From the sequence record SRR20825006_2737: a DNA stretch of 64,000 nucleotides; one strand, written 5' to 3'. Below are positions 1 to 64,000 of the stretch, piece by piece. The notes below the pieces were generated by a model. The model made no database searches. It saw only the letters and a program-made list of their open reading frames with translations, and was not told where the DNA came from. Both the position numbers and the translations under genes were made by a program. The first letter of the stretch is position 1, and every line of letters begins with the position of its first letter.

Positions 1-1
1 C

Positions 2-1213
2 CTGGTCGTCATCGCGATCATTGGAGTCCTGGTTGGACTGTTACTGCCCGCCGTGCAAGCGGCCCGAGAGGCTGCACGCCGCATGAGCTGCAGCAACAAT
101 TTCAAACAACTGGGTTTGGCCCTGCACAATTACCATTCTGCCTTCAATCAATTGCCGGTTCAGGGTGGTGGCACCGGGATCGGGTTGCAAAACAACCGTT
201 GGTGGCAAACAGGCAACGATTCCAGCCACGAATGCATGAGTGCATTGGTCGGACTGACATCCTTCTTCGAACAGCAAGGGCTGTGGGAGATGATCGCGAA
301 TCCCAGCACGTTGACCGTCACGGGAGCGGCACCGCCGGCAACCACCGGACTGACCAACCCACCACGCTGGCCCGCGATGGGACCGAACCCGAGAAATTAT
401 GCTCGCAACCCCGGATACATTCCTTGGTCGACGGACATTCCTACACTTCGTTGCCCCAGCGATCCTGGCAAAGGGCTGCCAGCCCTCGGAAGAACCAATT
501 ACGCACTGTGTCTCGGTGACTCACCTGGACAACAGCATCACCAAAGTCGAAACGGCGATCTCACACCCCGTACACAAAACTGGGCAATTGGAAACTACAA
601 CTCGGTTTCGCGAGGCGTTTTCATGATCCGGCGATCGGCCCGGTTCCGCGACATTTTGGATGGCCTTTCCAACACGATCGCGATGGGCGAAATCATCACT
701 GACCTGGGTGATCGAGACAAACGCTCGGCAGCCTCATGGCTTCGTCGAAGCTCCAATGCGGTGAACGACAACCCTTCGTTCTGCGTTGACAATAACGAAG
801 TCGATCCAGAGCGACCACAGTTTTGGTGCAACGGTGGCCCGAACTGCACCGACCCTGTAGTGCTTAGTTCCAACAATCATGAAGCGCGTGGAGCGAACTG
901 GGCAAACTTCCGTGCAATGTGCACTCAAATGTTCACCGTGCGTCCACCCAACGCAGAACTCTGCGTGGGTACATGGATCGACAGCAGTGGCACCCACACT
1001 GCCAGCAGTCGACACCAGGGCGGCGTCCATGTTTTGCTGACCGATGGAGCAGTGAAATTCATGACAGAGTCAGTCGACGCAGGGAATCAGAGTGCCGGAG
1101 CCGTACGACGTGGTCAGTCTGGCCCACGTGCGCCAGGTTCAGCCAGCCCGTACGGACTTTGGGGATCGCTCGGGACCAAAGCTTCTCGCGAAACGATCGA
1201 GACTGAGTTTTAA
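2..1213 (+). CDS. DUF1559 prepilin-type N-terminal cleavage / H-X9-DG domain protein (5' truncated by window edge)
   Basis: Frame from nt 2 reads [45 protein letters not shown]; also contains CPSD, DGLSNT and [14 protein letters not shown] motifs. Confidence 0.92.
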
Positions 1214-1366
1214 ACAGATTGGCAGGAACAATTGCGTGTAACCATGTTAGCCGTTTACGCGTTTATCACGGTTGCACATGGGAACCGGGACTGACATCAA
1301 TGGGCTCACATACGCAAATCGCTCTGCACACGTGAAGGAATCCATTCTTCAAAACGACGACAATTG

Positions 1367-1408
1367 AAACGAGCCTTCTCGAGCACTATCGGGGAGGCTC
1401 GTTTTTTT
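1367..1408 (+). terminator. Rho-independent terminator
   Basis: aaacgagccttctc...ggggaggctcgttttttt hairpin with T-run, between convergent genes. Confidence 0.75.
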
Positions 1409-1444
1409 GTGGCTGTTCTGCGACACCTGCTACCAACATTGCAT

Positions 1445-2605
1445 TCAGTCTTCACGAACACGAATCCAGTGATCGTGAAAGCGAAGGCGTTCTGGCATTT
1501 CAAGTGCCGGCATATGGCATTCGATGCAGCCACTGTCTTTCGAGACGCTGCACACCACATGCTCGGCGTTTTGATCATCGTGGCACTGAATGCAAGCACG
1601 AACGTGCTGGTCCTTCGATACTTCTTGTATCGTTTGATGAGGGTTGTGACACGTTGTACATCTCATCTGGCCATCAGATTCTAAGTAGCAGCGACTCCGG
1701 AGCATCCCAACTGGCTGAAAACGGGCCAGAAGATCTGGATACTCTCGCACTTCCATTTCGGAAAGGTTTTTCGGTAATCGATGGCAATCGCCACAAAGCT
1801 GGATTTCTGACTCAACATCCCAATCCTCTCGCCCCACCGAATACTTCGGCGGTGTCGGCGTCTTTCGGGCAAGGCGCACGTGCTCACTGCCAGGACCATG
1901 ACACTTCTCACAATTCACACTTGCAACCAAGTCCTTCACAGTCGCATCAACCACCTCACCCCGAGTGGTATGACAATAGACACATCGCTGAAGAGGTTCA
2001 CCACGTTGCATATCGCCAAATAACTCGAGAGCATTGCTTGGGCTCATTTTTGAGTGCCCAGGGGTGATGCCAACCCTTTGGTTGTGATAGCAGCTGACCC
2101 GATGCTCGATTCCTTCTGTCTGCCCATCCGTCGCGGTTGTCAGCGTCAACATTGTTTGCGCATGTTGCCCGGATCCGAGGGCGTACTGAAGTGGAAACGC
2201 CTGTTGATCAAACTCAGCGGGAAGACGCACCAACAATTCCCGCTGATCATCGGCGAAGTACTCGTAGATCCCGTAACCTTTCCCACCGTCGAACTTGGAG
2301 CCGGCAAAGACGTCGGGCAGTTGTGTTTGCGAAACCTGGTGAAACGTTGATGCATGACCATGTCTGGCATGCAATTCAAAGTTATTTTCGTGGCACTCGC
2401 GGCATACCTCCCGACCCACAAATCCAGACTCCTGACTAGTTTGATCAGAGCGTTTCGAGTCACCGAATTGAGTCAATGAGATCCCGGATGACTGCGAATG
2501 AAACGTTCCGAGATCGGACTCCTCTTTCAGGATTAGCGTCAACGAAGCCAAGACCAGTGCGGCGACGCCCATTCCAATCACTCGGGTGTTCAATTTGCCA
2601 ACCAC
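1445..2605 (-). CDS. Multiheme c-type cytochrome (7 CxxCH) with N-terminal membrane anchor/signal
   Basis: CRECH, CVYCH, CEKCHGPG, CGDCH, CTTCHNPH, CIQCH, CIECHMP; ends FHDHWIRV. Confidence 0.88.
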   Translation of the reverse strand: MVGKLNTRVIGMGVAALVLASLTLILKEESDLGTFHSQSSGISLTQFGDSKRSDQTSQESGFVGREVCRECHENNFELHARHGHASTFHQVSQTQLPDVFAGSKFDGGKGYGIYEYFADDQRELLVRLPAEFDQQAFPLQYALGSGQHAQTMLTLTTATDGQTEGIEHRVSCYHNQRVGITPGHSKMSPSNALELFGDMQRGEPLQRCVYCHTTRGEVVDATVKDLVASVNCEKCHGPGSEHVRLARKTPTPPKYSVGREDWDVESEIQLCGDCHRLPKNLSEMEVREYPDLLARFQPVGMLRSRCYLESDGQMRCTTCHNPHQTIQEVSKDQHVRACIQCHDDQNAEHVVCSVSKDSGCIECHMPALEMPERLRFHDHWIRVRED

Positions 2606-2901
2606 AATTAACTCGAATAGTAGGAACGTCTTTACAAAACCTAGACTCAGCTAGCACACCTCTGGCCAGATTTTAGCATTGATCTCACCATCAGATAGAC
2701 ATTCTCTCATCCAACGTCCAATCAACGTGACTTTCGTCGACACTCACGCATGAAGTGTACAATCGATGCGAAGACGCAATCGATCTGCTTAGTGCAACGA
2801 GACTGACGCGTCTCGTTTTTGCATCGCTCATCGAGGACCACAACCGACGAGCAGGTGCAACGAAGCTGCTGTCAGCTCAAGCAAAACTGTTTCGGAATCC
2901 G

Positions 2902-4320
2902 ATGCTTCGAATAGGACATACAACTGTGCTGAAAAGAGTTGGTTTGACGAAAGCTACTTTCGTTTTTGTAGTCGTGTTCGTCATTGCGGGCTGCAATTCA
3001 GAAAGTCCCCAAACCACCCCAACGCCGAGCACCACAGCGAAGATTGGCAGTCAACAAAACGCGGCGTCTTCCAAAAGCACAGAAGCTACTCAGCGACCGA
3101 ATCCAGCAACGAAGACACCGCTTCCCGAGTCTGTAGCCAAAAAAGAAGAAGCACGCGAGATTGACGTGTTCGCATTGCAAGATGACGCGGCGATTGCATT
3201 GCAGACTGATGATCATGACAAGGCCTATCAACTCGCGCGTCAAGCAATGCGTATTGCACCAAGCGACCCGACCTCTGTCTTCTTGATGGCGCGAGTCTTA
3301 GGTAGACGCAACCGTTTCCCCGAAGCGATACAGATGCTGGACAAGCTGGCATTGACCACACCTGACGCCAGACTTCCCGTATTGGGCCAGACCGCTCAAT
3401 GGATGGTTCAATTCGGAATGTGGAAGGATGCCGAGCAGCGTTTCCGGCTACTTTTGCAGGAAGCTCCTGAAGCAACATTGGTTCACCGCAAATTGGCAGA
3501 ACTACTCGTCCGACAAGGCAGAAGCTCGGAAGCGATGGTGCACCTGCAAGCGCTTTGCAAACTGGGAGATATCGAAGAGATCGAGCTTCGCCACCTACTT
3601 GCTGGTGGCCGACCATTGTACGGCGACGCCATGCTGGACGAACTTTCTCCGATTGGCCATCGCGGTAGAGCCACATTCAGCATCAGCCAAGGCGACTGGC
3701 AACAGGCAAAAACAGAACTTGAGGAAATGGAATCGCTTGCGAGCGATGAGTTAGCAATTCTCGGACGAATCTACATCCAATTGGATGAGGAAGAATCTTT
3801 AAGCGATTGGAACGAAGAGGTCTCGGCCAGCGAGACCTCCGATCCAAAATTGCATTTTTCAAAAGCAGCGATCCTCGCGGGCCAGGCGGATCACTTTGCA
3901 TCCATTCGGCTACTGTGCGAGGCGGTATTGTTCGACCAGACAGACAGCGAGGCTTACCGTTTACTAAGCGACTCATTGCTGGCGATCAATCGACCGAACG
4001 AATCGAAAGAAGCCTCAAAGCGTTTCGAGCTGATTTCTAAAACGAAACGTCTTGGCCGCGAGATGTCTTTGACGGAAGATCGTGACGATGACAAGTTTGC
4101 CAGCCTGATCGAGAGTCTCGATAAGTTGCAACGTCCCTGGGAGTCCCTGCATTGGTGCGGCGTGCGTTTGGCCTATGCAAAAGCAAACAAGTCACTCACC
4201 AACAATGAGCTTGAACGTCTCGCAACCGAGATCAAAGAACGCAGCACCAAACTTCAGAACACGGCTTGGATCCAAGATCGCGAATTTGTGACTTGCGGGA
4301 TCGACCTGAATTCTTTGTAG
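2902..4320 (+). CDS. Tetratricopeptide-repeat protein, probable lipoprotein
   Basis: Hydrophobic stretch ending IAGC (lipobox-like), S/T/P linker, then TPR-like helical repeats; start uncertain (ORF open from 2755). Confidence 0.72.
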   Translation: MLRIGHTTVLKRVGLTKATFVFVVVFVIAGCNSESPQTTPTPSTTAKIGSQQNAASSKSTEATQRPNPATKTPLPESVAKKEEAREIDVFALQDDAAIALQTDDHDKAYQLARQAMRIAPSDPTSVFLMARVLGRRNRFPEAIQMLDKLALTTPDARLPVLGQTAQWMVQFGMWKDAEQRFRLLLQEAPEATLVHRKLAELLVRQGRSSEAMVHLQALCKLGDIEEIELRHLLAGGRPLYGDAMLDELSPIGHRGRATFSISQGDWQQAKTELEEMESLASDELAILGRIYIQLDEEESLSDWNEEVSASETSDPKLHFSKAAILAGQADHFASIRLLCEAVLFDQTDSEAYRLLSDSLLAINRPNESKEASKRFELISKTKRLGREMSLTEDRDDDKFASLIESLDKLQRPWESLHWCGVRLAYAKANKSLTNNELERLATEIKERSTKLQNTAWIQDREFVTCGIDLNSL

Positions 4321-4504
4321 CTCAACGATTAACCAAATGGTCCGCATCGCCGACTGAACCTGCGTCGAAACCTACGACCAACTGATAGACGGTATCTTGC
4401 GATCGGCATGCGAGCAGCAACCGGTATGCAGGCAGCAATCGAAATCAACGACATCTGCCGATTGCGCGAACGCATATGTCTCGCGTCCATCGACGGCAAC
4501 GGTC

Positions 4505-5458
4505 TCAAGAACTCGCGCTTCGGTAGCTGCTCAGTGCTCGGCGAAAAACCCAACGACTGAAGGTGACGCTCATCACGGTTGCGATCAACGCCCATCCGAC
4601 CAGCAGCCACTCTTCGTTGGTCCGTGGGTCAATCGGTTTTGCCAGCAAGCGAGCCGGGACGTTCACAACCACCAAGACGGGCACCACGAAAGTGAAGAAA
4701 CCGTACATGGGCGTGCCCCAACCACGGTTGTAGATCTCCATCGGATAGCGACTGAAGTTGGTGATGTAAAACCAAAAATTGTAGAGCGTTTGATTGCGTC
4801 CCAACCAGATGCTCGTCGCGGACAAGCAGATCATGAGGCTGTACATGATCACAATGCCGCACATGCAAAAGAGCACATAGAGCAGCAAAGAGGTGGCCGA
4901 CGGTATGTGCGGATCAACCTCGCGAGTTGCCAGTTTGGTCAGCGCCACCCCGGCGATCACCAAACCCGCCAAGAAGTTGGCTAGCGACGACCAACTGACG
5001 CGTCGAAACGAGATCAAAAACTGCGTGTCGATGGGTTTGAGCAAGGCAAAGTCTAACCCGCCCGTCCGAATCAACTCACTGAATTCTTCGGCGTTGGGCA
5101 TGAAGAACGCTTGCACAATCGAGTTGATGAACCAGGTCGTGGCCAAAAACAAAAAGAACCGCTCGCGATCCCAACCGGTGTCCGCTCCGATGGATCCGGT
5201 GAACTGAAAGATGATCAGGTAAAAGCCGACGTTCATCAGCGTCCAACCGATGCTGCTCAAGCACTCGATCACGAAGTTCGCCCGAAACGTCATGTCGCGA
5301 ACCAAGCTGTTGCGAGCGAATGCTCCGAAAACACGGACATAGCGCATCCACTCGGATCCGGCCTCTCGTTCCGAAACACTTGCTTCGTTCATCCAGTGGT
5401 CATCCATGGCAGGTCTGTCTTGATTCGAATCGTCAGTTGCTGGCTTGGATTGCATCAT
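4505..5458 (-). CDS. ABC-2 family (DUF990-like) transporter permease
   Basis: IRTGGLDFALLKPID and FSRYPMEIY motifs, ends YRSASS; ATG overlaps the upstream gene's TGA. Confidence 0.85.
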   Translation of the reverse strand: MMQSKPATDDSNQDRPAMDDHWMNEASVSEREAGSEWMRYVRVFGAFARNSLVRDMTFRANFVIECLSSIGWTLMNVGFYLIIFQFTGSIGADTGWDRERFFLFLATTWFINSIVQAFFMPNAEEFSELIRTGGLDFALLKPIDTQFLISFRRVSWSSLANFLAGLVIAGVALTKLATREVDPHIPSATSLLLYVLFCMCGIVIMYSLMICLSATSIWLGRNQTLYNFWFYITNFSRYPMEIYNRGWGTPMYGFFTFVVPVLVVVNVPARLLAKPIDPRTNEEWLLVGWALIATVMSVTFSRWVFRRALSSYRSASS

Positions 5459-6426
5459 CAACCTCCATACCCGCTGTAACGGGCCACACCGCGAGAGTAC
5501 GACCAACGGCAGACAACGATGAAGAACGTCAACCAAGCCGCCTCGATCGCCATCTCCATCGGCAGGTCTTCGTCAGGAATCTTCCCCAGGAACACGGCCG
5601 CGGGGAAATAGGCGAGGTACTTCAGCGGTAACAAATTGACGAACCACTCGATGCTGTCGGGTAACAACGAAATCGGAAACATGTGCCCAGACAGAAAGAA
5701 GCTGAACAACATGTAAAGAAACAGCAGCGACGAGACCTCCAAAAACCAAAAGCCAATCATTCCAATCGCCGCTTCGAGAAAGAAGCCGATTAGAAACCCC
5801 ATCACCAACGATCCGACAAAAGCGGCGAACAAATGCGGTGGCGGAAACCCACCGACAAAGTAGTCGCGGCAAAGAAAGAACACCAAACCAAACGGTGCGA
5901 ACGCGATCGCGTAGTAAGCGACTTTGTGAGCAACTCGGTTGATCAACAAAAAGCTGATCAAGTCGATTGGCTGGATCAAGTAGCGTTTGATTTCGCCTTC
6001 GCGAATCTGCAGAGCGATCCCAGATGCCAAACCCGGCATACTTGAGAATGCCCGTGCCAACATGGTGATCAAGTAGTACGCCACCATGTCGCGGAAGCCG
6101 AAACCGCCAATTTGAACCGCCTCGGTCGCCGAACTGAGCTCTGAATCGTTCACCTCGGATCCGCCGACGGCCGACTCGACCATTTGCTCGGCCGCTTGGC
6201 TGGCGGCGATTGAATCATAGATCGCCCACCACAGAAAAATCTGGGTGACGATTGGCAGGAAACGCATCAACGTCCCGAGAGCGAAGTCGCCGCGATAAAC
6301 CAACCGTTCCGATAGAGCGGTGGTGAAAATCTTTTTCCAAACTCGCACGCGCCTGCCCCACGTCGTAGCGGCGAGGTGATGCGAATCCAGATCTGGGTCG
6401 TCAAACGACGAAGTTGCGGTCGCCAT
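5458..6426 (-). CDS. ABC-2 family (DUF990-like) transporter permease
   Basis: IREGEIKRYLIQP and FLSGHMFP motifs, ends YSGYGG; multiple TM helices; start chosen at MATATSS. Confidence 0.85.
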   Translation of the reverse strand: MATATSSFDDPDLDSHHLAATTWGRRVRVWKKIFTTALSERLVYRGDFALGTLMRFLPIVTQIFLWWAIYDSIAASQAAEQMVESAVGGSEVNDSELSSATEAVQIGGFGFRDMVAYYLITMLARAFSSMPGLASGIALQIREGEIKRYLIQPIDLISFLLINRVAHKVAYYAIAFAPFGLVFFLCRDYFVGGFPPPHLFAAFVGSLVMGFLIGFFLEAAIGMIGFWFLEVSSLLFLYMLFSFFLSGHMFPISLLPDSIEWFVNLLPLKYLAYFPAAVFLGKIPDEDLPMEMAIEAAWLTFFIVVCRWSYSRGVARYSGYGG

Positions 6427-7102
6427 GAAGAATGACAGAAAGGTTTTCGAGGATGGCAAGCGGTCGACGTAGCATCGGGAACCGAACAACGGATCCAATC
6501 GCCGTCCCGAACCAAAGTAGCCGAGAGGAGAGGTTCTTCCGATGCCCCTCGAGCCGAGAGCCACCACGCTGACCGCTCAGTTGTGCTAGCAAATCCGCTG
6601 ATTGCGATCGACGACGGAGGCGTTTTTCGCTGAATCAAACGGCATTTGCGCCCATCTGATTCAAAAGAGGTTCCGCCTCCATTTTTGCATCTGATTGGTA
6701 TTGACGCGTCCGTGAAACCCCAGCAAACTTCTCGCATGCTTGTAACGAAGCGGGCAGCCTGCCATTTGGGGAATTCCACCCACCGCGGCTGACACACTAC
6801 GCTACAGGGATGTAACCGGACCGAAATTTGCCTCGGCACCTCGCTTTCCCAGCCTTTCGCAGGGAACGTCGAAACGCCGGTCGCTCAGGAAGAGTGACGA
6901 TCACTTCGCAGTCGCGAAGCCGGGTTGACCGTTCCACTGACCGCATCCAATTTGGATCGGCAGCCGTTGACAAGCCAGCGAGAGAAATCTTGCTAGACTT
7001 GCCCGCCGCATGTCGTTTCTGGAGTGGATGTCCCCCGCGTTCGTGCTGGTTGAATTTGTCGCCAACGACATCTTGATCCGGCCTTTTGACAGGAGCGTTC
7101 GT

Positions 7103-9220
7103 TTGTCCCCTTCGACGGACTTCGACGTCAAAGAGCGAGTTCGCGCCGCGACCGACATCGTTGATGTCATCGGGCATGATCTGGAATTGCGTCCGCAGGG
7201 CCGTCACTTCGTTGCCCGCTGCCCATTCCACAACGACACGCGTCCGTCGATGACGGTCAACCAAGAACGCCAATCTTGGAAGTGCTGGGTCTGCGACATC
7301 GGCGGGGATATTTTCAGCTTCGTCATGCAACGCGAAGGCGTGGACTTCCCCACCGCACTGCGAAGTCTGGCTGAACGAGCCGGGATCGAAATCCCTGAAT
7401 TCAATCGCGGCCCCAAAACTCAACCGGGAAGCCCCGACGACAAAGCCACCTTGATGAAAGCGGTGGACCTGATCTGCCGAGCCTACTTCGACGAACTGGC
7501 CAGCGGAAAATCCGACGACGCCAAACTGGCCCGCGACTACCTCGCCAGCCGTGGCATCGATGACAGCAATCGCGAACTGTTCAAGATCGGTTTTGCTCCA
7601 GACTCGTGGGACTTCGCCGTCAACCTACTGAAACGAAACAAGTTCTCCGAAGCCGTCGCCCAAGCCGCTGGCGTCGCGATCGGCCGGGATGGAAAATCGG
7701 GTTGCTACGATCGCTTTCGTGGTCGACTGATGTTCCCGATCGACAACGCGCAAGGCCAAGCGATCTCGTTGGGCGGACGAATCATCCCGGCGATCGCCAA
7801 CCGCATCGCGGAAGCCAAAAGCGACGGGCCCAACGGAGGTGCGAAGTACATCAATGGCCCTGAGACCATGTTGTTCCGCAAATCCAACGAGCTTTATGGA
7901 TTGCACCTCGCTCGCGACGCCATGCGAGCGGCCGATGAAGTCCTCGTCATGGAAGGCTACACCGACGTGGTAGCGACTCGCATGGCGGGCATCGACCACA
8001 GCGTTGCGGTGCTCGGAACTGCTCTGACCGCCTCGCACGTTCGCGTGCTGAAACGTTTTGTCAATCGAGTCGTTCTGGTTCTCGATGGCGATGACGCTGG
8101 CAAACGACGCGCAGAAGAAGTCCTCGAATTATTTGTTACCGCCGACGCGGACCTGCGAATCCTGACCCTGCCCGACGGGTTGGACCCGGCTGACTTCCTG
8201 GCCCAACAATCCGCCGCAAATTTGCTGGACATGGCCGGCAAAGCCCCCGATGCGATGGACCACAAGCTGAATCGCTTGACCGAGGGAGTTGACGTGACTC
8301 GCGACACACACCGAGTCACAACCGCGATCGAAACGATGTTGGGCGTGCTAACGAAAACACCCACCAAAAGCGACAAGACCGAACTCAAAATCGACCAACT
8401 GCTGGTTCGCATGAGCCAAACGTTTGGCCTACCAGTCGAACGTCTGCAACGCCGCCTCGAAACGGTTCGCGAAGAAACCGCGGAGCGAGAACGCAAGCAA
8501 GCCCGCTACCGCAAAGCTAACACGAGCGGTGGACATCAAGACTCGGCACAAACCAGTGCACCGGCATCGCAAAAACCAGCCTCACGCCCGCCTTCTTCCG
8601 CGTCGATGGACGACTTCGATCCGTTCGAGCAAGCGGCCATGGAAGACGCTGCCGCGTTTGGCATCGACGAAGGCTTTGATGACTACGCTCCTTCGACGCC
8701 CAGCGACTTTGGTGCCGCGAATCATCCACGGCGAAACTCTCCGAGTGGCCCGACACGACCTCAGCCGCCCGAACAAGGTGCCGCGATCACCGGTGTCGAT
8801 CGCGAACTCTTTGAGATCCTGATCGAGTCACCCGAGGTCGCCGCGATGGCCGTGGAAGCGATCGATCCATCGTGGCTGCACTCCAACACCGCGAAGATGT
8901 TGCTGTCCGCTTATCAAGACCTGGATCTACAAGGCCGCGACCTGGACGTCGACTCCGTGCTTGTCCTGCTCGAGAATGATTTTTTGAAAAATCAAATCAT
9001 CACTTTGCAAGAACGAATCGAGCAACGTGCTGGCCACGTTTTAGACGAGCCACACCTACGATACACCGCGATCTTGACTCGTTTTCGCGAACGCGAATTT
9101 GACGCCGAAAAGACTCGCCAAATCGAAAAATTACAATCAGCATCCTTGCCCGAAGACGAAGAGCTCGCGATGTTAGAACAACTGTTTGCTGCCGAACGAA
9201 TTCGGCAAACGCCCCGCTAG
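7103..9220 (+). CDS. dnaG: DNA primase
   Basis: CHC2 zinc finger CPFH..CWVC, DRFRGRLMFPI, KYINGPET, Toprim EGYTD/DGDDAG, DPAD; AGGAG at 7091 precedes TTG at 7103. Confidence 0.95.
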   Translation: MSPSTDFDVKERVRAATDIVDVIGHDLELRPQGRHFVARCPFHNDTRPSMTVNQERQSWKCWVCDIGGDIFSFVMQREGVDFPTALRSLAERAGIEIPEFNRGPKTQPGSPDDKATLMKAVDLICRAYFDELASGKSDDAKLARDYLASRGIDDSNRELFKIGFAPDSWDFAVNLLKRNKFSEAVAQAAGVAIGRDGKSGCYDRFRGRLMFPIDNAQGQAISLGGRIIPAIANRIAEAKSDGPNGGAKYINGPETMLFRKSNELYGLHLARDAMRAADEVLVMEGYTDVVATRMAGIDHSVAVLGTALTASHVRVLKRFVNRVVLVLDGDDAGKRRAEEVLELFVTADADLRILTLPDGLDPADFLAQQSAANLLDMAGKAPDAMDHKLNRLTEGVDVTRDTHRVTTAIETMLGVLTKTPTKSDKTELKIDQLLVRMSQTFGLPVERLQRRLETVREETAERERKQARYRKANTSGGHQDSAQTSAPASQKPASRPPSSASMDDFDPFEQAAMEDAAAFGIDEGFDDYAPSTPSDFGAANHPRRNSPSGPTRPQPPEQGAAITGVDRELFEILIESPEVAAMAVEAIDPSWLHSNTAKMLLSAYQDLDLQGRDLDVDSVLVLLENDFLKNQIITLQERIEQRAGHVLDEPHLRYTAILTRFREREFDAEKTRQIEKLQSASLPEDEELAMLEQLFAAERIRQTPR

Positions 9221-9430
9221 GACAACCCTTCCAAGGCCACCACTCAAAGGAGCCTCGACACCCGACCCAACTGAAGCGTTCGCGATTCATGATGAATCGC
9301 ATTTGAAAAGATTTCAAACACGACATTCACAGTCATTGTTGAACTGAATCACGTGATTCAGGTTCCCGCAAACACCAACATGACTGACCGTTCCATGAAG
9401 GAACGTGACCCATAACAGGAGGTTTTTCCG

Positions 9431-11134
9431 ATGCAATTGATGGACCAAGATCTTTCGCAACTCATCGCCCGCGGAACCAAGGACGGTTTCCTCACCTACG
9501 ATGAAGTCAACGCATACCTGCCCGATGAAGACGTCAACCCAGAGAAGCTCAACTCGCTTTTGTTGGCCCTGGAAAATCGTGGCATCCAACTGATTGAAGC
9601 CTCGGAAAAGAAGGCTCGCGACGCCGCTGCACGTCGCCCGTCCCCCAACGTTCGCGGACTGCGTTCGGTCGACATGACTGCCGACGAAGAATCACCCGAA
9701 CAAATCTTGGCAAACGAAGCCGCGTCGCAAAGCTTCTCTTCGGCCGACATGCCAAAGGCCAGCGAAGATCCCATTCGCATGTACCTCAGCCAGATGGCCG
9801 AGATCCCATTGCTGTCTCGCGAAGAAGAGATCGCACTGGCAAAGAAGATCGAAATCACTCGCAAGCAATACCGTCGCTCGCTTTTGGAAACCGACTACGC
9901 TTTGCGAGCCACCGTCGACACACTGCAAAAAGTCCACTCGGGCGAACTTCCCTTCGACCGCACAATCAAAGTCTCGCTTACCGAGCGATTGACCAAGGAA
10001 CAAATTTCCCAGCGGATGCCGCACAACCTGCGAACGCTGAATGATTTGATCGCTAAGAACAAAGCCGATTTTGAAATTCTGGTTCGACGCAGTGCATCGC
10101 CACGCTTGAAAGCCGAAGTCCGCAAACAATTTCTTCGTCGTCGTCGCAAATGCCTGGAACTCGTCGAAGAATTGTCGCTGCGAAGCCGCCGCGTCACACC
10201 GTTGCTGCATCAACTCGAAAAAATCTCTGGCCGAATGACTTTCATTCGTGAGCGTTTGGCCGACCTCGGCAACGACGCGATGAGCCGCGACGAAGCTGCT
10301 GATCTGCGTCAAGAACTTCGCGAATTGATGTTGGTCACACAAGAAAGCCCAACCAGCTTGCACAACCGCATGGCCAAAGTTCGCCGCCACTTTGATCAAT
10401 ACGAAGCAACCAAACGCGAACTCAGTGCCGGCAACCTTCGCTTGGTGGTTTCGATCGCGAAAAAGTACCGCAACCGCGGCCTGTCGTTCTTGGATCTGAT
10501 TCAAGAAGGCAACACCGGCTTGATGCGAGCGGTCGACAAATACGAATACCGTCGCGGTTTCAAGTTCAGCACTTACGCAACATGGTGGATTCGTCAGGCG
10601 ATCACTCGTGCCATCGCTGACCAAGCTCGCACAATCCGAATCCCCGTGCACATGATCGACGTTCTCAGCAAACTTCGCCAAGCACAAAAGCGACTCACTC
10701 AAACACTCCGTCGCGAGCCAACCTACGAAGACATTGCCGAAGCGACCGATGTGCCGATCGAAGAAGTTCGCCGAGTGATGGATATCGGACGACACCCCGT
10801 CAGCCTGGACCGTCCCGTCGGCGAAGGCGAAGACAGCAGCTTTGGCGAATTTGTCCAAGACAGCGAAACGGACAACCCGGTCCGTATCGCCGCCAGTGGC
10901 ATGCTGCGAAACAAGATTGACGAACTGCTGAAAACACTGACCTTCCGCGAACGCGAAATCATTCGCTTGCGTTACGGCTTGGTTGATGGATACAGCTACA
11001 CGCTCGAAGAGTGCGGTCGAATCTTCAAGGTCACTCGCGAACGCGTTCGTCAGATCGAAGCCAAAGCGGTTGCGAAGATGCAGAGCCCATCGCGTGCCGA
11101 GCGTTTGTCTTCTTACCTCAAACCCGCCGCTTAA
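9431..11134 (+). CDS. rpoD: Primary RNA polymerase sigma-70 factor
   Basis: Region 1.1, DPIRMYL (1.2), [43 protein letters not shown]; lies downstream of dnaG. Confidence 0.95.
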
Positions 11135-11180
11135 CACTTTCGGCGTGCTCACCCTGAACCGGGTGAATTGAAACACAGAG

Positions 11181-11229
11181 AGCCTTCGGGGAATCGTCTT
11201 ACCCAGACGAATTCCCGAAGGCTTTTTTT
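11181..11229 (+). terminator. Rho-independent terminator after rpoD
   Basis: agccttcggggaatcgtct...agacgaattcccgaaggcttttttt. Confidence 0.85.
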
Positions 11230-11530
11230 GATTGAAACGGCCTGCTGACGTTTCAACCCAGACACCCACATTTCGCGAATTGTGATACAACTCTGCGACG
11301 ACGCCCCCTCCCTGCGGCTCGGGACGATTGGACTGACCCCACGGCGAAATACGTGGCGTAATGTCGCGGAAACCGAAATCTGCAGGTGTTGGTGTGGGTT
11401 TTTAGGACGACTAAGTTTTTAATATTGGCAGGTGACCTTCACTGATCACCGATGCCCGTGGCGATTGCCGCTTGGGCGTTGCCGCATTCGTGTTTGGATG
11501 CTGTTCAACTACGGAAATCTGAGGATAGAA

Positions 11531-13930
11531 ATGGCGACTGGTACGCCGACGAACGGTCCGGATGACGCAGCCTTGTCATCGGACTCAGGCACAGAAGAGG
11601 TTCGGCTGGAACAGTTTCAATATGACGACGGCATTGTCCGTTTGTTTGCGACGGCCACGATTGTGTGGGGCATTGTCGCAACCCTGGTTGGCCTGATCGT
11701 CGCTGTGCTGCTGGTGCTTCCGTCGATCACGGGTGGATTGCCCTGGTTCTCGTTCGCGAGGCTGCGTCCTCTGCACACCAACGCCGCCATCTTCGCATTT
11801 GCCGGCAACGGTATTTTCGCCGCGGTCTACTACAGCACACAACGACTTTGCAAAGCCCGTATGTGGAGCGACGTCCTCAGTCGTCTGCACTTCTGGGGTT
11901 GGCAACTCATCATTGTCCTGGCAGCCATCACGCTTCCTCTGGGCATCACCCAAAGCCGCGAATATGCGGAACTGGAATGGCCGATCGATTTGTTGATCGC
12001 GGTCGTTTGGTTGTTCATTTTCGGTGGCAATTTCTTGATGACGTTGATCAAGCGACGCGAGCGACACATGTACGTCGCGTTGTGGTTCTACATTGCCACG
12101 ATCGTGACAGTCGCGTTGTTGCACGTGTTCAACAACCTCGTCATTCCCGCTGGTTGGTTCAAAGGGTACAGCGTTTACGCGGGTGTCCAAGACGCATTCA
12201 TGCAGTGGTGGTATGGCCACAACGCGGTTGCGTTTTTCTTGACGACGCCATTCCTGGGGCTGATGTACTACTTCCTGCCCAAGGCGGCTGAACGGCCGGT
12301 TTTCAGCTACAAACTCAGCATCATCCACTTCTGGTCGCTGGTCTTCATTTACATCTGGGCCGGTCCTCACCACCTGCACTACACCGCACTTCCCGAATGG
12401 GCCAGCACACTGGGCATGTTGTTCAGCCTGATGCTGTGGATGCCCAGCTGGGGCGGAATGATCAATGGTTTGCTGACCCTGCGTGGTGCATGGCACAAAG
12501 TCGCCGCTGATCCGGTGCTGAAGTTCTTTGTCGTCGGCGTAACGTTCTACGGCATGAGCACCTTTGAAGGCCCCATGTTGTCGATCAAGTCGATCAACGC
12601 GTTCACTCACTACACCGATTGGACCATCGCACACGTTCACGCGGGTGCACTCGGTTGGAACGGGTTCATGGTGTTCGGCATGCTGTACTGGCTGCTGCCA
12701 CGCTTGTTCCAAACCAAAATGTGGAGCGACAAACTGGTCAGCTTGCACTTCTGGACCGGGACCATCGGAATTCTGCTCTATATCATCCCGATCTACGCTG
12801 CTGGCCTGATGCAAGGCTGGATGTGGCGAGCGATGGATGACACCGGCCACTTGATGTACCCGGACTTCATTGAAACAACTCAATCCATCGTTCCACTGTG
12901 GTGGCTGCGAGTTGTTGGAGGCGTGCTGTACGTCAGCGGCATGCTGATGCTGGGTATCAACTCCATGATGACATGGATGGGACGCCCTGCTGAGTATGAA
13001 AACCCAGTTCATACCGCACCTCGCTTGACCCAAACCTACATCGATCACACACCGACTCCCACCAGTGCGATTGATGGTGCCCCAGTGCTGGAGCTCGGCA
13101 AAAAGGTCAGTATTTGGAGTCAAATGGGATGGCACCGTCGTTGGGAACGGTTGCCAGTTCGTTTCACTGTGTTCACCACAATCGCCGTCGTTGTCGCCAC
13201 ATTGTTTGAGGTGATTCCGACGTTCTTGATCCGGTCCAATGTGCCGACCATCGCGACCGTCAAACCATACACACCGTTGGAACTCGCCGGACGACACATC
13301 TTCGTCTCGGAAGGCTGTTACAACTGCCACTCACAAATGATTCGCCCAATCGTTTCGGAAACCAAACGCTACGGCGAGTACAGCAAGCCAGGCGAATTCA
13401 TCTACGATCGTCCGTTCCAGTGGGGCAGCCGCCGCATCGGTCCTGACTTGGCTCGCGAAGGTGGCAAGCAAAGCAGCTTTTGGCATTGGACTCACTTCGA
13501 GAACCCAGAGAACGTTTCGCCGGGAAGTGTGATGCCCGCCTATGGGCATCTCCTGACCGAGGAAATGAACTACGACGCCATCGCCCCACACGTCAAAGTC
13601 GCGGCCTACTTGGGCGCGGAGTACACCGACGAAGAGCTGAACAACACGGCCGAAGTCGCTTACAAACAAGCTGAATACATCGCGGCGGACATTGTCGCGC
13701 AAGGTGGCCCCGCGAAGGCTTACGAAAAACAAGCGGTCGCGTTGATCGCCTATCTGCAACGCGTCGGCGTGGACTTGTTCGCGACGGAAGAACCGGCCGC
13801 GGAAGAATCCGCCGAACCAGCAGACGCGGACTCCGAATCGAGTGAAGAAACCGCTGAACCTGCGGTTGAAGAAGCGGCCCAGGCCGTAACGGGCGACGGA
13901 CCAAACCAAGACACTTTCGTGGTGAACTAG
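11531..13930 (+). CDS. ccoNO: cbb3-type cytochrome c oxidase, fused subunits I and II (CcoN-CcoO)
   Basis: RLRPLHTN, WWYGHNAV, WAGPHHLH, IAHVHAG (CcoN) followed in frame by EGCYNCHSQMIRP and WGSRRIGPDLAR (CcoO). Confidence 0.95.
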   Translation: MATGTPTNGPDDAALSSDSGTEEVRLEQFQYDDGIVRLFATATIVWGIVATLVGLIVAVLLVLPSITGGLPWFSFARLRPLHTNAAIFAFAGNGIFAAVYYSTQRLCKARMWSDVLSRLHFWGWQLIIVLAAITLPLGITQSREYAELEWPIDLLIAVVWLFIFGGNFLMTLIKRRERHMYVALWFYIATIVTVALLHVFNNLVIPAGWFKGYSVYAGVQDAFMQWWYGHNAVAFFLTTPFLGLMYYFLPKAAERPVFSYKLSIIHFWSLVFIYIWAGPHHLHYTALPEWASTLGMLFSLMLWMPSWGGMINGLLTLRGAWHKVAADPVLKFFVVGVTFYGMSTFEGPMLSIKSINAFTHYTDWTIAHVHAGALGWNGFMVFGMLYWLLPRLFQTKMWSDKLVSLHFWTGTIGILLYIIPIYAAGLMQGWMWRAMDDTGHLMYPDFIETTQSIVPLWWLRVVGGVLYVSGMLMLGINSMMTWMGRPAEYENPVHTAPRLTQTYIDHTPTPTSAIDGAPVLELGKKVSIWSQMGWHRRWERLPVRFTVFTTIAVVVATLFEVIPTFLIRSNVPTIATVKPYTPLELAGRHIFVSEGCYNCHSQMIRPIVSETKRYGEYSKPGEFIYDRPFQWGSRRIGPDLAREGGKQSSFWHWTHFENPENVSPGSVMPAYGHLLTEEMNYDAIAPHVKVAAYLGAEYTDEELNNTAEVAYKQAEYIAADIVAQGGPAKAYEKQAVALIAYLQRVGVDLFATEEPAAEESAEPADADSESSEETAEPAVEEAAQAVTGDGPNQDTFVVN

Positions 13931-13990
13931 CACTTCCGCGAAACGTCATTTGACTCCGAAGCCTTTCCAAAATTCCTTTGTGAGAACGTC

Positions 13991-14167
13991 ATGATCCGAG
14001 ATCTAGTCAGCGCTCTCGATTATTCATCGTTTGCCGAATTGGCACTCGCTCTGTTTGTCATCGCCTTTGCCACGATGACTTATGGAACACTCCGACTTTC
14101 CAAGAATGCAACTGATCGATTCGCATCGATTCCACTGAGTGACGAAGTGGAGGACCCACGACCATGA
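13991..14167 (+). CDS. ccoQ: cbb3 oxidase subunit CcoQ-like small membrane protein (58 aa; absent from ORF track)
   Basis: MIRDLVSALDYSSFAELALALFVIAFATMTYGTLRLSKNATDRFASIPLSDEVEDPRP*: one TM then ASIPL-D; TGA overlaps ccoP ATG (ATGA). Confidence 0.8.
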   Translation: MIRDLVSALDYSSFAELALALFVIAFATMTYGTLRLSKNATDRFASIPLSDEVEDPRP

Positions 14168-14781
14168 GCCAAGTGACAGAATACGACAACGCGCCCAAGA
14201 CCGATCACGCATATGACGGGATCGAGGAGTTCGACAATCCGTTGCCGGGTTGGTGGAAGTGGTTGTTTGTTGCTTCGATCGTGTTTAGCCCGTTCTACTT
14301 CCTCTTCTATCACGGCGGTGCCGCCGGTCGTTCGGTGGAAGATCAGTACGGCATCGCGTTGGCGGAAAACACCCGTCTGCAATTCGCGGAAATCGGTGAT
14401 TTGAATCCAGATGAAGCGACCCTGGCCAGCTACATGAACAAACCCAATTGGGTTCGTGTCGGTCAGTCTGTCTTCAAAGCCAACTGCATCTCTTGCCATG
14501 GGCGCGAAGGCGAAGGGCAGGTTGGTCCAAACCTGACCGATGAATACTACAAGAACGTGAAGAACATCGAAGACATCGCCAAGGTCATCATCAACGGTGC
14601 CGGTGGCGGAGCGATGCCGAAGTGGTCGGATCGGCTGCATCCGAATGAAATCGTTCTGGTTTCCGCGTATGTCGCAACGTTGCGTGGCCAAAACATTGAA
14701 AGCAACCGAGGTCCGGAAGGCAAAACCATTCCACCGTGGCCCGAACCTGTTGAAGACGAACCCGAAACCCCCGAAGAATAA
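14164..14781 (+). CDS. ccoP: cbb3 oxidase subunit III (short, single heme)
   Basis: HAYDGIEEFDNPLPGWW N-terminus, one CISCH, GPNLTD, MPKW. Confidence 0.9.
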   Translation: MSQVTEYDNAPKTDHAYDGIEEFDNPLPGWWKWLFVASIVFSPFYFLFYHGGAAGRSVEDQYGIALAENTRLQFAEIGDLNPDEATLASYMNKPNWVRVGQSVFKANCISCHGREGEGQVGPNLTDEYYKNVKNIEDIAKVIINGAGGGAMPKWSDRLHPNEIVLVSAYVATLRGQNIESNRGPEGKTIPPWPEPVEDEPETPEE

Positions 14782-14792
14782 GACCAAATCCA

Positions 14793-16310
14793 ATGTCCAC
14801 CCGAGCATCGTTGCCTTTGTTTTCGCCTTCGCCTTGCAAGGTGTGCTATGCGGCGGATCGCGATGGGACATCGGGTGGATCGGGAGCATCTCAAAACAAT
14901 GAAGCATTGCTCAAACCAGAAGATCACGTTCTGAGCACGCTGGAAGCCGATGGCAGCCGCCGTTGGCTTCGACCAAAGCTATCAATGGGCGAATGGTGGA
15001 AACGCCGGCGCGTCATCGCTTACATCTTGATGGTGGTTTTTGTAGCCATCCCGCATTTGCGGATCGGTGGAAAGCCTCTGATTTTGCTCGACATCGCCGC
15101 CCGTGAATTCACGGTGCTGGGTAAAACCTTTTATCCAACCGACACGTTGGTGCTGGCATTGTTCATGCTCAGCATCTTCGTGAGCATCGTCTTGATCACC
15201 GCGATCACCGGCCGAGCTTGGTGCGGTTGGGCATGCCCACAAACCGTCTACATGGAATTTTTGTTCCGCCCCATCGATCGCTTTTTCGATGGCACGCTGG
15301 GCAAAGGCGGCAAGCCGGCACGCGGCATCAGCCCGGTTTGGCAGATCGCTCGCTTTGCCGTTTATCTTGTCCTCTGCATGTTTTTGGCTCACACATTTTT
15401 GGCCTACTTTGTGGGCACCGAGAAACTTGCACAGTGGGTCCGGAGTTCACCAATCGATCATCCGTCGGCGTTTCTCGTCATGGCGGCCACGACAGGATTG
15501 ATGCTGTTCGATTTCCTGTTTTTTCGAGAACAACTGTGTCTCATCGCGTGCCCTTACGGACGCTTTCAATCGGTCATGCTCGACGAGCAATCCAAGATCG
15601 TTGCCTATGACCCGGTACGCGGCGAACCTCGCATCAAAGGAAAACGAACACACGACGATGATCGTGGAGTTGATCTGGTGCGTGGAAAAGCCGCCGGCGA
15701 TTGTGTCGATTGCCACCAATGCGTCGTGGTTTGTCCAACCGGAATCGACATTCGCGACGGACTGCAAATGGAGTGCATCAATTGCACCCAGTGCATCGAC
15801 GCGTGCGATGACGTGATGGAAAAAGTGGGTAAACCGAAGGGATTGATTCGCTACAGCTCACAGGACGCCATCGCTCGCAAACCGAAGAAATTGCTGCGTG
15901 CAAGAACGATCATTTACCCAATCGTTTTGGTGGGAGTCTTCTCCGGTTTGGCCATGGCGATCTCCAGCAAAAGCGGATTTGACGCGAGGATTCTCCGCGG
16001 ACGTGGGGCACCTTACTCATTGCTGGGTGCCAAAGAAGTTTCCAACGCATTCAATCTGCGTTTGGTCAATCGCACCGAGATTGACCAAACTTATGAACTG
16101 TCGACAAACGACTCGAGTGTTGAGGTCGAAATCATCGACGCCGACGCCCAACACCTCGAACCAGCCGAATCGAAACTGCTGCCGATTCGATTGAATTTCC
16201 CTTCATCCATGACCATGGGCGATGGAAACGAATCAATCGAACTGACGGTCAAGGATCAAAGCGGCAATGAACGCATTATCTCTATGAAGGTCTTGGGGCC
16301 ACGCCGCTAA
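14793..16310 (+). CDS. ccoG: Cytochrome c oxidase accessory polyferredoxin
   Basis: GRAWCGWACPQ, CPYGRFQSV, CVDCHQCVVVCPTGIDIR, CINCTQCIDAC. Confidence 0.92.
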   Translation: MSTRASLPLFSPSPCKVCYAADRDGTSGGSGASQNNEALLKPEDHVLSTLEADGSRRWLRPKLSMGEWWKRRRVIAYILMVVFVAIPHLRIGGKPLILLDIAAREFTVLGKTFYPTDTLVLALFMLSIFVSIVLITAITGRAWCGWACPQTVYMEFLFRPIDRFFDGTLGKGGKPARGISPVWQIARFAVYLVLCMFLAHTFLAYFVGTEKLAQWVRSSPIDHPSAFLVMAATTGLMLFDFLFFREQLCLIACPYGRFQSVMLDEQSKIVAYDPVRGEPRIKGKRTHDDDRGVDLVRGKAAGDCVDCHQCVVVCPTGIDIRDGLQMECINCTQCIDACDDVMEKVGKPKGLIRYSSQDAIARKPKKLLRARTIIYPIVLVGVFSGLAMAISSKSGFDARILRGRGAPYSLLGAKEVSNAFNLRLVNRTEIDQTYELSTNDSSVEVEIIDADAQHLEPAESKLLPIRLNFPSSMTMGDGNESIELTVKDQSGNERIISMKVLGPRR

Positions 16311-16312
16311 TC

Positions 16313-16846
16313 ATGTCATCGCAAACCGAACTCAAACCATCCGTGGAAACGCAACAAAAGGATGAGCGTCGTGCCAAACGATTCTACATTGGTTTGGTGC
16401 TGTTGCTTTTCGCGATCCAAGCAACCATCCTCGGCACCGCGCTCAAACTTGCGATTGGCGATCCGGCTTTAGCCGTGGTCCCGGACTACCATCAGGCAGC
16501 ATTGAACTGGGATGAGTCTTATCGTGCTTCGCTGGCGTCCGATCGCTTGGGATGGAACGTCGATGTCATCGTTTCAAAAGTCTCGGACTCAAAAGGACAG
16601 CGAGCGATCTCTGTCGAATTGCACAACCAGCAAGGGAAAACGCTGGACGATCTGAATGTCGACGCGGTCGTTTATCGCCATGCCGATGCGGGTGCGTTTC
16701 AGGCGGTTGACTTGCCAAGCATGGGCGAAGGCCGTTACCTCGGAATGGCCTCGATGCCGCAACAAGGACTATGGCAACTCGAAGTGACCGTCGATGGAGC
16801 GGGAGAACCGATGACACTTTCTCGCACACTCGAATTGGAAGATTGA
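16313..16846 (+). CDS. ccoH: FixH/CcoH family protein
   Basis: Single TM, VVPDYHQAALNWD, GRY..GLWQL; position in cco operon. Confidence 0.8.
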   Translation: MSSQTELKPSVETQQKDERRAKRFYIGLVLLLFAIQATILGTALKLAIGDPALAVVPDYHQAALNWDESYRASLASDRLGWNVDVIVSKVSDSKGQRAISVELHNQQGKTLDDLNVDAVVYRHADAGAFQAVDLPSMGEGRYLGMASMPQQGLWQLEVTVDGAGEPMTLSRTLELED

Positions 16847-16847
16847 G

Positions 16848-17669
16848 ATGTGGATGTTAGCCAGTGCCGTCGTCACGGCCAGTTTGTTAGGCAGCATGCA
16901 CTGCGTTGGCATGTGCGGACCTCTGGCGATTTGGGCCAGCGGTGCTGGTGAGAAACAACCGAAGTCGACGGTGATTTGGTCCACGACGCTGTATCACCTT
17001 GGTCGACTATCGACATACGTCTTGGCGGGACTGATCGCCGGCACCATTGGCAACTTGGTTGAAATTGGTGGCGAAACGCTGGGGATTCAGCTAGCTGCCG
17101 CACGTGTGGTTGGCTCGATCATGATGGGACTGGGCATTTGGAAACTTTGGCAGATCGTTTCCGTTCGCAGCAACGCCCCGAAACCAATCACCCCGTCTCG
17201 AATTGGTGGCCTGCTCGTACGGTTGCGACCCCTGATTTTCAAATTGCCAGTCGGCGGACGAGCCCTTGCGATTGGAATGCTAACCACGTTGCTGCCTTGC
17301 GGATGGTTGTATTTGTTCGCTCTAGTCGCAGCGGGTACTGGGCAAACACTCAACGGCGGTTTGGTGATGGCAGCGTTTTGGTTGGGAACCGTCCCCGCGC
17401 TGACGGCACTCATTGCGGGCACCCAATCGCTATCTCGCCGTTTCACTAAATTCATTCCCGCCGCCGCCGCCGCGACGTTGATTATCACCGGTGGGTACAC
17501 CGCATCAGGACGCGGCTTCGCAGATTTGAATTCATTGACTGATATCCGCGCCAATGTGGACGTGGATCTGAATGGCACAAACTCGCAGCAAACGCTTTCC
17601 GAGCTGACCGAGACACCGCTGCCTTGCTGCTGCGCCGAGGGCATTCCCTGCGAAACGCCGCAGGAGTGA
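16848..17669 (+). CDS. DsbD_2 / sulfite exporter TauE-SafE-like membrane protein (cbb3 assembly)
   Basis: GSMHCVGMCGP, YHLGR, LLPCGWLY, FWLGTVP motifs. Confidence 0.85.
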   Translation: MWMLASAVVTASLLGSMHCVGMCGPLAIWASGAGEKQPKSTVIWSTTLYHLGRLSTYVLAGLIAGTIGNLVEIGGETLGIQLAAARVVGSIMMGLGIWKLWQIVSVRSNAPKPITPSRIGGLLVRLRPLIFKLPVGGRALAIGMLTTLLPCGWLYLFALVAAGTGQTLNGGLVMAAFWLGTVPALTALIAGTQSLSRRFTKFIPAAAAATLIITGGYTASGRGFADLNSLTDIRANVDVDLNGTNSQQTLSELTETPLPCCCAEGIPCETPQE

Positions 17670-17678
17670 TGACATATC

Positions 17679-20180
17679 ATGCCTTCGAATCTCGGTGCGT
17701 CTAAGAACGAGGACGCTTCGTCGACCATCGAAACGTCGCTTCCTTGCGTGCACTGCGGTGAACCAACCGAGGTGCATCGCGATGCCGATCCGAAGACTGT
17801 CTTTTGCTGCAACGGTTGTCGTGGTGCCTATGAGCTGATCCATGGCTGGGGCTTGGAAAGCTACTACGGATTGCGAGACCAATTGGCTGGCGGTGGACAG
17901 CCAATCGACCGCGAAGGCCAAGCAACTTCCGCGGATTCGCTGCACGAGCGATACACCGTCTTTGATCGAGCCGACTACTTGGGTGCATCTCAACCAATCG
18001 AGCAATCCGACGGAACGATGGTGTGTGAACTGGCCGTGCATGGACTGCATTGTGCCGCCTGTGCGTGGCTGATTGAAAACGTTGCGACACAAACGCCAGG
18101 TTGGCTGGATGCTCGCGTGAAGATGAGTGAGCACACGATGCGAGTCGTGTTCGATCCTAAGAAAATCTCACTCAGCCGAATCGCTCAACCGCTCGACCGG
18201 CTCGGCTATGAACTGTCGCCGCTACCCGAACACCGCGAAGATCATTTTCGGCAAGAGAATCATCGCCTGTTGATCCAAATTGCTTTCGCAGGGTTTTGCG
18301 CCGCCAATGCGATGTGGATTGCGATTGCGTTGTACGCTGGCGAAGCATCTGACGTGGAGGCCGAGCACTGGTCATTTCTCAGATGGATGGGGACCGGGTT
18401 GGGATTGGCAGCCGTGCTTTTACCCGGGCGAACGTTTTTCCAAGGTGCTTGGGCCTCGATTAAAACGCGAACGCCGCACATGGACCTTCCCGTTGCATTG
18501 GGCCTGACGGTCGGAACCGTCGCGGGCGTCATTGCGGCAATCACGGGGCAGGGCGAGTCCTACTTTGATTCGCTGGCGGTGTTGGTTTTTCTGCTCTTGA
18601 TTGGACGCTGGATTCAATTTCATCAACAGCACCGCGCAGCCAAAGCGGTCGATTTGCTGCTTCGAATCACACCTCGTCACACACAACGCATATTGGCAAA
18701 CAATCAAACCGAACTCGTATTGGTCGACAATTTGCGTCCCGACGATTCGGTAAGGGTGATGGCGGGACAAAGCGTTCCGGTCGATGGAGTGATCCTTGTT
18801 GGCCAATCATCGATCGATCAATCTTTGCTGACCGGCGAAAGTTTGCCGGTCTCGGTACAGGAAGGCGATTCCGTTTCCGCTGGAACGGTGAACCTGCAAA
18901 GTCCGCTCGACATTCGCGTGACGTCAGTCGGGCGTGAAAGCCGCATTGGACAGGTCATGCAATCGGTGGAAGAGGCGGCGGCGCAGAAGACTCCGATCGT
19001 GCAGCTTGCCGATTCGATCGGTGGCTACTTCGTTGTGATCGTCACTCTACTGGCCATTGCGACTTTTTTTGCTTGGCTGAGCGACGGGTTTGGGATCGCT
19101 GCTTCGCACGCGACTTCATTGCTCATTGTTGCCTGTCCGTGTGCGTTGGCGTTGGCCACACCGCTGGCAATCGCGGTGGCACTGGGACGAGCAGCCAAGC
19201 GGAAGATCTTGATTCGCGACGGATCTTCGCTGCAAACGCTGGCTTCCGTCGGAACAATTTGGTTCGACAAAACCGGCACACTGACCGAAGGCAAACCAAG
19301 AGCCACCTTTGTCGAGGGTGATGCTTCAGCCATCGCTCACGCAGCCGCAATCGAACGGCACTGTGAACATCCAATCGCGATTGCAATTCAGAGGGAGGCA
19401 AGTCGACGTGATTTAGTCGTTCCGACAAATGCTCAACTCGGGCAAGTCCACGTTGGTGGCGTTTCCGGATACAGCGATGGGCACGCGGTTTTAGTTGGCA
19501 GCCTCTCATTCATGCAAGACAACCATGTTGTCATCCCCGAACCGGTTCTCGCCGCGTGCGATCACTGCACCAATCAATCTGCCAGCCCCAGTATCATTGC
19601 AATCGATGGCATTGCTTCATGCGTGCTCGCGATCAATGACCCGCTCAAACCAAACGTCGGCCAATTCATCGAATCGCTAAAACGCCGAGGTTGGCGAGTT
19701 GGAATTCTATCCGGGGACCACCCCCAAATCGTGGCTCATGTTTCCGAACAGTTGAACCTGGACACCGCGAAGGCACTCGGGGGTTTGTCGCCCGAGGACA
19801 AATTGCAACACGTCCGCGATCATTCAAATGGTTCAACGGTCATGGTTGGCGACGGTGCCAACGATGCCGCGGCACTGGCGGCGGCCGATGTGGGAATCGC
19901 GGTTCGCGGTGGTGCCGAGGTCAGTTTACAAGCTGCACCGATTTACGTTGCCTCGGACAGTATGACATCCATTTCAGATCTGATTGGTGCCGCACGGCGA
20001 ACACAAGCTCTGATACGAACGGCTTTCGCCGCCTCGCTCAGCTACAATTTGATAGCGGTTGCTTTGGCAATGTCGGGACGAATCAGCCCCCTCGTCGCGG
20101 CGATCTTGATGCCGATCAGTTCGGTCACCGTGCTAGCACTCACGCTGGCATGGCCCATTTATCGCGAAAAACAATCATGA
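17679..20180 (+). CDS. ccoI: Heavy-metal (Cu) P1B-type ATPase
   Basis: CVHCG/FCCNGC N-terminal domain, GLHCAAC HMA domain, TGES, CPC, DKTGT, GDGAND. Confidence 0.92.
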   Translation: MPSNLGASKNEDASSTIETSLPCVHCGEPTEVHRDADPKTVFCCNGCRGAYELIHGWGLESYYGLRDQLAGGGQPIDREGQATSADSLHERYTVFDRADYLGASQPIEQSDGTMVCELAVHGLHCAACAWLIENVATQTPGWLDARVKMSEHTMRVVFDPKKISLSRIAQPLDRLGYELSPLPEHREDHFRQENHRLLIQIAFAGFCAANAMWIAIALYAGEASDVEAEHWSFLRWMGTGLGLAAVLLPGRTFFQGAWASIKTRTPHMDLPVALGLTVGTVAGVIAAITGQGESYFDSLAVLVFLLLIGRWIQFHQQHRAAKAVDLLLRITPRHTQRILANNQTELVLVDNLRPDDSVRVMAGQSVPVDGVILVGQSSIDQSLLTGESLPVSVQEGDSVSAGTVNLQSPLDIRVTSVGRESRIGQVMQSVEEAAAQKTPIVQLADSIGGYFVVIVTLLAIATFFAWLSDGFGIAASHATSLLIVACPCALALATPLAIAVALGRAAKRKILIRDGSSLQTLASVGTIWFDKTGTLTEGKPRATFVEGDASAIAHAAAIERHCEHPIAIAIQREASRRDLVVPTNAQLGQVHVGGVSGYSDGHAVLVGSLSFMQDNHVVIPEPVLAACDHCTNQSASPSIIAIDGIASCVLAINDPLKPNVGQFIESLKRRGWRVGILSGDHPQIVAHVSEQLNLDTAKALGGLSPEDKLQHVRDHSNGSTVMVGDGANDAAALAAADVGIAVRGGAEVSLQAAPIYVASDSMTSISDLIGAARRTQALIRTAFAASLSYNLIAVALAMSGRISPLVAAILMPISSVTVLALTLAWPIYREKQS

Positions 20181-20386
20181 GTGTTCTGTTCATCGCTCTT
20201 CCGTTGGCCTTGTTGTTGGGTGCGGGTGGAACAATCGCCTGCATCATGTGCATCCGTGGTGGCCAATACGACGATTTAGAATCCCCTGCCGTCCGAATTT
20301 TGATCGACGACGAGCCCAAACCAAAGCAATCGACGGCCACGAAAACAGCCGACACCGCCCAGCCTTCCCAAGATCGCACACGCTGA
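20177..20386 (+). CDS. ccoS: cbb3 oxidase maturation protein (69 aa)
   Basis: MSVLFIALPLALLLGAGG..GQYDDLESPAVRILIDD; ATG overlaps ccoI TGA. Confidence 0.88.
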   Translation: MSVLFIALPLALLLGAGGTIACIMCIRGGQYDDLESPAVRILIDDEPKPKQSTATKTADTAQPSQDRTR

Positions 20387-20429
20387 ATTTTGAGCGAAAT
20401 TTGGCTTGGTGGTGGCCGATAAGAGGCTT

Positions 20430-21194
20430 ATGGACCGCCACTCGCTCAAAATTGCACACTTGCACGATCACGACACCCACGACTTGGTGATCGCAACTCA
20501 CGGTTTCCTTTCCAACGGAAAGAGCCTGGATCCAATCGCGGATTCGCTAACGTCCGCCGGGTATGAAACTTTGGTGTGGGATTACCCCAGCTTGCGCGGT
20601 TCGATTTTGTCGCATGCAGGTTGCCTTACAGCGGTGATTCAGAAAGCCCTCTGCAGACCCGACATCGGACGAATCCACTTCGTTACACACAGCATGGGCG
20701 GCATCATTGCGAGAGCGGCCATCGCCCAATCTCGCATGGAAACGATCGCGAAAAAGCGTTGTGGCCGATTGCTGATGATGGCACCGCCGAATCGCGGTTC
20801 CTGGCTGACAAGATTGCCACTCGGGCCGTTCGCGAACCGTTTTCCACAACTCGCGGAACTGTCCGAAAACGAGAGCAGCCTGGTCAACCAGCTACCGCGT
20901 CCTCATCGAATTGATGTCGGCGTGATCGCGGCGCAAAAAGACTGGATCGTTTCCGAGAGTGCGACCCACCTGGACGGGCAAGCCGATCATGCCGTGATTG
21001 CGACGTCGCATCAGCGATTGGTTCAACATCCGCTCGCCATCGAGATGACGCTTCGCTTCCTCGAAGAAGGGAGATTGCGAACGGTTGCCGAAACCGATGC
21101 GGCGGCAATGACGATTCCAATTCGTCCGCGGACCAAACTGAACGATTCAGTCCACGACGAGCGAACGGCGGGCAATCAACGGCGTGCCGCCTGA
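20430..21194 (+). CDS. Alpha/beta-fold hydrolase (esterase/lipase-like)
   Basis: THGFL, nucleophile elbow THSMGG, PPNRGS. Confidence 0.8.
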   Translation: MDRHSLKIAHLHDHDTHDLVIATHGFLSNGKSLDPIADSLTSAGYETLVWDYPSLRGSILSHAGCLTAVIQKALCRPDIGRIHFVTHSMGGIIARAAIAQSRMETIAKKRCGRLLMMAPPNRGSWLTRLPLGPFANRFPQLAELSENESSLVNQLPRPHRIDVGVIAAQKDWIVSESATHLDGQADHAVIATSHQRLVQHPLAIEMTLRFLEEGRLRTVAETDAAAMTIPIRPRTKLNDSVHDERTAGNQRRAA

Positions 21195-21209
21195 CACGCG
21201 GCGATTTGA

Positions 21210-22367
21210 TTACTGCTTGACGGCTTTCACTTCCGCGGACGGCTTGGGAACCGCGAAAAACGTGTTGGCACGGCGGACGCTATCGGGATCCACTTTTTCA
21301 AGCTCTTCGATTGCTTCGGCGGCTTCTGGTTTTGGGCAGGCTCGAAGGTAATTGACCGCGGGAACTCGCACCCAATTGTTCTCCGCGTCAGCGTCCAAGA
21401 ACAACTGCTTGATGCGATCGATTTGGCTCCAATCTTTCCAACGAGCCAAATCGGGAATCACCAAGTCAGCCAGGTCAGGCCGGTCGAGAATGTGGTGCAG
21501 CGATTGAACCAGGGCACTGCGAGCAATCACGCCGCCCTCACTGCCGTGAAACCGGACCGCCATGATCGCGGCATAGGTGTCAGCATAGGACGCCTGCTTG
21601 TTCTCAAGAAACAGCTCGTCGATCACTGGCAGGCCCTGCTCTCCCGCGAGAGTCAGGTAGCAAGCGATCAGAGCGTCGAGCCCTGAACGGCTGCTCTTTT
21701 GCGTGCTTTTGAGCATCGATTCCAGCATCGGCAGGTCTTCTTGATCGCCGCAAATGCCCAACAAAGTCAAATACATGCGTTTGCGGTCGGGCGACATTTC
21801 GGGATCTTGAATCCAAGTGACCAAGGTATCGTGGTCCAAGGCCGATTTGATCTTTTGAATTTCATCGTAAGGCGTAGATGCAAATTCGTCGTACGCGTCC
21901 CGCGACAGCATTGAATCTTCGTCTTGCAGGTACTCGTAGTAGAACAGCAATCGCTCGGACGGCTCTTTGTCAGCCAACTGCGTGATCTTTTCCAGATACT
22001 TCTCGCTTTTTGGCGTCAGTGGCAGGCAAGACCATTGCATGTCGCGAGGATCGACTCCGCTGAGCATAAAGCGGCGTCCTTTGGCCACATCGCCGAAATA
22101 GACCGCAGTGACCTCTTGACCGGCTTCGACGTGTTCGCCGCCCTTGAGCACGGTTTCGATTCGCATTTTTATCTGTCCGGTGTCCGCATTGCGGGTCAAA
22201 TCGCTCTGCAACGCAGTTGCGACGACCACCGCGTCCATGACCTCCATCTCTTGCCGCAGCGTTTGAGACACGGCACTGCAGAACGGGCAGGCGGACGCGA
22301 CTGGACCGGCCACGAGAGTTCCGAGCACCAACACGCCGACGAGGACACGAGTTTTCAGAGTGGTCAT
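21210..22367 (-). CDS. Secreted hypothetical protein with CPFC at the mature N-terminus and HEAT-like C-terminal helices
   Basis: Signal peptide ending ASA followed by CPFCSA; long clean ORF. Confidence 0.7.
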   Translation of the reverse strand: MTTLKTRVLVGVLVLGTLVAGPVASACPFCSAVSQTLRQEMEVMDAVVVATALQSDLTRNADTGQIKMRIETVLKGGEHVEAGQEVTAVYFGDVAKGRRFMLSGVDPRDMQWSCLPLTPKSEKYLEKITQLADKEPSERLLFYYEYLQDEDSMLSRDAYDEFASTPYDEIQKIKSALDHDTLVTWIQDPEMSPDRKRMYLTLLGICGDQEDLPMLESMLKSTQKSSRSGLDALIACYLTLAGEQGLPVIDELFLENKQASYADTYAAIMAVRFHGSEGGVIARSALVQSLHHILDRPDLADLVIPDLARWKDWSQIDRIKQLFLDADAENNWVRVPAVNYLRACPKPEAAEAIEELEKVDPDSVRRANTFFAVPKPSAEVKAVKQ

Positions 22368-22645
22368 GAATTCACAAAAGGTGGGTGGGTGACTTGCGGG
22401 ATATCGAGGACGTTTTCTGTCGCCGATGCATCAGAGTCTACGTTTCAGATCGGACGGTGTTCAGACCGCCCCCAACCGAAATTCTAGCACTTGGACCAAT
22501 AATCGGAAACGAAACGACTCATCCTGATCGATGGGTTGTGCCGATAACTCCGATGAAACCAGTGTGGACCACGCCACGCGGGAAAACCACGCGATCAAAA
22601 AGATCCATCGCCTAACGCGATTCATACCCGGGGGGGAATGTCGGA

Positions 22646-23056
22646 ATGTACCAACGAGCTACCATCTTGGCCGCAGCAGCGGTCGTCTTCATTGTGGGCT
22701 TTGCCTGCGATTCTCATCACGCCGACGCTCAGGGCTACGGTGCCCCTGTGGCAATGGGAGCCGGTGGAACCCTTCCCAATGCGATGGGTCAAATGGGCTA
22801 CCAGGGCCAGCGTGCCTATGGCCAAAGCTGGGGATCATCCGCCGCCAACACCGATTGGAACCGGATGTACCACTATCCCTATGTCTATTACCCCCAAAAC
22901 TTCTGGGGCCAGGATTATTACAAGAGCAGCGACAGCTTGTATCATCGCTACCCAACGGAAATGAGAATTCCCGTTTACAATAAAAGCTGGCACAACTATT
23001 ACCCCAGCAATCGCCGGTTCCACAAAGGGCACCACTTCATTCTTGACACGTTCTAG
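22646..23056 (+). CDS. Small secreted Tyr/His/Pro-rich hypothetical protein
   Basis: Signal peptide ending ADA, then YHYPYVYYPQNFWG..YYPSNRRFHKGHHF. Confidence 0.7.
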   Translation: MYQRATILAAAAVVFIVGFACDSHHADAQGYGAPVAMGAGGTLPNAMGQMGYQGQRAYGQSWGSSAANTDWNRMYHYPYVYYPQNFWGQDYYKSSDSLYHRYPTEMRIPVYNKSWHNYYPSNRRFHKGHHFILDTF

Positions 23057-24545
23057 TCGACCGTCACGCCCCAGATCGCTCATCAAACAGCTCGATGCAT
23101 CCACCGCACGCGTGTGGATCATCGATGCTGCCGGTGACCTGATTCACCTTTCGCCCTCAATGGCGGAGTGGCTGGGGGAATCCACCGAGACGGACGAGTC
23201 ACAAACGGTCCAGACGATGTCCGACCAATGGGTCGACGCGCTGCGTCCTGATCCATCGATCCGTTTTCGAGGTCACCAAACCCGACGGATCACTCTTTCA
23301 GAACATCTTGGTGAATCGAAGAGTGTCGGCGATCGAGAGGGTGTTGGCGAGAGTCGCACCGGCGAAGAAGCGTTGACCGCGGTCGCCCATTGGGTGTCAC
23401 TCGGCGACAGCGGCTACACGATTGGCTGCGTCGGTGAATTTCTTCGTGATAGCGAAGTGCCGCTTTCCGACTGGTTGGGTGAAGGCGGACTGCGTCAGGA
23501 ATCGCTGCTTCGCGAATTGATTGCCAAGCATCAAACCTCCAATGCCCGCACCGCGGACATTTTGCTGGCGGGAGAATCCGACGCCGCGGAGTTGCTGCGT
23601 CGACGCGTGACCACCGCAACTTCGATGCGATGTCATCTTGGTCTGTTCACACCAACCAATTCGAGCAGTCGTGAACTGGCGTTGCGACTTCACGACGCGT
23701 CCGCACCTGGCGAATCACTTACGATCGTCGACGGAGCCTTGATGGATGCAGAGCTTTTAGAAGCTTACGCTGCTCCGGCGATCCAATCGATCAACCAACA
23801 CGATTCCCATCGCAGCAACGCGACGCTGCTGATCGAACGTCTGGATGAAATGCCCGACGATGCCCAGGTCAAATTAAGTCAGTGGGTGGAAGTGTTTGGC
23901 GACCACCTTCGTCTCATCGGCATGCTTGATCCTGCGCGTGTCGTGGAGAACCATTTGCATCGCGGCGAACCCGATGATCCTTTGGATGCGCAAATTGCTG
24001 AACTGACTCATATGCCGCAAGCGGTCACGGGCATCGCCAAGCCATTGATGAACCTGATGCGTGCCATGCCAATCACGATCCCTCGTTTGAAGGATCGTCG
24101 CGAGGACATCCCGACGTTGGCAACGGCGTTGCTTCGGGAGGCTCATCGGTCTGGCCAACCGCAAAAACGAATGTCCGACTCTGATCTGCCCCGCTTGGGT
24201 CGCGACGCAATGGACGCGTTGACACTGTATCCCTGGCCGAATGATTTTGATGAACTTGCCGAAGCGATGGGCTCTGCACTTGGTCGCGTTGTGGGAGATC
24301 GAATCGGGCGTGATCACCTGCCCCTGGTCATTCGTTCCTATCGAGTCGGCCCTCGAACCGAATCGGAACAAGAACCCGAAAGAATCGAAAACAACTTCCG
24401 GATCGATTCACTGGACGAGGCAGTTCAGAAGTATGAACGAGAATTGATCGAACGAGCGATGGAAGCGTCGCAAGGCAACAAGGCCGAAGCGGCTCGCCGT
24501 TTGGGAATCAGCCGTGCTCGATTGCTGCGAAAGCTGGACGGATGA
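23043..24545 (+). CDS. Degenerate sigma-54 activator-like protein with C-terminal Fis HTH
   Basis: IPRLKDRREDIP, YPWPND, GNKAEAARRLGISR present; no Walker A or GAFTGA visible. Confidence 0.78.
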   Translation: MTRSSRPSRPRSLIKQLDASTARVWIIDAAGDLIHLSPSMAEWLGESTETDESQTVQTMSDQWVDALRPDPSIRFRGHQTRRITLSEHLGESKSVGDREGVGESRTGEEALTAVAHWVSLGDSGYTIGCVGEFLRDSEVPLSDWLGEGGLRQESLLRELIAKHQTSNARTADILLAGESDAAELLRRRVTTATSMRCHLGLFTPTNSSSRELALRLHDASAPGESLTIVDGALMDAELLEAYAAPAIQSINQHDSHRSNATLLIERLDEMPDDAQVKLSQWVEVFGDHLRLIGMLDPARVVENHLHRGEPDDPLDAQIAELTHMPQAVTGIAKPLMNLMRAMPITIPRLKDRREDIPTLATALLREAHRSGQPQKRMSDSDLPRLGRDAMDALTLYPWPNDFDELAEAMGSALGRVVGDRIGRDHLPLVIRSYRVGPRTESEQEPERIENNFRIDSLDEAVQKYERELIERAMEASQGNKAEAARRLGISRARLLRKLDG

Positions 24546-24940
24546 ATGCCGTGCAGATCAAACTTTGGGTGACCGGCCCCGAGTCCGAACGCTGGTTCGA
24601 TGCCGTGAGGGTGATGTGGAGCACTGATTTCCACCCGGAATCATTTACCTCGCTCGACGATATTCCGATTCGCAAACGCAATCTTCGGTCCTCGCAACCG
24701 GCCACCGCCGAAGTCGTTTTGTGGGCCGGCGACCAAAATGGGATCCACGAACTGATCCAGTGGTTCCACTCTCGATCAACTCAGCCCGGCAATCGCCTTT
24801 ACATTGCGGCGGGTCAATGGTCCGATGCCGAACGTTCGGTACTGCAACGATTTGGCGTTCGTCTGATTGTTGCCGAGTTGACCGACCTGATCGCTGTTGA
24901 GCACGTTGTGCGAGAGTGGTCGCTTCGCATCTCACATTGA
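24542..24940 (+). CDS. Hypothetical protein (possible degenerate receiver-like fold)
   Basis: ATGA overlap with upstream gene; fills the gap in the operon. Confidence 0.55.
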   Translation: MNAVQIKLWVTGPESERWFDAVRVMWSTDFHPESFTSLDDIPIRKRNLRSSQPATAEVVLWAGDQNGIHELIQWFHSRSTQPGNRLYIAAGQWSDAERSVLQRFGVRLIVAELTDLIAVEHVVREWSLRISH

Positions 24941-24962
24941 CCAATTCATCTCGCTCGCATTC

Positions 24963-26177
24963 ATGACTTCCACCAATGAAACGACCGCAACTCGACTGAC
25001 GGGCGTGGGGCTTTCAGCCGTTGCCGTGCTCGGTCTTCGCGGCCCGCGGGCACTTCAATGCGTGCAGGATTGTTTCACTCCCGCAACGAATGCTTCATCG
25101 AGTTTGTCGGCAGGACAGGTTCGCTACGGAACGTGGAGGAGCAGCGACGACGGTCCCGGAGAATCAATCGTCCTGACCCCAATGACCGATGGCAGCTTTG
25201 AGATTCATGGGCATGGAGGAGAGGCCGCGGTCAGTGCCATCCTCGCTTCGCTCACCGATCGCGGTGTTGAATCGGTTGAGTCATCGACTTGGCAGCAATC
25301 CGCACCGATCTTGTTGTCCGAAGCGGAACACGTCCTGCAACGCTGCGTGACCAGCCAACAAGCTGCCGTCGCGCTCGATCAAACTCGAGGCCAACTATCT
25401 CAGTGGGGTCAGCGGTGGCTTCAGCGTATCGATGAGGTTTCATCTTCGGACGAGTTGTCAGAAGAAACAGAATCTTTGCTCGCAGCACTTTGCAAGGAAG
25501 CCCAAACGATCGCGACTAACGGCGAACGTGGAGTCCGCCTAACGGAACCTCGTCGTTTGGTTTTGGCGGGACCACCAAATGTGGGCAAGAGCAGTTTGAT
25601 GAATCAAATCGTCGGCTTCCGACGCAGCATCACGCATGACTCCGCGGGCACGACTCGAGACGTTTTGCAATGCGACACCGTGATTGCCGGGGTTCCGGTA
25701 CGAATGAGCGATACCGCAGGCATTCGCGAAACGAGCCATCTGACGGAGTCGAGCGTGGCGATCGAACGAGAGGGGATTCGCCGCGCTTCGGTGGCCGTTG
25801 AGTCGGCCGATCTGCTGCTGATTGTGTGTCAACCGTCGACGCTGATTGATTTGCAAGACTTTCGACGATCCCTGCCGGTCTCAAATAAAACCCATGTTGT
25901 GGAAGTGCTCAACAAAGCAGACTTGCTGAGGGACAATACCAAGTCGATGGCTGACGAAATTGAGCATCAAACCATCGCGAGTGAAGATGACGATCCCGGT
26001 GTCGGCAAACTGATAAAAACGCTCGCCGCACACCTGACCGCAACACTTCCCCCTCGCCATTCACCGGTTCCAATCTGCAAACGACAGCTCGAACTGACGA
26101 ATCAACTTTGCCAGGCAACGTCATTGAAGAACGCGGCGACTATGTTGCGACAATTGCTAACCGGAGTCGCATCGTGA
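24963..26177 (+). CDS. MnmE/TrmE-like GTPase
   Basis: EIHGHGG, GPPNVGKSS, GTTRD, DTAGIR, IEREGIRR, NKAD. Confidence 0.82.
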   Translation: MTSTNETTATRLTGVGLSAVAVLGLRGPRALQCVQDCFTPATNASSSLSAGQVRYGTWRSSDDGPGESIVLTPMTDGSFEIHGHGGEAAVSAILASLTDRGVESVESSTWQQSAPILLSEAEHVLQRCVTSQQAAVALDQTRGQLSQWGQRWLQRIDEVSSSDELSEETESLLAALCKEAQTIATNGERGVRLTEPRRLVLAGPPNVGKSSLMNQIVGFRRSITHDSAGTTRDVLQCDTVIAGVPVRMSDTAGIRETSHLTESSVAIEREGIRRASVAVESADLLLIVCQPSTLIDLQDFRRSLPVSNKTHVVEVLNKADLLRDNTKSMADEIEHQTIASEDDDPGVGKLIKTLAAHLTATLPPRHSPVPICKRQLELTNQLCQATSLKNAATMLRQLLTGVAS

Positions 26178-27436
26178 CCTCGTCATCGGTTGAATTGGAA
26201 GTCACGGACGAACTGCGTGAGGCCATGCGAGATTGCATCGCCGGACGCCTGCATTCGCCGGTGATGCAAACATTGTCCGGTGGAACCAAGGCGATCCTAA
26301 AAGACATAGCGGGATTGCAAACCCGAGCGATCGCCACGCTTGGTCCGCCTAAACGGGATGGCGAATCATGGTGGGTGACTCGACGAGCGATCCAACAATC
26401 CACCACCCTTCGAGTCGCGGACTTCAAAGCAACTTGGTTTGGCGATCAGCCGGTTACGGACATTTGCTGTGGTATTGGTGGCGACCTGATCGCTTTGGCT
26501 CGTCGGGGCCCAGCCAACGGGATCGACGCAAGCCAATCGGTTCTCTCGTTCACCGCCGCGAATTTGATCACGGCCGATGTCACCGCGAATCTGCGTCGTT
26601 TGGATGTGATGCAATCGGAACCGGCTGAGGTTACCGATGGCTCGAAATGGATTCACATCGATCCCGACCGAAGAGCCGACAATCAACGACACACTCAACC
26701 TGATGCTTGGCTGCCGAGTTGGGAACGTACCGAGCAGTTGCTCGGTCAGGCCGAAGGTGGTTTGGTAAAGATGGCTCCCGCGACAACGCTTGATTCATCC
26801 GTCACCCAGTCTTGTCACCTGATGTGGATCTCATCTGGGGGAAGCGTCCGTGAGCAGACCGCGATCTGGGGCAAATTTCCAACACCACCGGAAATTCCAA
26901 GCGATGAACAGGATTGGCAGGTCGGTGGACGATCCGCGGTCATTCTGAAGCATGACTCTACCTATCGTTTCGCTTGCAGTTCGGACAACTGGACGGAGTC
27001 CGCACCGTCCACATCTTCGGTCGAAAGCTGGATGATCGATCCGGATGGAGCCATTCGCGCAGCGGGACTGACGGACCATTTCGCTCGTCGTCATCACGCC
27101 AAAACGTTGGGCGGACCGTCCGGATTTTTGACCGCCGACTGGAATGAAACGGACGTCGCAAATTCGTTTTCACAAGCATCCATTGGTGAACTTGCCATGT
27201 TCGCGAAAATTCACGATCGACTTTCCTGCGACGATCGGGCTCTGCGACGATACTTTCGGAAAGCGAAGTCATATCCAGAAATCATCAAGGTTCGCGGAGT
27301 CGACATCGACCCGGCCAAGTTGGGCAAAAAGCTTCGCGAGTGCGGAGAGACTCCCCTGGCGTTGTGGATCGGCAGGAACGGTAAAAAAACCTATGCGGTC
27401 GTGACGAACTTGCCCCAGCAAGCCCCCACTTTCTAG
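26174..27436 (+). CDS. Class I SAM-dependent methyltransferase with THUMP-like C-terminus
   Basis: QQST..VA, DICCGIGGD, IDPDRR, DPDGAIRAAGL; GTGA overlap with upstream gene. Confidence 0.75.
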   Translation: MTSSSVELEVTDELREAMRDCIAGRLHSPVMQTLSGGTKAILKDIAGLQTRAIATLGPPKRDGESWWVTRRAIQQSTTLRVADFKATWFGDQPVTDICCGIGGDLIALARRGPANGIDASQSVLSFTAANLITADVTANLRRLDVMQSEPAEVTDGSKWIHIDPDRRADNQRHTQPDAWLPSWERTEQLLGQAEGGLVKMAPATTLDSSVTQSCHLMWISSGGSVREQTAIWGKFPTPPEIPSDEQDWQVGGRSAVILKHDSTYRFACSSDNWTESAPSTSSVESWMIDPDGAIRAAGLTDHFARRHHAKTLGGPSGFLTADWNETDVANSFSQASIGELAMFAKIHDRLSCDDRALRRYFRKAKSYPEIIKVRGVDIDPAKLGKKLRECGETPLALWIGRNGKKTYAVVTNLPQQAPTF

Positions 27437-27566
27437 CGGGAAGACTCGGCCCAAATTCCGTTGATCGGTCGTTCGCACGAGCAATCGGGTTTCAATTATA
27501 GTGGTGCGGTTGAGATCGACTGATCTCGTCTCCTCTCTTCTTCTTCTCGATTCGGACCACGGTGTT

Positions 27567-28394
27567 ATGGGCGTTCGTTTTGCTTGCCATGCGTGTGGGA
27601 AGCGACTGAACATCAAGAACGAACTCGCCGGACGTCAGGGTGTTTGCCCAGCGTGCTCGGTCCGCTTTCGCATTCCGACAGAAGACCGCCCGCAGTCGAT
27701 CGCTATCGAAGAAGAATCTTCAGGCAGCCACCCGGCGGAGGTTCCGGACGAGCAAGATCCGACCGACGTGCTTGATTCATCGGACCAGACCCCAAGCGTC
27801 GATGTCGCTGACTCATCGTCGTCGTCCAGCACCTATGCGGCAACCGCGTCTGGTGGTTCGACAACCATCGAACGACCCAAGGTCGAGAAGAAGGCGAAAC
27901 CCAAGTCGGAGAAACGACCGGCTGATCCAGCCACAGCTGAACCAACCAAGCCTGAAGAGATTCTCGGTGATTCAACTGCGGTTTGGTATGTCCGTCCGCC
28001 AAGCGGCGGCCAATACGGCCCCGCCGACGGTCCGACGATGAAACAATGGATCTCCGAAGGCCGCATTGCTGATTCGGCAATGTTGTGGCGAGATGGTTGG
28101 CCAGATTGGAAATCTGCCGGCGAAATCCTACGTCAGTTGAATCACAAAGGTCCGACGATCGCCGCTCAACCGGCTCCCAAGCCCATTCTGGCGACACCCG
28201 GCAACGCACACCTCGTCGATGGCAGATTGGTCGACGCCTCTGCTGATCGAGACAAAGTTGCGATCCTTCATCGAGGTGGCCCGCTCGAATCAAGCAAACG
28301 CAAGCGGTCTCGAAAACGGATCGCCGCGACCGTTGCATTGATTCTGCTGCTGGTGGTTCTGGTTGCTGCTCTGGCGTACGTCATCACGCGCTGA
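27567..28394 (+). CDS. Zinc-ribbon + GYF_2 (DUF4339) domain membrane protein
   Basis: CHACG..CPAC, WYVRPPSGGQYGP..WISEGRI..LWRDGWPDW, C-terminal TM. Confidence 0.8.
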   Translation: MGVRFACHACGKRLNIKNELAGRQGVCPACSVRFRIPTEDRPQSIAIEEESSGSHPAEVPDEQDPTDVLDSSDQTPSVDVADSSSSSSTYAATASGGSTTIERPKVEKKAKPKSEKRPADPATAEPTKPEEILGDSTAVWYVRPPSGGQYGPADGPTMKQWISEGRIADSAMLWRDGWPDWKSAGEILRQLNHKGPTIAAQPAPKPILATPGNAHLVDGRLVDASADRDKVAILHRGGPLESSKRKRSRKRIAATVALILLLVVLVAALAYVITR

Positions 28395-28445
28395 TGCGAC
28401 AACCGGCTGATCGTTGCATCAGCCAACTCGTCCTGCACGACGACT

Positions 28446-30491
28446 TTAACCTGCTGCTGTAGCCAGACGTTTCGGACACGAGTGTGCCTGAACGTGCAGT
28501 TCTCGCAGCAACTCAATGTCACTCAGCAAAGCTCGTCTCAGTTCCATCGGAATCTTGGACACATCAACGCCACGGGCTTCTTCCTTGCCAGTCTGCAAAC
28601 GCTGACTCGCATTGCGAACCAAGTTCCGTTCGCTATCGGTCATCGGATGTTCCGCGTGACTGGCCCGCAGCACACCGTGATGCGTGTGGAAGTAAGTCGG
28701 ACTATCAATCAATTGCTCCAACATCGAAGACTTTGGCAAAACGGACCACTTTTGCTGCGATGCCAACATGGCATCTTCGTAGAGCTGATAGACCTCAGGA
28801 ACGTTTGATTCTTGAGGAATCAGCAGCAACCGCAGCTTTGCCAGTGTCTTGCCAATTTCACGGCTTGCCATCGCCATCGCGAGCGGCACCGCCAGGATGA
28901 GTCCCGCGGTAATCGGCAAGAACCACACGGCCCACGATTGAGCGAAGGTGAATACCGCCGCGGTGATCACCACACCGAGGACAGTCAAACCGCCGTAGTC
29001 GCGAATCGCCTGGAATACTGGAACACCGTGCTCACCACGTTGTTGTGACGACCATTTCACCTTGCGACCACGCAGCGTCGAAACGACAAAACGAGTATGC
29101 ATGATGGCCATGATCGGCGACAGCAAGATCGACAAAACGATCTCCAACAAAACGCTGATCATCATCGCAATCGCACCGCCAAACCGCACCGCCTGCCCCC
29201 GAACGACCACGTTGAAGTAGCCATAAAACTTCGGGATCAGCAGCATAGCCATCGCTGTGATGAACAATCCCAACTGCATCGCGGTCGGCGAAACAGCGTC
29301 CAATAGTTCCAGTTCGGTGGCACCTCGGTTTTCGAGTGCCCAACTGGCAACGCACAAACATGTGAACAAGATCCAGAGCGGCGAACTGGCATATGCCAAG
29401 ACACCACTAAAAAAGTGCAGACGGCTAACCGGATGAAAACCTTCACTGAGCAGCAATCGACTGTGTTGCAAGTTGCCTTGGCACCAACGTTGATCTCTTT
29501 GTGCGTAGTCCGTCAATGTTGTGGGACACTCCTCGTAACTTCCGCCGAGGTCGTTGGCCAAGCGGACCTTCCAGCCTCGACGAACCAGCAACGAGGCTTC
29601 GACAAAGTCATGCGACAAAATCTCTCCGCCCAACGGAGCTTGTCCAGGCAGAACGGGTAGATCGCAGCAATCGCAAAACGCTTCGACACGAATGATCGCA
29701 TTGTGACCCCAATAGTTTCCTTGTTCGGCCGCCCAAGCGTCGAAGCCTTCGCAGAATACGGGACCGTAGGCCGCAGCCGCAAACTGTTGCATGCGCGCGA
29801 ACCACGACTGTCGACCGATGGGCGTCGGTGGAACTTGCAAAATGCCAAGCCGGTCATCGGCTCGCATCCGCCGAACCATCTCAATCATCGTGTCGGGTTC
29901 GAGCAGGCTGTCAGCATCCAAGACAATCATGAATGGATACGGATCGGACCAACGTCGACAGAAATCTGCAATGTTCCCAGCCTTGCGAGCCACGTTTTCC
30001 CGGCGATGCCGGTAATAAACATTGCACGAAGTTGAAACCTGCTCTTCCAAGCGATCCATCAGCTGAGACCAAGCCAGCTCTTCGGCGAGCCAAACCTCAG
30101 AATCATTTGTGTCGCTGAGAACAAAGAAATCAAATCGTTGATCCGGTCCCAAACTGCGGACCATCGCTTCCACTCTGGCGAAAACGTCGATGGGAGACTC
30201 GTTATAGACCGGCACCAACACCGCCGTCGGCGGGTCATCTCCCGTGGATGGTTCCGCTTCTGCTGTGGTCGGTCGTCGACGAAGTAAACGGACGAAGCCC
30301 AACGTTGCGACAACAAACGAAAAAGCAATCCATCCAAACAGCAAGGCGAACAACGGAACGCTCAACCATTCCAACCACCCGCGACCGTTGGCGGACATCG
30401 ACACCACGTAAACGGACGTGCCGGCCATCGCGATCACCAATGTGATGACTGCGATCAACCAACGTGTTCGCTTGGTGCTTTTACTGACCAT
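28446..30491 (-). CDS. opgH: Glucans biosynthesis glucosyltransferase H (GT2)
   Basis: PVYNE, LSDT, RKAGNIADF, LDADS, YWGHNAIIR, LSHDFVEA, RDQRWCQGNLQH. Confidence 0.93.
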   Translation of the reverse strand: MVSKSTKRTRWLIAVITLVIAMAGTSVYVVSMSANGRGWLEWLSVPLFALLFGWIAFSFVVATLGFVRLLRRRPTTAEAEPSTGDDPPTAVLVPVYNESPIDVFARVEAMVRSLGPDQRFDFFVLSDTNDSEVWLAEELAWSQLMDRLEEQVSTSCNVYYRHRRENVARKAGNIADFCRRWSDPYPFMIVLDADSLLEPDTMIEMVRRMRADDRLGILQVPPTPIGRQSWFARMQQFAAAAYGPVFCEGFDAWAAEQGNYWGHNAIIRVEAFCDCCDLPVLPGQAPLGGEILSHDFVEASLLVRRGWKVRLANDLGGSYEECPTTLTDYAQRDQRWCQGNLQHSRLLLSEGFHPVSRLHFFSGVLAYASSPLWILFTCLCVASWALENRGATELELLDAVSPTAMQLGLFITAMAMLLIPKFYGYFNVVVRGQAVRFGGAIAMMISVLLEIVLSILLSPIMAIMHTRFVVSTLRGRKVKWSSQQRGEHGVPVFQAIRDYGGLTVLGVVITAAVFTFAQSWAVWFLPITAGLILAVPLAMAMASREIGKTLAKLRLLLIPQESNVPEVYQLYEDAMLASQQKWSVLPKSSMLEQLIDSPTYFHTHHGVLRASHAEHPMTDSERNLVRNASQRLQTGKEEARGVDVSKIPMELRRALLSDIELLRELHVQAHSCPKRLATAAG

Positions 30492-30942
30492 CGGTCATTG
30501 CCTCAGGCTGCGGCGATCGGCCCTTACCATCAACCAACCCAAACATCGCGAGGATAGGTTGTTGAATGTGACGCGATGCCATCTGCATCCACCACTGCGG
30601 CCGCAACGGGCCGATCAAAGGCGGGGTCTCGTTGTGACGCAATGTCCGAGCTCCAGATCGCGGAATCACTCGACGACGTTGGTTGCCTTCCACTTCGTTT
30701 TCGCTGGATCGAAAGAACAACTCGTCCATCGCCGCTTCCAAAGTCAACTGCGGAAGACGTGGGTCATCAGTCTCGCTCGGATCGTGCAGATCTTCGGTGC
30801 AACCCGCGTCAACTCGCAAACGCTGTTTAGCGAGTCCGACAAAGTAGTGAGATTGGTCACGAACACTGTCGGGATGGTGGTGCCCGCAGCGATGCAAATA
30901 GTCCGCAATGACAGACAGAGAAAGGTCGTTGAGAGTGTTCAT
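30481..30942 (-). CDS. Hypothetical protein immediately upstream of opgH
   Basis: Overlaps the opgH start by 11 nt on the same strand. Confidence 0.55.
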   Translation of the reverse strand: MNTLNDLSLSVIADYLHRCGHHHPDSVRDQSHYFVGLAKQRLRVDAGCTEDLHDPSETDDPRLPQLTLEAAMDELFFRSSENEVEGNQRRRVIPRSGARTLRHNETPPLIGPLRPQWWMQMASRHIQQPILAMFGLVDGKGRSPQPEAMTDGQ

Positions 30943-31513
30943 CGGAAGAGCCTGAAAAGAAAAGGGGCCAGTCGAATGAGTGGCGAGTGGGCTTCACGTG
31001 ATGTCAAACCAAACGGTCAAAGCATCGACGTTCACCACCACCAGGGTTTATCAAATCCCGCGCCAGAAATTTCGGTCGCGCCCGCAAATTCCTCCGGAAA
31101 TTAACTAAGGGAGTTTCGACCGGCTCACTGGGCATGCTAAGCATCGCATCGCCTCCCTCATTGATATGAGAAAGCAGTGTGAATTTCTTGCGGGTCGATG
31201 GGGTGATGAATCCGCATGCAAATCGACGCCCGTTGAACGATTTGCTGCCAAAATTGGGCGCAGCTGGGCGAAAGTGGCGGGATCAACTCAGATTCTTGTT
31301 CTCAGCTTCAACGATGGCTGAAAATCGAATCCTGAGCTTGCGACAACGCCTAAGCAAAACTAGCATCCCTAATCCACAAACAAAGTCGCCCATTGGCCCG
31401 TAGAAGAGTTTGCCCCCGCCTTTTTGGCAGCTCGTCCTGATACGGAGTCTCTGCTGCGTTGTCGCAGCGATGGTCGACAACCTGCCAACACCCCGCCTAT
31501 TGGATCCGTCAGC

Positions 31514-32866
31514 ATGAAGCGACGATTGCTTCTTTCAGCCTTCGCTGCCGCGCCCTTGCTCGCTGCGCATCGTCTTCGTGGAGACGGAGACTTCTCAATG
31601 GTCTCCGCTGGTTCGCGGTCGACCATGGAAGATCTGATGATGAACGAGAACTCTTACCCATTCTTGGATGATTTGCGTCGTCGATGCTACCTGTATTTTG
31701 AGGAAGCCGCTGACCCGCAAACCGGACTAATCGCTGACCGAGGCCACGCCGACGGAAGTTCGTTCAGCACGTATGCCAGTTCCGCTGCCTGCGGATTTGG
31801 TTTGGCTGCCCATGGAGTCGCTGCCAACAATGGCTGGATTTCGAAAGAAGAAGGTGCATCACGCGTTCGAAAGATGCTGGGCTTCCTGGTCAACGAAGCC
31901 CAACATGAACGCGGTTTGATCTACCACTTCGTCGATCGCATTACCGGCCAGCGGGCCCTCGATAGCGAAGCGTCGACGATCGACACAGCTTTGTTGATCG
32001 CCGGTGCAATGCATGCGTCACAAGTGTTCCAAGACGATCGCGAATTGGTTGAAATGGCCGACACGTTGTATGAACGTGTCGATTGGCGTTGGATGCTTGG
32101 CGACAACGGGTGTCTCCACATGGGTTGGCAACCCGAAATCGGAAGACTCCCTTACCAATGGGATCGTTTCAGTGAACTGACGATTCTCGTGCTGCTCGCA
32201 ATTGGTGCTCCTAGTTCTGCGATCCCACCGAGTTGTTGGAACGCGTGGCGGCGCGAGAACGTTTTGCATCATCAGGGTGAGTCGTTCGTCAGCTATCCGC
32301 CATTGTTCGTGCACCAATACCCGCAGGCGTTCTTCGACTTCCGAGGTGTTGTTTCGTCCGACGGACGCAACTACTGGCGAAACTCTCAACTGGCCCATTT
32401 GGCTCAAATTGAATTTCAACAATCGCTTGCTGATCAATCACCAAAACGATTCGGACACTATGGCGAAGATTTGTGGGGTCTGACCAGCAGTGACTCATCG
32501 AACGGCTACCGCGATTGGGGCGGGCCCTACGAAGACGGCCAAGCTCAACCCGATCGTGGTATCGATGGAACTGTCGTGCCGAGTGCGGCGGGCGGCGGAT
32601 TGGCCATTGCCCCTGAGCAAACGATGCGGACCCTTCAGTACCAAAAAAACACATTTGGTGAATCGGTCTACGGACGCTATGGATTCGTCAACGCTTTCAA
32701 TCCACGGCGTGGCTGGATTGGATCCGATGTGATCGGAATTGATACAGGCATCACCCTCCTGTCCGCATCCAACTTGTTGGAAGAGGGTGTCTGGCAGCCG
32801 TTCATGCAACACCCCGCCGCCAAGCGAGCCTTCCGTTTGGCCGGTTTCCAACCCTTGGCTGCTTAG
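31514..32866 (+). CDS. Glucoamylase-like / GH144-type beta-1,2-glucan-active enzyme, Tat-type signal
   Basis: MKRRLLLS signal; TGLIADR, SSAACGFGL, STIDTALL, PPLFVHQY, WGLTSSD, YGRYGF, IGIDTG motifs. Confidence 0.8.
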   Translation: MKRRLLLSAFAAAPLLAAHRLRGDGDFSMVSAGSRSTMEDLMMNENSYPFLDDLRRRCYLYFEEAADPQTGLIADRGHADGSSFSTYASSAACGFGLAAHGVAANNGWISKEEGASRVRKMLGFLVNEAQHERGLIYHFVDRITGQRALDSEASTIDTALLIAGAMHASQVFQDDRELVEMADTLYERVDWRWMLGDNGCLHMGWQPEIGRLPYQWDRFSELTILVLLAIGAPSSAIPPSCWNAWRRENVLHHQGESFVSYPPLFVHQYPQAFFDFRGVVSSDGRNYWRNSQLAHLAQIEFQQSLADQSPKRFGHYGEDLWGLTSSDSSNGYRDWGGPYEDGQAQPDRGIDGTVVPSAAGGGLAIAPEQTMRTLQYQKNTFGESVYGRYGFVNAFNPRRGWIGSDVIGIDTGITLLSASNLLEEGVWQPFMQHPAAKRAFRLAGFQPLAA

Positions 32867-32908
32867 CAAGGGAACTGAGGCGTAGACGCAGGTTTCAAAG
32901 ATTCACTT

Positions 32909-32923
32909 GGGCACGCTGAATGC
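32909..32923 (+). promoter_or_regulatory. Candidate sigma-54 (-24/-12) promoter for opgG
   Basis: gGGCACGctgaatGC fits GG-N10-GC and resembles TGGCACG-N4-TTGC; ~80 nt upstream of the ATG. Confidence 0.45.
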
Positions 32924-33003
32924 GTCTTGGGAGCTAAACTGCTTCGGTGACGCCTTAGCAGTGCGTCACTCCCATTCTGCATGAATTCAACGGGACCAAG
33001 TGT

Positions 33004-34725
33004 ATGTACTTCGACGCGTGTTTTGCGAGGCTCTTTTCTTTCTCCGGCCTCGCAGTTTCGGTCGCCCTTCTAATCACAACCACCACGGCCAACGCGGTGG
33101 ATTTAATCGACGTACGCGACTTTGAATCGCTCAGTCAGCTCGCGGCCGAGCGATCGCAACGGGAATATGAACCGGCCCCCGAATTGCCCGAGCCATTGGC
33201 ATCATGGCAGTACGATGACTACATGAAGGTGAAGTACCGCCCTGAACGTGCCACCTGGTTTGATCAAGGCTTGCCGTTTTGGTTGGAAACATTTCATCGC
33301 GGGTTCGTCCAAACGGACTTGGTCGAGCTGTTCACGCTCAATCCATCTCCCAGTGGCGATCCGATCAGCCAACGCATCGCCTTCAACACAAATGACTTTG
33401 TCTACGACGCACCGCTGAATGCCGAAGCGATTCCCCCGGCGGGTCACGCTGGGTTCCGAATCGTGGGGCCGTTTCCCAACCGGCCGGATGCCCAAGAAAT
33501 GCTGAGCTTCATCGGGTCCAGCTACTTTCGCGGAAGAAGCGGGGACACCATTTACGGTGCCTCGGCTCGTGGACTGGCAATCAACATTGCCATGATGCAA
33601 GAAGAAGAGTTCCCCGACTTCCGCGCGTTCTGGATCCAGATGCCGGCGGCGGATTCTGACCAAATCGCAATCCTGGCGTTCATGGACAGTCCCAGCTTGA
33701 CCGGAGCATATCGATTTCGATTGGTACCTGGGAACGCGGTGACACGCGTGAAGGTGCAAGCTGATGTCTACTACCGAGATCACCCAGAGAAGATTGCATT
33801 GGCCCCGCTGACGAGCATGTGGATGTGGGGTGACGGATTGAAGGGACCTCCCAAGGACAATCGCCCATCGGTTCACGACAGTGATGGATTGCTTATCCAA
33901 ACAGGCCCCAACGAATGGCGTTGGAGAGCGTTTGCTCGCCAAAGTTACCCCTCGGTCACATCCACGGAAGTCGAATCGCTTCACGGATTTGGTTTGATCC
34001 AACGAAACCGAGCGTTCTATCACTACGACGATCACAACGCACGTTACGACAAACGTCCCAGCGTTTGGATCAAACCAGACGCTCCATGGCCCGATGGTCG
34101 AATCGAATTGCTCGAACTGCCAGGCGCTCATGAAGGCATCGACAACCTGGCTGCGTATTGGCTGCCTCCCGAAGAAGAATCCGCACCCGATGAATCGGCC
34201 AGCGAGACAGATCCTTCGGTCGAATCAGCCGCCAATCCCGGATCAGCCGTTGCGGCGATCGATACCGTTTCCGAGCCTGATGGTGCAACGGAACCGCCCC
34301 ATCCCTCCCTTCAGTTCGCGTATGAAGTCAGCTTCTTCGCGGGTGATCCACCGGAACACAACGTGCTCGGCCGAGCGACCAACCTGAGCGTGACTCGACC
34401 CAAAAATGCCGACGAACCGATTGAGATGGAAATCCGTTTTGCCGGTCCGGTCCTTCGAGGGCTGCCAGCTGAACACCCGCCTTCGATTCAGTCCAACGCG
34501 ATCGCTGGTGAAATCTGCGAAGAAGAATTGGAACGCACCGACGAGGGCGATTGGATCCTGCATCTCGGCGTGAACCTCGCGGAGGACAACTCTGGTGAAC
34601 GACCAGTCGAACTGTCCCTTCAGTTGATCAGTGAGGACCAACCGGTATCAGAGACGTTTGGTTACTTGCTGCCGCCTGCGGAACCAGAGTTTGTGTATCC
34701 CGCGGTCTACACGCGACAAGAATGA
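33004..34725 (+). CDS. opgG: Periplasmic glucan biosynthesis protein OpgG/OpgD
   Basis: FIGSSYFRG, YGASARGLAI, EEFPDFRAFW, APLTSM, VHDSDGL, GFGLIQR, DNLAAYW. Confidence 0.9.
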   Translation: MYFDACFARLFSFSGLAVSVALLITTTTANAVDLIDVRDFESLSQLAAERSQREYEPAPELPEPLASWQYDDYMKVKYRPERATWFDQGLPFWLETFHRGFVQTDLVELFTLNPSPSGDPISQRIAFNTNDFVYDAPLNAEAIPPAGHAGFRIVGPFPNRPDAQEMLSFIGSSYFRGRSGDTIYGASARGLAINIAMMQEEEFPDFRAFWIQMPAADSDQIAILAFMDSPSLTGAYRFRLVPGNAVTRVKVQADVYYRDHPEKIALAPLTSMWMWGDGLKGPPKDNRPSVHDSDGLLIQTGPNEWRWRAFARQSYPSVTSTEVESLHGFGLIQRNRAFYHYDDHNARYDKRPSVWIKPDAPWPDGRIELLELPGAHEGIDNLAAYWLPPEEESAPDESASETDPSVESAANPGSAVAAIDTVSEPDGATEPPHPSLQFAYEVSFFAGDPPEHNVLGRATNLSVTRPKNADEPIEMEIRFAGPVLRGLPAEHPPSIQSNAIAGEICEEELERTDEGDWILHLGVNLAEDNSGERPVELSLQLISEDQPVSETFGYLLPPAEPEFVYPAVYTRQE

Positions 34726-34761
34726 TCTTGAGGACGAGCGTCGCGAATCGCACCGCCTGGG

Positions 34762-36099
34762 CTATTTCTCAGGATCCGAATCCGCGGTGACGGAAGAAGC
34801 AATGCGTCCACCTTGGACCAGCACTTCCAGCTCGTCCGTGAATTGTTGCTTCAGTTCGGCTTCGCCGGGAAAACCTTGATGAACCGCTTCGACGATGCCC
34901 GTGGGCGCGATCACCAACGTCAAGGGAATCGATTTCGCGGTGAACAGTTCAATCAGATCGCCATCTGGATCCGACGCCACGGTCACATCCCAATCTTGTT
35001 CGCTGACGAAACCTTTCACTAACGACGAGCTTTCGCCAACATTCACAGCATAGAACTGAACACCTTTGTCGGCGAATTTTCGAGTGGTCTCGGCAATCAC
35101 GGGCATCGCCTGCAAACACGGACCACACCAAGTCGCCCAGAAATCCAGCACAACAACTTTGCCCTTCAGATCTTCGTTGCGTACCGTGGTACCATCCATC
35201 AACGTCAATTCGAATTCAGGAACGGGTTGCCCCAACAGAGGATGCTCCACCAACTTCTCTGCGGCCTGCTTTTGGAACGCTTCCAACGATTCGTATTCCA
35301 CCGCCTCTCGCGGCGGGGTGTAGCGGAACAGCTTGTCGTCGACATCGCCGGTCACTCGCCAAGACTTGAAGTCGTACCGCAGCGAATAGGCATAGCCTTG
35401 AGGCACGGCGACTTGTCCGGTAGCAATCAACATCGGTGTGAGATCAACCAGCAGACGAAGCGGACGAGGTTTGCCTTCGTCACTGATCCAAAGATCCCAT
35501 GTGACACCGTCTTTCTGCTGCCCACGCAGATGAATGGATTCGATGCTACCGCGATACTTGACTTTGCCCGCGACTTCGACGGATTTCATTCCACCTAAAA
35601 AGGTGACCGCCGGATCCACACCAGCCAACGTGAGTGCCAAAACGACTTCCGGGTAGGGACCAAGATTGATCTCCGAACGGGTCGCGAGTTCCTGGCACGA
35701 TGCGACGTTTGGCAATCGGAAAAACGCTTCGGGCGTGAGAGCCACAACGCCCTTCTCACCATCGGAATACAACCGTTTCCGATCGTCAGCCGACTTGTAA
35801 TAAACGGTGTACTGATTGGGGTACTTCGACGCGATCTGGTAAACCGAATCGGATGTCTCAACGACTTTGCCACCCATCACCGTTTCAGCGGACAGCTCGA
35901 CAGTCGCACGTGAGACATCGGCTTTTGAAATTCGCGAAAACAGCGGCGTCAATGCTTCGCGAACATCTTCACTGAGTTCAAAGGAAGGTTTGTCTTGAGC
36001 AAATCCGGTGGTTGTCATTCCAAAAACGACAACGCAAAACATCAACGACTGCAGGGTCTTCCATGTCCCAATACGAACACAATTCACAACGGTAGCCAA
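34762..36099 (-). CDS. DUF2092-like + TlpA/redoxin domain secreted protein
   Basis: Signal peptide; C-terminal VVVLDFWATWCGPC thioredoxin fold. Confidence 0.8.
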   Translation of the reverse strand: MATVVNCVRIGTWKTLQSLMFCVVVFGMTTTGFAQDKPSFELSEDVREALTPLFSRISKADVSRATVELSAETVMGGKVVETSDSVYQIASKYPNQYTVYYKSADDRKRLYSDGEKGVVALTPEAFFRLPNVASCQELATRSEINLGPYPEVVLALTLAGVDPAVTFLGGMKSVEVAGKVKYRGSIESIHLRGQQKDGVTWDLWISDEGKPRPLRLLVDLTPMLIATGQVAVPQGYAYSLRYDFKSWRVTGDVDDKLFRYTPPREAVEYESLEAFQKQAAEKLVEHPLLGQPVPEFELTLMDGTTVRNEDLKGKVVVLDFWATWCGPCLQAMPVIAETTRKFADKGVQFYAVNVGESSSLVKGFVSEQDWDVTVASDPDGDLIELFTAKSIPLTLVIAPTGIVEAVHQGFPGEAELKQQFTDELEVLVQGGRIASSVTADSDPEK

Positions 36100-36139
36100 T
36101 CAACTGAAGAAGCAAGACAAGAGAGGACGAGGCCGCCGA

Positions 36140-37141
36140 TCAGGCAGGGGCACCCTTTAAGAATGCATAGCTTTCTCGAACGCTGTCCAAAGGCGCCGGA
36201 GACTGATCCTGCTCGACATGGCATTGATCCACGCCAATCTCGCGAGCCAAATTCATCACCGCGGGGATGTCGATGATGCCGTTGCCCAGTTCCTTGAAAG
36301 CGTCGTTTGGAACTTGACCTTCATCGGTGATGACCGGCGTGTCCTTTTTCAGATCTTTCAAATGCACTTGGCTGATCCGTCCCGCTAAACGACGCATCAT
36401 CTCGATCGGATCGCGACCGCCGATTTTGGCCCAGAAAACATCCAGCTCAAATTCCATTTTGTGCGGGTCGAAACGCTCAACGAAAATATCGAACGCGGTC
36501 AACTTGTTCGCCTTCTTCTCATCTTCGTTTGAGTTCGCGTCCGGATTCACCTCATCTGCGGCACCCCCGTTGAATGTTGCGAATTCGAACGAATGGTTGT
36601 GGTAGCACATTCGCATCCCAGCGTTGCGGGTCTGGTCAGCAGCCTTGTTGGCGCGATCCGCAATCGCACGGCATTTGTCCGCCGTGTCGCGTTGGTGTTT
36701 CGCGATGTAGCCAAAGACGACGTGCCGCAATCCGATCCGCTCGGCCAATTCCAAAGTCGTTTCGACTGAACCGCCCCCATCCTTTTCCGGCTCCGCGATG
36801 ACATTGAAATCCATGAATGCGCTGTGCACGATCAATCCGTTGTCGCGAGCGATTGCCGCCAAACGAACGGCTTCATCATCGATGTTCATCAACTCGACCT
36901 GACGATAACCCGCCTCCGCGACAGCTTTCAGCGTTCCCTCGGGGTCAGCCTTCATCGCATCCCGAAGTGTGTACAGCTGCAATCCGATGCGATCCATGTA
37001 CGGCAGCGGCTGGCCACCTTCCGCGGCAGTTTTTTCTGCTTTTTGGGCCAATAGATTCAAAGGTTGAGCCAACCATGCCGCCATCGCGGAAGTGGCGGTC
37101 AATTGCAATGCCGTGCGGCGATGGATCGAAGGAGTCTTCAT
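36140..37141 (-). CDS. Sugar phosphate isomerase/epimerase (AP endonuclease 2 TIM barrel), Tat signal
   Basis: HRRTAL signal, IGLQLYTLR, YHNHSFEF, ELDVFW, HLKD, VEQD. Confidence 0.85.
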   Translation of the reverse strand: MKTPSIHRRTALQLTATSAMAAWLAQPLNLLAQKAEKTAAEGGQPLPYMDRIGLQLYTLRDAMKADPEGTLKAVAEAGYRQVELMNIDDEAVRLAAIARDNGLIVHSAFMDFNVIAEPEKDGGGSVETTLELAERIGLRHVVFGYIAKHQRDTADKCRAIADRANKAADQTRNAGMRMCYHNHSFEFATFNGGAADEVNPDANSNEDEKKANKLTAFDIFVERFDPHKMEFELDVFWAKIGGRDPIEMMRRLAGRISQVHLKDLKKDTPVITDEGQVPNDAFKELGNGIIDIPAVMNLAREIGVDQCHVEQDQSPAPLDSVRESYAFLKGAPA

Positions 37142-37326
37142 TGGGACCGAGGTGCAAAGGTGCCAAAATGGATGTGGAACTGACGAGCAAGTGAAACGGA
37201 GAACACGCCGCAAAAGATTTCGGCACGCTGCTTCCGTCGCGATGCGTTCATCACTGTGCTTCGCGTCGGAAGCCGGTTTAAACCAGAGTTACGCGTCCTC
37301 ACGGATTGCCAGTTCGTTCGAAGAGA

Positions 37327-38250
37327 TCAGTCCAGTTCGCGTTTTTGTCGCTGACGCCAGCTGTATCTCTCCAAGGTTTTACGTTCCGAGGAAGTCAGGC
37401 TGGATTCCCCTGACTCATGGATTTTAGCCAGAATTCGGTCCGCATCCTCTGCTTCGGCGCGGATTTTTTTGTCGGGATCATGCAATTTCAGCTTTGCTCG
37501 ACGAGATTTCAGCCTCATTTCGTCCTTGAAATCGCCAAACCGTCTGAAATCAAGCCAATGGAATGACCACTGAAGTCGGTGATACAGGAACCCAAAGAGT
37601 GCCCCCGCCAGGTGGACTTCAAAGGCGGTCGAGCTGGCGGAACCGAAAAGCCCCAAAGCGGACACCAAATCAATCAGTACCAAAACCGAGGCCAACACCC
37701 ACGCTTTCACGGGAAAAACGAACATGAAGAGCACTTCCTGGTGGGGGAAGTAGCAAGCGAAGAGGACCATTACCGCGATCACCGCACCGCTGGCCCCGAT
37801 CGTCGACACGCCAATGATCTCGGGACTCAATTGCCCAGTCTGGAACAACGAGATGGCACATGGGTACAGCATCCCAACGATGCCACCCGCGATCACCGCG
37901 ATCAAATAAAACCTGAGAAACTCCTGCCCCCCCAACCGTTGTTCTACCGGACTCCCAAAGACGAACAACAAGAACATGTTGAAGAGAATGTGTAGTGGCA
38001 GGACCTCCTCGGTATTGTGCATGAACCCGTAGGTCAGTGGTTGGAACCACAACCAAGGTTGAAGCAACGTTTGGCCGCTGACGCCAAACCAATCGCTGAG
38101 CAGCCCTTTCGACAGCCAATCTACCGCGAATAACGCGACATTGATCCCGATCAAGACCTTGATCATCGACAAGGGATTCTCAATTCGATCCCACGGCGTT
38201 CGTTCGGAGCGACTGTAGTCGCGTTCGTTCAGCCCCATTCTGGCAATCAA
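37327..38250 (-). CDS. Rhomboid family intramembrane serine protease
   Basis: HILFNM, IGASG, HLAG; C-terminal DRILAKIHESGESSLT. Confidence 0.9.
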   Translation of the reverse strand: MIARMGLNERDYSRSERTPWDRIENPLSMIKVLIGINVALFAVDWLSKGLLSDWFGVSGQTLLQPWLWFQPLTYGFMHNTEEVLPLHILFNMFLLFVFGSPVEQRLGGQEFLRFYLIAVIAGGIVGMLYPCAISLFQTGQLSPEIIGVSTIGASGAVIAVMVLFACYFPHQEVLFMFVFPVKAWVLASVLVLIDLVSALGLFGSASSTAFEVHLAGALFGFLYHRLQWSFHWLDFRRFGDFKDEMRLKSRRAKLKLHDPDKKIRAEAEDADRILAKIHESGESSLTSSERKTLERYSWRQRQKRELD

Positions 38251-38273
38251 TCCATCACAGAAAATTGGCGTCG

Positions 38274-38708
38274 CTAAAACGAGCGACGTTTGAGAATTTC
38301 GCTCATCAAGAATGCTTGCTGAGCCCCACCGGGTCGGGACAACAATCGTCGCAGATTGTCCACCGGCGTCGCCACCCGTCCTATCGATTTGGAGCCGTTT
38401 GACTTCCGAACACCCTCGTTTGTTTCACCGTCTCGTTGCGAAACGCTGCCTAAACGCTCCTCCACCACTTCCCCCATGACGACATCGTCGCCAGCGTGAT
38501 CGTCCACGATGGACACATCAATGGCTTCGGCAAGTTGCCGCGTCACCCGTTCGCGATTGCGATCGGAGTACTGTCGCGGACGCGAATGATTGTCCTGACG
38601 TCGTTGCTCGTCTTGCAACGCGCGAAAATCAATCGCGTTGCGTTGTCGAATCTCTGCCGACTTTCGCAGAAACGCTTCAAGCTCGTTGGGGTTCTCTTCG
38701 CGGGGCAT
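38274..38708 (-). CDS. Hypothetical protein, YqfB-like partner of FloA
   Basis: Directly follows floA; C-terminal QQAFLMSEIL resembles the YqfB-type tail. Confidence 0.55.
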   Translation of the reverse strand: MPREENPNELEAFLRKSAEIRQRNAIDFRALQDEQRRQDNHSRPRQYSDRNRERVTRQLAEAIDVSIVDDHAGDDVVMGEVVEERLGSVSQRDGETNEGVRKSNGSKSIGRVATPVDNLRRLLSRPGGAQQAFLMSEILKRRSF

Positions 38709-38709
38709 T

Positions 38710-39798
38710 TCAGTGGGTCTCTTCAGGCGTGTCAGGATCGTGCGAATGCCCGGCTAAGGCACGCCGCATCTCGGTATCCGCGCTCACGTTCTGCAACCGG
38801 TAATAATCCATCACCAAAAGTTTCCCACTTCGGAAAGCCTCGGCCATAGCCCGTGGCACATCCGACTGAGCTTCGACCACTTGGGCCTGACTCTTTGCGA
38901 TCTCCGCCTGCATCTCCTGCTCTTCGGCGACCGCCGCCGCACGTCGGCCTTCGGCGTTGGCTCGAGCCACCGCGGTGTCGGCTTCCGCCTGATCAGCTTG
39001 CAAACGGGCACCGATGTTAGCACCGACATCGATGTCAGCGATATCGATGGAAACGATTTCAAACGCCGTTTGAGAATCCAGCTTCTTCACCAACACGGCT
39101 TTGCTGATCACGTCCGGATTTTCGAGCACCGCTTTGTGGTCGTCCGCCGACCCGATCGCACTGACGATCCCTTCGCCAACTCGAGCGATGATGGTTTCTT
39201 CCGTCGCACCACCAATCAATTGCTGCAGATTGGCTCGCACGGTCACACGAGCTCGAACCTTCAACTGAATCCCGTCCTTCGCGACGGCGTCAAGCGATGG
39301 TTTCGCCGAACCTCTCGGTGGGCAATCGATGACCTTCGGATAAACACTTGTCTGAACCGACTCCAACACGTCACGTCCCGCCAAATCGATTGCGGTCGCT
39401 TCGCGGAACGTCAACGAAATCGTCTTAGCCTTTTTCGCAGCGATCAATGCACGGATGACTTGCTGCACATTGCCCCCGGCCAAATAGTGAGCTTCGAGTG
39501 CACCGACGGTCAGCTCAGGATCATCCAGACCGGCTTGCGTCGCCATGATCTTGCTTCGCACGATCGCTCGCGTATTGACCTTTCGAAAGGTCATCCCGAT
39601 CAGATTGCCAAACGAGATTTTGGAGCCCGTCAGGACGGATTGGATCCACAACCCGAAGTAGCTGGTGAAGATAAACAGCACCACAACGATCCCGGCGAAA
39701 ATCACCAGTGCACCAATCAACAATGCAGTGGTGACCTTGGGCATCTGAGCCAAAGGCAGGGTGTCCAACAACAGCGATGCAATCATGGGGCGTCTCAT
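38710..39798 (-). CDS. floA: Flotillin-like protein FloA (YqfA/UPF0365)
   Basis: [60 protein letters not shown]. Confidence 0.92.
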
Positions 39799-39980
39799 GG
39801 GGGCGGCATATGTTCGAACCAGACGAAGCTGCCAGGTAAGAAGAGGCTCGAATCGGACACGAAGAAGGCGTTTTTTCCTTCGTCCTGTCTTTCGGGGGCC
39901 GATATCATCGTCCTGGCCCCGTCATCCAGTGTCAAGCGCGGCAACTCGCTCACGTCCATCGTGACACGAACTTCACTCAA
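39795..39980 (-). CDS. Small hypothetical protein (61 aa), coupled to both neighbours
   Basis: GTGA overlap with yihY stop and ATGA overlap with floA start. Confidence 0.4.
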
Positions 39981-41710
39981 CCGTTCGAATTGTTATCGTC
40001 ACCGGACTTGGATTCGTCTGATTCACCCGTCGTTGAATTGTCCTGCGTCGGCAAATCGTCATCCATCCATTCCGCTAAAGAACGAGTTCCCGCGGCAACG
40101 CACTCAGCTTCTTTGAGGGCGGCCAGGGTCTTCCAGGCCGGATGATCGCTCGCCGGCCGGAACCGATGAGCCAACCGCATCACTTCAGCCAGCAGAATGT
40201 TGTCGGCGGGTCGGGCAAGAGTGAGCTGGTTTTCTTGGCCCGCCCCGGTTACCACGCGCCGCAAAAAGTTGGCCTCAATCAGCCGCGTTTCCATTTCGTG
40301 AACCACGCGACTCGACAATCCCAATCGATCGGACAATTCCTGACGCCCAACAGCTTCGCCTTCAGCAAAAGCGATCGCGACCTCAGTCATGATTGGAAGC
40401 ATCCAATCGGGGTCACAGGCCGGCAAGTCTTCCTGCTTCTCACCACGGCGACGGAATTCTTTGCCGCGAACGGTTTGCAAGGTGTAGGTCAAAATCAGTC
40501 CAAATAAGACGATCAACCACGTCAGGTAGATCCAAAGCAAGAACAACGGGATCACTCCGATGGACCCATACAGTTCCAAATACGGAACAGCAGTCGTCAC
40601 GTAAATCTGGAAACCATACTTGGCAAACTCCCACAACACCGCGCTGACCGCCGATCCCATTACGGCGGCTCGCACCGAAACATGGGTGTTCGGCATCAAC
40701 GCATACAGCAGAAACAACAACACCCAAGCGGCGAGCAACGACAATGCGTGTTGCAGAATCCAAACTGGCCCGGAGCCGGCACCCAGATTCCCAAACCAGT
40801 CGATGACCTGCGCTGACATGTAAAGGCTCAGCGCCAACAGCCCGCTTCCAAGCGTGATGATCGACCAATGAACCGCAACGCGAAGATGAATCGGTCGCTG
40901 CGTTGGAGCATCAAAAATGCGGTTGAACAAATACTCGGTTGCATCCGCCAACGCGACGGCGGCGTAGATGAATAACAACAAACCAAAGACGCCGATCGAT
41001 GCAAAGTCCAACGAAGCGATCTTGGAAGTCGCCCCGTGCAGTGTCTGCCGGATGATTTCGCGAGCTTGATCGTCGGCTTCCGCTTTGCCTTCGATCTCTT
41101 CTGCATCAATGACTTCGCCGGCCGCATCCTCTGCCGTCGGCGGGTATCCGGCGATGGTTGGGTCCGTTGCATCACCCGCCAAGCCCCCTTCTTCCGGCAT
41201 TCCGTCAGGTCCGCCCCCGAGTCCTTCATCGCCAATGCCTTCGGCGGCGTTCGAAGCTTCGGAATTTTCTCTGACTTCGCCTCCGTCAGGGACGACCAAT
41301 TCGATCACGGGGTCGTCTGAGTCTCGAAAATCCGGCGTGTTCACTTCCGTCGAGTCCACGGTCGCTTCGATTGGCAAAGCGTCGGGATCGGGTTCCGGAA
41401 CCGGAATGTATTCCGCTGGGATCTGTGGAACACCAAAGAACGAATACAGTTGGTTCTCAACCCTCAACTGCACGTCATCCAACCCGCCGAAGACGCGAAA
41501 CATCACCAACCCCAGCACCACGACGGGGATCAGTGAGAAAATCGTTCGGTAAGTCAACTCCGCCGCCATGCCCTCGGCACGATGTCGGTGCAACTGAGCG
41601 CTGCAGTGGATGACCAGATCCCACGCCGTTCTCAACTGATGTTGGCGGCGAGACAGTTCGTCTCTCGGACGCTCAATCGTTTCGACAATGTAATTCCACC
41701 AGTGACGCAC
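39977..41710 (-). CDS. YihY/BrkB family membrane protein with acidic insertion and C-terminal Rrf2-like HTH
   Basis: AAELTYRTIFSLIP, FNRIF, LMPNT, YGSIGVIPLFLLWIY; AAGGA precedes the GTG. Confidence 0.85.
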   Translation of the reverse strand: MRHWWNYIVETIERPRDELSRRQHQLRTAWDLVIHCSAQLHRHRAEGMAAELTYRTIFSLIPVVVLGLVMFRVFGGLDDVQLRVENQLYSFFGVPQIPAEYIPVPEPDPDALPIEATVDSTEVNTPDFRDSDDPVIELVVPDGGEVRENSEASNAAEGIGDEGLGGGPDGMPEEGGLAGDATDPTIAGYPPTAEDAAGEVIDAEEIEGKAEADDQAREIIRQTLHGATSKIASLDFASIGVFGLLLFIYAAVALADATEYLFNRIFDAPTQRPIHLRVAVHWSIITLGSGLLALSLYMSAQVIDWFGNLGAGSGPVWILQHALSLLAAWVLLFLLYALMPNTHVSVRAAVMGSAVSAVLWEFAKYGFQIYVTTAVPYLELYGSIGVIPLFLLWIYLTWLIVLFGLILTYTLQTVRGKEFRRRGEKQEDLPACDPDWMLPIMTEVAIAFAEGEAVGRQELSDRLGLSSRVVHEMETRLIEANFLRRVVTGAGQENQLTLARPADNILLAEVMRLAHRFRPASDHPAWKTLAALKEAECVAAGTRSLAEWMDDDLPTQDNSTTGESDESKSGDDNNSNG

Positions 41711-41869
41711 GGTGAATTCCTTGATGGGTGGTCGGCAGATGGAGGATTCGAAACGGGCGACGGATTGGTTGAACCGACGAAGGGCCAAACAGGAATCAAT
41801 CGATTGTCGATTGCTGCATCGTCACCATCCGACCGCTTGGAGGCAACGTGTCGTGATCCCATTCATTGC

Positions 41870-42844
41870 TCAAGTGACCGAGCACCGCAACGGTTTGCCC
41901 GCCAACCCCGCGATCAAGTTATCGACCGCGATTTCCGACATTGCGTTTCGGCTGGTATGAGTCGCACTGCCGATATGCGGCAAGATCACGCAGTGAGGCG
42001 ACTTCACCAAGGCGTGATCAGCCGACAGGGGCTCAGGGGTCGTGACATCCAATCCGGCTGCAAAGATGGCTCGCCGATTCAAGGCGTCGACCAAAGCGTC
42101 TTGATCGACAATTTCACCTCGTGCCGTGTTGACCAACACCGAGGTCGACTTCATTTTGCCAATCGCATCCGCATCGATCAGGTTGCGCGTCTCGTCCGTT
42201 AGCGCGACGTGCACCGAGACGAAATCGCTTTCCGCCAACAAAGTGTCGAGTTCGACACGGCGGCCGCCCAATTCTTTTTCAACGTCGCCTTGATCGCTTC
42301 GCGACGTGTACAGGAGGTTCATCCCCCAACCTCCCACCAATCGCTTGGCGGTCGCTTGTCCGATGCGTCCCATGCCGACAATTCCTAGCGTTTTGCCGGA
42401 AGGCTCGACTCCCAACCACCCCGTCGGCTCCCAAGTTTTCCACTCGCCTTCACGAACCTGATTGCCCGCCGGTAGGACGTGCCGTGAGGCAGCAAACAAC
42501 AACGACACAGCCAAATCGGCCGTTGCATCGGTCAATACGTCTGGCGTATTCCCCACCACAACGCCGCGGGTCTTGGCCGCATCGACGTCAATGTTGTTGA
42601 AACCGACGGCATAATTGCTGACGACGCAAAGTTGCTCGCCCGCGACATCCATCAACTCGCCGTCGATTCGATCGCTCAGCATGGTCAGCAAACCATGCCG
42701 GCCCTTCACCAATCGGCACAGTTCCTCACGACTGGGTGGAATCGCCTCCGGCCAAACCTCGACTTCACAAACTTCTCGAAGCCGCTGCAGCGACTCGCCG
42801 GGAATTTGCCGCGTTACCAATACGCTGTGTTTCATCGTTTCCAT
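41870..42844 (-). CDS. D-isomer 2-hydroxyacid dehydrogenase (glyoxylate reductase / D-glycerate dehydrogenase)
   Basis: AVGFNNID, NTPDVLT, GMGRIG, NTARG, AGLDV..EP, PHIGSAT. Confidence 0.92.
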   Translation of the reverse strand: METMKHSVLVTRQIPGESLQRLREVCEVEVWPEAIPPSREELCRLVKGRHGLLTMLSDRIDGELMDVAGEQLCVVSNYAVGFNNIDVDAAKTRGVVVGNTPDVLTDATADLAVSLLFAASRHVLPAGNQVREGEWKTWEPTGWLGVEPSGKTLGIVGMGRIGQATAKRLVGGWGMNLLYTSRSDQGDVEKELGGRRVELDTLLAESDFVSVHVALTDETRNLIDADAIGKMKSTSVLVNTARGEIVDQDALVDALNRRAIFAAGLDVTTPEPLSADHALVKSPHCVILPHIGSATHTSRNAMSEIAVDNLIAGLAGKPLRCSVT

Positions 42845-43121
42845 CCCCAAACGTGACGTTTCATCGACTCGATTCCCCTTCGCGGCTTTCTTAGAAACCG
42901 ACATAATGGATCTCTGCCCCGCGACCAGGGCTTCTCGTTTCCTAAAAATGATACGATGGAGTTCGTCCGCGAAACACAGGGTTCCGGATCTTCGAACGGA
43001 AACAGCACCCTTTCCTGAACTCGTGTGCCACGTGCTGCGAACGGATTGTGCAGAAACGGATTCCGGAAACCGAATTCCAACACCCTCCAACTTGCCCCCT
43101 ACCCTTCGACGAGACTTCTGG

Positions 43122-45017
43122 ATGAATCATCGACGCAGCGGCCAGCGTTCACCTTCGAACCTCTCCCGTCCTTTTGCCGACACTTTCAGCCACCCTTGCG
43201 TTTTTGCGAGTGTCGCGATTGTTTGTCTTTCCGCGTTGCCTGTTCATTCGTTGCAAGCCGCTCCACAGCAAGCTGCCGAATCCACGCTGGAGCAAACGCC
43301 GGCGACTGAAACCGCTCCTGTGGAAGAAGCCAAGCCGGCACCACCTGTCGCGCCCGCTTTGCCAGGTGCGCCGCCGCTGCTGCCTTCACAAATGAAGCAA
43401 TCGGCGGATCCCGGCCAAGCTGACTTGGATGAAGCGGTGCTCAAACGCATTGATGCCGAATCCAACGAAGATCTGGAAGCCGTTGCCTCTCTGATCGAAT
43501 CCGCGTTGGCAAAGGGCCTCGACGACGAAAACCAATCTTTCGCGAAAAAGATGCTCGGCAGCATCCAACTTCAACGTGGCCAAGGTTTGGCCGGTGCGAT
43601 GACTCGCATGCGAGGTCGACGAGCTTTGCAAGTACGTGATGAAGCCCTGCGGGTGCTCGACCAAGCGATCGAAAACGATCCTGAACTCGCCGAAGCTCAC
43701 ATGCTGATCGCCCGATTGAACTTGCTTCCTGATGGCGATGAAGAACGAATCGCCAAAGCGACCTCGGCGGCGATCAAGTTGCTGCAAGACGATCCAAAAG
43801 AACTCAGCACCGCGTATCTGCTGCGTGCGATGACCCAAGATAAAACCGACGATCAGTTGGCGGACCTCACCAAAGCGATTGAGTTGGATCCGAGCAACGC
43901 CGAAGCCGTCCGCCAACGGGCTGGACTTCGAATGCAAGAAGGCGACTTCGACAAGGCCGTCGAGGATCTGCAAAAGGTTCTCGAACTCGATCCGACAAAC
44001 GAACAGATCGCTGCTGCGACCGTGCAGCAACTTGTCGAACTGGATCGCGCTGACGACGCATTGGAACTGCTCAGCAAAACGATCCAAGCTCGCCCAAGCG
44101 AAGGCCTGTATCGATTGCGAGCCCTGCTGTACACGAACATGGATCGCGAGGACGACGCCCTGGCCGATTTGAACAAAGCCCTCGCGATGCAACCGAAAGA
44201 TCCAATCGCGTTGTTGCAACGCGCCGAGATCTCACTTCGTCGCGACGATGTCAAAGACGCCAAACGAGACTTGGATGCCGCGATCGATTTGGCACCGCAA
44301 GTCGAGCAACTGGATCAAGCGATCGTCGTCCGCTGCTTCATCGCGGTGGAAGAAGGCCGCATGGCCGATGCGATCAACGACATGAAAATCCTGATTGATC
44401 GCAGTCCGGACGATGTGTATCGCCAACTGCAATTAGCAAATTTGTACTTGCAAGACGACCGACCTCGCCAAGCTATCGATATGCTCAGCGGTGTGCTGGA
44501 TCGCGATCCTAAAAATGCTTCCGTGTTGCGATCGCGCGGCGATGCTTACTTGGCCGTCGGCGATCATGCCGAAGCCATCGCGGACTACGAAAAAGCCCTG
44601 ACCAACCTGAACGCGGACAACGAAACCGACGCGATCATTCTTCCCAGCGTCCTGAACAATTTGGCATGGGTCCTGGCAACTTCGCCCAAAGACGAAGTCC
44701 GCAATGGCGCCCGATCGCTGGAACTTGGGTTGCGAGCGGTTGAAATGACGAATGAATCCGAAGGGCACATCTTGAGCACGCTGGCGGCCGGCTACGCGGA
44801 ATCAGGCGACTTCGAAAATGCGGTGAAGTGGAGCGAAAAAGCCGTCGAAGCAGCAAAGAAGGAACTGGAAGAAGGTGCCAGCGAAGAATCCGTGCAGCTG
44901 AAACAATTGCAAGAAGAACTGGAATCCTATCGCGTCAAAGAACCTTGGCGAGAAAAACAGGACACCGAAGAGAACCAGATCCCGTTGCTCTCACCTGATG
45001 ATTTGATCGACACTTGA
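43122..45017 (+). CDS. Secreted TPR-repeat protein
   Basis: Many TPRs; C-terminal LNNLAWVLATSP..TLAAGYAESGDF; start approximate. Confidence 0.85.
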   Translation: MNHRRSGQRSPSNLSRPFADTFSHPCVFASVAIVCLSALPVHSLQAAPQQAAESTLEQTPATETAPVEEAKPAPPVAPALPGAPPLLPSQMKQSADPGQADLDEAVLKRIDAESNEDLEAVASLIESALAKGLDDENQSFAKKMLGSIQLQRGQGLAGAMTRMRGRRALQVRDEALRVLDQAIENDPELAEAHMLIARLNLLPDGDEERIAKATSAAIKLLQDDPKELSTAYLLRAMTQDKTDDQLADLTKAIELDPSNAEAVRQRAGLRMQEGDFDKAVEDLQKVLELDPTNEQIAAATVQQLVELDRADDALELLSKTIQARPSEGLYRLRALLYTNMDREDDALADLNKALAMQPKDPIALLQRAEISLRRDDVKDAKRDLDAAIDLAPQVEQLDQAIVVRCFIAVEEGRMADAINDMKILIDRSPDDVYRQLQLANLYLQDDRPRQAIDMLSGVLDRDPKNASVLRSRGDAYLAVGDHAEAIADYEKALTNLNADNETDAIILPSVLNNLAWVLATSPKDEVRNGARSLELGLRAVEMTNESEGHILSTLAAGYAESGDFENAVKWSEKAVEAAKKELEEGASEESVQLKQLQEELESYRVKEPWREKQDTEENQIPLLSPDDLIDT

Positions 45018-45139
45018 TCGAAAACTTTTCGATCAACCGGTCCACAACGGCACACTTGGAAGTGTTGTAGGATGTTGCGAAGTTGCCTTCGCTCATTTCT
45101 CGGCGGGTTTCGCCCCGCCTTTCTTCCGGGTTCAACGCC

Positions 45140-46420
45140 ATGCCGCTGCCTCGACTCTCGCGACGGACATTCTCACGAAGCGTCGCGAGTCTGCGATTCT
45201 TTCTGCCCACCGCCTTTTTGCTGCTGCTGGCGTTGCTGTCGGTGAGCAGCGACGCTTTGGCGGACCAGCCCGGCAACACCACCAACGATTCGTTGGTAGA
45301 AGTCTTGAACCGGGTCGACGCGGAAGGCGTTGGGCATTCGGATGCGATGAAGGCGATGTCGGCCCAAGCGAAATCGACGGACGTCTCTCCAGCCCAGTTG
45401 TTCGCGACGTTGGACTCGATGAGCCACGCCGAACCGCGAGCAAAGAATTGGCTGCGGTTGCTGGCATCTCAGCAGATTGAAGCGGCCGAGTCCAACGCGG
45501 CGACGACCGGCAAGTTGAATTCGTTGAGAGAGGATCTGCTCGTATTCTTCAACGACCGATCTCACGACGGCGATGCCCGCTACCTGATCTATCGTCACCT
45601 CGTTGATAAAAACCCGGATCGTCGAGAAACGTTGCTCGAACAGGCTGTCGACGACCCGTTCATTCCTCTTCGCTACTTGGCGATAGAGCGAAAGATGAAG
45701 CAAGCGGAACAGCTTGAGGGCGAAGAAGCGATCGAGGCCTACCTTGAATTGCTGCCTCTCGCCCGTCATCCGAACCACTTGCGAGAGATCACCGCTTCGC
45801 TGAAGAAACTCGACCGTCCAGTTCAGCTGGCCAAGCAACTTGCCATGATCAAGCAGTGGCAGGTCATCGCTCCTTTCGGCAACAAGGACAGCGAGGGATT
45901 CGATCACGTCTATAAGGTCGAAACCGAGTATGCGGAATCGCCTTTGGATCACGAGCTTGTCAAACAGTCTTTTGAAGCCACGACAACGTCTGAAGGCGAC
46001 GACAAAACGACTGGCGAAACCCTGACCTGGCAAACACTATCGACCGACGACAACGCGGGGATGGTGGACTTGAATCCTACCTACGACAACGCCAAAGACG
46101 CGATCGCGTACGCGGTGTGTTTCTTTGATTTGCCCGAAGGAGAAACCACGGATGCACAAGCGAGGCTGGGTTGCATCAACGGCAACAAAGCCTGGATCAA
46201 TGGACAGCCTGTACTCAGCAACGAGGTCTATCACTCCGGTTCGAGCATCGATCAATACGTTTCGAATTGCCAACTTCGACCCGGATTGAATTCGGTTTTG
46301 TTGAAGATCTGCCAGAACAACCAGACCCAACCTTGGGCGCAAGACTGGCAATTTCAGTTTCGTTTGACGGATTCGACGGGTCGCGGAATTCCGGTGACCG
46401 TTCTCAACGTCGCTCGCTGA
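45140..46420 (+). CDS. Secreted hypothetical protein (helical N-terminus, beta-sandwich C-terminus)
   Basis: Signal peptide ending ALA; WQVIAPF and KAWING..LRPGLNSVLLKICQ. Confidence 0.7.
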   Translation: MPLPRLSRRTFSRSVASLRFFLPTAFLLLLALLSVSSDALADQPGNTTNDSLVEVLNRVDAEGVGHSDAMKAMSAQAKSTDVSPAQLFATLDSMSHAEPRAKNWLRLLASQQIEAAESNAATTGKLNSLREDLLVFFNDRSHDGDARYLIYRHLVDKNPDRRETLLEQAVDDPFIPLRYLAIERKMKQAEQLEGEEAIEAYLELLPLARHPNHLREITASLKKLDRPVQLAKQLAMIKQWQVIAPFGNKDSEGFDHVYKVETEYAESPLDHELVKQSFEATTTSEGDDKTTGETLTWQTLSTDDNAGMVDLNPTYDNAKDAIAYAVCFFDLPEGETTDAQARLGCINGNKAWINGQPVLSNEVYHSGSSIDQYVSNCQLRPGLNSVLLKICQNNQTQPWAQDWQFQFRLTDSTGRGIPVTVLNVAR

Positions 46421-46459
46421 AAAGACACACCTCAACGACATCCTCAGGACCTGACCGTC

Positions 46460-47722
46460 ATGCACTTTTCTCAACGCTTCGTATTTGCTGGGCTGATCGC
46501 TGCAGGCATCGGCCTGGTACCTGGTTTTGTCTCCCAAAACGCATTCGCCTCAGACTGGTTGCAATTTCGAGGATCCGACACAACGTCTTCGTCCAGTGAG
46601 GTCACGCCTCGTCCGGGCGATGACTCAATGCAACCAGCCTGGGAAGTTGCCACTTCCGGACGTGGCATCAGCAGTCCCATCGTGATTGGCGACAGCGTGG
46701 TGGTGACCAGCAGTGGAGGCGAGGATGAGCGAGATCTGTACATCGAAGCCTTTTCCGCACTCGACGGATCTCGTTTGTGGTTGCGAACGCTGCATGCACT
46801 CGGCCGGCCCTACACGCATCCGACCAGTGCCAACGCATCCCCATCGCCCGCCAGCGACGGTGAAAAAATTGTCGCCTTGTTCAGCTCCTGCGACTTGGTT
46901 TGCCTGAAAACCGACGGCACTCCGCTCTGGTATCGAGCTCTCGCGGTCGATCATCCTCGGACGGGCAACGATGTCTCGATGAGCAGTTCGCTCGTCATCC
47001 TCGATGATGTGATCGCCGTTCAACTCGAAAACCAAGGCGACTCGTTTTGCAGCGGCATTGATCTCGAAACCGGCGAGACGCTTTGGACTCGCCCCCGCCC
47101 ACGTCGCTCGGGATGGGCCACGCCGATCGCGGTTCGATTGCCCGACCCCGCCTTCGTCTTTCAAAATGCCGACGGAATCGAACTCGTTGCCGCACGATCC
47201 GGTGAGCTCCTCGCGACACTCGATATCTCCGGCAGCACCACCTCGTCGCCCACATGGGCACCGCCACTGTTGCTCGTTCCAGGCAACGGCATCACCGCGT
47301 TCAATCTTCGCGAACCGTCGTTCCCGATCGCTTGGGAAAACTCTCGGCTGAAGTGCAGAAGTGTTTCGCCCGTGGTTCACAACGGGCAAGTCATCGTGAA
47401 CCAAGGATCCGTGATTGCCGCGGCGGACTTCACGACCGGCGAGTCGACCTGGAAGACTCGCATGCGGGATGTCAAATCCGTTTGGGCAACACCGATCGCC
47501 ACCGCATCCGGGATCTACGTCGTCGACCAATCCGGAACCATCACGGTGGTCGGCGAAGAGTCCGACACCGGCGAAGTCGACGTTCTCGGCACCGCGGAAT
47601 TCACCGGCCCGATGCTCGCCACGCCCGCCGTCTCGGATGGATGCATCTTTCTTCGCAGCGATCGATCGCTGATCAAGCTTGCTCATTCGACGGCCTCGGA
47701 GTCAAAACCAGCCGCCGAATGA
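46460..47722 (+). CDS. PQQ-binding-like (BamB-type) beta-propeller protein
   Basis: DWLQFRG, SSPIV, SPASDG, ATPAVSDG..FLRS. Confidence 0.85.
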   Translation: MHFSQRFVFAGLIAAGIGLVPGFVSQNAFASDWLQFRGSDTTSSSSEVTPRPGDDSMQPAWEVATSGRGISSPIVIGDSVVVTSSGGEDERDLYIEAFSALDGSRLWLRTLHALGRPYTHPTSANASPSPASDGEKIVALFSSCDLVCLKTDGTPLWYRALAVDHPRTGNDVSMSSSLVILDDVIAVQLENQGDSFCSGIDLETGETLWTRPRPRRSGWATPIAVRLPDPAFVFQNADGIELVAARSGELLATLDISGSTTSSPTWAPPLLLVPGNGITAFNLREPSFPIAWENSRLKCRSVSPVVHNGQVIVNQGSVIAAADFTTGESTWKTRMRDVKSVWATPIATASGIYVVDQSGTITVVGEESDTGEVDVLGTAEFTGPMLATPAVSDGCIFLRSDRSLIKLAHSTASESKPAAE

Positions 47723-47953
47723 GGTCGCTTTGAGTTGGTCGTTTTAAACTCGGCCGCTCCGGCGACCTGGGTGAAAAAACCACAGGTCGCCAGGAGCGGC
47801 CTCGCCCCAATAGTCATATCGACGTCACGTAGCGACAACTCCATGGGCGAATTCGCTCAATTGGCACAGCAGTTGCGATTTGATCCCTCTGAGGCGACAC
47901 CGCGAGCGTTCGCGTTTGTCGTTCCCAACAGTCTGAATCCATCAGAGGGCGCC

Positions 47954-48649
47954 ATGCGCGAAGAAATAAAGAACATCGACTGGTTGAACGTGTTCGACCA
48001 AGAACCGGACGTTGGCCTAACGGTCGTCGAGGACAATGGCCAGATCATCCACTTCAACCAAGCCGCCCTTCGCTTGTTCGGCGTCGACGACGAAGACTTG
48101 CTCGGTAAAAGTCTTCACGACGTTTTTGCGGAGGAATACGTGCAAGAACGAATGTCATGGGTCCGGGAAGTCATCGACACCAACAAAGCGCTTCGAGCGA
48201 CCCATATCTATTGCGGCCGAATGTTGGTCTCGTCGTTCTATCCGCACCGCGATGGCGATCGAAATTTCGCGATCGTGCTGACCCGTCTGGATGGCATGCT
48301 GCCTGATGGTGACATCAAGGACACACAGAGTCAGTTCATCGATTTGGGTCCATTGTCGGTACTCAGTCCTCGTGAGCTGGAAGTGCTGGTCTTGCTGGGG
48401 CAGGGCAACAGCGTCCCCGAAGTTTCGCGTTTGCTTTACCGCAGCCCGCGGACAATCGAGCGTCACAAAACCGAAATCGGCCACAAGCTTGGCGTTTCAT
48501 CGATCGCGCAGCTCACTCGCTTGGTCGCTCAGGCCGGTTTGAAACCGGAACACCTGCCACTGCAGCGATTCAACGCTGTCCCGAAGCCTCACCAATGCAC
48601 GCCAGACTTGTTGCCAGTCAACATCGAAGCCTCCACGTCATCCGCCTGA
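47954..48649 (+). CDS. PAS + LuxR-type HTH transcriptional regulator
   Basis: FNQAALRLFG..LLGKS PAS motif; LSPRELEVL..SPRTIERHK..KLG HTH. Confidence 0.85.
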   Translation: MREEIKNIDWLNVFDQEPDVGLTVVEDNGQIIHFNQAALRLFGVDDEDLLGKSLHDVFAEEYVQERMSWVREVIDTNKALRATHIYCGRMLVSSFYPHRDGDRNFAIVLTRLDGMLPDGDIKDTQSQFIDLGPLSVLSPRELEVLVLLGQGNSVPEVSRLLYRSPRTIERHKTEIGHKLGVSSIAQLTRLVAQAGLKPEHLPLQRFNAVPKPHQCTPDLLPVNIEASTSSA

Positions 48650-48732
48650 TCGAACCCATCGACAGACTTTCGTGTCCCCAAGTTCACGGAAGCCAATCCA
48701 GGCGATACACTTCTGCCATCACACCGACTGAT

Positions 48733-48817
48733 GCCCAGGTGGTGGAATTGGCAGACACAGGGGACTTAAAATCCCCCGGACGTTTAGTCCTTGCGGGTTC
48801 GAGTCCCGCCCTGGGTA
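48733..48817 (+). tRNA. tRNA-Leu (anticodon TAA), CCA not encoded
   Basis: GCCCAGG acceptor stem, GGAATTGGCAGAC D-loop, GGGGA-CTTAAAA-TCCCC anticodon arm, long variable arm, GGTTCGAGTCC T-arm. Confidence 0.96.
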
Positions 48818-49300
48818 CTGATGAGTGCCGTCGCACGGTATCGCGGCGAGTAGAACTGCGGTTTTCACTGGTCTTTCAACAGTTACCCATTCCACCCCGT
48901 CGTTCGTCTTCGCAGTTCGCTACTGCGAAGTGGGGTGCATTTTGGGGTGGGACACTCTTTGTTGCAGGCGGATGCATGACCGATCAGCAACATTCCAGCG
49001 CGCAGAAATGACTCGTTGTTGATCTTTTGTGAATTGCCGAGGACTTTTCGCCGAGTCTTTGTGTGCAACGAAGCACCCTCATTCGCCGCTTCGAAGAGCT
49101 CACCTTGTTGACCGCCGAATAGCAGCTTGTTGCTGGGTAATTACCCCCGCCGATGAAACGTACAACGAGGGCACCGGGTCCGCCCTAGAGTCACAACTGG
49201 CTAATTCGGTGCTGGCAGATCTTCAAGCTACAAGACAGAAGCACCGTAAACGGGTGTCATCACGAAGCCGCTTTCAATTGCTGTGAAAAGGCTTTGGCTC

Positions 49301-49543
49301 TCAGAAGTAGCTTGCCTTCTTCGAACCGCACACTATTCCCTGCGGTAAAAAAACTTGTTTGCTCGTAGCGACTCGATCGTCAATTATGACATCAAGCCGG
49401 CCCGTGTTGGACTTTTCAGACTGCTTTGGGAATTCACGCAGCACGACGAAGTCAGGACCAACCTGTGCCAATGAGTAAACTTGACCGGCCAGAAACAGCT
49501 TGATCACGACTTGTGCCGAGTAAGGACTTCGTCTTCTAACCAT
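49301..49543 (-). CDS. Small beta-rich hypothetical protein (80 aa), head-to-head with the kinase-like gene
   Basis: MVRRRSPYSAQVVIKLFLAGQVYSLAQVGPDFVVLRE...FLPQGI; its ATG is the complement of CAT at 49541-49543. Confidence 0.55.
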   Translation of the reverse strand: MVRRRSPYSAQVVIKLFLAGQVYSLAQVGPDFVVLREFPKQSEKSNTGRLDVIIDDRVATSKQVFLPQGIVCGSKKASYF

Positions 49544-50057
49544 GGACCAGTTGACATCAGAGGAACGAGCGTCGGCGTACTGCAAAAAACGATGTTCAGT
49601 ACCTGATTTTGGCAATCTGCTGGGAATGGGCCAAGAGGGGTCTGTCTGGCCTACAGATAATGAAACCGCAATAAAGGTATTCGACCGGGAACGAAACTTC
49701 AATTCTGAAGTCAGTTGCTACGAAATCCTCCGAGACAACCAAGTTTACGAAATCGATGGATTCACGATTCCCCACTTGATAGACAGCGATTCAGAGCTTC
49801 TTGTCGTCGAGATGACGATTGTCGCTCCTCCATTTATTCTCGACTTTGGAAAAGCCTACATCAACCAACGACCGGATTTCTCTGAATCGGTAATGGAATA
49901 CTACGAGCAAGAGCGAGCAGAAATGTTTGAGGGTAATTGGGACTTGGTTGACTCAGCCGTGTCGTCGCTTGAGCAATTCGGGATTTTCTATTGGGACGCG
50001 AGACCCGGCAATATCGATTGCCGGAATCACCCGCTGGCAAAGCAGAACGACGGATGA
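49542..50057 (+). CDS. Minimal protein-kinase-like protein (171 aa) with atypical motif order
   Basis: LGMGQEGSV Gly-loop, AIK, helix C Glu, ILDFGKA at aa 99-105, GIFYWDARPGNI at aa 147-158. Confidence 0.7.
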   Translation: MDQLTSEERASAYCKKRCSVPDFGNLLGMGQEGSVWPTDNETAIKVFDRERNFNSEVSCYEILRDNQVYEIDGFTIPHLIDSDSELLVVEMTIVAPPFILDFGKAYINQRPDFSESVMEYYEQERAEMFEGNWDLVDSAVSSLEQFGIFYWDARPGNIDCRNHPLAKQNDG

Positions 50058-50144
50058 ATGTCGCCTGCACTTGTTCATCCGACGAATTGCAGAGGCTGTC
50101 CTCGGACCACTGAATTGGTAAGCACAGTTCTTTCAGTGTCGCTC

Positions 50145-50196
50145 AAGAAAAAAGCCGCTTCGGCGTGAGCGGTGATCGCTGACGCTGAAACGGCTT
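50145..50196 (-). terminator. Rho-independent terminator for the DUF3500 gene
   Basis: aagaaaaaagccg...cggctt long hairpin; the A-run on + is a U-tail on -. Confidence 0.65.
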
Positions 50197-50256
50197 GGAT
50201 GATTCGCGAGACTCGATCGGATGAAGAGCGAGTCTTTTTGAAAGAGTCGTCGTCGC

Positions 50257-51303
50257 TCAGGGAGCGACTGGCAAATCGAAGTCGCCAGACAAGTCTCGGT
50301 AGACGCAGTGAATGTGGTTGGCCGGATTGCCCGCCGGATCGGCTTGCGTGTTCACAAACTCGATCAAGAAACGTTCGCCTTGCACGCGGTAGTAGTGGCC
50401 GATGCCGGGCTCAAGGGCTCCGGCCCAGGCAAAGTGAACCTTGCTCCAACCGTCCGACTCAATCTGTTGCGACCGTTCGGCAGCGACTTCCTCGGGTGCG
50501 ACTTGGACATACAAGTCGACCAAATCTCGAAGTTGCTTTTGTTGATCCGGGTTCAAACTCGAGTAAGCAATCCCTTCGGGTTCCCCAACTTCAGGTTGAG
50601 GCTCGCCAGCGAATCGAATTTCAGCCAAAGCTTCTTCCGCGAATCGGGCGACTTTGATCTGGTTGGCATCCAACGAGTTCACAAGCTTGAACGCGAGCTG
50701 TTCTTCTTGGTTCAAAACTGCGGTGCCCTTGCCGAGCGTGACGCTGGTTTCGTTTTTTACGACGGCGGGGTTGGTCGCCATGAATTGCGGTGTGGAATCA
50801 ACCACCTTTCCACCACGGCAGACAAAGTTGAGCGACAAGTGGTGGCCTTCGAATGACAATCCCCATCGTGCGTCTTCGCCCTCCGCTTTGACATCGCCAA
50901 ACAACGTGACGTAGTAGCGTTGTGGGTTACGTTCCCAAGTTCCTTTACCAGCTTCCATCTCGTTGAGGACTTCCTCCAGCAACATGATCCGGTTGGCTTT
51001 GCTGTAACCTGCTTCGCTGAGTGCGGAACGAAGAAGGCGCAAAGCGGCCGTTCGCTGAGCATCATTCATCTGCTCGAGCATCAAGCCTTTGCGTTCCTTC
51101 TTTGGAATGAAATGCCAACCGACTCGCTTGGGCGAATCGAACGCCATCACAGCGTCAGCCTTTTGCTCCGTTGTCAGCGTATCCACAAACGCGACGGCAA
51201 AGGTTTGCATTTGTTCGGCGGGAGAAGCCGCCAGCTTCCAACCTGCGAGGCCGACGACCGCGACGGCGAAAAGAGAAAGCGTGGCAAAACGAATTTTGTT
51301 CAT
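50257..51303 (-). CDS. DUF3500 domain protein, secreted
   Basis: WHFIP..RKGL, LSEAGYSK, WGLSFEGHHLSLN, YYRVQG, NHIHCVYRD. Confidence 0.85.
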   Translation of the reverse strand: MNKIRFATLSLFAVAVVGLAGWKLAASPAEQMQTFAVAFVDTLTTEQKADAVMAFDSPKRVGWHFIPKKERKGLMLEQMNDAQRTAALRLLRSALSEAGYSKANRIMLLEEVLNEMEAGKGTWERNPQRYYVTLFGDVKAEGEDARWGLSFEGHHLSLNFVCRGGKVVDSTPQFMATNPAVVKNETSVTLGKGTAVLNQEEQLAFKLVNSLDANQIKVARFAEEALAEIRFAGEPQPEVGEPEGIAYSSLNPDQQKQLRDLVDLYVQVAPEEVAAERSQQIESDGWSKVHFAWAGALEPGIGHYYRVQGERFLIEFVNTQADPAGNPANHIHCVYRDLSGDFDLPVAP

Positions 51304-51381
51304 GGCGGGGTAGTGAAAGGGAGGAAGTGAGTCTCGGAGCAGCAATCGATCCGAAAGGTGGGAATCCGGCGGAGCGGGAAA

Positions 51382-52428
51382 TCAGCCACGTAGGGTAATT
51401 GATTCCGTCGTCGGAAACACTCTCAGCGGGTGCCACAATTTGCCATGGGGGCGAAGTATCGCGACCAATTCCCCCCAGGGGCCGGAGGAACCATCCGAAC
51501 GATCGACCCCGATGCAATCCAAAACATCCGTGTTTCGATCGAACGTGTCGACCTGATCGATGCAGCCAATCCACTCTTCCGGCAATGGTTCAGCCGGTGC
51601 TTCGGGGGTTCCTGAGATACGAATTCCGGCTTGAAGCATGCCGATTTGCTGCCTGTCCAGATTCATCGCCGGCATGTGCGTCAGCCCCTCGATCGCAGGA
51701 CGGAGGTATTTCAACATCGGTTCAGGTGACATTTTTTCGCGGTCATCATCATCAAACATGAACGCGCAATCGAGCGTGTCGTCCAAAGTGAATCGCCCAA
51801 CCTCGTTTCGAATCAACTTGGTCATCACCGCTGCGCATCCGCAAGCGGCAGCAACATCCATCCCCAGCGTCCGCAAGTAAGTTCCCGAACCACACCGGAC
51901 GTCCAATCGCATCATCGGCGGCTCGTACGAAATCAGCTTCACCGAGTCGATCAGAATTCGGCGTTTGGGCATTTCAAAATCTTCGCCACGACGCGCCCTT
52001 TTATGGGCTCGTTCCCCGTCGACCTTGATCGCCGAATGAGCCGGCGGGGTTTGTTCTACCACGCCGTGAAAATCCTCGAGCACTTGTTCGATCTCCGCCG
52101 CCGTCGGCAACTTGACGCCCGTTTGCGTGACCAATTCGGATTCCAAATCGCCTGACTCGCTCGATACACCCAATCGAAAATCAGCGAGATACCGTTTGCC
52201 ATGCTGCAGCACCCAAGGGGTCAAACGCGCCGCCGAACCAATCGCTAGCAACACCAACCCTTCCGCCAACGGATCGAGCGTTCCGGTGTGCCCGACCTTC
52301 AATTTGCGAAGCCCAAATTCACCGCGCAGTCGCCTCTGGGCGCGGTTGACTAAATCTCTTGAGGTCGCACCCGGCGGTTTATAGCAAGGCAAGAAACCGA
52401 GCGGTGAATGTTCGCCGTTGGGGTCCAT
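51382..52428 (-). CDS. truB: tRNA pseudouridine(55) synthase
   Basis: KPPGATS, KVGHTGTLDPLAEG, QTPPAHSAIKVDG, CGSGTYLR. Confidence 0.93.
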   Translation of the reverse strand: MDPNGEHSPLGFLPCYKPPGATSRDLVNRAQRRLRGEFGLRKLKVGHTGTLDPLAEGLVLLAIGSAARLTPWVLQHGKRYLADFRLGVSSESGDLESELVTQTGVKLPTAAEIEQVLEDFHGVVEQTPPAHSAIKVDGERAHKRARRGEDFEMPKRRILIDSVKLISYEPPMMRLDVRCGSGTYLRTLGMDVAAACGCAAVMTKLIRNEVGRFTLDDTLDCAFMFDDDDREKMSPEPMLKYLRPAIEGLTHMPAMNLDRQQIGMLQAGIRISGTPEAPAEPLPEEWIGCIDQVDTFDRNTDVLDCIGVDRSDGSSGPWGELVAILRPHGKLWHPLRVFPTTESITLRG

Positions 52429-52523
52429 GAAAACGTATCAACTCAGTGAATGAAAACGACATTGAAAAGGAAGAGCACGCCAACCATTCATGAACGTACT
52501 GCAAAACGCTTCTACCACCCGAT

Positions 52524-53780
52524 TCAAACCGAAATGGCTCGCAAGTACAGGTGACTGGCCAAAGCCAAGATGCTCTCGACAACGATGAACAGAATTCTCG
52601 CGGTGATCACGCATAACAAAGCGTGCGTTGGGTCGGTCACAGTCCCCAACACGATCAACGTCACCCACTCGCGAACGCCAGCACCGCCGGGCAACAACGA
52701 CGCGAAACCGAGGACCATGCCAAGGCTGATCGCGGCGGTGGCAACAGTCAGTAACTCATGACCAATCGGCAATCCATTGTACGCGGGAATGGCCTTCATC
52801 ACGCAGGCAAATGACAAACCGATCAAGCACCAAGACAACAGCGACCAAGCCCAACCCGACATCAGTCGCGGCCAAGTGATCGCGGACGAGACATCCGCCG
52901 CCGCAGTAGACGCATGGGTTGATGGGTCCGAACCCGCCTCCCCTCCGGTCGCCCCACCCGCCGATTCAACGGATCGAGATCGATCCCGTCGCTTGCTCAC
53001 CAGTGCGATGACGCGCCGCATGACAGGTGGAAGAGTTGGTATGCAGGCAGCCACCGCCATCAACGACGCCGCCCATTTCACCCACTGTGGAAGCGGTGTC
53101 GACCACATCAAACAACCCGCTAATGCGCCACCAACGGACATCATCAATAGCGTTTCAAAAAACACGCACGTGGTCGCTCGACCAATGAGAAGTTGCCTCG
53201 ACGGTGTGTCTCCCATCACAGCAGGCAGGCTGGCCGTGTTGGAGGTCGAGACCACCGCGGACACTCGAAGCACCACCACCATCGCTTTACCGGGAATGTA
53301 CTTCCCCGCGTGCCCGAGCAACTGAGCGGCGGTGGCTCTCATCAACGAACAAGGAACATGGAATCCGCGCAGGGCTCCGTGCAAAACGCATGCTGGTGGC
53401 AACAAACCAATGGCATAGAACATCGCCGCAAGGATGATCGATCCCAGAGAAACGTTCTGCCACGTTGGAAGCGACTGCAGCAACCGAGTCCGTTCTTCCA
53501 TCAGCGATTGACGATCTGCCGAAGACGAGTCGACTGAATCTTGATCCGGCAGTTGATCGATCGCGGGTGGTTCCGTGGCCAGCAACTTTTCATCGAGCGC
53601 GTGGACACGAATCTGCACCGCGGCGACTTCGGTTTGCCAACGCTCGACCGCATCCTTGGCCGCCAGCAGCAGGCCCACGACAACCAGGACGGCAATGAGT
53701 CGTTTGGCCCAGCGCATCCATCCAGCAGTCCGCCGTACGGGAGAAGGCTCCCGCGATTCGGATTCGGCGGAATCAACCAC
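52524..53780 (-). CDS. Lysylphosphatidylglycerol-synthase-TM (flippase-like) membrane protein
   Basis: GKYIPGK, PGGAGVRE, multiple TM helices. Confidence 0.75.
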   Translation of the reverse strand: MVDSAESESREPSPVRRTAGWMRWAKRLIAVLVVVGLLLAAKDAVERWQTEVAAVQIRVHALDEKLLATEPPAIDQLPDQDSVDSSSADRQSLMEERTRLLQSLPTWQNVSLGSIILAAMFYAIGLLPPACVLHGALRGFHVPCSLMRATAAQLLGHAGKYIPGKAMVVVLRVSAVVSTSNTASLPAVMGDTPSRQLLIGRATTCVFFETLLMMSVGGALAGCLMWSTPLPQWVKWAASLMAVAACIPTLPPVMRRVIALVSKRRDRSRSVESAGGATGGEAGSDPSTHASTAAADVSSAITWPRLMSGWAWSLLSWCLIGLSFACVMKAIPAYNGLPIGHELLTVATAAISLGMVLGFASLLPGGAGVREWVTLIVLGTVTDPTHALLCVITARILFIVVESILALASHLYLRAISV

Positions 53781-53919
53781 AGATTGTTGGCTCGGCTGGT
53801 TGTGCCATGAGGAGGCTCAAACGAATGGTCTGACTTCCGGCCCGCGAATCGGTTCGATGAAAGAATCGAGCACGCGGACCGGTTGAGCAGACAGGTTCAT
53901 TCGCTCCAAGAGCCACGAA

Positions 53920-54195
53920 TCAGTTGTCAGCGAGAGGTTCTTTTTTCTCGGTGATTACTTCCGTCTTTTCAGACATCTCTGCGTTCAACTCGATGTAGCT
54001 TTGCCACTCTTCTGGCAGATTGTCTTCATGGAAAATCGCTTCCACGGGACATTCCGGTACACAGGCTTCGCAGTCGATGCACTCTTCCGGGTGGATATAC
54101 AACATCTGTTCGCCTTCGTAGAAACACTCCACAGGGCAAACGACGACGCAATCGGTGTACTTGCATCCCGAGCAGGGTTCAGCAACGACGTGCAT
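53920..54195 (-). CDS. fdxA: Ferredoxin (FdxA-like dicluster)
   Basis: [34 protein letters not shown]. Confidence 0.92.
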
Positions 54196-54392
54196 GGTCT
54201 AACCTTCCAGTTTGATTGAGAAATGGAACGATCCAACTGAATCGTTCTCGCACTATATCGGTTCGAGCAAGGCCGTAACTTCGATCAAAACAAACGTGCT
54301 CTGAGCGACTATCCTCGCAGTTCGCCTATTTTGCCATTTCCGCCGTCCCCGGCAAACCCGCCTCCATCGACAATTTGGTCACTTTCAACCTG

Positions 54393-55736
54393 ATGCAATC
54401 TTCTTCCGCCCGTTGGCAAATTCGCACTCGTCCCAATCGCCACTACCCGTTTTTGTCGCGACACCCTTGGGTCATGGCCAACGCATTGGCACATGCCACG
54501 CTCCGCGAAGTGACTCCTGAGGCCCCTTCCGACGATGGCCAGTCACCGTCTGCTGACACGAATGCCGCCGAAACGGACCAACCAGCCGCTGAATCGGACC
54601 CCGCCGATCGCCAACTACCAGCCTGCGGCGAAATCATTGACCTGCTGGATTACGACGGAAACTGGATCGCCCGCGGGTTGATCAATCCGGCAAGCCGCCT
54701 GCGAATTCGGCTTTATGCGTTTTCGTCGGAAGAACAAATCGACGACTCGATGTGGGCAGAAAGGATCGAGCAAGCCGTTGCACGCCGACGTTTGACCGGC
54801 CCGTCCAACCCACAAGGCGGCGAACGCCTGATCTTCAGCGAGTCAGATCGAATGAGCGGTCTGATCGTTGACCGATACGCCGATTGCCTGAGCATCCAAA
54901 TCACCGGCGGAGCTCTGATTCCGCGAACGGAGACTTTGATTCGCGAAGTCACCGCCGCGGCGGCTCGGCACCAAACGCCTTGCCAAAAAGTTTTGGTTCG
55001 CATGGATGACGCAACCGTCAAACACGAAGGCGTCTCGGAGGAAACCTTGGCTGAACTGCAGTCGCTGACGACGCTGGATAGCGAAGCCGATTCGACCGTG
55101 TGGTACCAACACAACGGTTTGGAGATGGCGATTGACTTGCAAGACGGCCAGAAGACTGGTGGCTATCTCGATCAACAACTTAACCATGCCGCCGCGGCGA
55201 GCTACATGGCCGACCGCCGAGTGCTCGACATCTGCACCTACACGGGTGGCTTCGCTCTGGCCGCCGCGCGTGCCGGCGCCAAAGAAGTGGTGGCTGTCGA
55301 TAGCAGCGAGCGGGCGCTCGACATTGCCAAACGCAACGCTGAACGCAATCAGTTGACCAACGTTCGATTCGATCAAGGCGACTGCTTCGATGACCTGAAA
55401 GAACGGCGTGAACGCGGCGAACAGTTTGATGCGATCATCCTCGATCCACCGCGATTTGCTGGTTCACGCAACCAAACCAATGCGGCGCTACGAGCCTACA
55501 CACGGCTGAATGCCTCGGCGGTCGATCTGTTGCCGCCGGGTGGAATTCTGGTCACCTGCAGTTGCTCCGGGCGAGTCTCGCGAGCGGACTTTTTGAACAT
55601 GCTGGTCGACGTCGGGCGGAAGCGAGGGCGCGATCTCATCGTTCTGGAAAGTCGCGGTCCATCGCCCGATCACGTCTTCGCGGTCTCATGCCCCGAGAGC
55701 GACTACTTGAAGTGCATCGTTGTTCAGGTGATTTGA
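54393..55736 (+). CDS. RlmI-like 23S rRNA m5C SAM methyltransferase
   Basis: HPWV PUA-like start, SESDRMSGLIVD, GQKTGGYLDQ, LDPPRF, TCSCS. Confidence 0.88.
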   Translation: MQSSSARWQIRTRPNRHYPFLSRHPWVMANALAHATLREVTPEAPSDDGQSPSADTNAAETDQPAAESDPADRQLPACGEIIDLLDYDGNWIARGLINPASRLRIRLYAFSSEEQIDDSMWAERIEQAVARRRLTGPSNPQGGERLIFSESDRMSGLIVDRYADCLSIQITGGALIPRTETLIREVTAAAARHQTPCQKVLVRMDDATVKHEGVSEETLAELQSLTTLDSEADSTVWYQHNGLEMAIDLQDGQKTGGYLDQQLNHAAAASYMADRRVLDICTYTGGFALAAARAGAKEVVAVDSSERALDIAKRNAERNQLTNVRFDQGDCFDDLKERRERGEQFDAIILDPPRFAGSRNQTNAALRAYTRLNASAVDLLPPGGILVTCSCSGRVSRADFLNMLVDVGRKRGRDLIVLESRGPSPDHVFAVSCPESDYLKCIVVQVI

Positions 55737-55932
55737 CGTGATGCCGAATATGCGATCATTCCTTTCGGAATCTTGGTGAATTTTGGTGCGGGGTAGGATC
55801 GCGGAACGCGCATTTGAACTATAACGGACGTGTACTTGTGACGGCTTGGAAGTCAGCTACATCATTCGGCGTTTGCCTTGCTTTTCTCCGACGCCCAACA
55901 ATCGTAAGCATCACTCCAGATCGAGGCCCGCG

Positions 55933-56595
55933 GTGTCCAGCGTAACGATCAAAGTCCTACACGGCGCCGACCGTGGAAAGGTCTTCGAGGGGATCGAGCC
56001 TCCCCTGACCATCGGACGAGAGGAAGGCAACGACATTCAGCTCAACGACGAGCGTGTCAGTCGTTGCCACCTTAAGATCCAAAGGGATAACGAACGGTTG
56101 GTGTTGACCGATTTGGATAGTACGAATGGTACCAAGGTCAACGGAACGGAATGCCAGCTGAAGATCCTCCGACACGGCGACTTGGTTGCGGTTGGCCGCA
56201 GCCTTCTGCTGCTGGGATCCGAGGAACAAATTGCGGCCCGGCTGCAAGCGATCGGCGGCGGCAGCAAGGGTGCGATTCAGCGAGACGTTAAGTCGTCGGA
56301 CGAATCGATGGCGGTCGATCTTCGCCAGGACCCAAAGTCCCCCGTTCCCGTCGATGCGTTGCATGTGGAAGATCTGCCGGCAATTCCCGACGATTTGACT
56401 CCTGGCCAAAAAGCACAACTGTGCGAAATCCTGGATTATCTACAATCACGACTGGAAAGATTGATCGAATCTGCGACCACGCAGGAGGATTCGGAACAAG
56501 TCGTGCTACAGCAGGCAGCCTGGCAACGTCTACTCGATGTCCAATCGCGGCTGGCGACCCTCAATCGAAAAATCACCGATCCGCAGTGGCCCTGA
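55933..56595 (+). CDS. FHA domain protein
   Basis: TIGR, VSRCH, DLDSTNGTKVNG. Confidence 0.88.
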   Translation: MSSVTIKVLHGADRGKVFEGIEPPLTIGREEGNDIQLNDERVSRCHLKIQRDNERLVLTDLDSTNGTKVNGTECQLKILRHGDLVAVGRSLLLLGSEEQIAARLQAIGGGSKGAIQRDVKSSDESMAVDLRQDPKSPVPVDALHVEDLPAIPDDLTPGQKAQLCEILDYLQSRLERLIESATTQEDSEQVVLQQAAWQRLLDVQSRLATLNRKITDPQWP

Positions 56596-56659
56596 GCAAC
56601 CTGTTCTCGTGGGCTGACTAGCGATTCGCTTCCGAGTCATCGACCCACGAAAGAACACT

Positions 56660-58420
56660 TTGAGCTCTTCCCAATCCAATCTCGCTCTGTCCGCTCAAAA
56701 CGCCACTTCGTTGACCACGAATTCGCCCCACGCTGATGCTGGCCAATCGCCCGCGACCGAATATCGCGAGCTGCGTGCGCCCGCTCAGACACTTGGCACC
56801 CTGATCGAGCCACCGATCTGCGACGCGGAGTTGTTGCTGAAGAACAACCTCGCGACGGCCCATGCGGAAATGCCCGCCGGATCGTTTTGGTCCGATCTGC
56901 GAAAAGTCGCTCGTGAGCAATTGGTCGGAGACGCCCGACGATACACCTCTTCCTACCGCGACGTCGCCTCGTTTTGTGCGGACCAACCGATCGGCACCGG
57001 CGAAAACAACAGCCGGCCCATCGTGATGGCGGGTCATCAACCAACCCTGTTTCATCCCGGGGTTTGGTTCAAAAACCACACGCTTCAAAAAGTCGCCAGC
57101 GAATGCTGTGCGTTGCCAATCAATCTCGTCATCGACAACGATGTGGCCGCTGCGAGATCGATTCGCGTGCCGCAATTGCGATCACTCGTCAACCTCGCGG
57201 GTGACGGCGACGACGCCCCGCTTCGGGGGACTTGGCAGAGCGTCCCGTATGACCAGGGCGGAGAAACGCTTCCGTTTGAACAGGCACAGATTCGAGACAA
57301 GGATCTGTTCGACCACTTCGATTCGGGCGTTCGCCGCCTGATCGCACCGCTGGTTTCGGATCCATGCGTGACCGCTCTTTGGAAGCACGCACGCGAGGCG
57401 ATCGCTCGTTGCAGTATTGCCGGATGCGCACTCGCTCAAGCTCGCCACGCCCTCGAAGCGGAAATGAATTGGCAGACACTGGAAATTCCGCTCGGCGTCG
57501 CCGTTCGCGGCTTGCCGTTCGCGCGTTTTGTGATGGAAATCATTGACGAAATCGAGCGATTCCAATCGGTCTACAACGGATCGGCCGATCATTATCGTGC
57601 GTGGCACGGCATCCGTAGTTCGGCTCACCCGGTCCCCAACCTTGGATTCCAAGACGGTTGGTACGAAACACCGCTTTGGGTCTACGGCAACAATCAACCG
57701 CAACGTCGCGGCGTCTGGGTTCGCCGTGAGGGACATCAGTGGCACATCAGCGATGCTCCATCCGGAATCGCGGGATCGAACTCTGGTTCCGCTGGAACGA
57801 TCTCAGTCAAGGTGTCGGCCACCGATCGTCAACTCGCATCGACTCAATTGGCCGAGGCGGCGTCTCCGGAATTCAAACTGCGTCCTCGTGCCCTCATGAC
57901 GACGATGTTTGCCCGGCTGGTTCTCAGCGATTTGTTTCTGCACGGAATTGGTGGCGGCAAATACGATCAGCTCGCCGACCGCATTATGACGCAGTTCTTC
58001 CAAATCACTCCGCCTGGATTGCAGGTCGTCTCAGGAACGATCCGCTTGCCTGGACAAGAGCCCGACCATGCCCGCGAAGATTTACGTCGGGAACTGTTGC
58101 GGAAAGAACGTGAACTTCAGTTCCAAGGCGAGAAGTGGCTCGACGCCTCGAACTCGGAACAGAAAGCACTTCGAGATCAGAAACTCGAACTGCTTGACCG
58201 AATGCCAACCTCGGGGAGTCGGCGTGCTTGGCATCATTCGGTCTCACGCCTGAACGCTCTAATCACACTGCAGCTCTCAGAACAGCGTCGCGAAACTCGC
58301 GGTCGATTGGCGCGACTCGATCAAGATGCCGCAACGGAGAAGATTCTCTGTAGCCGCGAACTTTCGTTTTGCCTATTTCCCTTGGAATTCCTTCAAGAAT
58401 CCTTTGCCAAAATGGCATGA
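56660..58420 (+). CDS. Conserved hypothetical protein, possibly BshC-like
   Basis: IVMAGHQPTLFHPG, DND, HGIGGGKYD, C-terminal coiled coil and RE motif. Confidence 0.6.
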   Translation: MSSSQSNLALSAQNATSLTTNSPHADAGQSPATEYRELRAPAQTLGTLIEPPICDAELLLKNNLATAHAEMPAGSFWSDLRKVAREQLVGDARRYTSSYRDVASFCADQPIGTGENNSRPIVMAGHQPTLFHPGVWFKNHTLQKVASECCALPINLVIDNDVAAARSIRVPQLRSLVNLAGDGDDAPLRGTWQSVPYDQGGETLPFEQAQIRDKDLFDHFDSGVRRLIAPLVSDPCVTALWKHAREAIARCSIAGCALAQARHALEAEMNWQTLEIPLGVAVRGLPFARFVMEIIDEIERFQSVYNGSADHYRAWHGIRSSAHPVPNLGFQDGWYETPLWVYGNNQPQRRGVWVRREGHQWHISDAPSGIAGSNSGSAGTISVKVSATDRQLASTQLAEAASPEFKLRPRALMTTMFARLVLSDLFLHGIGGGKYDQLADRIMTQFFQITPPGLQVVSGTIRLPGQEPDHAREDLRRELLRKERELQFQGEKWLDASNSEQKALRDQKLELLDRMPTSGSRRAWHHSVSRLNALITLQLSEQRRETRGRLARLDQDAATEKILCSRELSFCLFPLEFLQESFAKMA

Positions 58421-58527
58421 GCGTGACGATTGGAGTTGTCGAGCGCTAATTTTTCGCTATTCTCTGCCGTTTGCCGACGAACAAAGTTGGTTTTTGGCAT
58501 CAACATTTAACCCGCGAGTAGCATCGG

Positions 58528-58680
58528 ATGAAGGTCGTTAGTAGCATTGGAGCGTTGAAGTACCGCCACCCGGACTGCCAGGTGGTCAAGCGACGCGGCC
58601 GTATTTACGTGATTTGCAAGAGCAATCCAAAGTTCAAGGTCCGTCAGGGCGGTGCGAAGAGCAAGAAAGCCCGACGCTAG
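58528..58680 (+). CDS. rpmJ: 50S ribosomal protein L36, type B (absent from ORF track)
   Basis: [50 protein letters not shown]. Confidence 0.93.
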
Positions 58681-58762
58681 GCAATCCGTCTCGTCGAAGA
58701 TTGGCTGACTTGTATTGGCACCTTTTTCGATGAGACAGGCATTGTCACCCCCCATACCTTCC

Positions 58763-60058
58763 ATGACTCCCCAACCTTCGACGCCCAGTGATCCACTGGC
58801 AAACGGTTTGGGTGAGCGTTCGACGGAAGATTCCGATCCGGGGGAAGCCCGCAAGTCTGCGGCGAAAGCTTTGGATCACAGCCCCATCAACCACCCGGCC
58901 GTCTCAACGATGGCGAACAACCAAGACGTCCACCAGATCGACGTTTGCGAGTTCGCCAGTCTGTCACGAGACGACTTAGAAAGATGGGAACGAATTCGAG
59001 CCCTGCGAGATGAGTTTGCGCCGCCGTTTTTCGCGGCGAGATTCGCCGCCGCGGTCAACGCCGTCCGAGGCGATGTGCTGACCGCCGTCCTTCGATCAAG
59101 CGACGGCACTCCCCTGGGTTTCTTTCCCTTCCATCGAGTTGGTGTTGTTGGTGTTCCGGCGGGACGGTTTCTCAACGACGCTCAAAACGTGATTGCGATC
59201 CCCGGTCTCAAAATCGACTGGACTGCGATTGCTCGAGCAGCAAAGGTGCGTGCCTTCAATCTTCACGCCATCGTCGGCAGCGATCCCGACTGGGTCGATC
59301 GCTACCACTTGCAATCGGTCAAAGCCTTTCGAGCTGACCTGGGTGGTGATTCGGGAGACTACCTCAGGCGTCTGGAGAAAGAACACCGAACTATCGGCAA
59401 GCAGGGCCAGAAAACGCGCAAGCTAGGTCGCGAAATTGGACCGGTCCGACTGGAGATGGACTGCCGCTGCCCAAAGATTCTGGAGCAAACCATTGCGTGG
59501 AAACGCGCCCAGTATCAACGCACCCATATCTTGGATTTGTTTCTTCCGGAATGGACCCGCGACCTCATCACGACCCTCTACGAAAACTCGCTCGCGCAAC
59601 CCGGTCTGCAATTGGATTCGGCCGTCGCAGGCGACGACTTTTCCAATGGCTCACTGCGAGGAATCTGCTCGGTACTGTGGTCGGGTGATCGTCCTGTGGC
59701 GACGCATATTGGGATGATCGAACATGGACGATTGCACTATTGGTTCCCAACCTACGACCCGGCGTTCGCACGCTACTCTCCAGGAACGGCCCTGTTCACC
59801 GAGACCATTCGAGCCGCGACGCAGCACGGAATCGACTGCGTGGATATGGGCTACGGCGAACAGCAGTACAAGACAAAACAGACGGGCACGACGACGCAAG
59901 TTGTCCATGGCACCATCACCGACTCAAGATGGCACCGAATCGCTTTCGCGGCGGAAGCCACCATGGTTCAGGCCCTCAAACGCGTCCCGATGAAAGAAAC
60001 GGTCAAACGTGCAATCCGGACGATCAACCCGTCAGCGGGTATCAAGAAACTAAAATAG
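58763..60058 (+). CDS. GNAT family N-acetyltransferase (CelD/BcsL-like)
   Basis: WFPTYDPAFARYSPG, DMGYGEQQYK; start uncertain. Confidence 0.82.
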   Translation: MTPQPSTPSDPLANGLGERSTEDSDPGEARKSAAKALDHSPINHPAVSTMANNQDVHQIDVCEFASLSRDDLERWERIRALRDEFAPPFFAARFAAAVNAVRGDVLTAVLRSSDGTPLGFFPFHRVGVVGVPAGRFLNDAQNVIAIPGLKIDWTAIARAAKVRAFNLHAIVGSDPDWVDRYHLQSVKAFRADLGGDSGDYLRRLEKEHRTIGKQGQKTRKLGREIGPVRLEMDCRCPKILEQTIAWKRAQYQRTHILDLFLPEWTRDLITTLYENSLAQPGLQLDSAVAGDDFSNGSLRGICSVLWSGDRPVATHIGMIEHGRLHYWFPTYDPAFARYSPGTALFTETIRAATQHGIDCVDMGYGEQQYKTKQTGTTTQVVHGTITDSRWHRIAFAAEATMVQALKRVPMKETVKRAIRTINPSAGIKKLK

Positions 60059-60083
60059 CTCGCCGTTTCCGACGAGCTATTTT
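60052..60083. terminator. Bidirectional terminator-like hairpin
   Basis: aaaatagctcg..cgagctatttt between convergent genes. Confidence 0.6.
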
Positions 60084-60122
60084 CGAGTTCAGTCTGCGGC
60101 GGTTGGCCGCGTTGGTCACTGC

Positions 60123-60617
60123 TTACTTGCTGGGTGGCAAAAGGACCGAATCGATCACGTGGATGATTCCATTGCTGGCCATCACGTCTGTCTTCACGAC
60201 CTTCACCTTGTCGTTCAGCATCACGGTTCCGTCTTTCACTTCGATACTGACCTTACCGCCCAGCGTTTCAGCTGAATCCAAGGTGACAACGGTCTTGGCG
60301 GGAACCTTTCCGGAAACCACGTGGTACTTCAAAATCGCGACCAACTGATCCTTGTTTTCCGGTTTCAGCAGGCTATCCAGCGTGCCTTCGGGAAGCTTGT
60401 CAAAGGCTTCGTCCGTGGGAGCAAACACGGTGAACGGGCCTTCACCACTCAACGTTTCCACCAAACCGCCAGCTTTCACGGCAGCAACCAGCGTGTTGAA
60501 CTTTGCTGAAATCGCCGTCTCAACAATGTTCTTTTTCGCTGTTTCGTTGTGGTGGTCCGCTTGCACGGTGGCGGGCAAAACGAACAGAGCCAATGCAGCC
60601 AGAATGATCTTCTTCAT
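60123..60617 (-). CDS. Fasciclin (FAS1) domain protein
   Basis: FTVFAPTDEAF, ILKYHVV, ASNGIIHVIDSVLLP. Confidence 0.93.
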   Translation of the reverse strand: MKKIILAALALFVLPATVQADHHNETAKKNIVETAISAKFNTLVAAVKAGGLVETLSGEGPFTVFAPTDEAFDKLPEGTLDSLLKPENKDQLVAILKYHVVSGKVPAKTVVTLDSAETLGGKVSIEVKDGTVMLNDKVKVVKTDVMASNGIIHVIDSVLLPPSK

Positions 60618-60957
60618 CGTAAAATCCTAAGTCTCGAACATGGAGGTGGGAACTCGAGCTTGAAAGAAGCAGTCCAGCTGCGGCCGCGGCCGAACTACCT
60701 CACTCGATTGGCTGATTCGCGAATCGCTGGACTGTACGTTTCGGACAAGCGGCAACGGCAAAGATTTTTCTGAAATGGGACACCGGCGGAGCGTTTCAAC
60801 TTTGACTACAAATTGGAAATGTTGCGAAACCTCAATAGAAATGGCGGGTTAGAACTTTTGAATCAACTTCGGTTTCAGTTTGTACGCCCGGCACTTTCGC
60901 TCAGGTGACAACTGATTCCCCGCTTCTCATCTGACCATTTCGAAGGGTTGCCTAACA

Positions 60958-61827
60958 ATGAGCCGTTTGTCCCAAGCCCAATTCGCTCCTAAATTGCGTT
61001 TCGTTGCCATGCTGGCGATGGCCGCTGGCCTGACTCTCCAGTCGGCCTCCATCGCGAACGCCCAAGGCCGTGGTGGCCGAGGCGGTTTTCCAGGTGGCGG
61101 TGGCGGAGGAGGTGCCATGTTCGGCGGTCGCGGTGGTGGATCCACTCTCGGCCTGCTGCGTGCTGAGAAAGTTCGCGAAGAACTCGGCATCGACGAGCAA
61201 CAAACCGAAGCTTTGAAAAAGCTGGAAGAACAAGCCCGCGAACAATCGCGACCAGACTTCGACTTCCGCAACGCATCGGAAGAAGATCGACGCGAGTTCT
61301 TCGAAAAAATGCAATCGCAGCGTGAAGAGCAAGAGAAAGAAACTCGCATGCAGCTTCAGACTGTTCTGACGCTCGAGCAAATGGAACGTCTTGATGAGAT
61401 CGGCATTCAAGCCCAAGGCCTGATGGCACTGTCGTCACCTGAAGTCCAAGAAGCCCTAACCATGACCGAAGACCAGAAGAAAAAGTTGACGGAAATCCGC
61501 TCGGGAATGGAAACCAAGATGCGTGAAGAAATGCGTGAGATCATGCAAAGTCGCGATCGCGAAAAAATGCAGACCGCGATGGAATCGATGCGTGAAAACA
61601 TGGAAAAAGAAGTGATGGCTGTCCTGACCACCGAACAAAAGAAAAAGTTCGAAGAAATGAAGGGCGATCCATTCGACCTGGAAGCCCTTCGTGGCGGACG
61701 CGGCGGTGAACGCGGTGCTCGTGGCGGACGTGGTGGAGAAGGCGGCGGCGAACGCGGTGAGCGTGGCGGTCGAGGTGGACGCGGCGGTCGCGGTGGCGAT
61801 CGCGGTGGCGATCGCGGCGGAGAATGA
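60958..61827 (+). CDS. Secreted Spy/CpxP (LTxxQ)-like protein with Gly/Arg-rich termini
   Basis: Signal ending ANA; LTLEQ and LTTEQ repeats; RGG runs at both ends. Confidence 0.7.
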   Translation: MSRLSQAQFAPKLRFVAMLAMAAGLTLQSASIANAQGRGGRGGFPGGGGGGGAMFGGRGGGSTLGLLRAEKVREELGIDEQQTEALKKLEEQAREQSRPDFDFRNASEEDRREFFEKMQSQREEQEKETRMQLQTVLTLEQMERLDEIGIQAQGLMALSSPEVQEALTMTEDQKKKLTEIRSGMETKMREEMREIMQSRDREKMQTAMESMRENMEKEVMAVLTTEQKKKFEEMKGDPFDLEALRGGRGGERGARGGRGGEGGGERGERGGRGGRGGRGGDRGGDRGGE

Positions 61828-61914
61828 TCTCGCCTGAAGACTTCGCTCCTTTCACTCAACGTTTCGCTCGTGTTTGATTCATGAGCGTCAGCGTTGCTCG
61901 AAATTGAAACGACT

Positions 61915-61947
61915 CAAGCCGCATGTGTTGTCACATGCGGCTTGTTT
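61915..61947 (+). terminator. Perfect 13-bp hairpin, probable terminator
   Basis: caagccgcatgtg-ttgt-cacatgcggcttg followed by ttt. Confidence 0.65.
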
Positions 61948-61991
61948 CATTGGCCAAACTTGGAAAAACCACCATCGGGCACCATCGCTCG

Positions 61992-63413
61992 TCAGGCTCG
62001 AATGGAATCGATCTGCCGGCCGTCTCTCTTCTTCGGACCAAGCCGATCCTTGGTGCCAAAGGCATCCAGCATCGTGTTGTAGACATCCAGTCCCTCCGCT
62101 CCAACGTCCATGATCTGGCCGGTCTTGAAACGACCGTTGGCGCCGGTGATGCAATGGAAAACTCCCGACAGCTCTCGCTTCACATCGTTGTGGCGACCAT
62201 CTCCCGATTCGGTCGAAATGGTGATCAATGAGTTCTCCAGAATCGTCCGTCCGTTTGGCTCTCGGCATTCATCGCTGTCCAAAGCACTGAGGAAGTAGGC
62301 GACCTCCTGCATCTTCATATGAGCATGGGCACGCAGCGCATCGTTCTTCTTTTTCTCATTGAACTTGTGCCACCACTCGTGACTGCACCCTTTGTCACCA
62401 CTCGCGTTCTGCTGCCTCGCATCGTCAAACTCCCACAACTTTTTGCCGTTGTAGATGTAGTCGCCGGTCAGCCGAATGCGTTCGCCAGCGGCAAGGAATG
62501 TCAGCGCACCAAAGCGGACACGATCCATCTGTACCGCCAACGCATAAACGTCCGATAGCAATCGCCACTCTGAGGTAAGTTGCTCCAACGTGATATCGAT
62601 GCCTTGGCCACCGGGGTCAGCCGGACCGCCATGCGGAATGATCGAACGAGGCGGGGTCTGCGGGCCGTTCGGTTGCCGATGCTTCATCGCGAACGCTCGC
62701 TGCTCAAATTCACGAATACGATCCAGGTGGTCCGCCACGCGGGCTCGAGACGACGCCCCCAAAGGTGAGTTCGCACCGGTGTAGTGCCGATAGTCTTCAA
62801 CCACCGTATCCAGCACGCTTCGCTTCAATCTTTCGCTTCGATCGCCACCGGCCAGAGCGACACCGCCAAATACGCGTTCAAACAGCTCGCGAGGTTTTTC
62901 CTGGATCGTCGCCGCAACGGTTCCGTCCATGTTGTAACTATGGACATAGCGTCCAACGCGAGATCTGCGAAAGAATGTCCCGCCAGCCAATGTTGGCACC
63001 ATCCCCTTTGGCAGACCGTCAGGATAGTGAGCCCGGCGAATCACCTGATCGATTGATGGCCCACCGGATTTAGCTTCGCCGTCGGGTGGCTCAGCGGTGA
63101 AAGCAGCAGTGGCGCCATCGTAGTGTGCGTTGATGCCTTTTTCGTCGCAGCGAACATGGTCGACCTCACGCATGATCAGCAACTTCTTGCTGAGCGGCTG
63201 CAGTGGCTGAAGAACCCCTTGGAACCCTTCCTTTTGCAATGGTGCTGGAATGCCCAAACCAAAGAATACGTTGAACGCTCGAATCGGAATTTCCGGCGTT
63301 GCATTTGCGGCCACCGCGGTTGAGGCCAACATCTCTTCTAATAGCGGCAGCCCAATCGTGACGGCACCCAAGCTTCGAAGCATTGTGCGGCGATGAATCC
63401 GTTTGCTCTTCAT
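61992..63413 (-). CDS. DUF1552 domain protein, Tat signal
   Basis: HRRTMLRSLG..LPLLEEM, SIDQVI, PRELFERVFG, SVLDTV, HLDRIREFE. Confidence 0.82.
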   Translation of the reverse strand: MKSKRIHRRTMLRSLGAVTIGLPLLEEMLASTAVAANATPEIPIRAFNVFFGLGIPAPLQKEGFQGVLQPLQPLSKKLLIMREVDHVRCDEKGINAHYDGATAAFTAEPPDGEAKSGGPSIDQVIRRAHYPDGLPKGMVPTLAGGTFFRRSRVGRYVHSYNMDGTVAATIQEKPRELFERVFGGVALAGGDRSERLKRSVLDTVVEDYRHYTGANSPLGASSRARVADHLDRIREFEQRAFAMKHRQPNGPQTPPRSIIPHGGPADPGGQGIDITLEQLTSEWRLLSDVYALAVQMDRVRFGALTFLAAGERIRLTGDYIYNGKKLWEFDDARQQNASGDKGCSHEWWHKFNEKKKNDALRAHAHMKMQEVAYFLSALDSDECREPNGRTILENSLITISTESGDGRHNDVKRELSGVFHCITGANGRFKTGQIMDVGAEGLDVYNTMLDAFGTKDRLGPKKRDGRQIDSIRA

Positions 63414-63501
63414 GATAGGTCCTGTAGAAAATGCTTGGACAGGCTGAGCCAGGAACAACGCCCGGGCTGATTGTTGATTCAAATTCCTTGAGCCGCTTCG
63501 G

Positions 63502-63999
63502 TCACGGCTCGTCCTGCGATCGAGTCTTCTGCACCAGATCGCTCATCACCACCGCGGTGACCACATCGGCGTACCGACCGCCCGCACTCGTGGCTTCCTG
63601 ATGAATCCGCTGCACCTCGGTTACATCACGGGCACCCAAAGGTCGGCCCATCGCGAACTGCGTTACTTTCCATGTCAAAGTTTCGCGGACACGATCGCTT
63701 GTCGACAGCAGCTTCATCAAATCGGCGGGCGTCTCGTAGGGCTGCGGCTTTGCTTCCCCGGGGACCACGAGCTGACCTTCCGAACGAAGCTGGTTGCCAA
63801 ACTCGTCTTTGAGATGAAACGCTCCCAAACCATCGAACTGCTCCAAGCCAAACGCGAGCGGCTCGAACTTGATGTGACAACCACCGCACGACTCGTTCTG
63901 AATTCGATCCTCAGCGACATCACGATGAGTCATCCCGGGTTTGGGTGGCACCGGTGTCGTATCGACGCCTGGCGGAGGTGCCCCAATGACACCGCGGAG
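63502..63999 (-). CDS. C-terminus of a DUF1592/DUF1588/DUF1585 planctomycete cytochrome-like protein (5' outside window)
   Basis: PPPGV, CGGCH..EPLAFGLEQFDGLG, FAMGR; lies upstream of DUF1552. Confidence 0.8.
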   Translation of the reverse strand, partial: LRGVIGAPPPGVDTTPVPPKPGMTHRDVAEDRIQNESCGGCHIKFEPLAFGLEQFDGLGAFHLKDEFGNQLRSEGQLVVPGEAKPQPYETPADLMKLLSTSDRVRETLTWKVTQFAMGRPLGARDVTEVQRIHQEATSAGGRYADVVTAVVMSDLVQKTRSQDEP

Positions 64000-64000
64000 C

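Follow-up and report, generated by a model that had tools for sequence, protein, structure and literature searches.

Overlapping start codons on one CATG in a divergent two-gene cassette for a minimal kinase-like protein and a small beta-barrel protein

In the window, by which we mean the whole 64-kb stretch of DNA that was analysed (64,000 nucleotides of sequence record SRR20825006_2737), two divergent genes meet head to head at a single CATG within a short islet beside a tRNA gene. The features of this region are listed below.

48733..48818, + strand: tRNA-Leu gene (anticodon taa; ARAGORN; Rfam tRNA, 54 bits), the left border of the islet
48823..50145, no strand: variable islet of ~1.3 kb carrying the cassette, directly 3' of tRNA-Leu and absent from four congeners
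49301..49543 including the stop, - strand: gene for the partner protein, a predicted six-stranded beta-barrel of 80 aa (ORF, conserved beside the kinase gene)
49541..49544, both strands: shared CATG, with the + ATG at 49542-49544 and the - ATG at 49543-49541 (overlap 2 nt)
49542..50057 including the stop, + strand: gene for a minimal protein-kinase-like protein of 171 aa (ORF, homologues, fold, PADLOC match)
49544..49702, - strand: antisense extension of the minus frame (133-aa reading), open to a TTG at 49702 and judged non-coding
50155..50172, - strand: terminator-like hairpin of a DUF3500 gene, part of the core genome and outside the cassette

The palindrome CCATGG at 49540-49545 supplies both ATG codons, namely that of the 171-aa ORF (+, 49542) and that of the 80-aa ORF (-, 49543). 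An earlier note on this DNA had proposed that one CATG serves as the start of a kinase-like ORF on the plus strand and a beta-rich ORF on the minus strand, and the sequence reads exactly so. Since the ATGs of the divergent genes overlap, any promoter or 5' leader of each gene has to lie inside the coding sequence of its partner. The raw pattern alone is not rarer than chance: ORFs of 80 aa or more run both ways from 16 of the 237 CATG sites in the window.

We then scanned 83 sources, i.e., the window and 82 further loci, with HMMs of the kinase-like protein and of the small protein. The kinase HMM matched 75 of them, the remaining eight being flank or empty-site loci without the cassette, and the small-protein HMM matched 73 of the 75 kinase-bearing sources, the other two (L052 and L081) being cut at a contig end. 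The small opposite-strand ORF expected by the earlier note beside kinase homologues is indeed conserved: wherever there is room for it (73/73 loci), the small gene divergently adjoins the kinase-like gene. Of the 69 distinct junctions, 57 retain a CATG that is in frame with the two genes, so that the proposed head-to-head overlap without intergenic space recurs among relatives. The remaining 12 either lie between a gap of 2 nt and an overlap of 13 nt or have suffered frameshifts or decay, and the tolerated variants include CATATG, CATTATG, and overlaps of 11-13 nt. Junction spacing keeps to -13 to +2 nt although the proteins of the relatives are only ~30-40% identical to those of the window. 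When 60 CATG junctions were aligned, only the four CATG positions exceeded 1.8 bits, with neighbouring positions at 0.2 bits or less. It is this conservation of the partner gene and the in-frame CATG across relatives by which we count the pattern above chance. The conserved junctions come from Pirellulales, Planctomycetales, and Phycisphaerae, with individual MAGs labelled Rhodothermales, Actinomycetota, and Chloroflexia also among the carriers, and the whole unit is duplicated in three loci (L012, L013, and L072). Candidate carriers in culture include Stieleria marina K23_9 (L031), Aeoliella sp. SH292 (L053), and Pirellula staleyi DSM 6068, which has the small-protein homologue P0171. Nonetheless, the CATG could persist as a frozen accident rather than by selection for interference, given that parting two overlapping ATGs needs a precise duplication.

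The distribution of the pair, together with its setting, resembles that of a mobile islet. The GC content is 0.46-0.50 over 49300-50050 and 0.55-0.60 on the flanks, which agrees with the earlier impression that the stretch is more AT-rich than its surroundings. The pair had also been placed between tRNA-Leu and a terminator; the tRNA does lie on the plus strand at its left, but the minus-strand hairpin belongs to the neighbouring DUF3500 gene and is kept in genomes without the islet. In four congeneric genomes the site is empty, as seen by alignment in G020, G018, and G022 and by coordinates in G012, and in the empty-site genomes the tRNA lies ~80-105 bp from the DUF3500 terminator. Another genome, G001, carries the islet at 96% identity. 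Overall, 24 of 61 related genomes carry the cassette, and within the genus 9 of 23 do; the suggestion of a patchy, tRNA-adjacent islet is therefore borne out. No convincing direct repeats were seen at the islet borders, and an Rfam scan of the islet region matched only the tRNA. As for the neighbours, no Pfam family is shared by more than 2 of the 62 or 2 of the 61 flanking ORFs on the two sides; a few are Cas1c, Cas7c, Cas3, restriction-modification genes, or integrases, with defence genes a small minority. Neighbours point toward the cassette in 40/62 cases on the small-gene side and 34/61 on the kinase side, figures that derive from crude longest-ORF calls and are too rough to lean on. The cassette measures ~750 bp. 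Judged from the sequences, it is a self-contained, horizontally moving two-gene unit of patchy, islet-like occurrence.

The small protein belongs to no named family. Its 91 homologues in the databases (55-105 aa) are each "hypothetical" where named and have no Pfam family; the protein itself gave no match in Pfam (E<=1), NCBIfam, or PADLOC, and a sequence search of the PDB returned nothing meaningful. The model, with a pLDDT of 90.4, is a six-stranded barrel, which suits the label "beta-rich" given to this ORF before. The top structural match is the PilZ domain of Alg44 (4rt0; Foldseek E 0.03, probability 1.00). In VIA this domain scored Z 6.1 (66 residues, 3.1 A), a tie, to within 1 Z unit, with the barrels of Hcp and phage tails. 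Among the Atlas clusters that bear a Pfam name, PilZ is again the nearest (score 0.82), a lead only. PilZ domains bind c-di-GMP through a signature of RxxxR and D/NxSxxG. These motifs are not conserved in the small protein, the loop of which reads A/S-Q-V-G, and Pfam PF07238 was not matched.

In terms of its start, the minus frame is also open further upstream, and tblastn aligned all 133 residues of the long reading in several loci. Third codon positions of both strands coincide in this phase, however, so the openness of the extension and its tblastn similarity would follow from the kinase gene. We rejected the long reading: in L001, L002, L006, L013, L014, and one copy in L012, the frame does not stay open far upstream of the conserved ATG. 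The 80-aa start, which the earlier note had described as a choice, stands up well, with the minus frame shut a few codons upstream of the ATG in many relatives. Among 60 sequences of the small protein, 59 retain Ser9; the residues before Ser9 are not conserved.

One could argue against the 80-aa ORF being a gene at all: it might be a conserved regulatory region on the 5' side of the kinase gene, or arise as an antisense by-product of that gene. ORFs running both ways from a CATG are, after all, common by chance in the window (16/237, as given above). Located outside the coding region of the kinase, however, the ORF cannot be an antisense shadow of it, and its conservation has a three-base periodicity. 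The dN/dS ratios of 0.16 and 0.11, which come from only two scorable pairs with saturated dS (1.4-3.6), point to purifying selection on this frame, a check that had been proposed with the original observation. Furthermore, a single open frame stands beside every kinase gene and is seemingly broken in only 2 of the 69 junctions, both from nanopore MAGs; the fold is predicted with confidence, the modelled complex with the kinase-like protein scores 0.85 (see below), and the 91 homologues of similar length were called independently. The reading as a non-gene is therefore exceedingly unlikely, and on sequence comparison both ORFs are real, conserved genes.

Turning to the plus strand, homologues of the 171-aa protein are 154-189 aa long, and a profile search collected 1244 cluster representatives of the family at E<=0.001, mostly of 160-170 aa. 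Its model has a pLDDT of 93.4, and all 50 of the 50 matches listed by structure comparison in VIA have a kinase fold (Z from 8.0 down to 5.7). Foldseek gave 14 matches at E<=0.001, all kinase-like. The conserved kinase elements are GxGxxG, the beta3 Lys, the alphaC Glu, and D-x-x-P-x-N; across 154 homologues the conservation is 0.97 for G28, 0.99 for G30, 0.98 for G33, 0.99 for K45, 0.99 for E56, 0.93 for D152, and 0.92 for N157, and each of GxGxxG, K45, E56, D101-F102, D152, and N157 is kept in 92-100% of them. In a profile search of PDB sequences, these segments aligned weakly (E 0.005-0.3) to the N-lobes of BMPR2 and TGF-beta receptors and to the catalytic-loop region of S6K. The protein stops ~14 residues past the catalytic-loop Asn (N157), and the DFG motif after the catalytic loop, the activation segment, and the helical C-lobe are absent from their usual place; an invariant D101-F102, followed by G/A-K, sits instead between the hinge and two helices. 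Pfam assigned no family to the window protein at E<=1, and among 25 family members the sole kinase-domain match was PIP49_C in one member at E 0.29; NCBIfam likewise gave no match. Two Atlas leads, YrbL-PhoP_reg and Phage_T7_kinase (0.93 each), were discarded, neither family having appeared in the Pfam searches at E<=1. The label "kinase-like" is nevertheless borne out by the fold matches, the conserved residues, and a match to the PADLOC model ST_Kinase, and the 171-aa protein is the N-lobe plus catalytic loop of a Hanks-type Ser/Thr kinase, with nothing beyond. Minimal and atypical protein-kinase-like proteins, namely RIO1/RIO2, Bud32/PRPK, aminoglycoside phosphotransferases, Ark1 (an archaeal RNA kinase), and the effector kinases OspG and NleH1, have this fold in common with it over the stretch between the N-terminal helix and the end of the catalytic loop (VIA Z 8.0-5.7, 78-133 aligned residues, rmsd 2.4-5.0 A; Foldseek E 3e-4 to 3e-3). 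Compared with these proteins, the cassette kinase ends early and has its DFG-like motif displaced, and it is always paired with a divergent barrel gene.

The PADLOC match just mentioned is to PDLC01137 ("ST_Kinase"; E 8.5e-33, profile positions 21-161 of 162), and two distant relatives match the same profile at 3.7e-23 and 6e-28. The earlier statement that the pair could not be assigned to a described system thus needs correcting for the kinase, which is not wholly unassigned. According to its description, the model stands for a kinase that accompanies a putative adaptation-module operon adjoining I-C systems in Rhodopirellula species; this description mentions neither a partner gene nor common start codons, and our literature search found no paper describing an ST_Kinase family. 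Following this label, the cassette might be considered an accessory of CRISPR-Cas adaptation, and single flanking ORFs do match Cas1c, Cas7c, Cas7g, and Cas3 models. While ST_Kinase is described beside type I-C adaptation genes, however, the neighbours in the window are tRNA-Leu and the DUF3500 gene, with no cas gene; no Cas family occurs in more than 1 of the 62 or 1 of the 61 flanking ORFs (Cas1c 1/61, Cas7c 1/62), and the cassette is found in many unrelated genomic contexts. We consider a role as a CRISPR accessory very unlikely.

Co-folding of the two proteins, which had been suggested as a check, gave a complex model with ipSAE values of 0.85, 0.84, and 0.85 as compared with 0.05 for the best control. 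Of 78 solved complexes, 51 reached that mark, and so did 2 of 108 mismatched pairs. At least 85% of contacts are common to the runs, and the partner pLDDT is at least 86. In the model, the small protein makes contact through residues 6-14 and 24-30, its most conserved segments, and the contacted regions of the kinase are the hinge (92-96), the start of the glycine loop (25-31), and residues 156-162. The modelling therefore supports binding of the kinase-like protein and the barrel to each other, with the score expressing the confidence of a model rather than a measured interaction. One possibility is that the kinase uses D101 as a relocated DFG-like Asp, completed or gated by the barrel.

In an alternative reading, the pair would constitute an obligate heterodimeric mini-kinase, in which the barrel completes or activates a truncated kinase, or a kinase with its substrate, in which Ser9 is the phospho-acceptor; the CATG would then be an inherited accident of no regulatory meaning. 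The early end of the kinase and the lack of a DFG/activation segment in the usual place fit this alternative, as do the position of the modelled contacts and the location of Ser9 in the interface segment 6-14. Small kinase chains are also among the VIA matches, namely OspG (4q5h_A, Z 6.4; deposited with an E2-ubiquitin conjugate) and NleH1 (4lrj_A, Z 6.0), and the junctions have no conserved promoter-like motif. The genes lie on opposite strands, however, whereas subunits of fixed ratio are normally co-transcribed, and the junction is held tightly in spite of the divergence of the proteins. Furthermore, with nanopore MAGs left out, breaks or shifted starts affect the kinase gene in 11 loci but the small gene in none; in G001, for example, the kinase gene has no ATG and contains stops and frameshifts, and the small gene differs by two residues. 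This asymmetry is modest (P ~0.01-0.03 if breaks are proportional to gene length), the loci being non-independent and some breaks maybe assembly errors, but persistence of the partner beside a decayed kinase would be unexpected if neither worked alone. An obligate heterodimer or enzyme-substrate pair is thus a serious alternative, albeit a fairly unlikely one.

Possible control elements were also searched for around the junction. A consensus promoter scan returned no promoter-like site, and no motif at a fixed distance upstream of either gene was evident among the 60 junctions (positions -16 to -2 at 0.2 bits or less). TANNNT starting 6-40 nt upstream occurs at any one offset in at most 3/60 junctions on the plus side and 7/60 on the minus side, although the consensus of Planctomycetes may differ. 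These data bear on another explanation of the CATG, that both mRNAs are leaderless and begin at the A of each ATG, with a transcript overlap of 2 nt and the CATG as a bidirectional initiation point. Leaderless transcripts would account for an exact tetranucleotide that is kept while the 15 nt on each side drift, and no conserved purine-rich stretch precedes either ATG; leaderless mRNAs from divergent genes with overlapping 5' UTRs are, moreover, on record (PMC3386247). Nonetheless, a -10-like TANNNT near -12 occurs in only 0-2 of the 60 junctions on either strand (with the same caution about the Planctomycetes consensus), AT content does not peak just ahead of either start, and CATATG, CATTATG, and overlaps of 11-13 nt are tolerated. 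A full-text search for transcription start sites and leaderless mRNAs in Planctomycetes surfaced only a Sinorhizobium study. Leaderless initiation from the CATG is, in our judgement, improbable.

The reading that we favour, tentatively and at somewhat less than an even chance, is that of a mobile two-gene cassette in which promoters and leaders lie within the partner gene and cause reciprocal interference, with the kinase as an effector and the small protein as its inhibitor or regulator. RNA polymerase at the promoter of one gene would occlude that of the other, and leaders, if present, would be antisense to the start region of the partner. Expression would thereby be reciprocal, either one-or-the-other or at a set ratio. 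As modelled, the barrel (~78-80 aa) would dock on the hinge, the glycine loop, and the catalytic-loop region of the kinase (~165-170 aa). By analogy with toxin-antidote and defence-island modules, the kinase might further be a costly effector and the small protein a stoichiometric inhibitor or regulator, which is the weaker part of the proposal. The constant pairing, the tight junction, the duplication as a unit, the kinase features, the binding model, the signs of mobility, and the asymmetric decay speak for this reading; the lack of a promoter-like motif at a fixed distance, the possibility of a frozen CATG, the scarcity of defence-gene neighbours, and the departures from classical toxin-antitoxin pairs speak against it. 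A bolder version, to which we assign a rather low probability, would be a portable either-or switch, in which the promoters of a harmful kinase and its inhibitor are interleaved and the CATG is selected against independent expression of the two, making the cassette an addiction or anti-phage unit.

Several known systems share some of these properties. In classical type II toxin-antitoxin pairs, both genes run in the same direction in one operon, and the antitoxin binds DNA and regulates its own synthesis. The cassette has two small adjacent genes (in 73/73 loci with room), the products of which may bind each other, as modelled; its genes are divergent, however, and no DNA-binding domain was found with Pfam, NCBIfam, or PADLOC. 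The breakage of the kinase gene in 11 loci as against none for the small gene is at most an indirect sign of a toxic product. Closer in terms of promoter arrangement are the mobile two-part units EcoRV and CfrBI, whose divergent core promoters overlap, so that polymerase cannot hold both and transcription is coupled (PMC5333194). Those promoters are intergenic, whereas the cassette has no intergenic DNA and its start codons overlap. Antisense 5' ends with reciprocal or coordinated control are known from the excludons and lasRNAs of Listeria (PMC3377988) and from the overlapping divergent 5' UTRs of tagG/tagH and pdf1/SA0943 in S. aureus, on which RNase III acts (PMC3386247). In all of these cases, intergenic DNA is present and long leaders are optional; in the cassette, the geometry allows no escape from antisense overlap other than two leaderless mRNAs, and it is conserved across many lineages.

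The finding is of interest beyond the single locus. Surveys of prokaryotes report that divergent gene overlaps are strongly under-represented, and they put the shortage down to genes requiring control DNA upstream (PMC2174442). A 2-nt overlap of start codons kept in most junctions of this cassette hence provides a natural test case for expression without intergenic DNA. The finding also delimits a family of very small kinase-like proteins that is unstudied and has so far been recorded only as a profile in a defence database; each examined member has a dedicated partner that belongs to no known family and is predicted to bind it. The cassette is, furthermore, small enough to be transferred whole into a test host.

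The kinase-like gene and the small gene meet at the palindrome CCATGG (49540-49545), in which the two ATG codons share one CATG as the earlier note had described, and no intergenic DNA lies between them in the window. The features of this region are as follows.

Features around the start-codon junction
47735-48649, plus strand, PAS and LuxR-type regulator, flanking core gene
48733-48818, tRNA-Leu(taa), left of the cassette
49543 (ATG) to 49301, minus strand, small ORF of 80 aa
49542 (ATG) to 50057, plus strand, kinase-like ORF of 171 aa
50172-50155, minus strand, terminator-like hairpin, part of the flanking DUF3500 gene
50257-51345, minus strand, DUF3500 protein gene, flanking core gene
51382-52428, truB-like ORF, named from reading of its translation

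By itself, a CATG with two divergent ORFs is nothing unusual; ORFs of at least 80 aa run both ways at 16 of the 237 CATG sites of the window. The frame of the small ORF remains open as far as a TTG at 49702 (133 aa), and this longer reading was rejected as not conserved: upstream of the ATG, the frame closes within a few codons in six loci (L001, L002, L006, L013, L014, and one copy in L012), which upholds the choice of the 80-aa start. Similarity in tblastn extends over the part of the minus frame overlapping the kinase gene, but the kinase gene by itself would produce it, since in this phase third codon positions coincide on the two strands.

Both ORFs are conserved genes. The homologues of the 171-aa protein are 154-189 aa long, and a profile search against 1.84 billion representatives retrieved 1244, most of them 160-170 aa long, at E<=0.001; 334 passed E<=1e-30. 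HMM scans covered 83 sources: the window and 82 fetched loci, 8 of which lack the cassette and represent flanks or empty sites. The kinase HMM matched 75 sources, and the small-protein HMM matched 73 of those, the small gene always lying on the opposite strand and immediately upstream; the two kinase loci with no small-gene match (L052 and L081) both end at a contig edge. No Pfam family is assigned to any of the 91 database homologues of the small protein (55-105 aa), and the named ones are all called "hypothetical protein". For the small gene, only two pairs passed the filters, giving dN/dS values of 0.16 and 0.11 with saturated dS. The whole cassette is tandemly duplicated in L012, L013, and L072. 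The two genes travel together. In Aeoliella sp. SH292 (L012/L053), as in L013 and L072, each tandem copy has its own shared CATG; in the latter two loci, a frameshift or truncation affects one kinase copy.

Divergent gene overlaps are reported to be strongly under-represented in prokaryotes (PMC2174442). After collapsing 77 junctions to 69 distinct ones, CATG was nonetheless in frame with both HMM-matched reading frames at 57, and the remaining 12 deviated as follows.

Junctions deviating from the in-frame shared CATG
L001, L014, L051, L075: CATG kept, plus-strand ATG out of the kinase frame
L044, L064: CATATG, gap 0 and overlap 0
L005: CATTATG, gap of 1 nt
L015, L082, L076: kinase start GTG or TTG, 11-13 nt overlap with the small gene
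L003 (genome G001): CACG, kinase a pseudogene
L080: CATG kept, kinase and small gene both frameshifted, nanopore MAG

The start-to-start spacing is thus confined to -13 to +2 nt among relatives whose proteins are only ~30-40% identical to those of the window. When 60 CATG junctions were aligned, only the four CATG positions exceeded 1.8 bits, while positions -16 to -2 held at most 0.2 bits. TANNNT near -12 is lacking on both strands, being found at 0-2 of the 60 junctions. One main rival explanation is that CATG marks a leaderless bidirectional start point.

The label "kinase-like" is borne out by several lines of evidence. The model of the protein (pLDDT 93.4) has APH(2''), RIO1/2, PRPK, and CK2 as its best Foldseek matches, and in VIA, a Foldseek-independent structure search, all 50 of the matches listed are kinase-fold proteins (Z 8.0-5.7), with alignments that span the N-terminal helix through the catalytic loop. 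Across 154 homologues, conservation is 92-99% for each of GxGxxG, K45, E56, D152, and N157 and 99-100% for D101-F102. The catalytic loop in the window reads D-A-R-P-G-N, which resembles the D-L-K-P-E-N of Ser/Thr kinases, and the chain ends 14 residues beyond it. The sole DF(G/A)K motif does not follow this loop but precedes it: this invariant motif (49842-49856, residues 101-105) lies between the hinge and two helices and may be a metal-binding DFG moved from its usual place. Neither Pfam nor NCBIfam recognises the protein; it matches the PADLOC profile PDLC01137 "ST_Kinase" (E 8.5e-33), whose description is of a kinase accompanying an adaptation-module operon beside type I-C systems in Rhodopirellula. 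The kinase family is hence already known as a PADLOC profile; the partner, the predicted complex, and the conserved start-codon overlap were nowhere described in our literature searches.

The small protein, previously called beta-rich, is modelled as a six-stranded barrel (pLDDT 90.4). Its best structural match is the PilZ domain of Alg44 (Foldseek E 0.03; VIA Z 6.1, 66 residues, 3.1 A), but Hcp and phage-tail barrels match about as well, and the protein lacks the PilZ motifs. Ser9 is kept in 59 of 60 sequences. Models of the two proteins together gave an ipSAE (complex-model score) of 0.85, 0.84, and 0.85 against 0.05 for the best control, the mark used being attained by 51/78 solved complexes and 2/108 mismatched pairs; at least 85% of contacts agreed between runs, with a partner pLDDT of at least 86. 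These models support binding of the kinase to the small protein. On the side of the small protein, the predicted interface is built from its most conserved stretches, residues 6-14 (including Ser9) and 24-30; on the side of the kinase, from residues 25-31 (where the glycine loop begins), 92-96 (the hinge), and 156-162. The other main rival explanation is an obligate heterodimer or a kinase-substrate pair with a frozen junction.

Regarding the location, the pair does lie between tRNA-Leu and a terminator, but the terminator belongs to the neighbouring DUF3500 gene. The sequence is more AT-rich than its surroundings, as had been noticed (GC 0.46-0.50 over the pair versus 0.55-0.60 on the flanks), and the suspected patchy distribution was seen: the kinase is present in 24/61 related genomes and in 9/23 of the nearest genus. 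In four congeners (G020, G018, G022, and G012), only ~80-105 bp separate tRNA-Leu from the DUF3500 terminator, so ~48823-50145 of the window is a 1.3-kb insertion. Two further genomes carry other DNA at this site, ~2.8 kb in G010 and ~10 kb in G007, separating the tRNA from the DUF3500 flank. Immediately 3' of tRNA-Leu(taa) there is an insertion hot spot, as seen in the window (48819-50148) and in the loci of the genus. The first ~140 nt past the tRNA (48819-48958) are common to the window, G007, and G010. Flanks of the cassette vary by locus, no Pfam family occurring in more than 2/62 small-side or 2/61 kinase-side ORFs; a few flanking ORFs match Cas1c, Cas7c, Cas3, restriction-modification, Fic, or integrase models. 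The cassette was also found in MAGs labelled Rhodothermales (L064), Actinomycetota (L069), and Chloroflexia (L080), which could reflect horizontal transfer or binning error.

Decay of the cassette is asymmetric. G001 holds the islet at 96% identity, and a single T-to-C at window position 49543 changes the kinase ATG to ACG and the small-gene ATG to GTG together; its kinase gene also has two 1-nt deletions and TAA stops, whereas the small protein is intact with 2 residues differing. When nanopore MAGs are set aside, 11 loci have a broken or start-shifted kinase gene, and 0 have such a defect in the small gene (P ~0.01-0.03 if breaks scale with gene length, the loci being non-independent and some breaks perhaps assembly errors).

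The kinase may be an effector and the barrel its inhibitor, a reading based on the modelled binding, on the context (an islet and a defence-database profile), and on this asymmetry. With no intergenic DNA, each promoter lies inside or beyond the partner ORF, and a leader, where there is one, is antisense to the start region of the partner. Divergent core promoters are reported to overlap in EcoRV and CfrBI (PMC5333194), and excludons offer a precedent for reciprocal expression (PMC3377988). A third precedent is RNase III, which processes 5' UTRs that overlap between divergent genes and so yields leaderless mRNAs (PMC3386247). In the cassette, promoter occlusion together with complementary 5' ends would likewise lead to reciprocal expression of the putative effector and its inhibitor.

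What the first reader, a model, noticed from the sequence alone, without database searches (positions are those of the whole stretch)
49542..50057. Miniature kinase-like protein with DFG placed before the catalytic loop
Seen: G28-x-G30-xx-G33-x-V35, AIK (K45), E56 and a hinge-like VVEM, then ILDFGKA (D101), then GIFYWDARPGNI (D152/N157) only 14 residues from the C-terminus. Established: in Hanks-type and most PKL kinases the HxDxxxxN catalytic loop precedes DFG. Here no DFG follows the catalytic loop, and the C-lobe is essentially absent. Inference: an internally permuted minimal kinase fold in which the early DFG fills the Mg-binding role, or a truncated pseudokinase.
Basis: partly seen in the sequence, partly recalled or inferred. 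Interest (0 to 1): 0.8.

Follow-up and report, generated by a model that had tools for sequence, protein, structure and literature searches.

The report
Rewired mini-kinase with small barrel partner
A 171-residue bacterial protein keeps every catalytic residue of a protein kinase, but its magnesium-binding DFG segment comes before the catalytic loop and most of the lower lobe is missing; it is almost always encoded head-to-head with a small barrel protein predicted to bind it, so if confirmed it is an unusually small and oddly wired kinase core.

Summary
The ORF (49542-50057, +, 171 aa) and all motifs are real. It is not a truncated copy. It belongs to a large, unnamed family, mainly from Planctomycetota: 829 clusters at 50% identity, median length 165 aa, and at most 33 residues after the catalytic loop. 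In 317 non-redundant members G30, G33, K45, E56, D101, F102, D152 and N157 are each conserved in at least 307.

Three indirect lines put the early DFG segment in the active site:
- Profile comparison with ordinary Ser/Thr kinases aligns residues 20-165 up to the point where their DFG strand begins. Residues 97-107 align separately onto that DFG strand (0 of 200 shuffles reach the score).
- Coevolution couples residues 96-111 to the glycine loop, helix C and the catalytic loop.
- A confident AlphaFold2 model (pLDDT 96.8) has four two-residue strands spaced as canonical beta6 to beta9.

I could not inspect coordinates.

New finding: an ~80-aa beta-barrel gene (49301-49543, -) lies immediately upstream in 123 of 124 loci, usually with start codons overlapping as CATG. 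The pair passed a complex prediction (0.90 against best control 0.59).

Function is unknown. A kinase-based conflict or toxin-antitoxin-like cassette is my leading guess. Only PADLOC lists the family ("ST_Kinase").

The parts
49542..50057 (+). Gene for the 171-aa mini kinase-like protein (stop codon included)
   Evidence: ORF list and translation. PADLOC ST_Kinase E 8.5e-33. 829 family clusters. AlphaFold2 pLDDT 96.8.
49623..49646 (+). Glycine-rich loop, G28-x-G30-xx-G33-x-V35
   Evidence: G28 307, G30 316, G33 315, V35 281 of 317. Aligned to the G-loop of Ser/Thr kinases.
49674..49676 (+). K45, the AxK lysine of beta3
   Evidence: 316 of 317. Aligned to the VAxK lysine of Hanks kinases.
49707..49709 (+). 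E56, the helix C glutamate
   Evidence: 315 of 317. Lies in helix 50-65 of the model. Aligned to the helix C Glu in PDB kinases.
49830..49862 (+). Transposed beta8-DFG-beta9 segment (P97-F-I-L-D101-F-G-K-A-Y-I107), placed directly after the hinge
   Evidence: P97 315, D101 316, F102 315 of 317; G103 is G in 157 and A in 157. HHalign onto the DFG columns of Ser/Thr kinases: score 20.2, 0 of 200 shuffles reach it. Coevolution with the G-loop, helix C and the catalytic loop.
49980..50015 (+). beta6, catalytic loop, beta7 (G147-I-F-Y-W-D152-A-R-P-G-N157-I158); the protein ends 13 residues later
   Evidence: D152 311 of 311 and N157 307 of 308 ungapped. Aligned to the HRDxKPxN loop of Ser/Thr kinases. 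The structural alignments to RIO and APH end here.
49301..49543 (-). Gene for the 80-aa all-beta partner protein (stop codon included), transcribed divergently
   Evidence: Present next to the kinase gene in 123 of 124 loci with enough upstream DNA. AlphaFold2 pLDDT 89.4, six strands. Complex score 0.90 against best control 0.59.
49541..49544 (.). CATG, where the two divergent start codons share their central AT
   Evidence: Read. The same overlap occurs in 104 of 135 divergent pairs.

Best explanation
This is an intact member of a large, mostly Planctomycetota family of ~165-residue protein-kinase-like enzymes with a rearranged chain order. Its order is: normal N-lobe (G-loop, K45, helix C with E56, beta4, beta5, hinge V88-M91); then immediately the beta8-DFG-beta9 segment (residues 97-107, D101); then two helices in the alphaD and alphaE positions; then beta6, the catalytic loop (D152, N157) and beta7; then the stop.

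In the fold, the early DFG strand is inferred to pair with beta7. That would put D101 beside N157 and K45 to bind Mg-ATP, so all catalytic parts of a kinase are present in about 140 residues. The activation segment and helices alphaF to alphaI are absent.

The enzyme is inferred to work as a tight 1:1 complex with the ~80-aa beta-barrel protein encoded head-to-head with it. That partner is predicted to sit on the hinge, beta1/G-loop and end-of-catalytic-loop face, at the mouth of the nucleotide and substrate cleft. There it could gate ATP or substrate access, or present a substrate.

The pair behaves as a self-contained, patchily distributed two-gene cassette. My leading guess is a conflict or toxin-antitoxin-like module in which the kinase is the effector and the barrel its regulator.

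Shown: the sequence features, conservation, family size and length, synteny, and profile homology. Inferred: the 3D position of D101, catalytic activity, physical binding and biological role.
For: Family and length
- 829 clusters at E<=1e-3 and 494 at E<=1e-10.
- 270 database homologues have median length 165 aa; the tail after the catalytic loop has median 3 and maximum 33 aa.

Catalytic residues are near-invariant in 317 non-redundant sequences.

Kinase homology
- HHalign against 20 Hanks kinase domains: probability 98.2%, E 2.8e-14. Query 20-165 matches template columns 12-149 and stops at the strand before DFG.
- All 16 PDB sequence hits are kinase N-lobes in register, though weak (E 0.3-0.9).
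- Foldseek PDB gave 13 hits at E<=1e-3, all kinase-like: PsiK, APH(2''), RIO1/2, PRPK, CK2.
- VIA: RIOK1 Z 8.7 (rmsd 4.2, 125 aligned, model 3-164 against chain 163-336); Rio2 Z 7.9 (rmsd 3.4, 125 aligned, model 1-164 against chain 70-230).

DFG transposition
- The alternative HHalign hit places 97-107 on template columns 148-158, the DFG columns.
- Residues 93-112 searched alone land on the same columns with score 20.2. The null from 200 column shuffles has mean 9.4, sd 1.7, max 14.0, and 0 reach the observed score.
- Pseudolikelihood coevolution (309 sequences, Neff 266) ranks 62-108 #2, 31-104 #9, 104-150 #10, 59-107 #13, 96-159 #20, 104-153 #24, 32-104 #25, 52-103 #26, 103-150 #28 and 98-156 #49 among 8515 pairs.
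- 15 of the top 50 couplings join 96-111 to the G-loop, K45-helix C or the catalytic loop, against 4.0 expected (hypergeometric p 5e-6).
- The model is confident (pLDDT 96.8, pTM 0.90) and has two-residue strands at 98-99, 106-107, 148-149 and 158-159.

Partner
- Found in 123 of 124 loci, 122 of them divergent.
- Complex ipSAE was 0.90 in each of three runs; the best of 3 controls was 0.59. That mark was reached by 51 of 78 solved complexes and 2 of 108 mismatched pairs. Runs agree in at least 92% of contacts and partner pLDDT is at least 89.
- No similar complex is known to me, so a pass from memory of solved structures is unlikely.

Cassette behaviour
- 8 of 401 sampled genomes of the phylum carry it.
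- Flanking genes differ between loci. Of 116 flanking ORFs, no Pfam family recurs more than 3 times; integrase appears 3 times.
- cas3 is adjacent or two genes away in 3 loci (L066, L057, L015).
- The kinase decays more often than the partner: 17 against 2 among 131 loci.
Against: - I never saw coordinates, so D101's place in the active site rests on indirect evidence.
- The exact strand pairs I predicted beforehand (98/99 with 158/159, and 106/107 with 148/149) mostly rank low in the coevolution list. For example 98-158 is #8199 and 106-149 is #5003. Only neighbouring pairs (96-159, 98-156, 99-158 at #150) score.
- The residue classes used in the enrichment test were fixed after I had seen the coupling list.
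- The alternative HHalign hit covers only 11 columns (E 0.019 in the full run, probability 2.4%).
- Structural Z scores of 7-9 lie in the range the tool calls middling.
- No Pfam or NCBIfam model matches the window protein even at E<=10.
- In the complex test, the control that kept the partner and swapped the kinase still scored 0.59, so the partner is somewhat sticky. The job also carried ATP and Mg, unlike the calibration set.
- The genes are divergent, not an operon as in typical toxin-antitoxin pairs.
- The 17:2 decay asymmetry is only modestly beyond the 2:1 expected from gene length (my hand-calculated binomial p is about 0.03). It also includes near-duplicate loci (L079/L080, L101/L102).
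- The window locus sits among housekeeping genes, not in a defence island.
- No relative was found in phage, plasmid or viral-contig collections.
Confidence: 0.72

Rival explanations
1. The early 'DFG' is only a structural motif of the region after the hinge. The protein lacks a metal-binding Asp and is a nucleotide-binding pseudokinase or scaffold for the barrel protein.
For: - No coordinates were inspected.
- G103 is Ala in half of the family (157 of 317).
- The residue two after the catalytic Asp is not a conserved Lys.
- The alternative HHalign hit is short (11 columns).
Against: - D101 (316 of 317) and F102 (315 of 317) are as conserved as K45, D152 and N157. A scaffold would not need the whole catalytic set.
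- The segment matches the DFG columns of real kinases well beyond shuffles (0 of 200).
- Its neighbours co-vary with the G-loop, helix C and the catalytic loop.
Confidence: 0.1
2. This copy is a truncated or decayed fragment of an ordinary longer kinase. Its real DFG and C-lobe were lost, or lie downstream in another frame.
For: - The nearest held genome and some related strains do carry broken copies of this gene.
- About 15 of 145 loci have internal stops or frameshifts.
Against: - The window copy is one open frame with all motifs.
- 239 of 270 homologues end within 33 aa of the catalytic loop, median 3.
- No longer form appeared among the best 150 of an unrestricted search (longest 309 aa, with the extra length N-terminal), nor in the 313-2000 aa search (weak evidence).
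- Downstream there are only ~200 nt before the convergent DUF3500 gene.
Confidence: 0.02
3. It is a small-molecule kinase of the aminoglycoside/choline-kinase type, acting on an antibiotic or metabolite rather than a protein. The barrel would be a substrate-binding or regulatory subunit that replaces the missing helical C-lobe.
For: - The best structural matches include APH(2''), PsiK and methylthioribose kinase.
- 4 of 86 members hit Pfam APH weakly.
- One source names a homologue 'Phosphotransferase enzyme family'.
- The substrate-binding part of the C-lobe is absent, so a partner could supply it.
Against: - Sequence profiles are closer to Hanks Ser/Thr kinases (probability 98.2%; 7 of 86 weak Pkinase hits).
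- PADLOC's curators labelled the family a Ser/Thr kinase.
- No metabolic or resistance genes recur beside it.
Confidence: 0.12
4. The roles are reversed, as in the TakA-TglT type of system (recalled). The barrel would be the toxin or effector, and the kinase would neutralise or switch it by phosphorylating its nearly invariant Ser9.
For: - S9 of the partner is conserved in at least 90% of 90 sequences.
- Partner residues 6-10 lie in the predicted interface, next to the G-loop and the end of the catalytic loop.
Against: - The kinase gene is broken or truncated with the partner intact in 17 loci, against 2 for the reverse. The same is seen in near relatives of this strain. A toxin left without its neutraliser should not persist.
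- Kinase residues 152 and 101-104 are not in the confident contact list. The tool states that unnamed residues are uncertain.
Confidence: 0.06

Closest known systems
Hanks-type (eukaryotic-like) Ser/Thr protein kinases, Pfam PF00069
   Same: - Same N-lobe and same catalytic residues: GxGxxG, AxK, helix C Glu, a DxxxxN catalytic loop, and a DF[GA] segment with flanking strands.
- Profile-profile probability 98.2%.
   Different: - The DFG segment lies before alphaD and alphaE instead of after beta7.
- There is no activation segment and no alphaF to alphaI.
- It reads Y-x-D rather than HRD.
- No Pfam hit for the window protein at E<=10.
- About 165 aa instead of about 260.
RIO kinases and Bud32/PRPK (minimal atypical kinases)
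   Same: - Best structural matches: RIOK1 Z 8.7, Rio2 Z 7.9, PRPK Z 7.3.
- They also lack a classical activation loop and work in complexes (recalled).
   Different: - RIO and Bud32 keep the metal-binding Asp after the catalytic loop and keep C-lobe helices (recalled).
- The alignments here stop just before that point.
- No RIO-specific N-terminal helix or motifs were seen.
Minimal bacterial effector kinases that need a bound partner (OspG/NleH, HopBF1; recalled, not fetched)
   Same: They are about 200 aa kinases with a reduced C-lobe. OspG is activated by a bound protein (E2~ubiquitin).
   Different: - They have the normal motif order and are injected effectors of pathogens.
- This family is chromosomal in free-living Planctomycetota, and its partner is encoded beside it.
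PADLOC model PDLC01137 'ST_Kinase' (Ser/Thr kinase beside a putative adaptation module next to I-C CRISPR systems in Rhodopirellula)
   Same: It is the same family: E 8.5e-33 over residues 24-159, against profile positions 21-161 of 162.
   Different: - The catalogue entry says nothing of the motif order or of the partner.
- A CRISPR neighbourhood holds for only 3 of about 66 genome loci examined, and not for this window.
Kinase toxin-antitoxin and abortive-infection modules such as HipBA (recalled)
   Same: - A two-gene cassette with a kinase and a small tightly bound partner.
- Patchy distribution, and frequent decay of the kinase gene.
   Different: - HipA is a large kinase with normal motif order, HipB is a DNA-binding HTH protein, and the genes form an operon.
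- Here the genes are divergent with overlapping start codons, and the partner is a beta-barrel.
PilZ domain (for the partner)
   Same: A small six-stranded barrel. The best Foldseek hit is the Alg44 PilZ domain (E 0.061, probability 1.00); VIA Z is 6.1 (rmsd 3.0, 67 aligned).
   Different: - No Pfam PilZ hit in 90 members.
- The c-di-GMP motifs RxxxR and D/NxSxxG (recalled) are not conserved; only S9, V12 and L16 reach 90%.
- Z is about 6, within the tool's noise range, and tail-tube, Hcp and flavin-reductase barrels score alike.

Membership tests
Protein kinase-like superfamily (catalytic core) | Glycine-rich loop, beta3 Lys and helix C Glu | tested here: met
   G30 316, G33 315, K45 316, E56 315 of 317. 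Aligned in register to PDB kinases and to Hanks kinases.
Protein kinase-like superfamily (catalytic core) | Catalytic loop Asp and Asn (DxxxxN) | tested here: met
   D152 311 of 311 and N157 307 of 308 ungapped. Aligned to HRDxKPxN.
Protein kinase-like superfamily (catalytic core) | Metal-binding Asp of a DFG-type segment positioned in the active site | tested here: inconclusive
   The motif is present and invariant (D101 316 of 317) and matches the DFG columns. Coevolution places its neighbours at the active site. No coordinates were seen.
Hanks-type protein kinase (Pfam PF00069) | Motif order: catalytic loop, then beta7, then beta8-DFG, then activation segment | tested here: not met
   DFG is at 101-103 and the catalytic loop at 152-157. 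Nothing but 14 residues follows N157. The same holds across the family.
Hanks-type protein kinase (Pfam PF00069) | Score above the Pfam gathering threshold | tested here: not met
   No family at E<=10 for the window protein. 7 of 86 members give weak hits, best E 2.9e-4.
Hanks-type protein kinase (Pfam PF00069) | C-lobe helices alphaF to alphaI and the APE/activation segment | tested here: not met
   The model ends after the strand at 158-159. The HHalign match ends at template column 149 of 282.
RIO / Bud32 atypical kinases | Fold similarity over the whole domain, including the metal-binding Asp after the catalytic loop | tested here: inconclusive
   Z 7.3-8.7 over model 1-166, ending before the targets' metal-binding Asp (the targets' residue numbers are recalled). 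No sequence-family hit.
PADLOC ST_Kinase (PDLC01137) | Match to the family profile over its full length | tested here: met
   E 8.5e-33, 111.6 bits, profile positions 21-161 of 162.
PADLOC ST_Kinase (PDLC01137) | Neighbourhood of a type I-C CRISPR-Cas or adaptation module | tested here: not met
   The window neighbours are TPR, BamB-like, PAS-LuxR, tRNA-Leu, DUF3500, TruB and a methyltransferase. Among other loci, cas3 or cas8c is next to or near the module in L066, L057 and L015 only.
Type II toxin-antitoxin module | Two co-transcribed genes (an operon) | tested here: not met
   122 of 123 pairs are divergent.
Type II toxin-antitoxin module | Toxicity of one product neutralised by binding of the other | not testable with these tools
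   Only a predicted complex and the asymmetric gene decay bear on it.
PilZ domain (partner) | Pfam PilZ match and the c-di-GMP motifs RxxxR and D/NxSxxG | tested here: not met
   PilZ is not among the 18 families hit by any of the 90 members at E<=1. Only S9, V12 and L16 reach 90% conservation. The motif definitions are recalled.
PilZ domain (partner) | PilZ-like six-stranded barrel fold | tested here: inconclusive
   Alg44 PilZ: Foldseek E 0.061; VIA Z 6.1, rmsd 3.0, 67 aligned. Other barrels score the same.

The most novel reading that the evidence does not exclude
The family is a natural, non-circular permutation of the protein-kinase fold. The beta8-DFG-beta9 element has moved to just after the hinge, which gives the smallest self-contained, catalytically active kinase core known (about 140 residues).

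The core would work only as a heterodimer with a dedicated beta-barrel subunit. That subunit would stand in for the missing substrate-binding lobe, or would itself be phosphorylated on its nearly invariant Ser9.

The two genes share a CATG at their start codons, so each promoter lies inside the other gene. This would make their transcription mutually interfering, giving a new kind of kinase-based switch or conflict cassette.
Probability: 0.3. Interest if true: 0.85.

Novelty: new variant of a known kind. Interest (0 to 1): 0.78.

Why it matters
As far as I recall, and as far as my literature searches found, the order G-loop, Lys, Glu, catalytic loop, DFG holds in every described branch of the protein-kinase-like superfamily. 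It is the basis of motif-based kinase annotation.

- **Fold plasticity.** A large natural family with the DFG segment relocated and the lower lobe deleted would show that the catalytic core tolerates rewiring.
- **Minimal core.** It would define a lower size limit for a complete active site, giving a compact scaffold for engineering and for studying what the C-lobe contributes.
- **Annotation.** It would explain why about 800 sequence clusters are labelled 'hypothetical'.
- **The gene pair.** The obligate barrel partner and the overlapping divergent start codons point to an uncharacterised regulatory or conflict module in Planctomycetota, sometimes embedded in type I CRISPR-Cas loci.

Tried and rejected
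**Family libraries.**
- Pfam and NCBIfam gave nothing for either protein at E<=10.
- PHROGs gave only a weak 'kinase' hit at E 0.02.

**Coevolution methods.**
- Mean-field DCA on the full-length alignment was dominated by terminal-gap artefacts. It stayed noisy after trimming, so I used a pseudolikelihood model.

**Island boundaries and signals at this locus.**
- No tRNA-derived direct repeats flank the module.
- No sigma-70-like promoter was found in 48800-50400: 0 found against 0.8 expected.
- A logo of +-60 nt around the shared CATG in 102 distinct loci shows no conserved promoter-like motif.

**Mobile-element collections.** No relative in phages, plasmids (tblastn) or viral contigs.

**Longer or fused forms.** None at E<=1e-3 among 7998 candidates of 313-2000 aa. 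The tool calls this weak evidence.

**Expression.** No RNA holder is listed among the sequencing runs, so expression and transcript starts could not be examined.

**Literature.**
- Searches for a permuted or minimal kinase, for circular permutation in the kinase-like fold, for a Planctomycetes PilZ/kinase/toxin-antitoxin link, and for the Rhodopirellula CRISPR-linked kinase found nothing on this family (I saw listings and abstracts only).
- In PMC1079889 I read the two passages on circular permutation. They concern fold groups in general, not this fold.
- Supplementary files, where the PADLOC and CRISPR profile lists may describe the family, were not available.

**Other searches.**
- ESM Atlas: the nearest named clusters, YrbL-PhoP_reg and Phage_T7_kinase, score 0.93 with 150 and 166 shared features. 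These are leads only and I did not follow them.
- Earlier notes of this scan: nothing.
- Viral structure library: 17 hits at E<=1e-3, nearly all annotated protein kinases, at TM 0.30-0.41 (query-normalised); no closer relative.
Full report
**1. The observation**

The window holds an ATG-started ORF at 49542..50057 on the + strand encoding 171 residues.
- G28-x-G30-xx-G33-x-V35
- A43-I-K45
- E56
- V88-V-E-M91
- I99-L-D101-F-G-K-A105
- G147-I-F-Y-W-D152-A-R-P-G-N157-I158, with N157 14 residues from the end

G+C falls to 0.46-0.49 over the gene, against 0.55-0.60 in the flanks. A tRNA-Leu(TAA) gene lies upstream at 48733-48818.

**2. It is a family, not a truncated copy**

- Pfam and NCBIfam give nothing at E<=10.
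- The PADLOC model PDLC01137 'ST_Kinase' matches at E 8.5e-33 over nearly its whole 162-position profile.
- An exhaustive HMMER search of 1.84 billion cluster representatives found 829 relatives at E<=1e-3 and 494 at E<=1e-10. The best 150 are mostly 160-170 aa and their matches run to within a few residues of the C-terminus.
- Of the 270 database homologues collected, 239 reach the end of the family model. Their tail beyond it has median 3 and maximum 33 residues, and the median protein length is 165.
- A search limited to proteins of 313-2000 aa found no relative (weak evidence, by the tool's own note).
- Sources call these proteins 'hypothetical'. One UniRef name reads 'Phosphotransferase enzyme family'.
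- The 58 loci found in species-representative genomes are nearly all titled as Planctomycetota lineages: Pirellulales, Planctomycetia, Phycisphaerae.
- In an even sample of the phylum, 8 of 401 genomes carry the gene (7 of 244 among the high-quality ones), one copy each.

**3. Conservation**

I chose 86 near-full-length members from the listed hits, dropping fragments and N-terminally extended entries. In these, G30, G33, Y60, P77, D101 and D152 are invariant. G28, V35, K45, E56, E90, V94, P97, F102 and N157 reach at least 90%.

A larger set was built in steps: 395 sequences from database proteins and loci, then 340 with at least 85% coverage, then 317 at no more than 95% identity. Counts in that set:

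| Residue | Conserved |
|---|---|
| G30 | 316 of 317 |
| G33 | 315 of 317 |
| K45 | 316 of 317 |
| E56 | 315 of 317 |
| P97 | 315 of 317 |
| D101 | 316 of 317 |
| F102 | 315 of 317 |
| G103 | G in 157, A in 157 |
| D152 | 311 of 311 ungapped |
| N157 | 307 of 308 ungapped |

Such selection on the complete catalytic set argues for an active enzyme rather than a pseudokinase. This is an inference.

**4. Kinase homology and where the DFG belongs**

*Sequence against solved structures.* A profile search of PDB sequences gave only weak hits (E 0.32-0.90). All 16 are receptor kinases, aligned in register on the G-loop, AxK and helix C Glu.

*Fold.* AlphaFold2 on the 86-sequence alignment gave a very confident model (mean pLDDT 96.8, pTM 0.90). 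Its elements are:
- a helix at 6-16
- strands at 28-30, 33-38 and 42-47
- a helix at 50-65
- strands at 79-83 and 88-92
- two-residue strands at 98-99 and 106-107
- helices at 115-128 and 133-144
- two-residue strands at 148-149 and 158-159

*Fold searches.*
- Foldseek against the PDB gave 13 hits at E<=1e-3, all kinase-like: PsiK, APH(2''), RIO1/2, PRPK, CK2.
- VIA-align gave RIOK1 Z 8.7 (rmsd 4.2, 125 aligned, model 3-164 against chain 163-336), Rio2 Z 7.9 (rmsd 3.4, 125 aligned, model 1-164 against chain 70-230) and APH(2'') Z 7.8. These values are middling by the tool's own scale.
- The aligned ranges end where, as I recall, those enzymes' catalytic loop and beta7 end, just before their metal-binding Asp.

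*Profile against ordinary kinases.* I extracted Hanks kinase domains from two planctomycete genomes. Of 30 loci fetched, 20 passed my open-frame and motif filter. I compared their alignment with the family using HHalign.
- The main alignment (probability 98.2%, E 2.8e-14, 125 columns) runs from query residue 20 to 165 and from template column 12 to 149. That spans the G-loop through 'GIiHRDiKPgNIl' and stops at the 'vK' that begins the DFG strand.
- The best alternative alignment puts query 97-107 (P-F-I-L-D-F-G-K-A-Y-I) on template columns 148-158 (v-K-l-t-D-F-G-l-A), exactly the next element of the ordinary kinase. It is short (11 columns, E 0.019).
- As a control I searched the sub-alignment of residues 93-112 alone. 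It lands on the same columns with score 20.2. None of 200 column-shuffled versions exceeded 14.0 (mean 9.4, sd 1.7).

**5. Is D101 in the active site?**

The tools return no coordinates, so I tested contacts by coevolution. A pseudolikelihood model on 309 sequences (Neff 266, residues 24-159) gave sensible kinase contacts, such as 43-93, 46-88, 27-35 and 38-44.

Among 8515 pairs it also gave many couplings of the 96-111 segment:

| Coupled to | Pairs (rank) |
|---|---|
| G-loop | 31-104 (#9), 32-104 (#25), 36-104 (#60) |
| Helix C | 62-108 (#2), 59-107 (#13), 52-103 (#26), 59-104 (#35), 62-107 (#55), 65-105 (#84) |
| Catalytic loop and beta7 | 104-150 (#10), 96-159 (#20), 104-153 (#24), 103-150 (#28), 104-154 (#33), 111-156 (#48), 98-156 (#49) |

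Fifteen of the top 50 couplings link 96-111 with these three elements, against 4.0 expected (hypergeometric p 5e-6). Links of the segment to the rest of the protein are not enriched: 3 against 7.1 expected.

Caveats:
- I fixed the residue classes after seeing the list.
- The exact strand pairs I had written down beforehand (note) mostly rank low; only neighbouring pairs score.
- D101 is invariant and so carries no signal itself.

Two further points fit the same picture.
- The spacing of the four short strands around D101, D152 and N157 equals that of beta8, beta9, beta6 and beta7 in PKA. The PKA numbering is recalled.
- In the independent ESMFold2 complex model, kinase residues 92-96, 25-31 and 155-162 contact one partner surface, so the chain leaving the hinge lies beside beta7.

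Together these make the 'transposed DFG' reading the best supported. I put it at about 0.8 for the position of D101 and about 0.7 for the whole explanation.

**6.

On the minus strand, 49301-49543 encodes an 80-aa protein. Its ATG (49543-49541) overlaps the kinase ATG (49542-49544) within CCATGG.

*Co-occurrence.* I examined 145 loci: 7 genome regions fetched, 58 loci and 80. Of these, 124 have at least 330 nt upstream of the kinase match. A homologue of this small protein lies within 600 nt in 123 of the 124. It is divergent in 122 and co-directional in one (L066). The single miss, L077, has a degenerate kinase.

*Start-codon overlap.* In 104 of 135 divergent pairs the predicted start codons overlap in the same CATG manner, and 133 of 135 have 30 nt or fewer between starts. 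Each promoter must therefore lie inside the other gene. No conserved promoter-like motif showed in a logo of 102 distinct loci or in the pattern scan.

*What the partner is.*
- It has no Pfam family (0 for the window copy; scattered chance hits among 90 members) and no PDB sequence relative.
- AlphaFold2 predicts a six-stranded barrel (pLDDT 89.4, pTM 0.71).
- Its best structural matches are PilZ domains: Alg44 at Foldseek E 0.061, VIA Z 6.1, rmsd 3.0, 67 aligned. Tail-tube, Hcp and flavin-reductase barrels score alike, and Z about 6 is within noise.
- Only S9, V12 and L16 reach 90% conservation. The PilZ c-di-GMP motifs, as I recall them, are not conserved.

**7. Predicted complex**

- Kinase plus partner, with ATP and 2 Mg riding along, scored ipSAE 0.90 in each of three runs.
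- The controls scored 0.00, 0.00 and 0.59. The last kept the partner and replaced the kinase.
- The mark was reached in calibration by 51 of 78 solved complexes and 2 of 108 mismatched pairs. The tool notes these counts hold only roughly here, because of the riding ligands.
- The runs agree in at least 92% of contacts, and partner pLDDT is at least 89.
- The model supports binding; it does not show it.
- Confident contacts on the kinase: 22, 25-31, 37, 39-42, 69-70, 75, 77-78, 80, 92-96, 155-156, 159, 162.
- Confident contacts on the partner: 6-10, 12-14, 24-30, 34, 36, 50, 52, 54-55, 57, 59-60, 75-76.
- This is the hinge, beta1 and end-of-catalytic-loop face, at the mouth of the nucleotide cleft. 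From that position the partner could gate nucleotide or substrate access, stand in for missing C-lobe surface, or present its N-terminal tail (with S9) to the active site. I cannot tell which.

**8. Context and behaviour**

- *This window.* The neighbours are housekeeping-like: a TPR protein, a BamB-like propeller, a PAS-LuxR regulator, tRNA-Leu, DUF3500, TruB and a methyltransferase.
- *Other loci.* Of 116 ORFs flanking the pair in 64 genome loci, no Pfam family recurs more than three times. Phage integrase appears 3 times and DUF1501 3 times.
- *CRISPR-Cas.* Genes of this system flank a few loci. In L066 the pair sits between cas8c and cas3 of a type I-C system. L057 has a type I-G/U cas3 next to the partner. 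L015 has one two genes away. This agrees with the PADLOC description for a minority of loci only.
- *Tandem copies.* L047 carries two tandem copies of the pair.
- *Mobile elements.* No relative occurs in the phage, plasmid or viral-contig collections.
- *Decay.* Among 131 loci with both genes inside the contig, 112 have both intact. In 17 the kinase is broken or truncated and the partner intact. In 2 the partner match is short and the kinase intact.
- *Close relatives of this strain.* In the nearest held genome (G001) the orthologue is in three pieces, with two TAA stops in one of them. Contigs of four related strains carry the whole locus at about 97% identity. Two have T>C at 49543, which removes the kinase ATG and turns the partner's ATG into GTG. 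One has a 1-nt deletion at 49901 inside the kinase gene.
- *How strong the asymmetry is.* It is suggestive of a costly or toxic kinase and a harmless partner. It is only modestly beyond the 2:1 expected from gene length, and the loci are not all independent.

**9. Mechanism and comparison**

My best reading is a complete but rewired kinase active site in about 140 residues, active as a heterodimer with its barrel partner, forming a self-contained two-gene cassette of a conflict or toxin-antitoxin-like kind.

It works like a Hanks-type or RIO-type kinase in its chemistry. It fails membership of Pfam Pkinase on motif order, on the C-lobe and on score.

It resembles minimal partner-dependent kinases (OspG and Bud32, recalled) in needing a bound protein. 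It resembles kinase toxin-antitoxin modules in cassette behaviour, but not in gene arrangement or in the partner's fold.

The family's existence is catalogued in PADLOC. In five full-text searches I found no description of its motif order, its partner or the overlapping start codons.

**10. Verdict**

The truncated-pseudokinase alternative is rejected. The conserved partner and the gene architecture add to the interest. Inspecting the coordinates and a simple mutant and binding series would settle it.

Noticed in passing
window 49541-49544 and loci L012-L157: The divergent kinase and partner genes share the central AT of their start codons (CATG) in 104 of 135 pairs. 133 of 135 have 30 nt or fewer between starts. 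Each promoter must therefore lie within the other gene's coding region. No conserved promoter motif was seen.
   Followed up: partly
G001 (L019, L001, L002, L004) and coded runs X2, X8, X17 laid on window 48500-50500: Close relatives of this strain carry decayed kinase copies with an intact partner. G001 has the gene in three pieces, with two TAA stops in one. X2 and X8 have T>C at 49543, which removes the kinase ATG and gives the partner a GTG start. X17 has a 1-nt deletion at 49901.
   Followed up: partly
L066:1105-6959 (Tepidisphaeraceae MAG): The pair sits between cas8c and cas3 of a type I-C CRISPR-Cas locus, on the opposite strand. This is the only locus where the partner is co-directional and directly upstream of the kinase. 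L057 and L015 have a type I-G/U cas3 beside or near the pair.
   Followed up: partly
L047:2907-4474 (Aeoliella sp. SH292 chromosome): There are two tandem copies of the partner-kinase pair, each divergent.
   Followed up: no
family alignment, residues 103-104 and 153-154 (window 49848-49853, 49998-50003): Two co-varying subfamilies exist: D-F-G-K with D-[AP]-[KR] in the catalytic loop, and D-F-A-G/S with D-V-[SNH]. A positive charge may be supplied from either position.
   Followed up: no
window 48819-49300: About 480 nt between tRNA-Leu and the partner gene's stop have no recognised gene. An 85-aa ORF at 49029-49286 was not examined. No tRNA-derived direct repeat marks an island boundary.
   Followed up: partly
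ESM Atlas look-up of P0001: The nearest named clusters by language-model features are YrbL-PhoP_reg (PF10707) and Phage_T7_kinase (PF27024), both at score 0.93. Their motif order was not checked.
   Followed up: no
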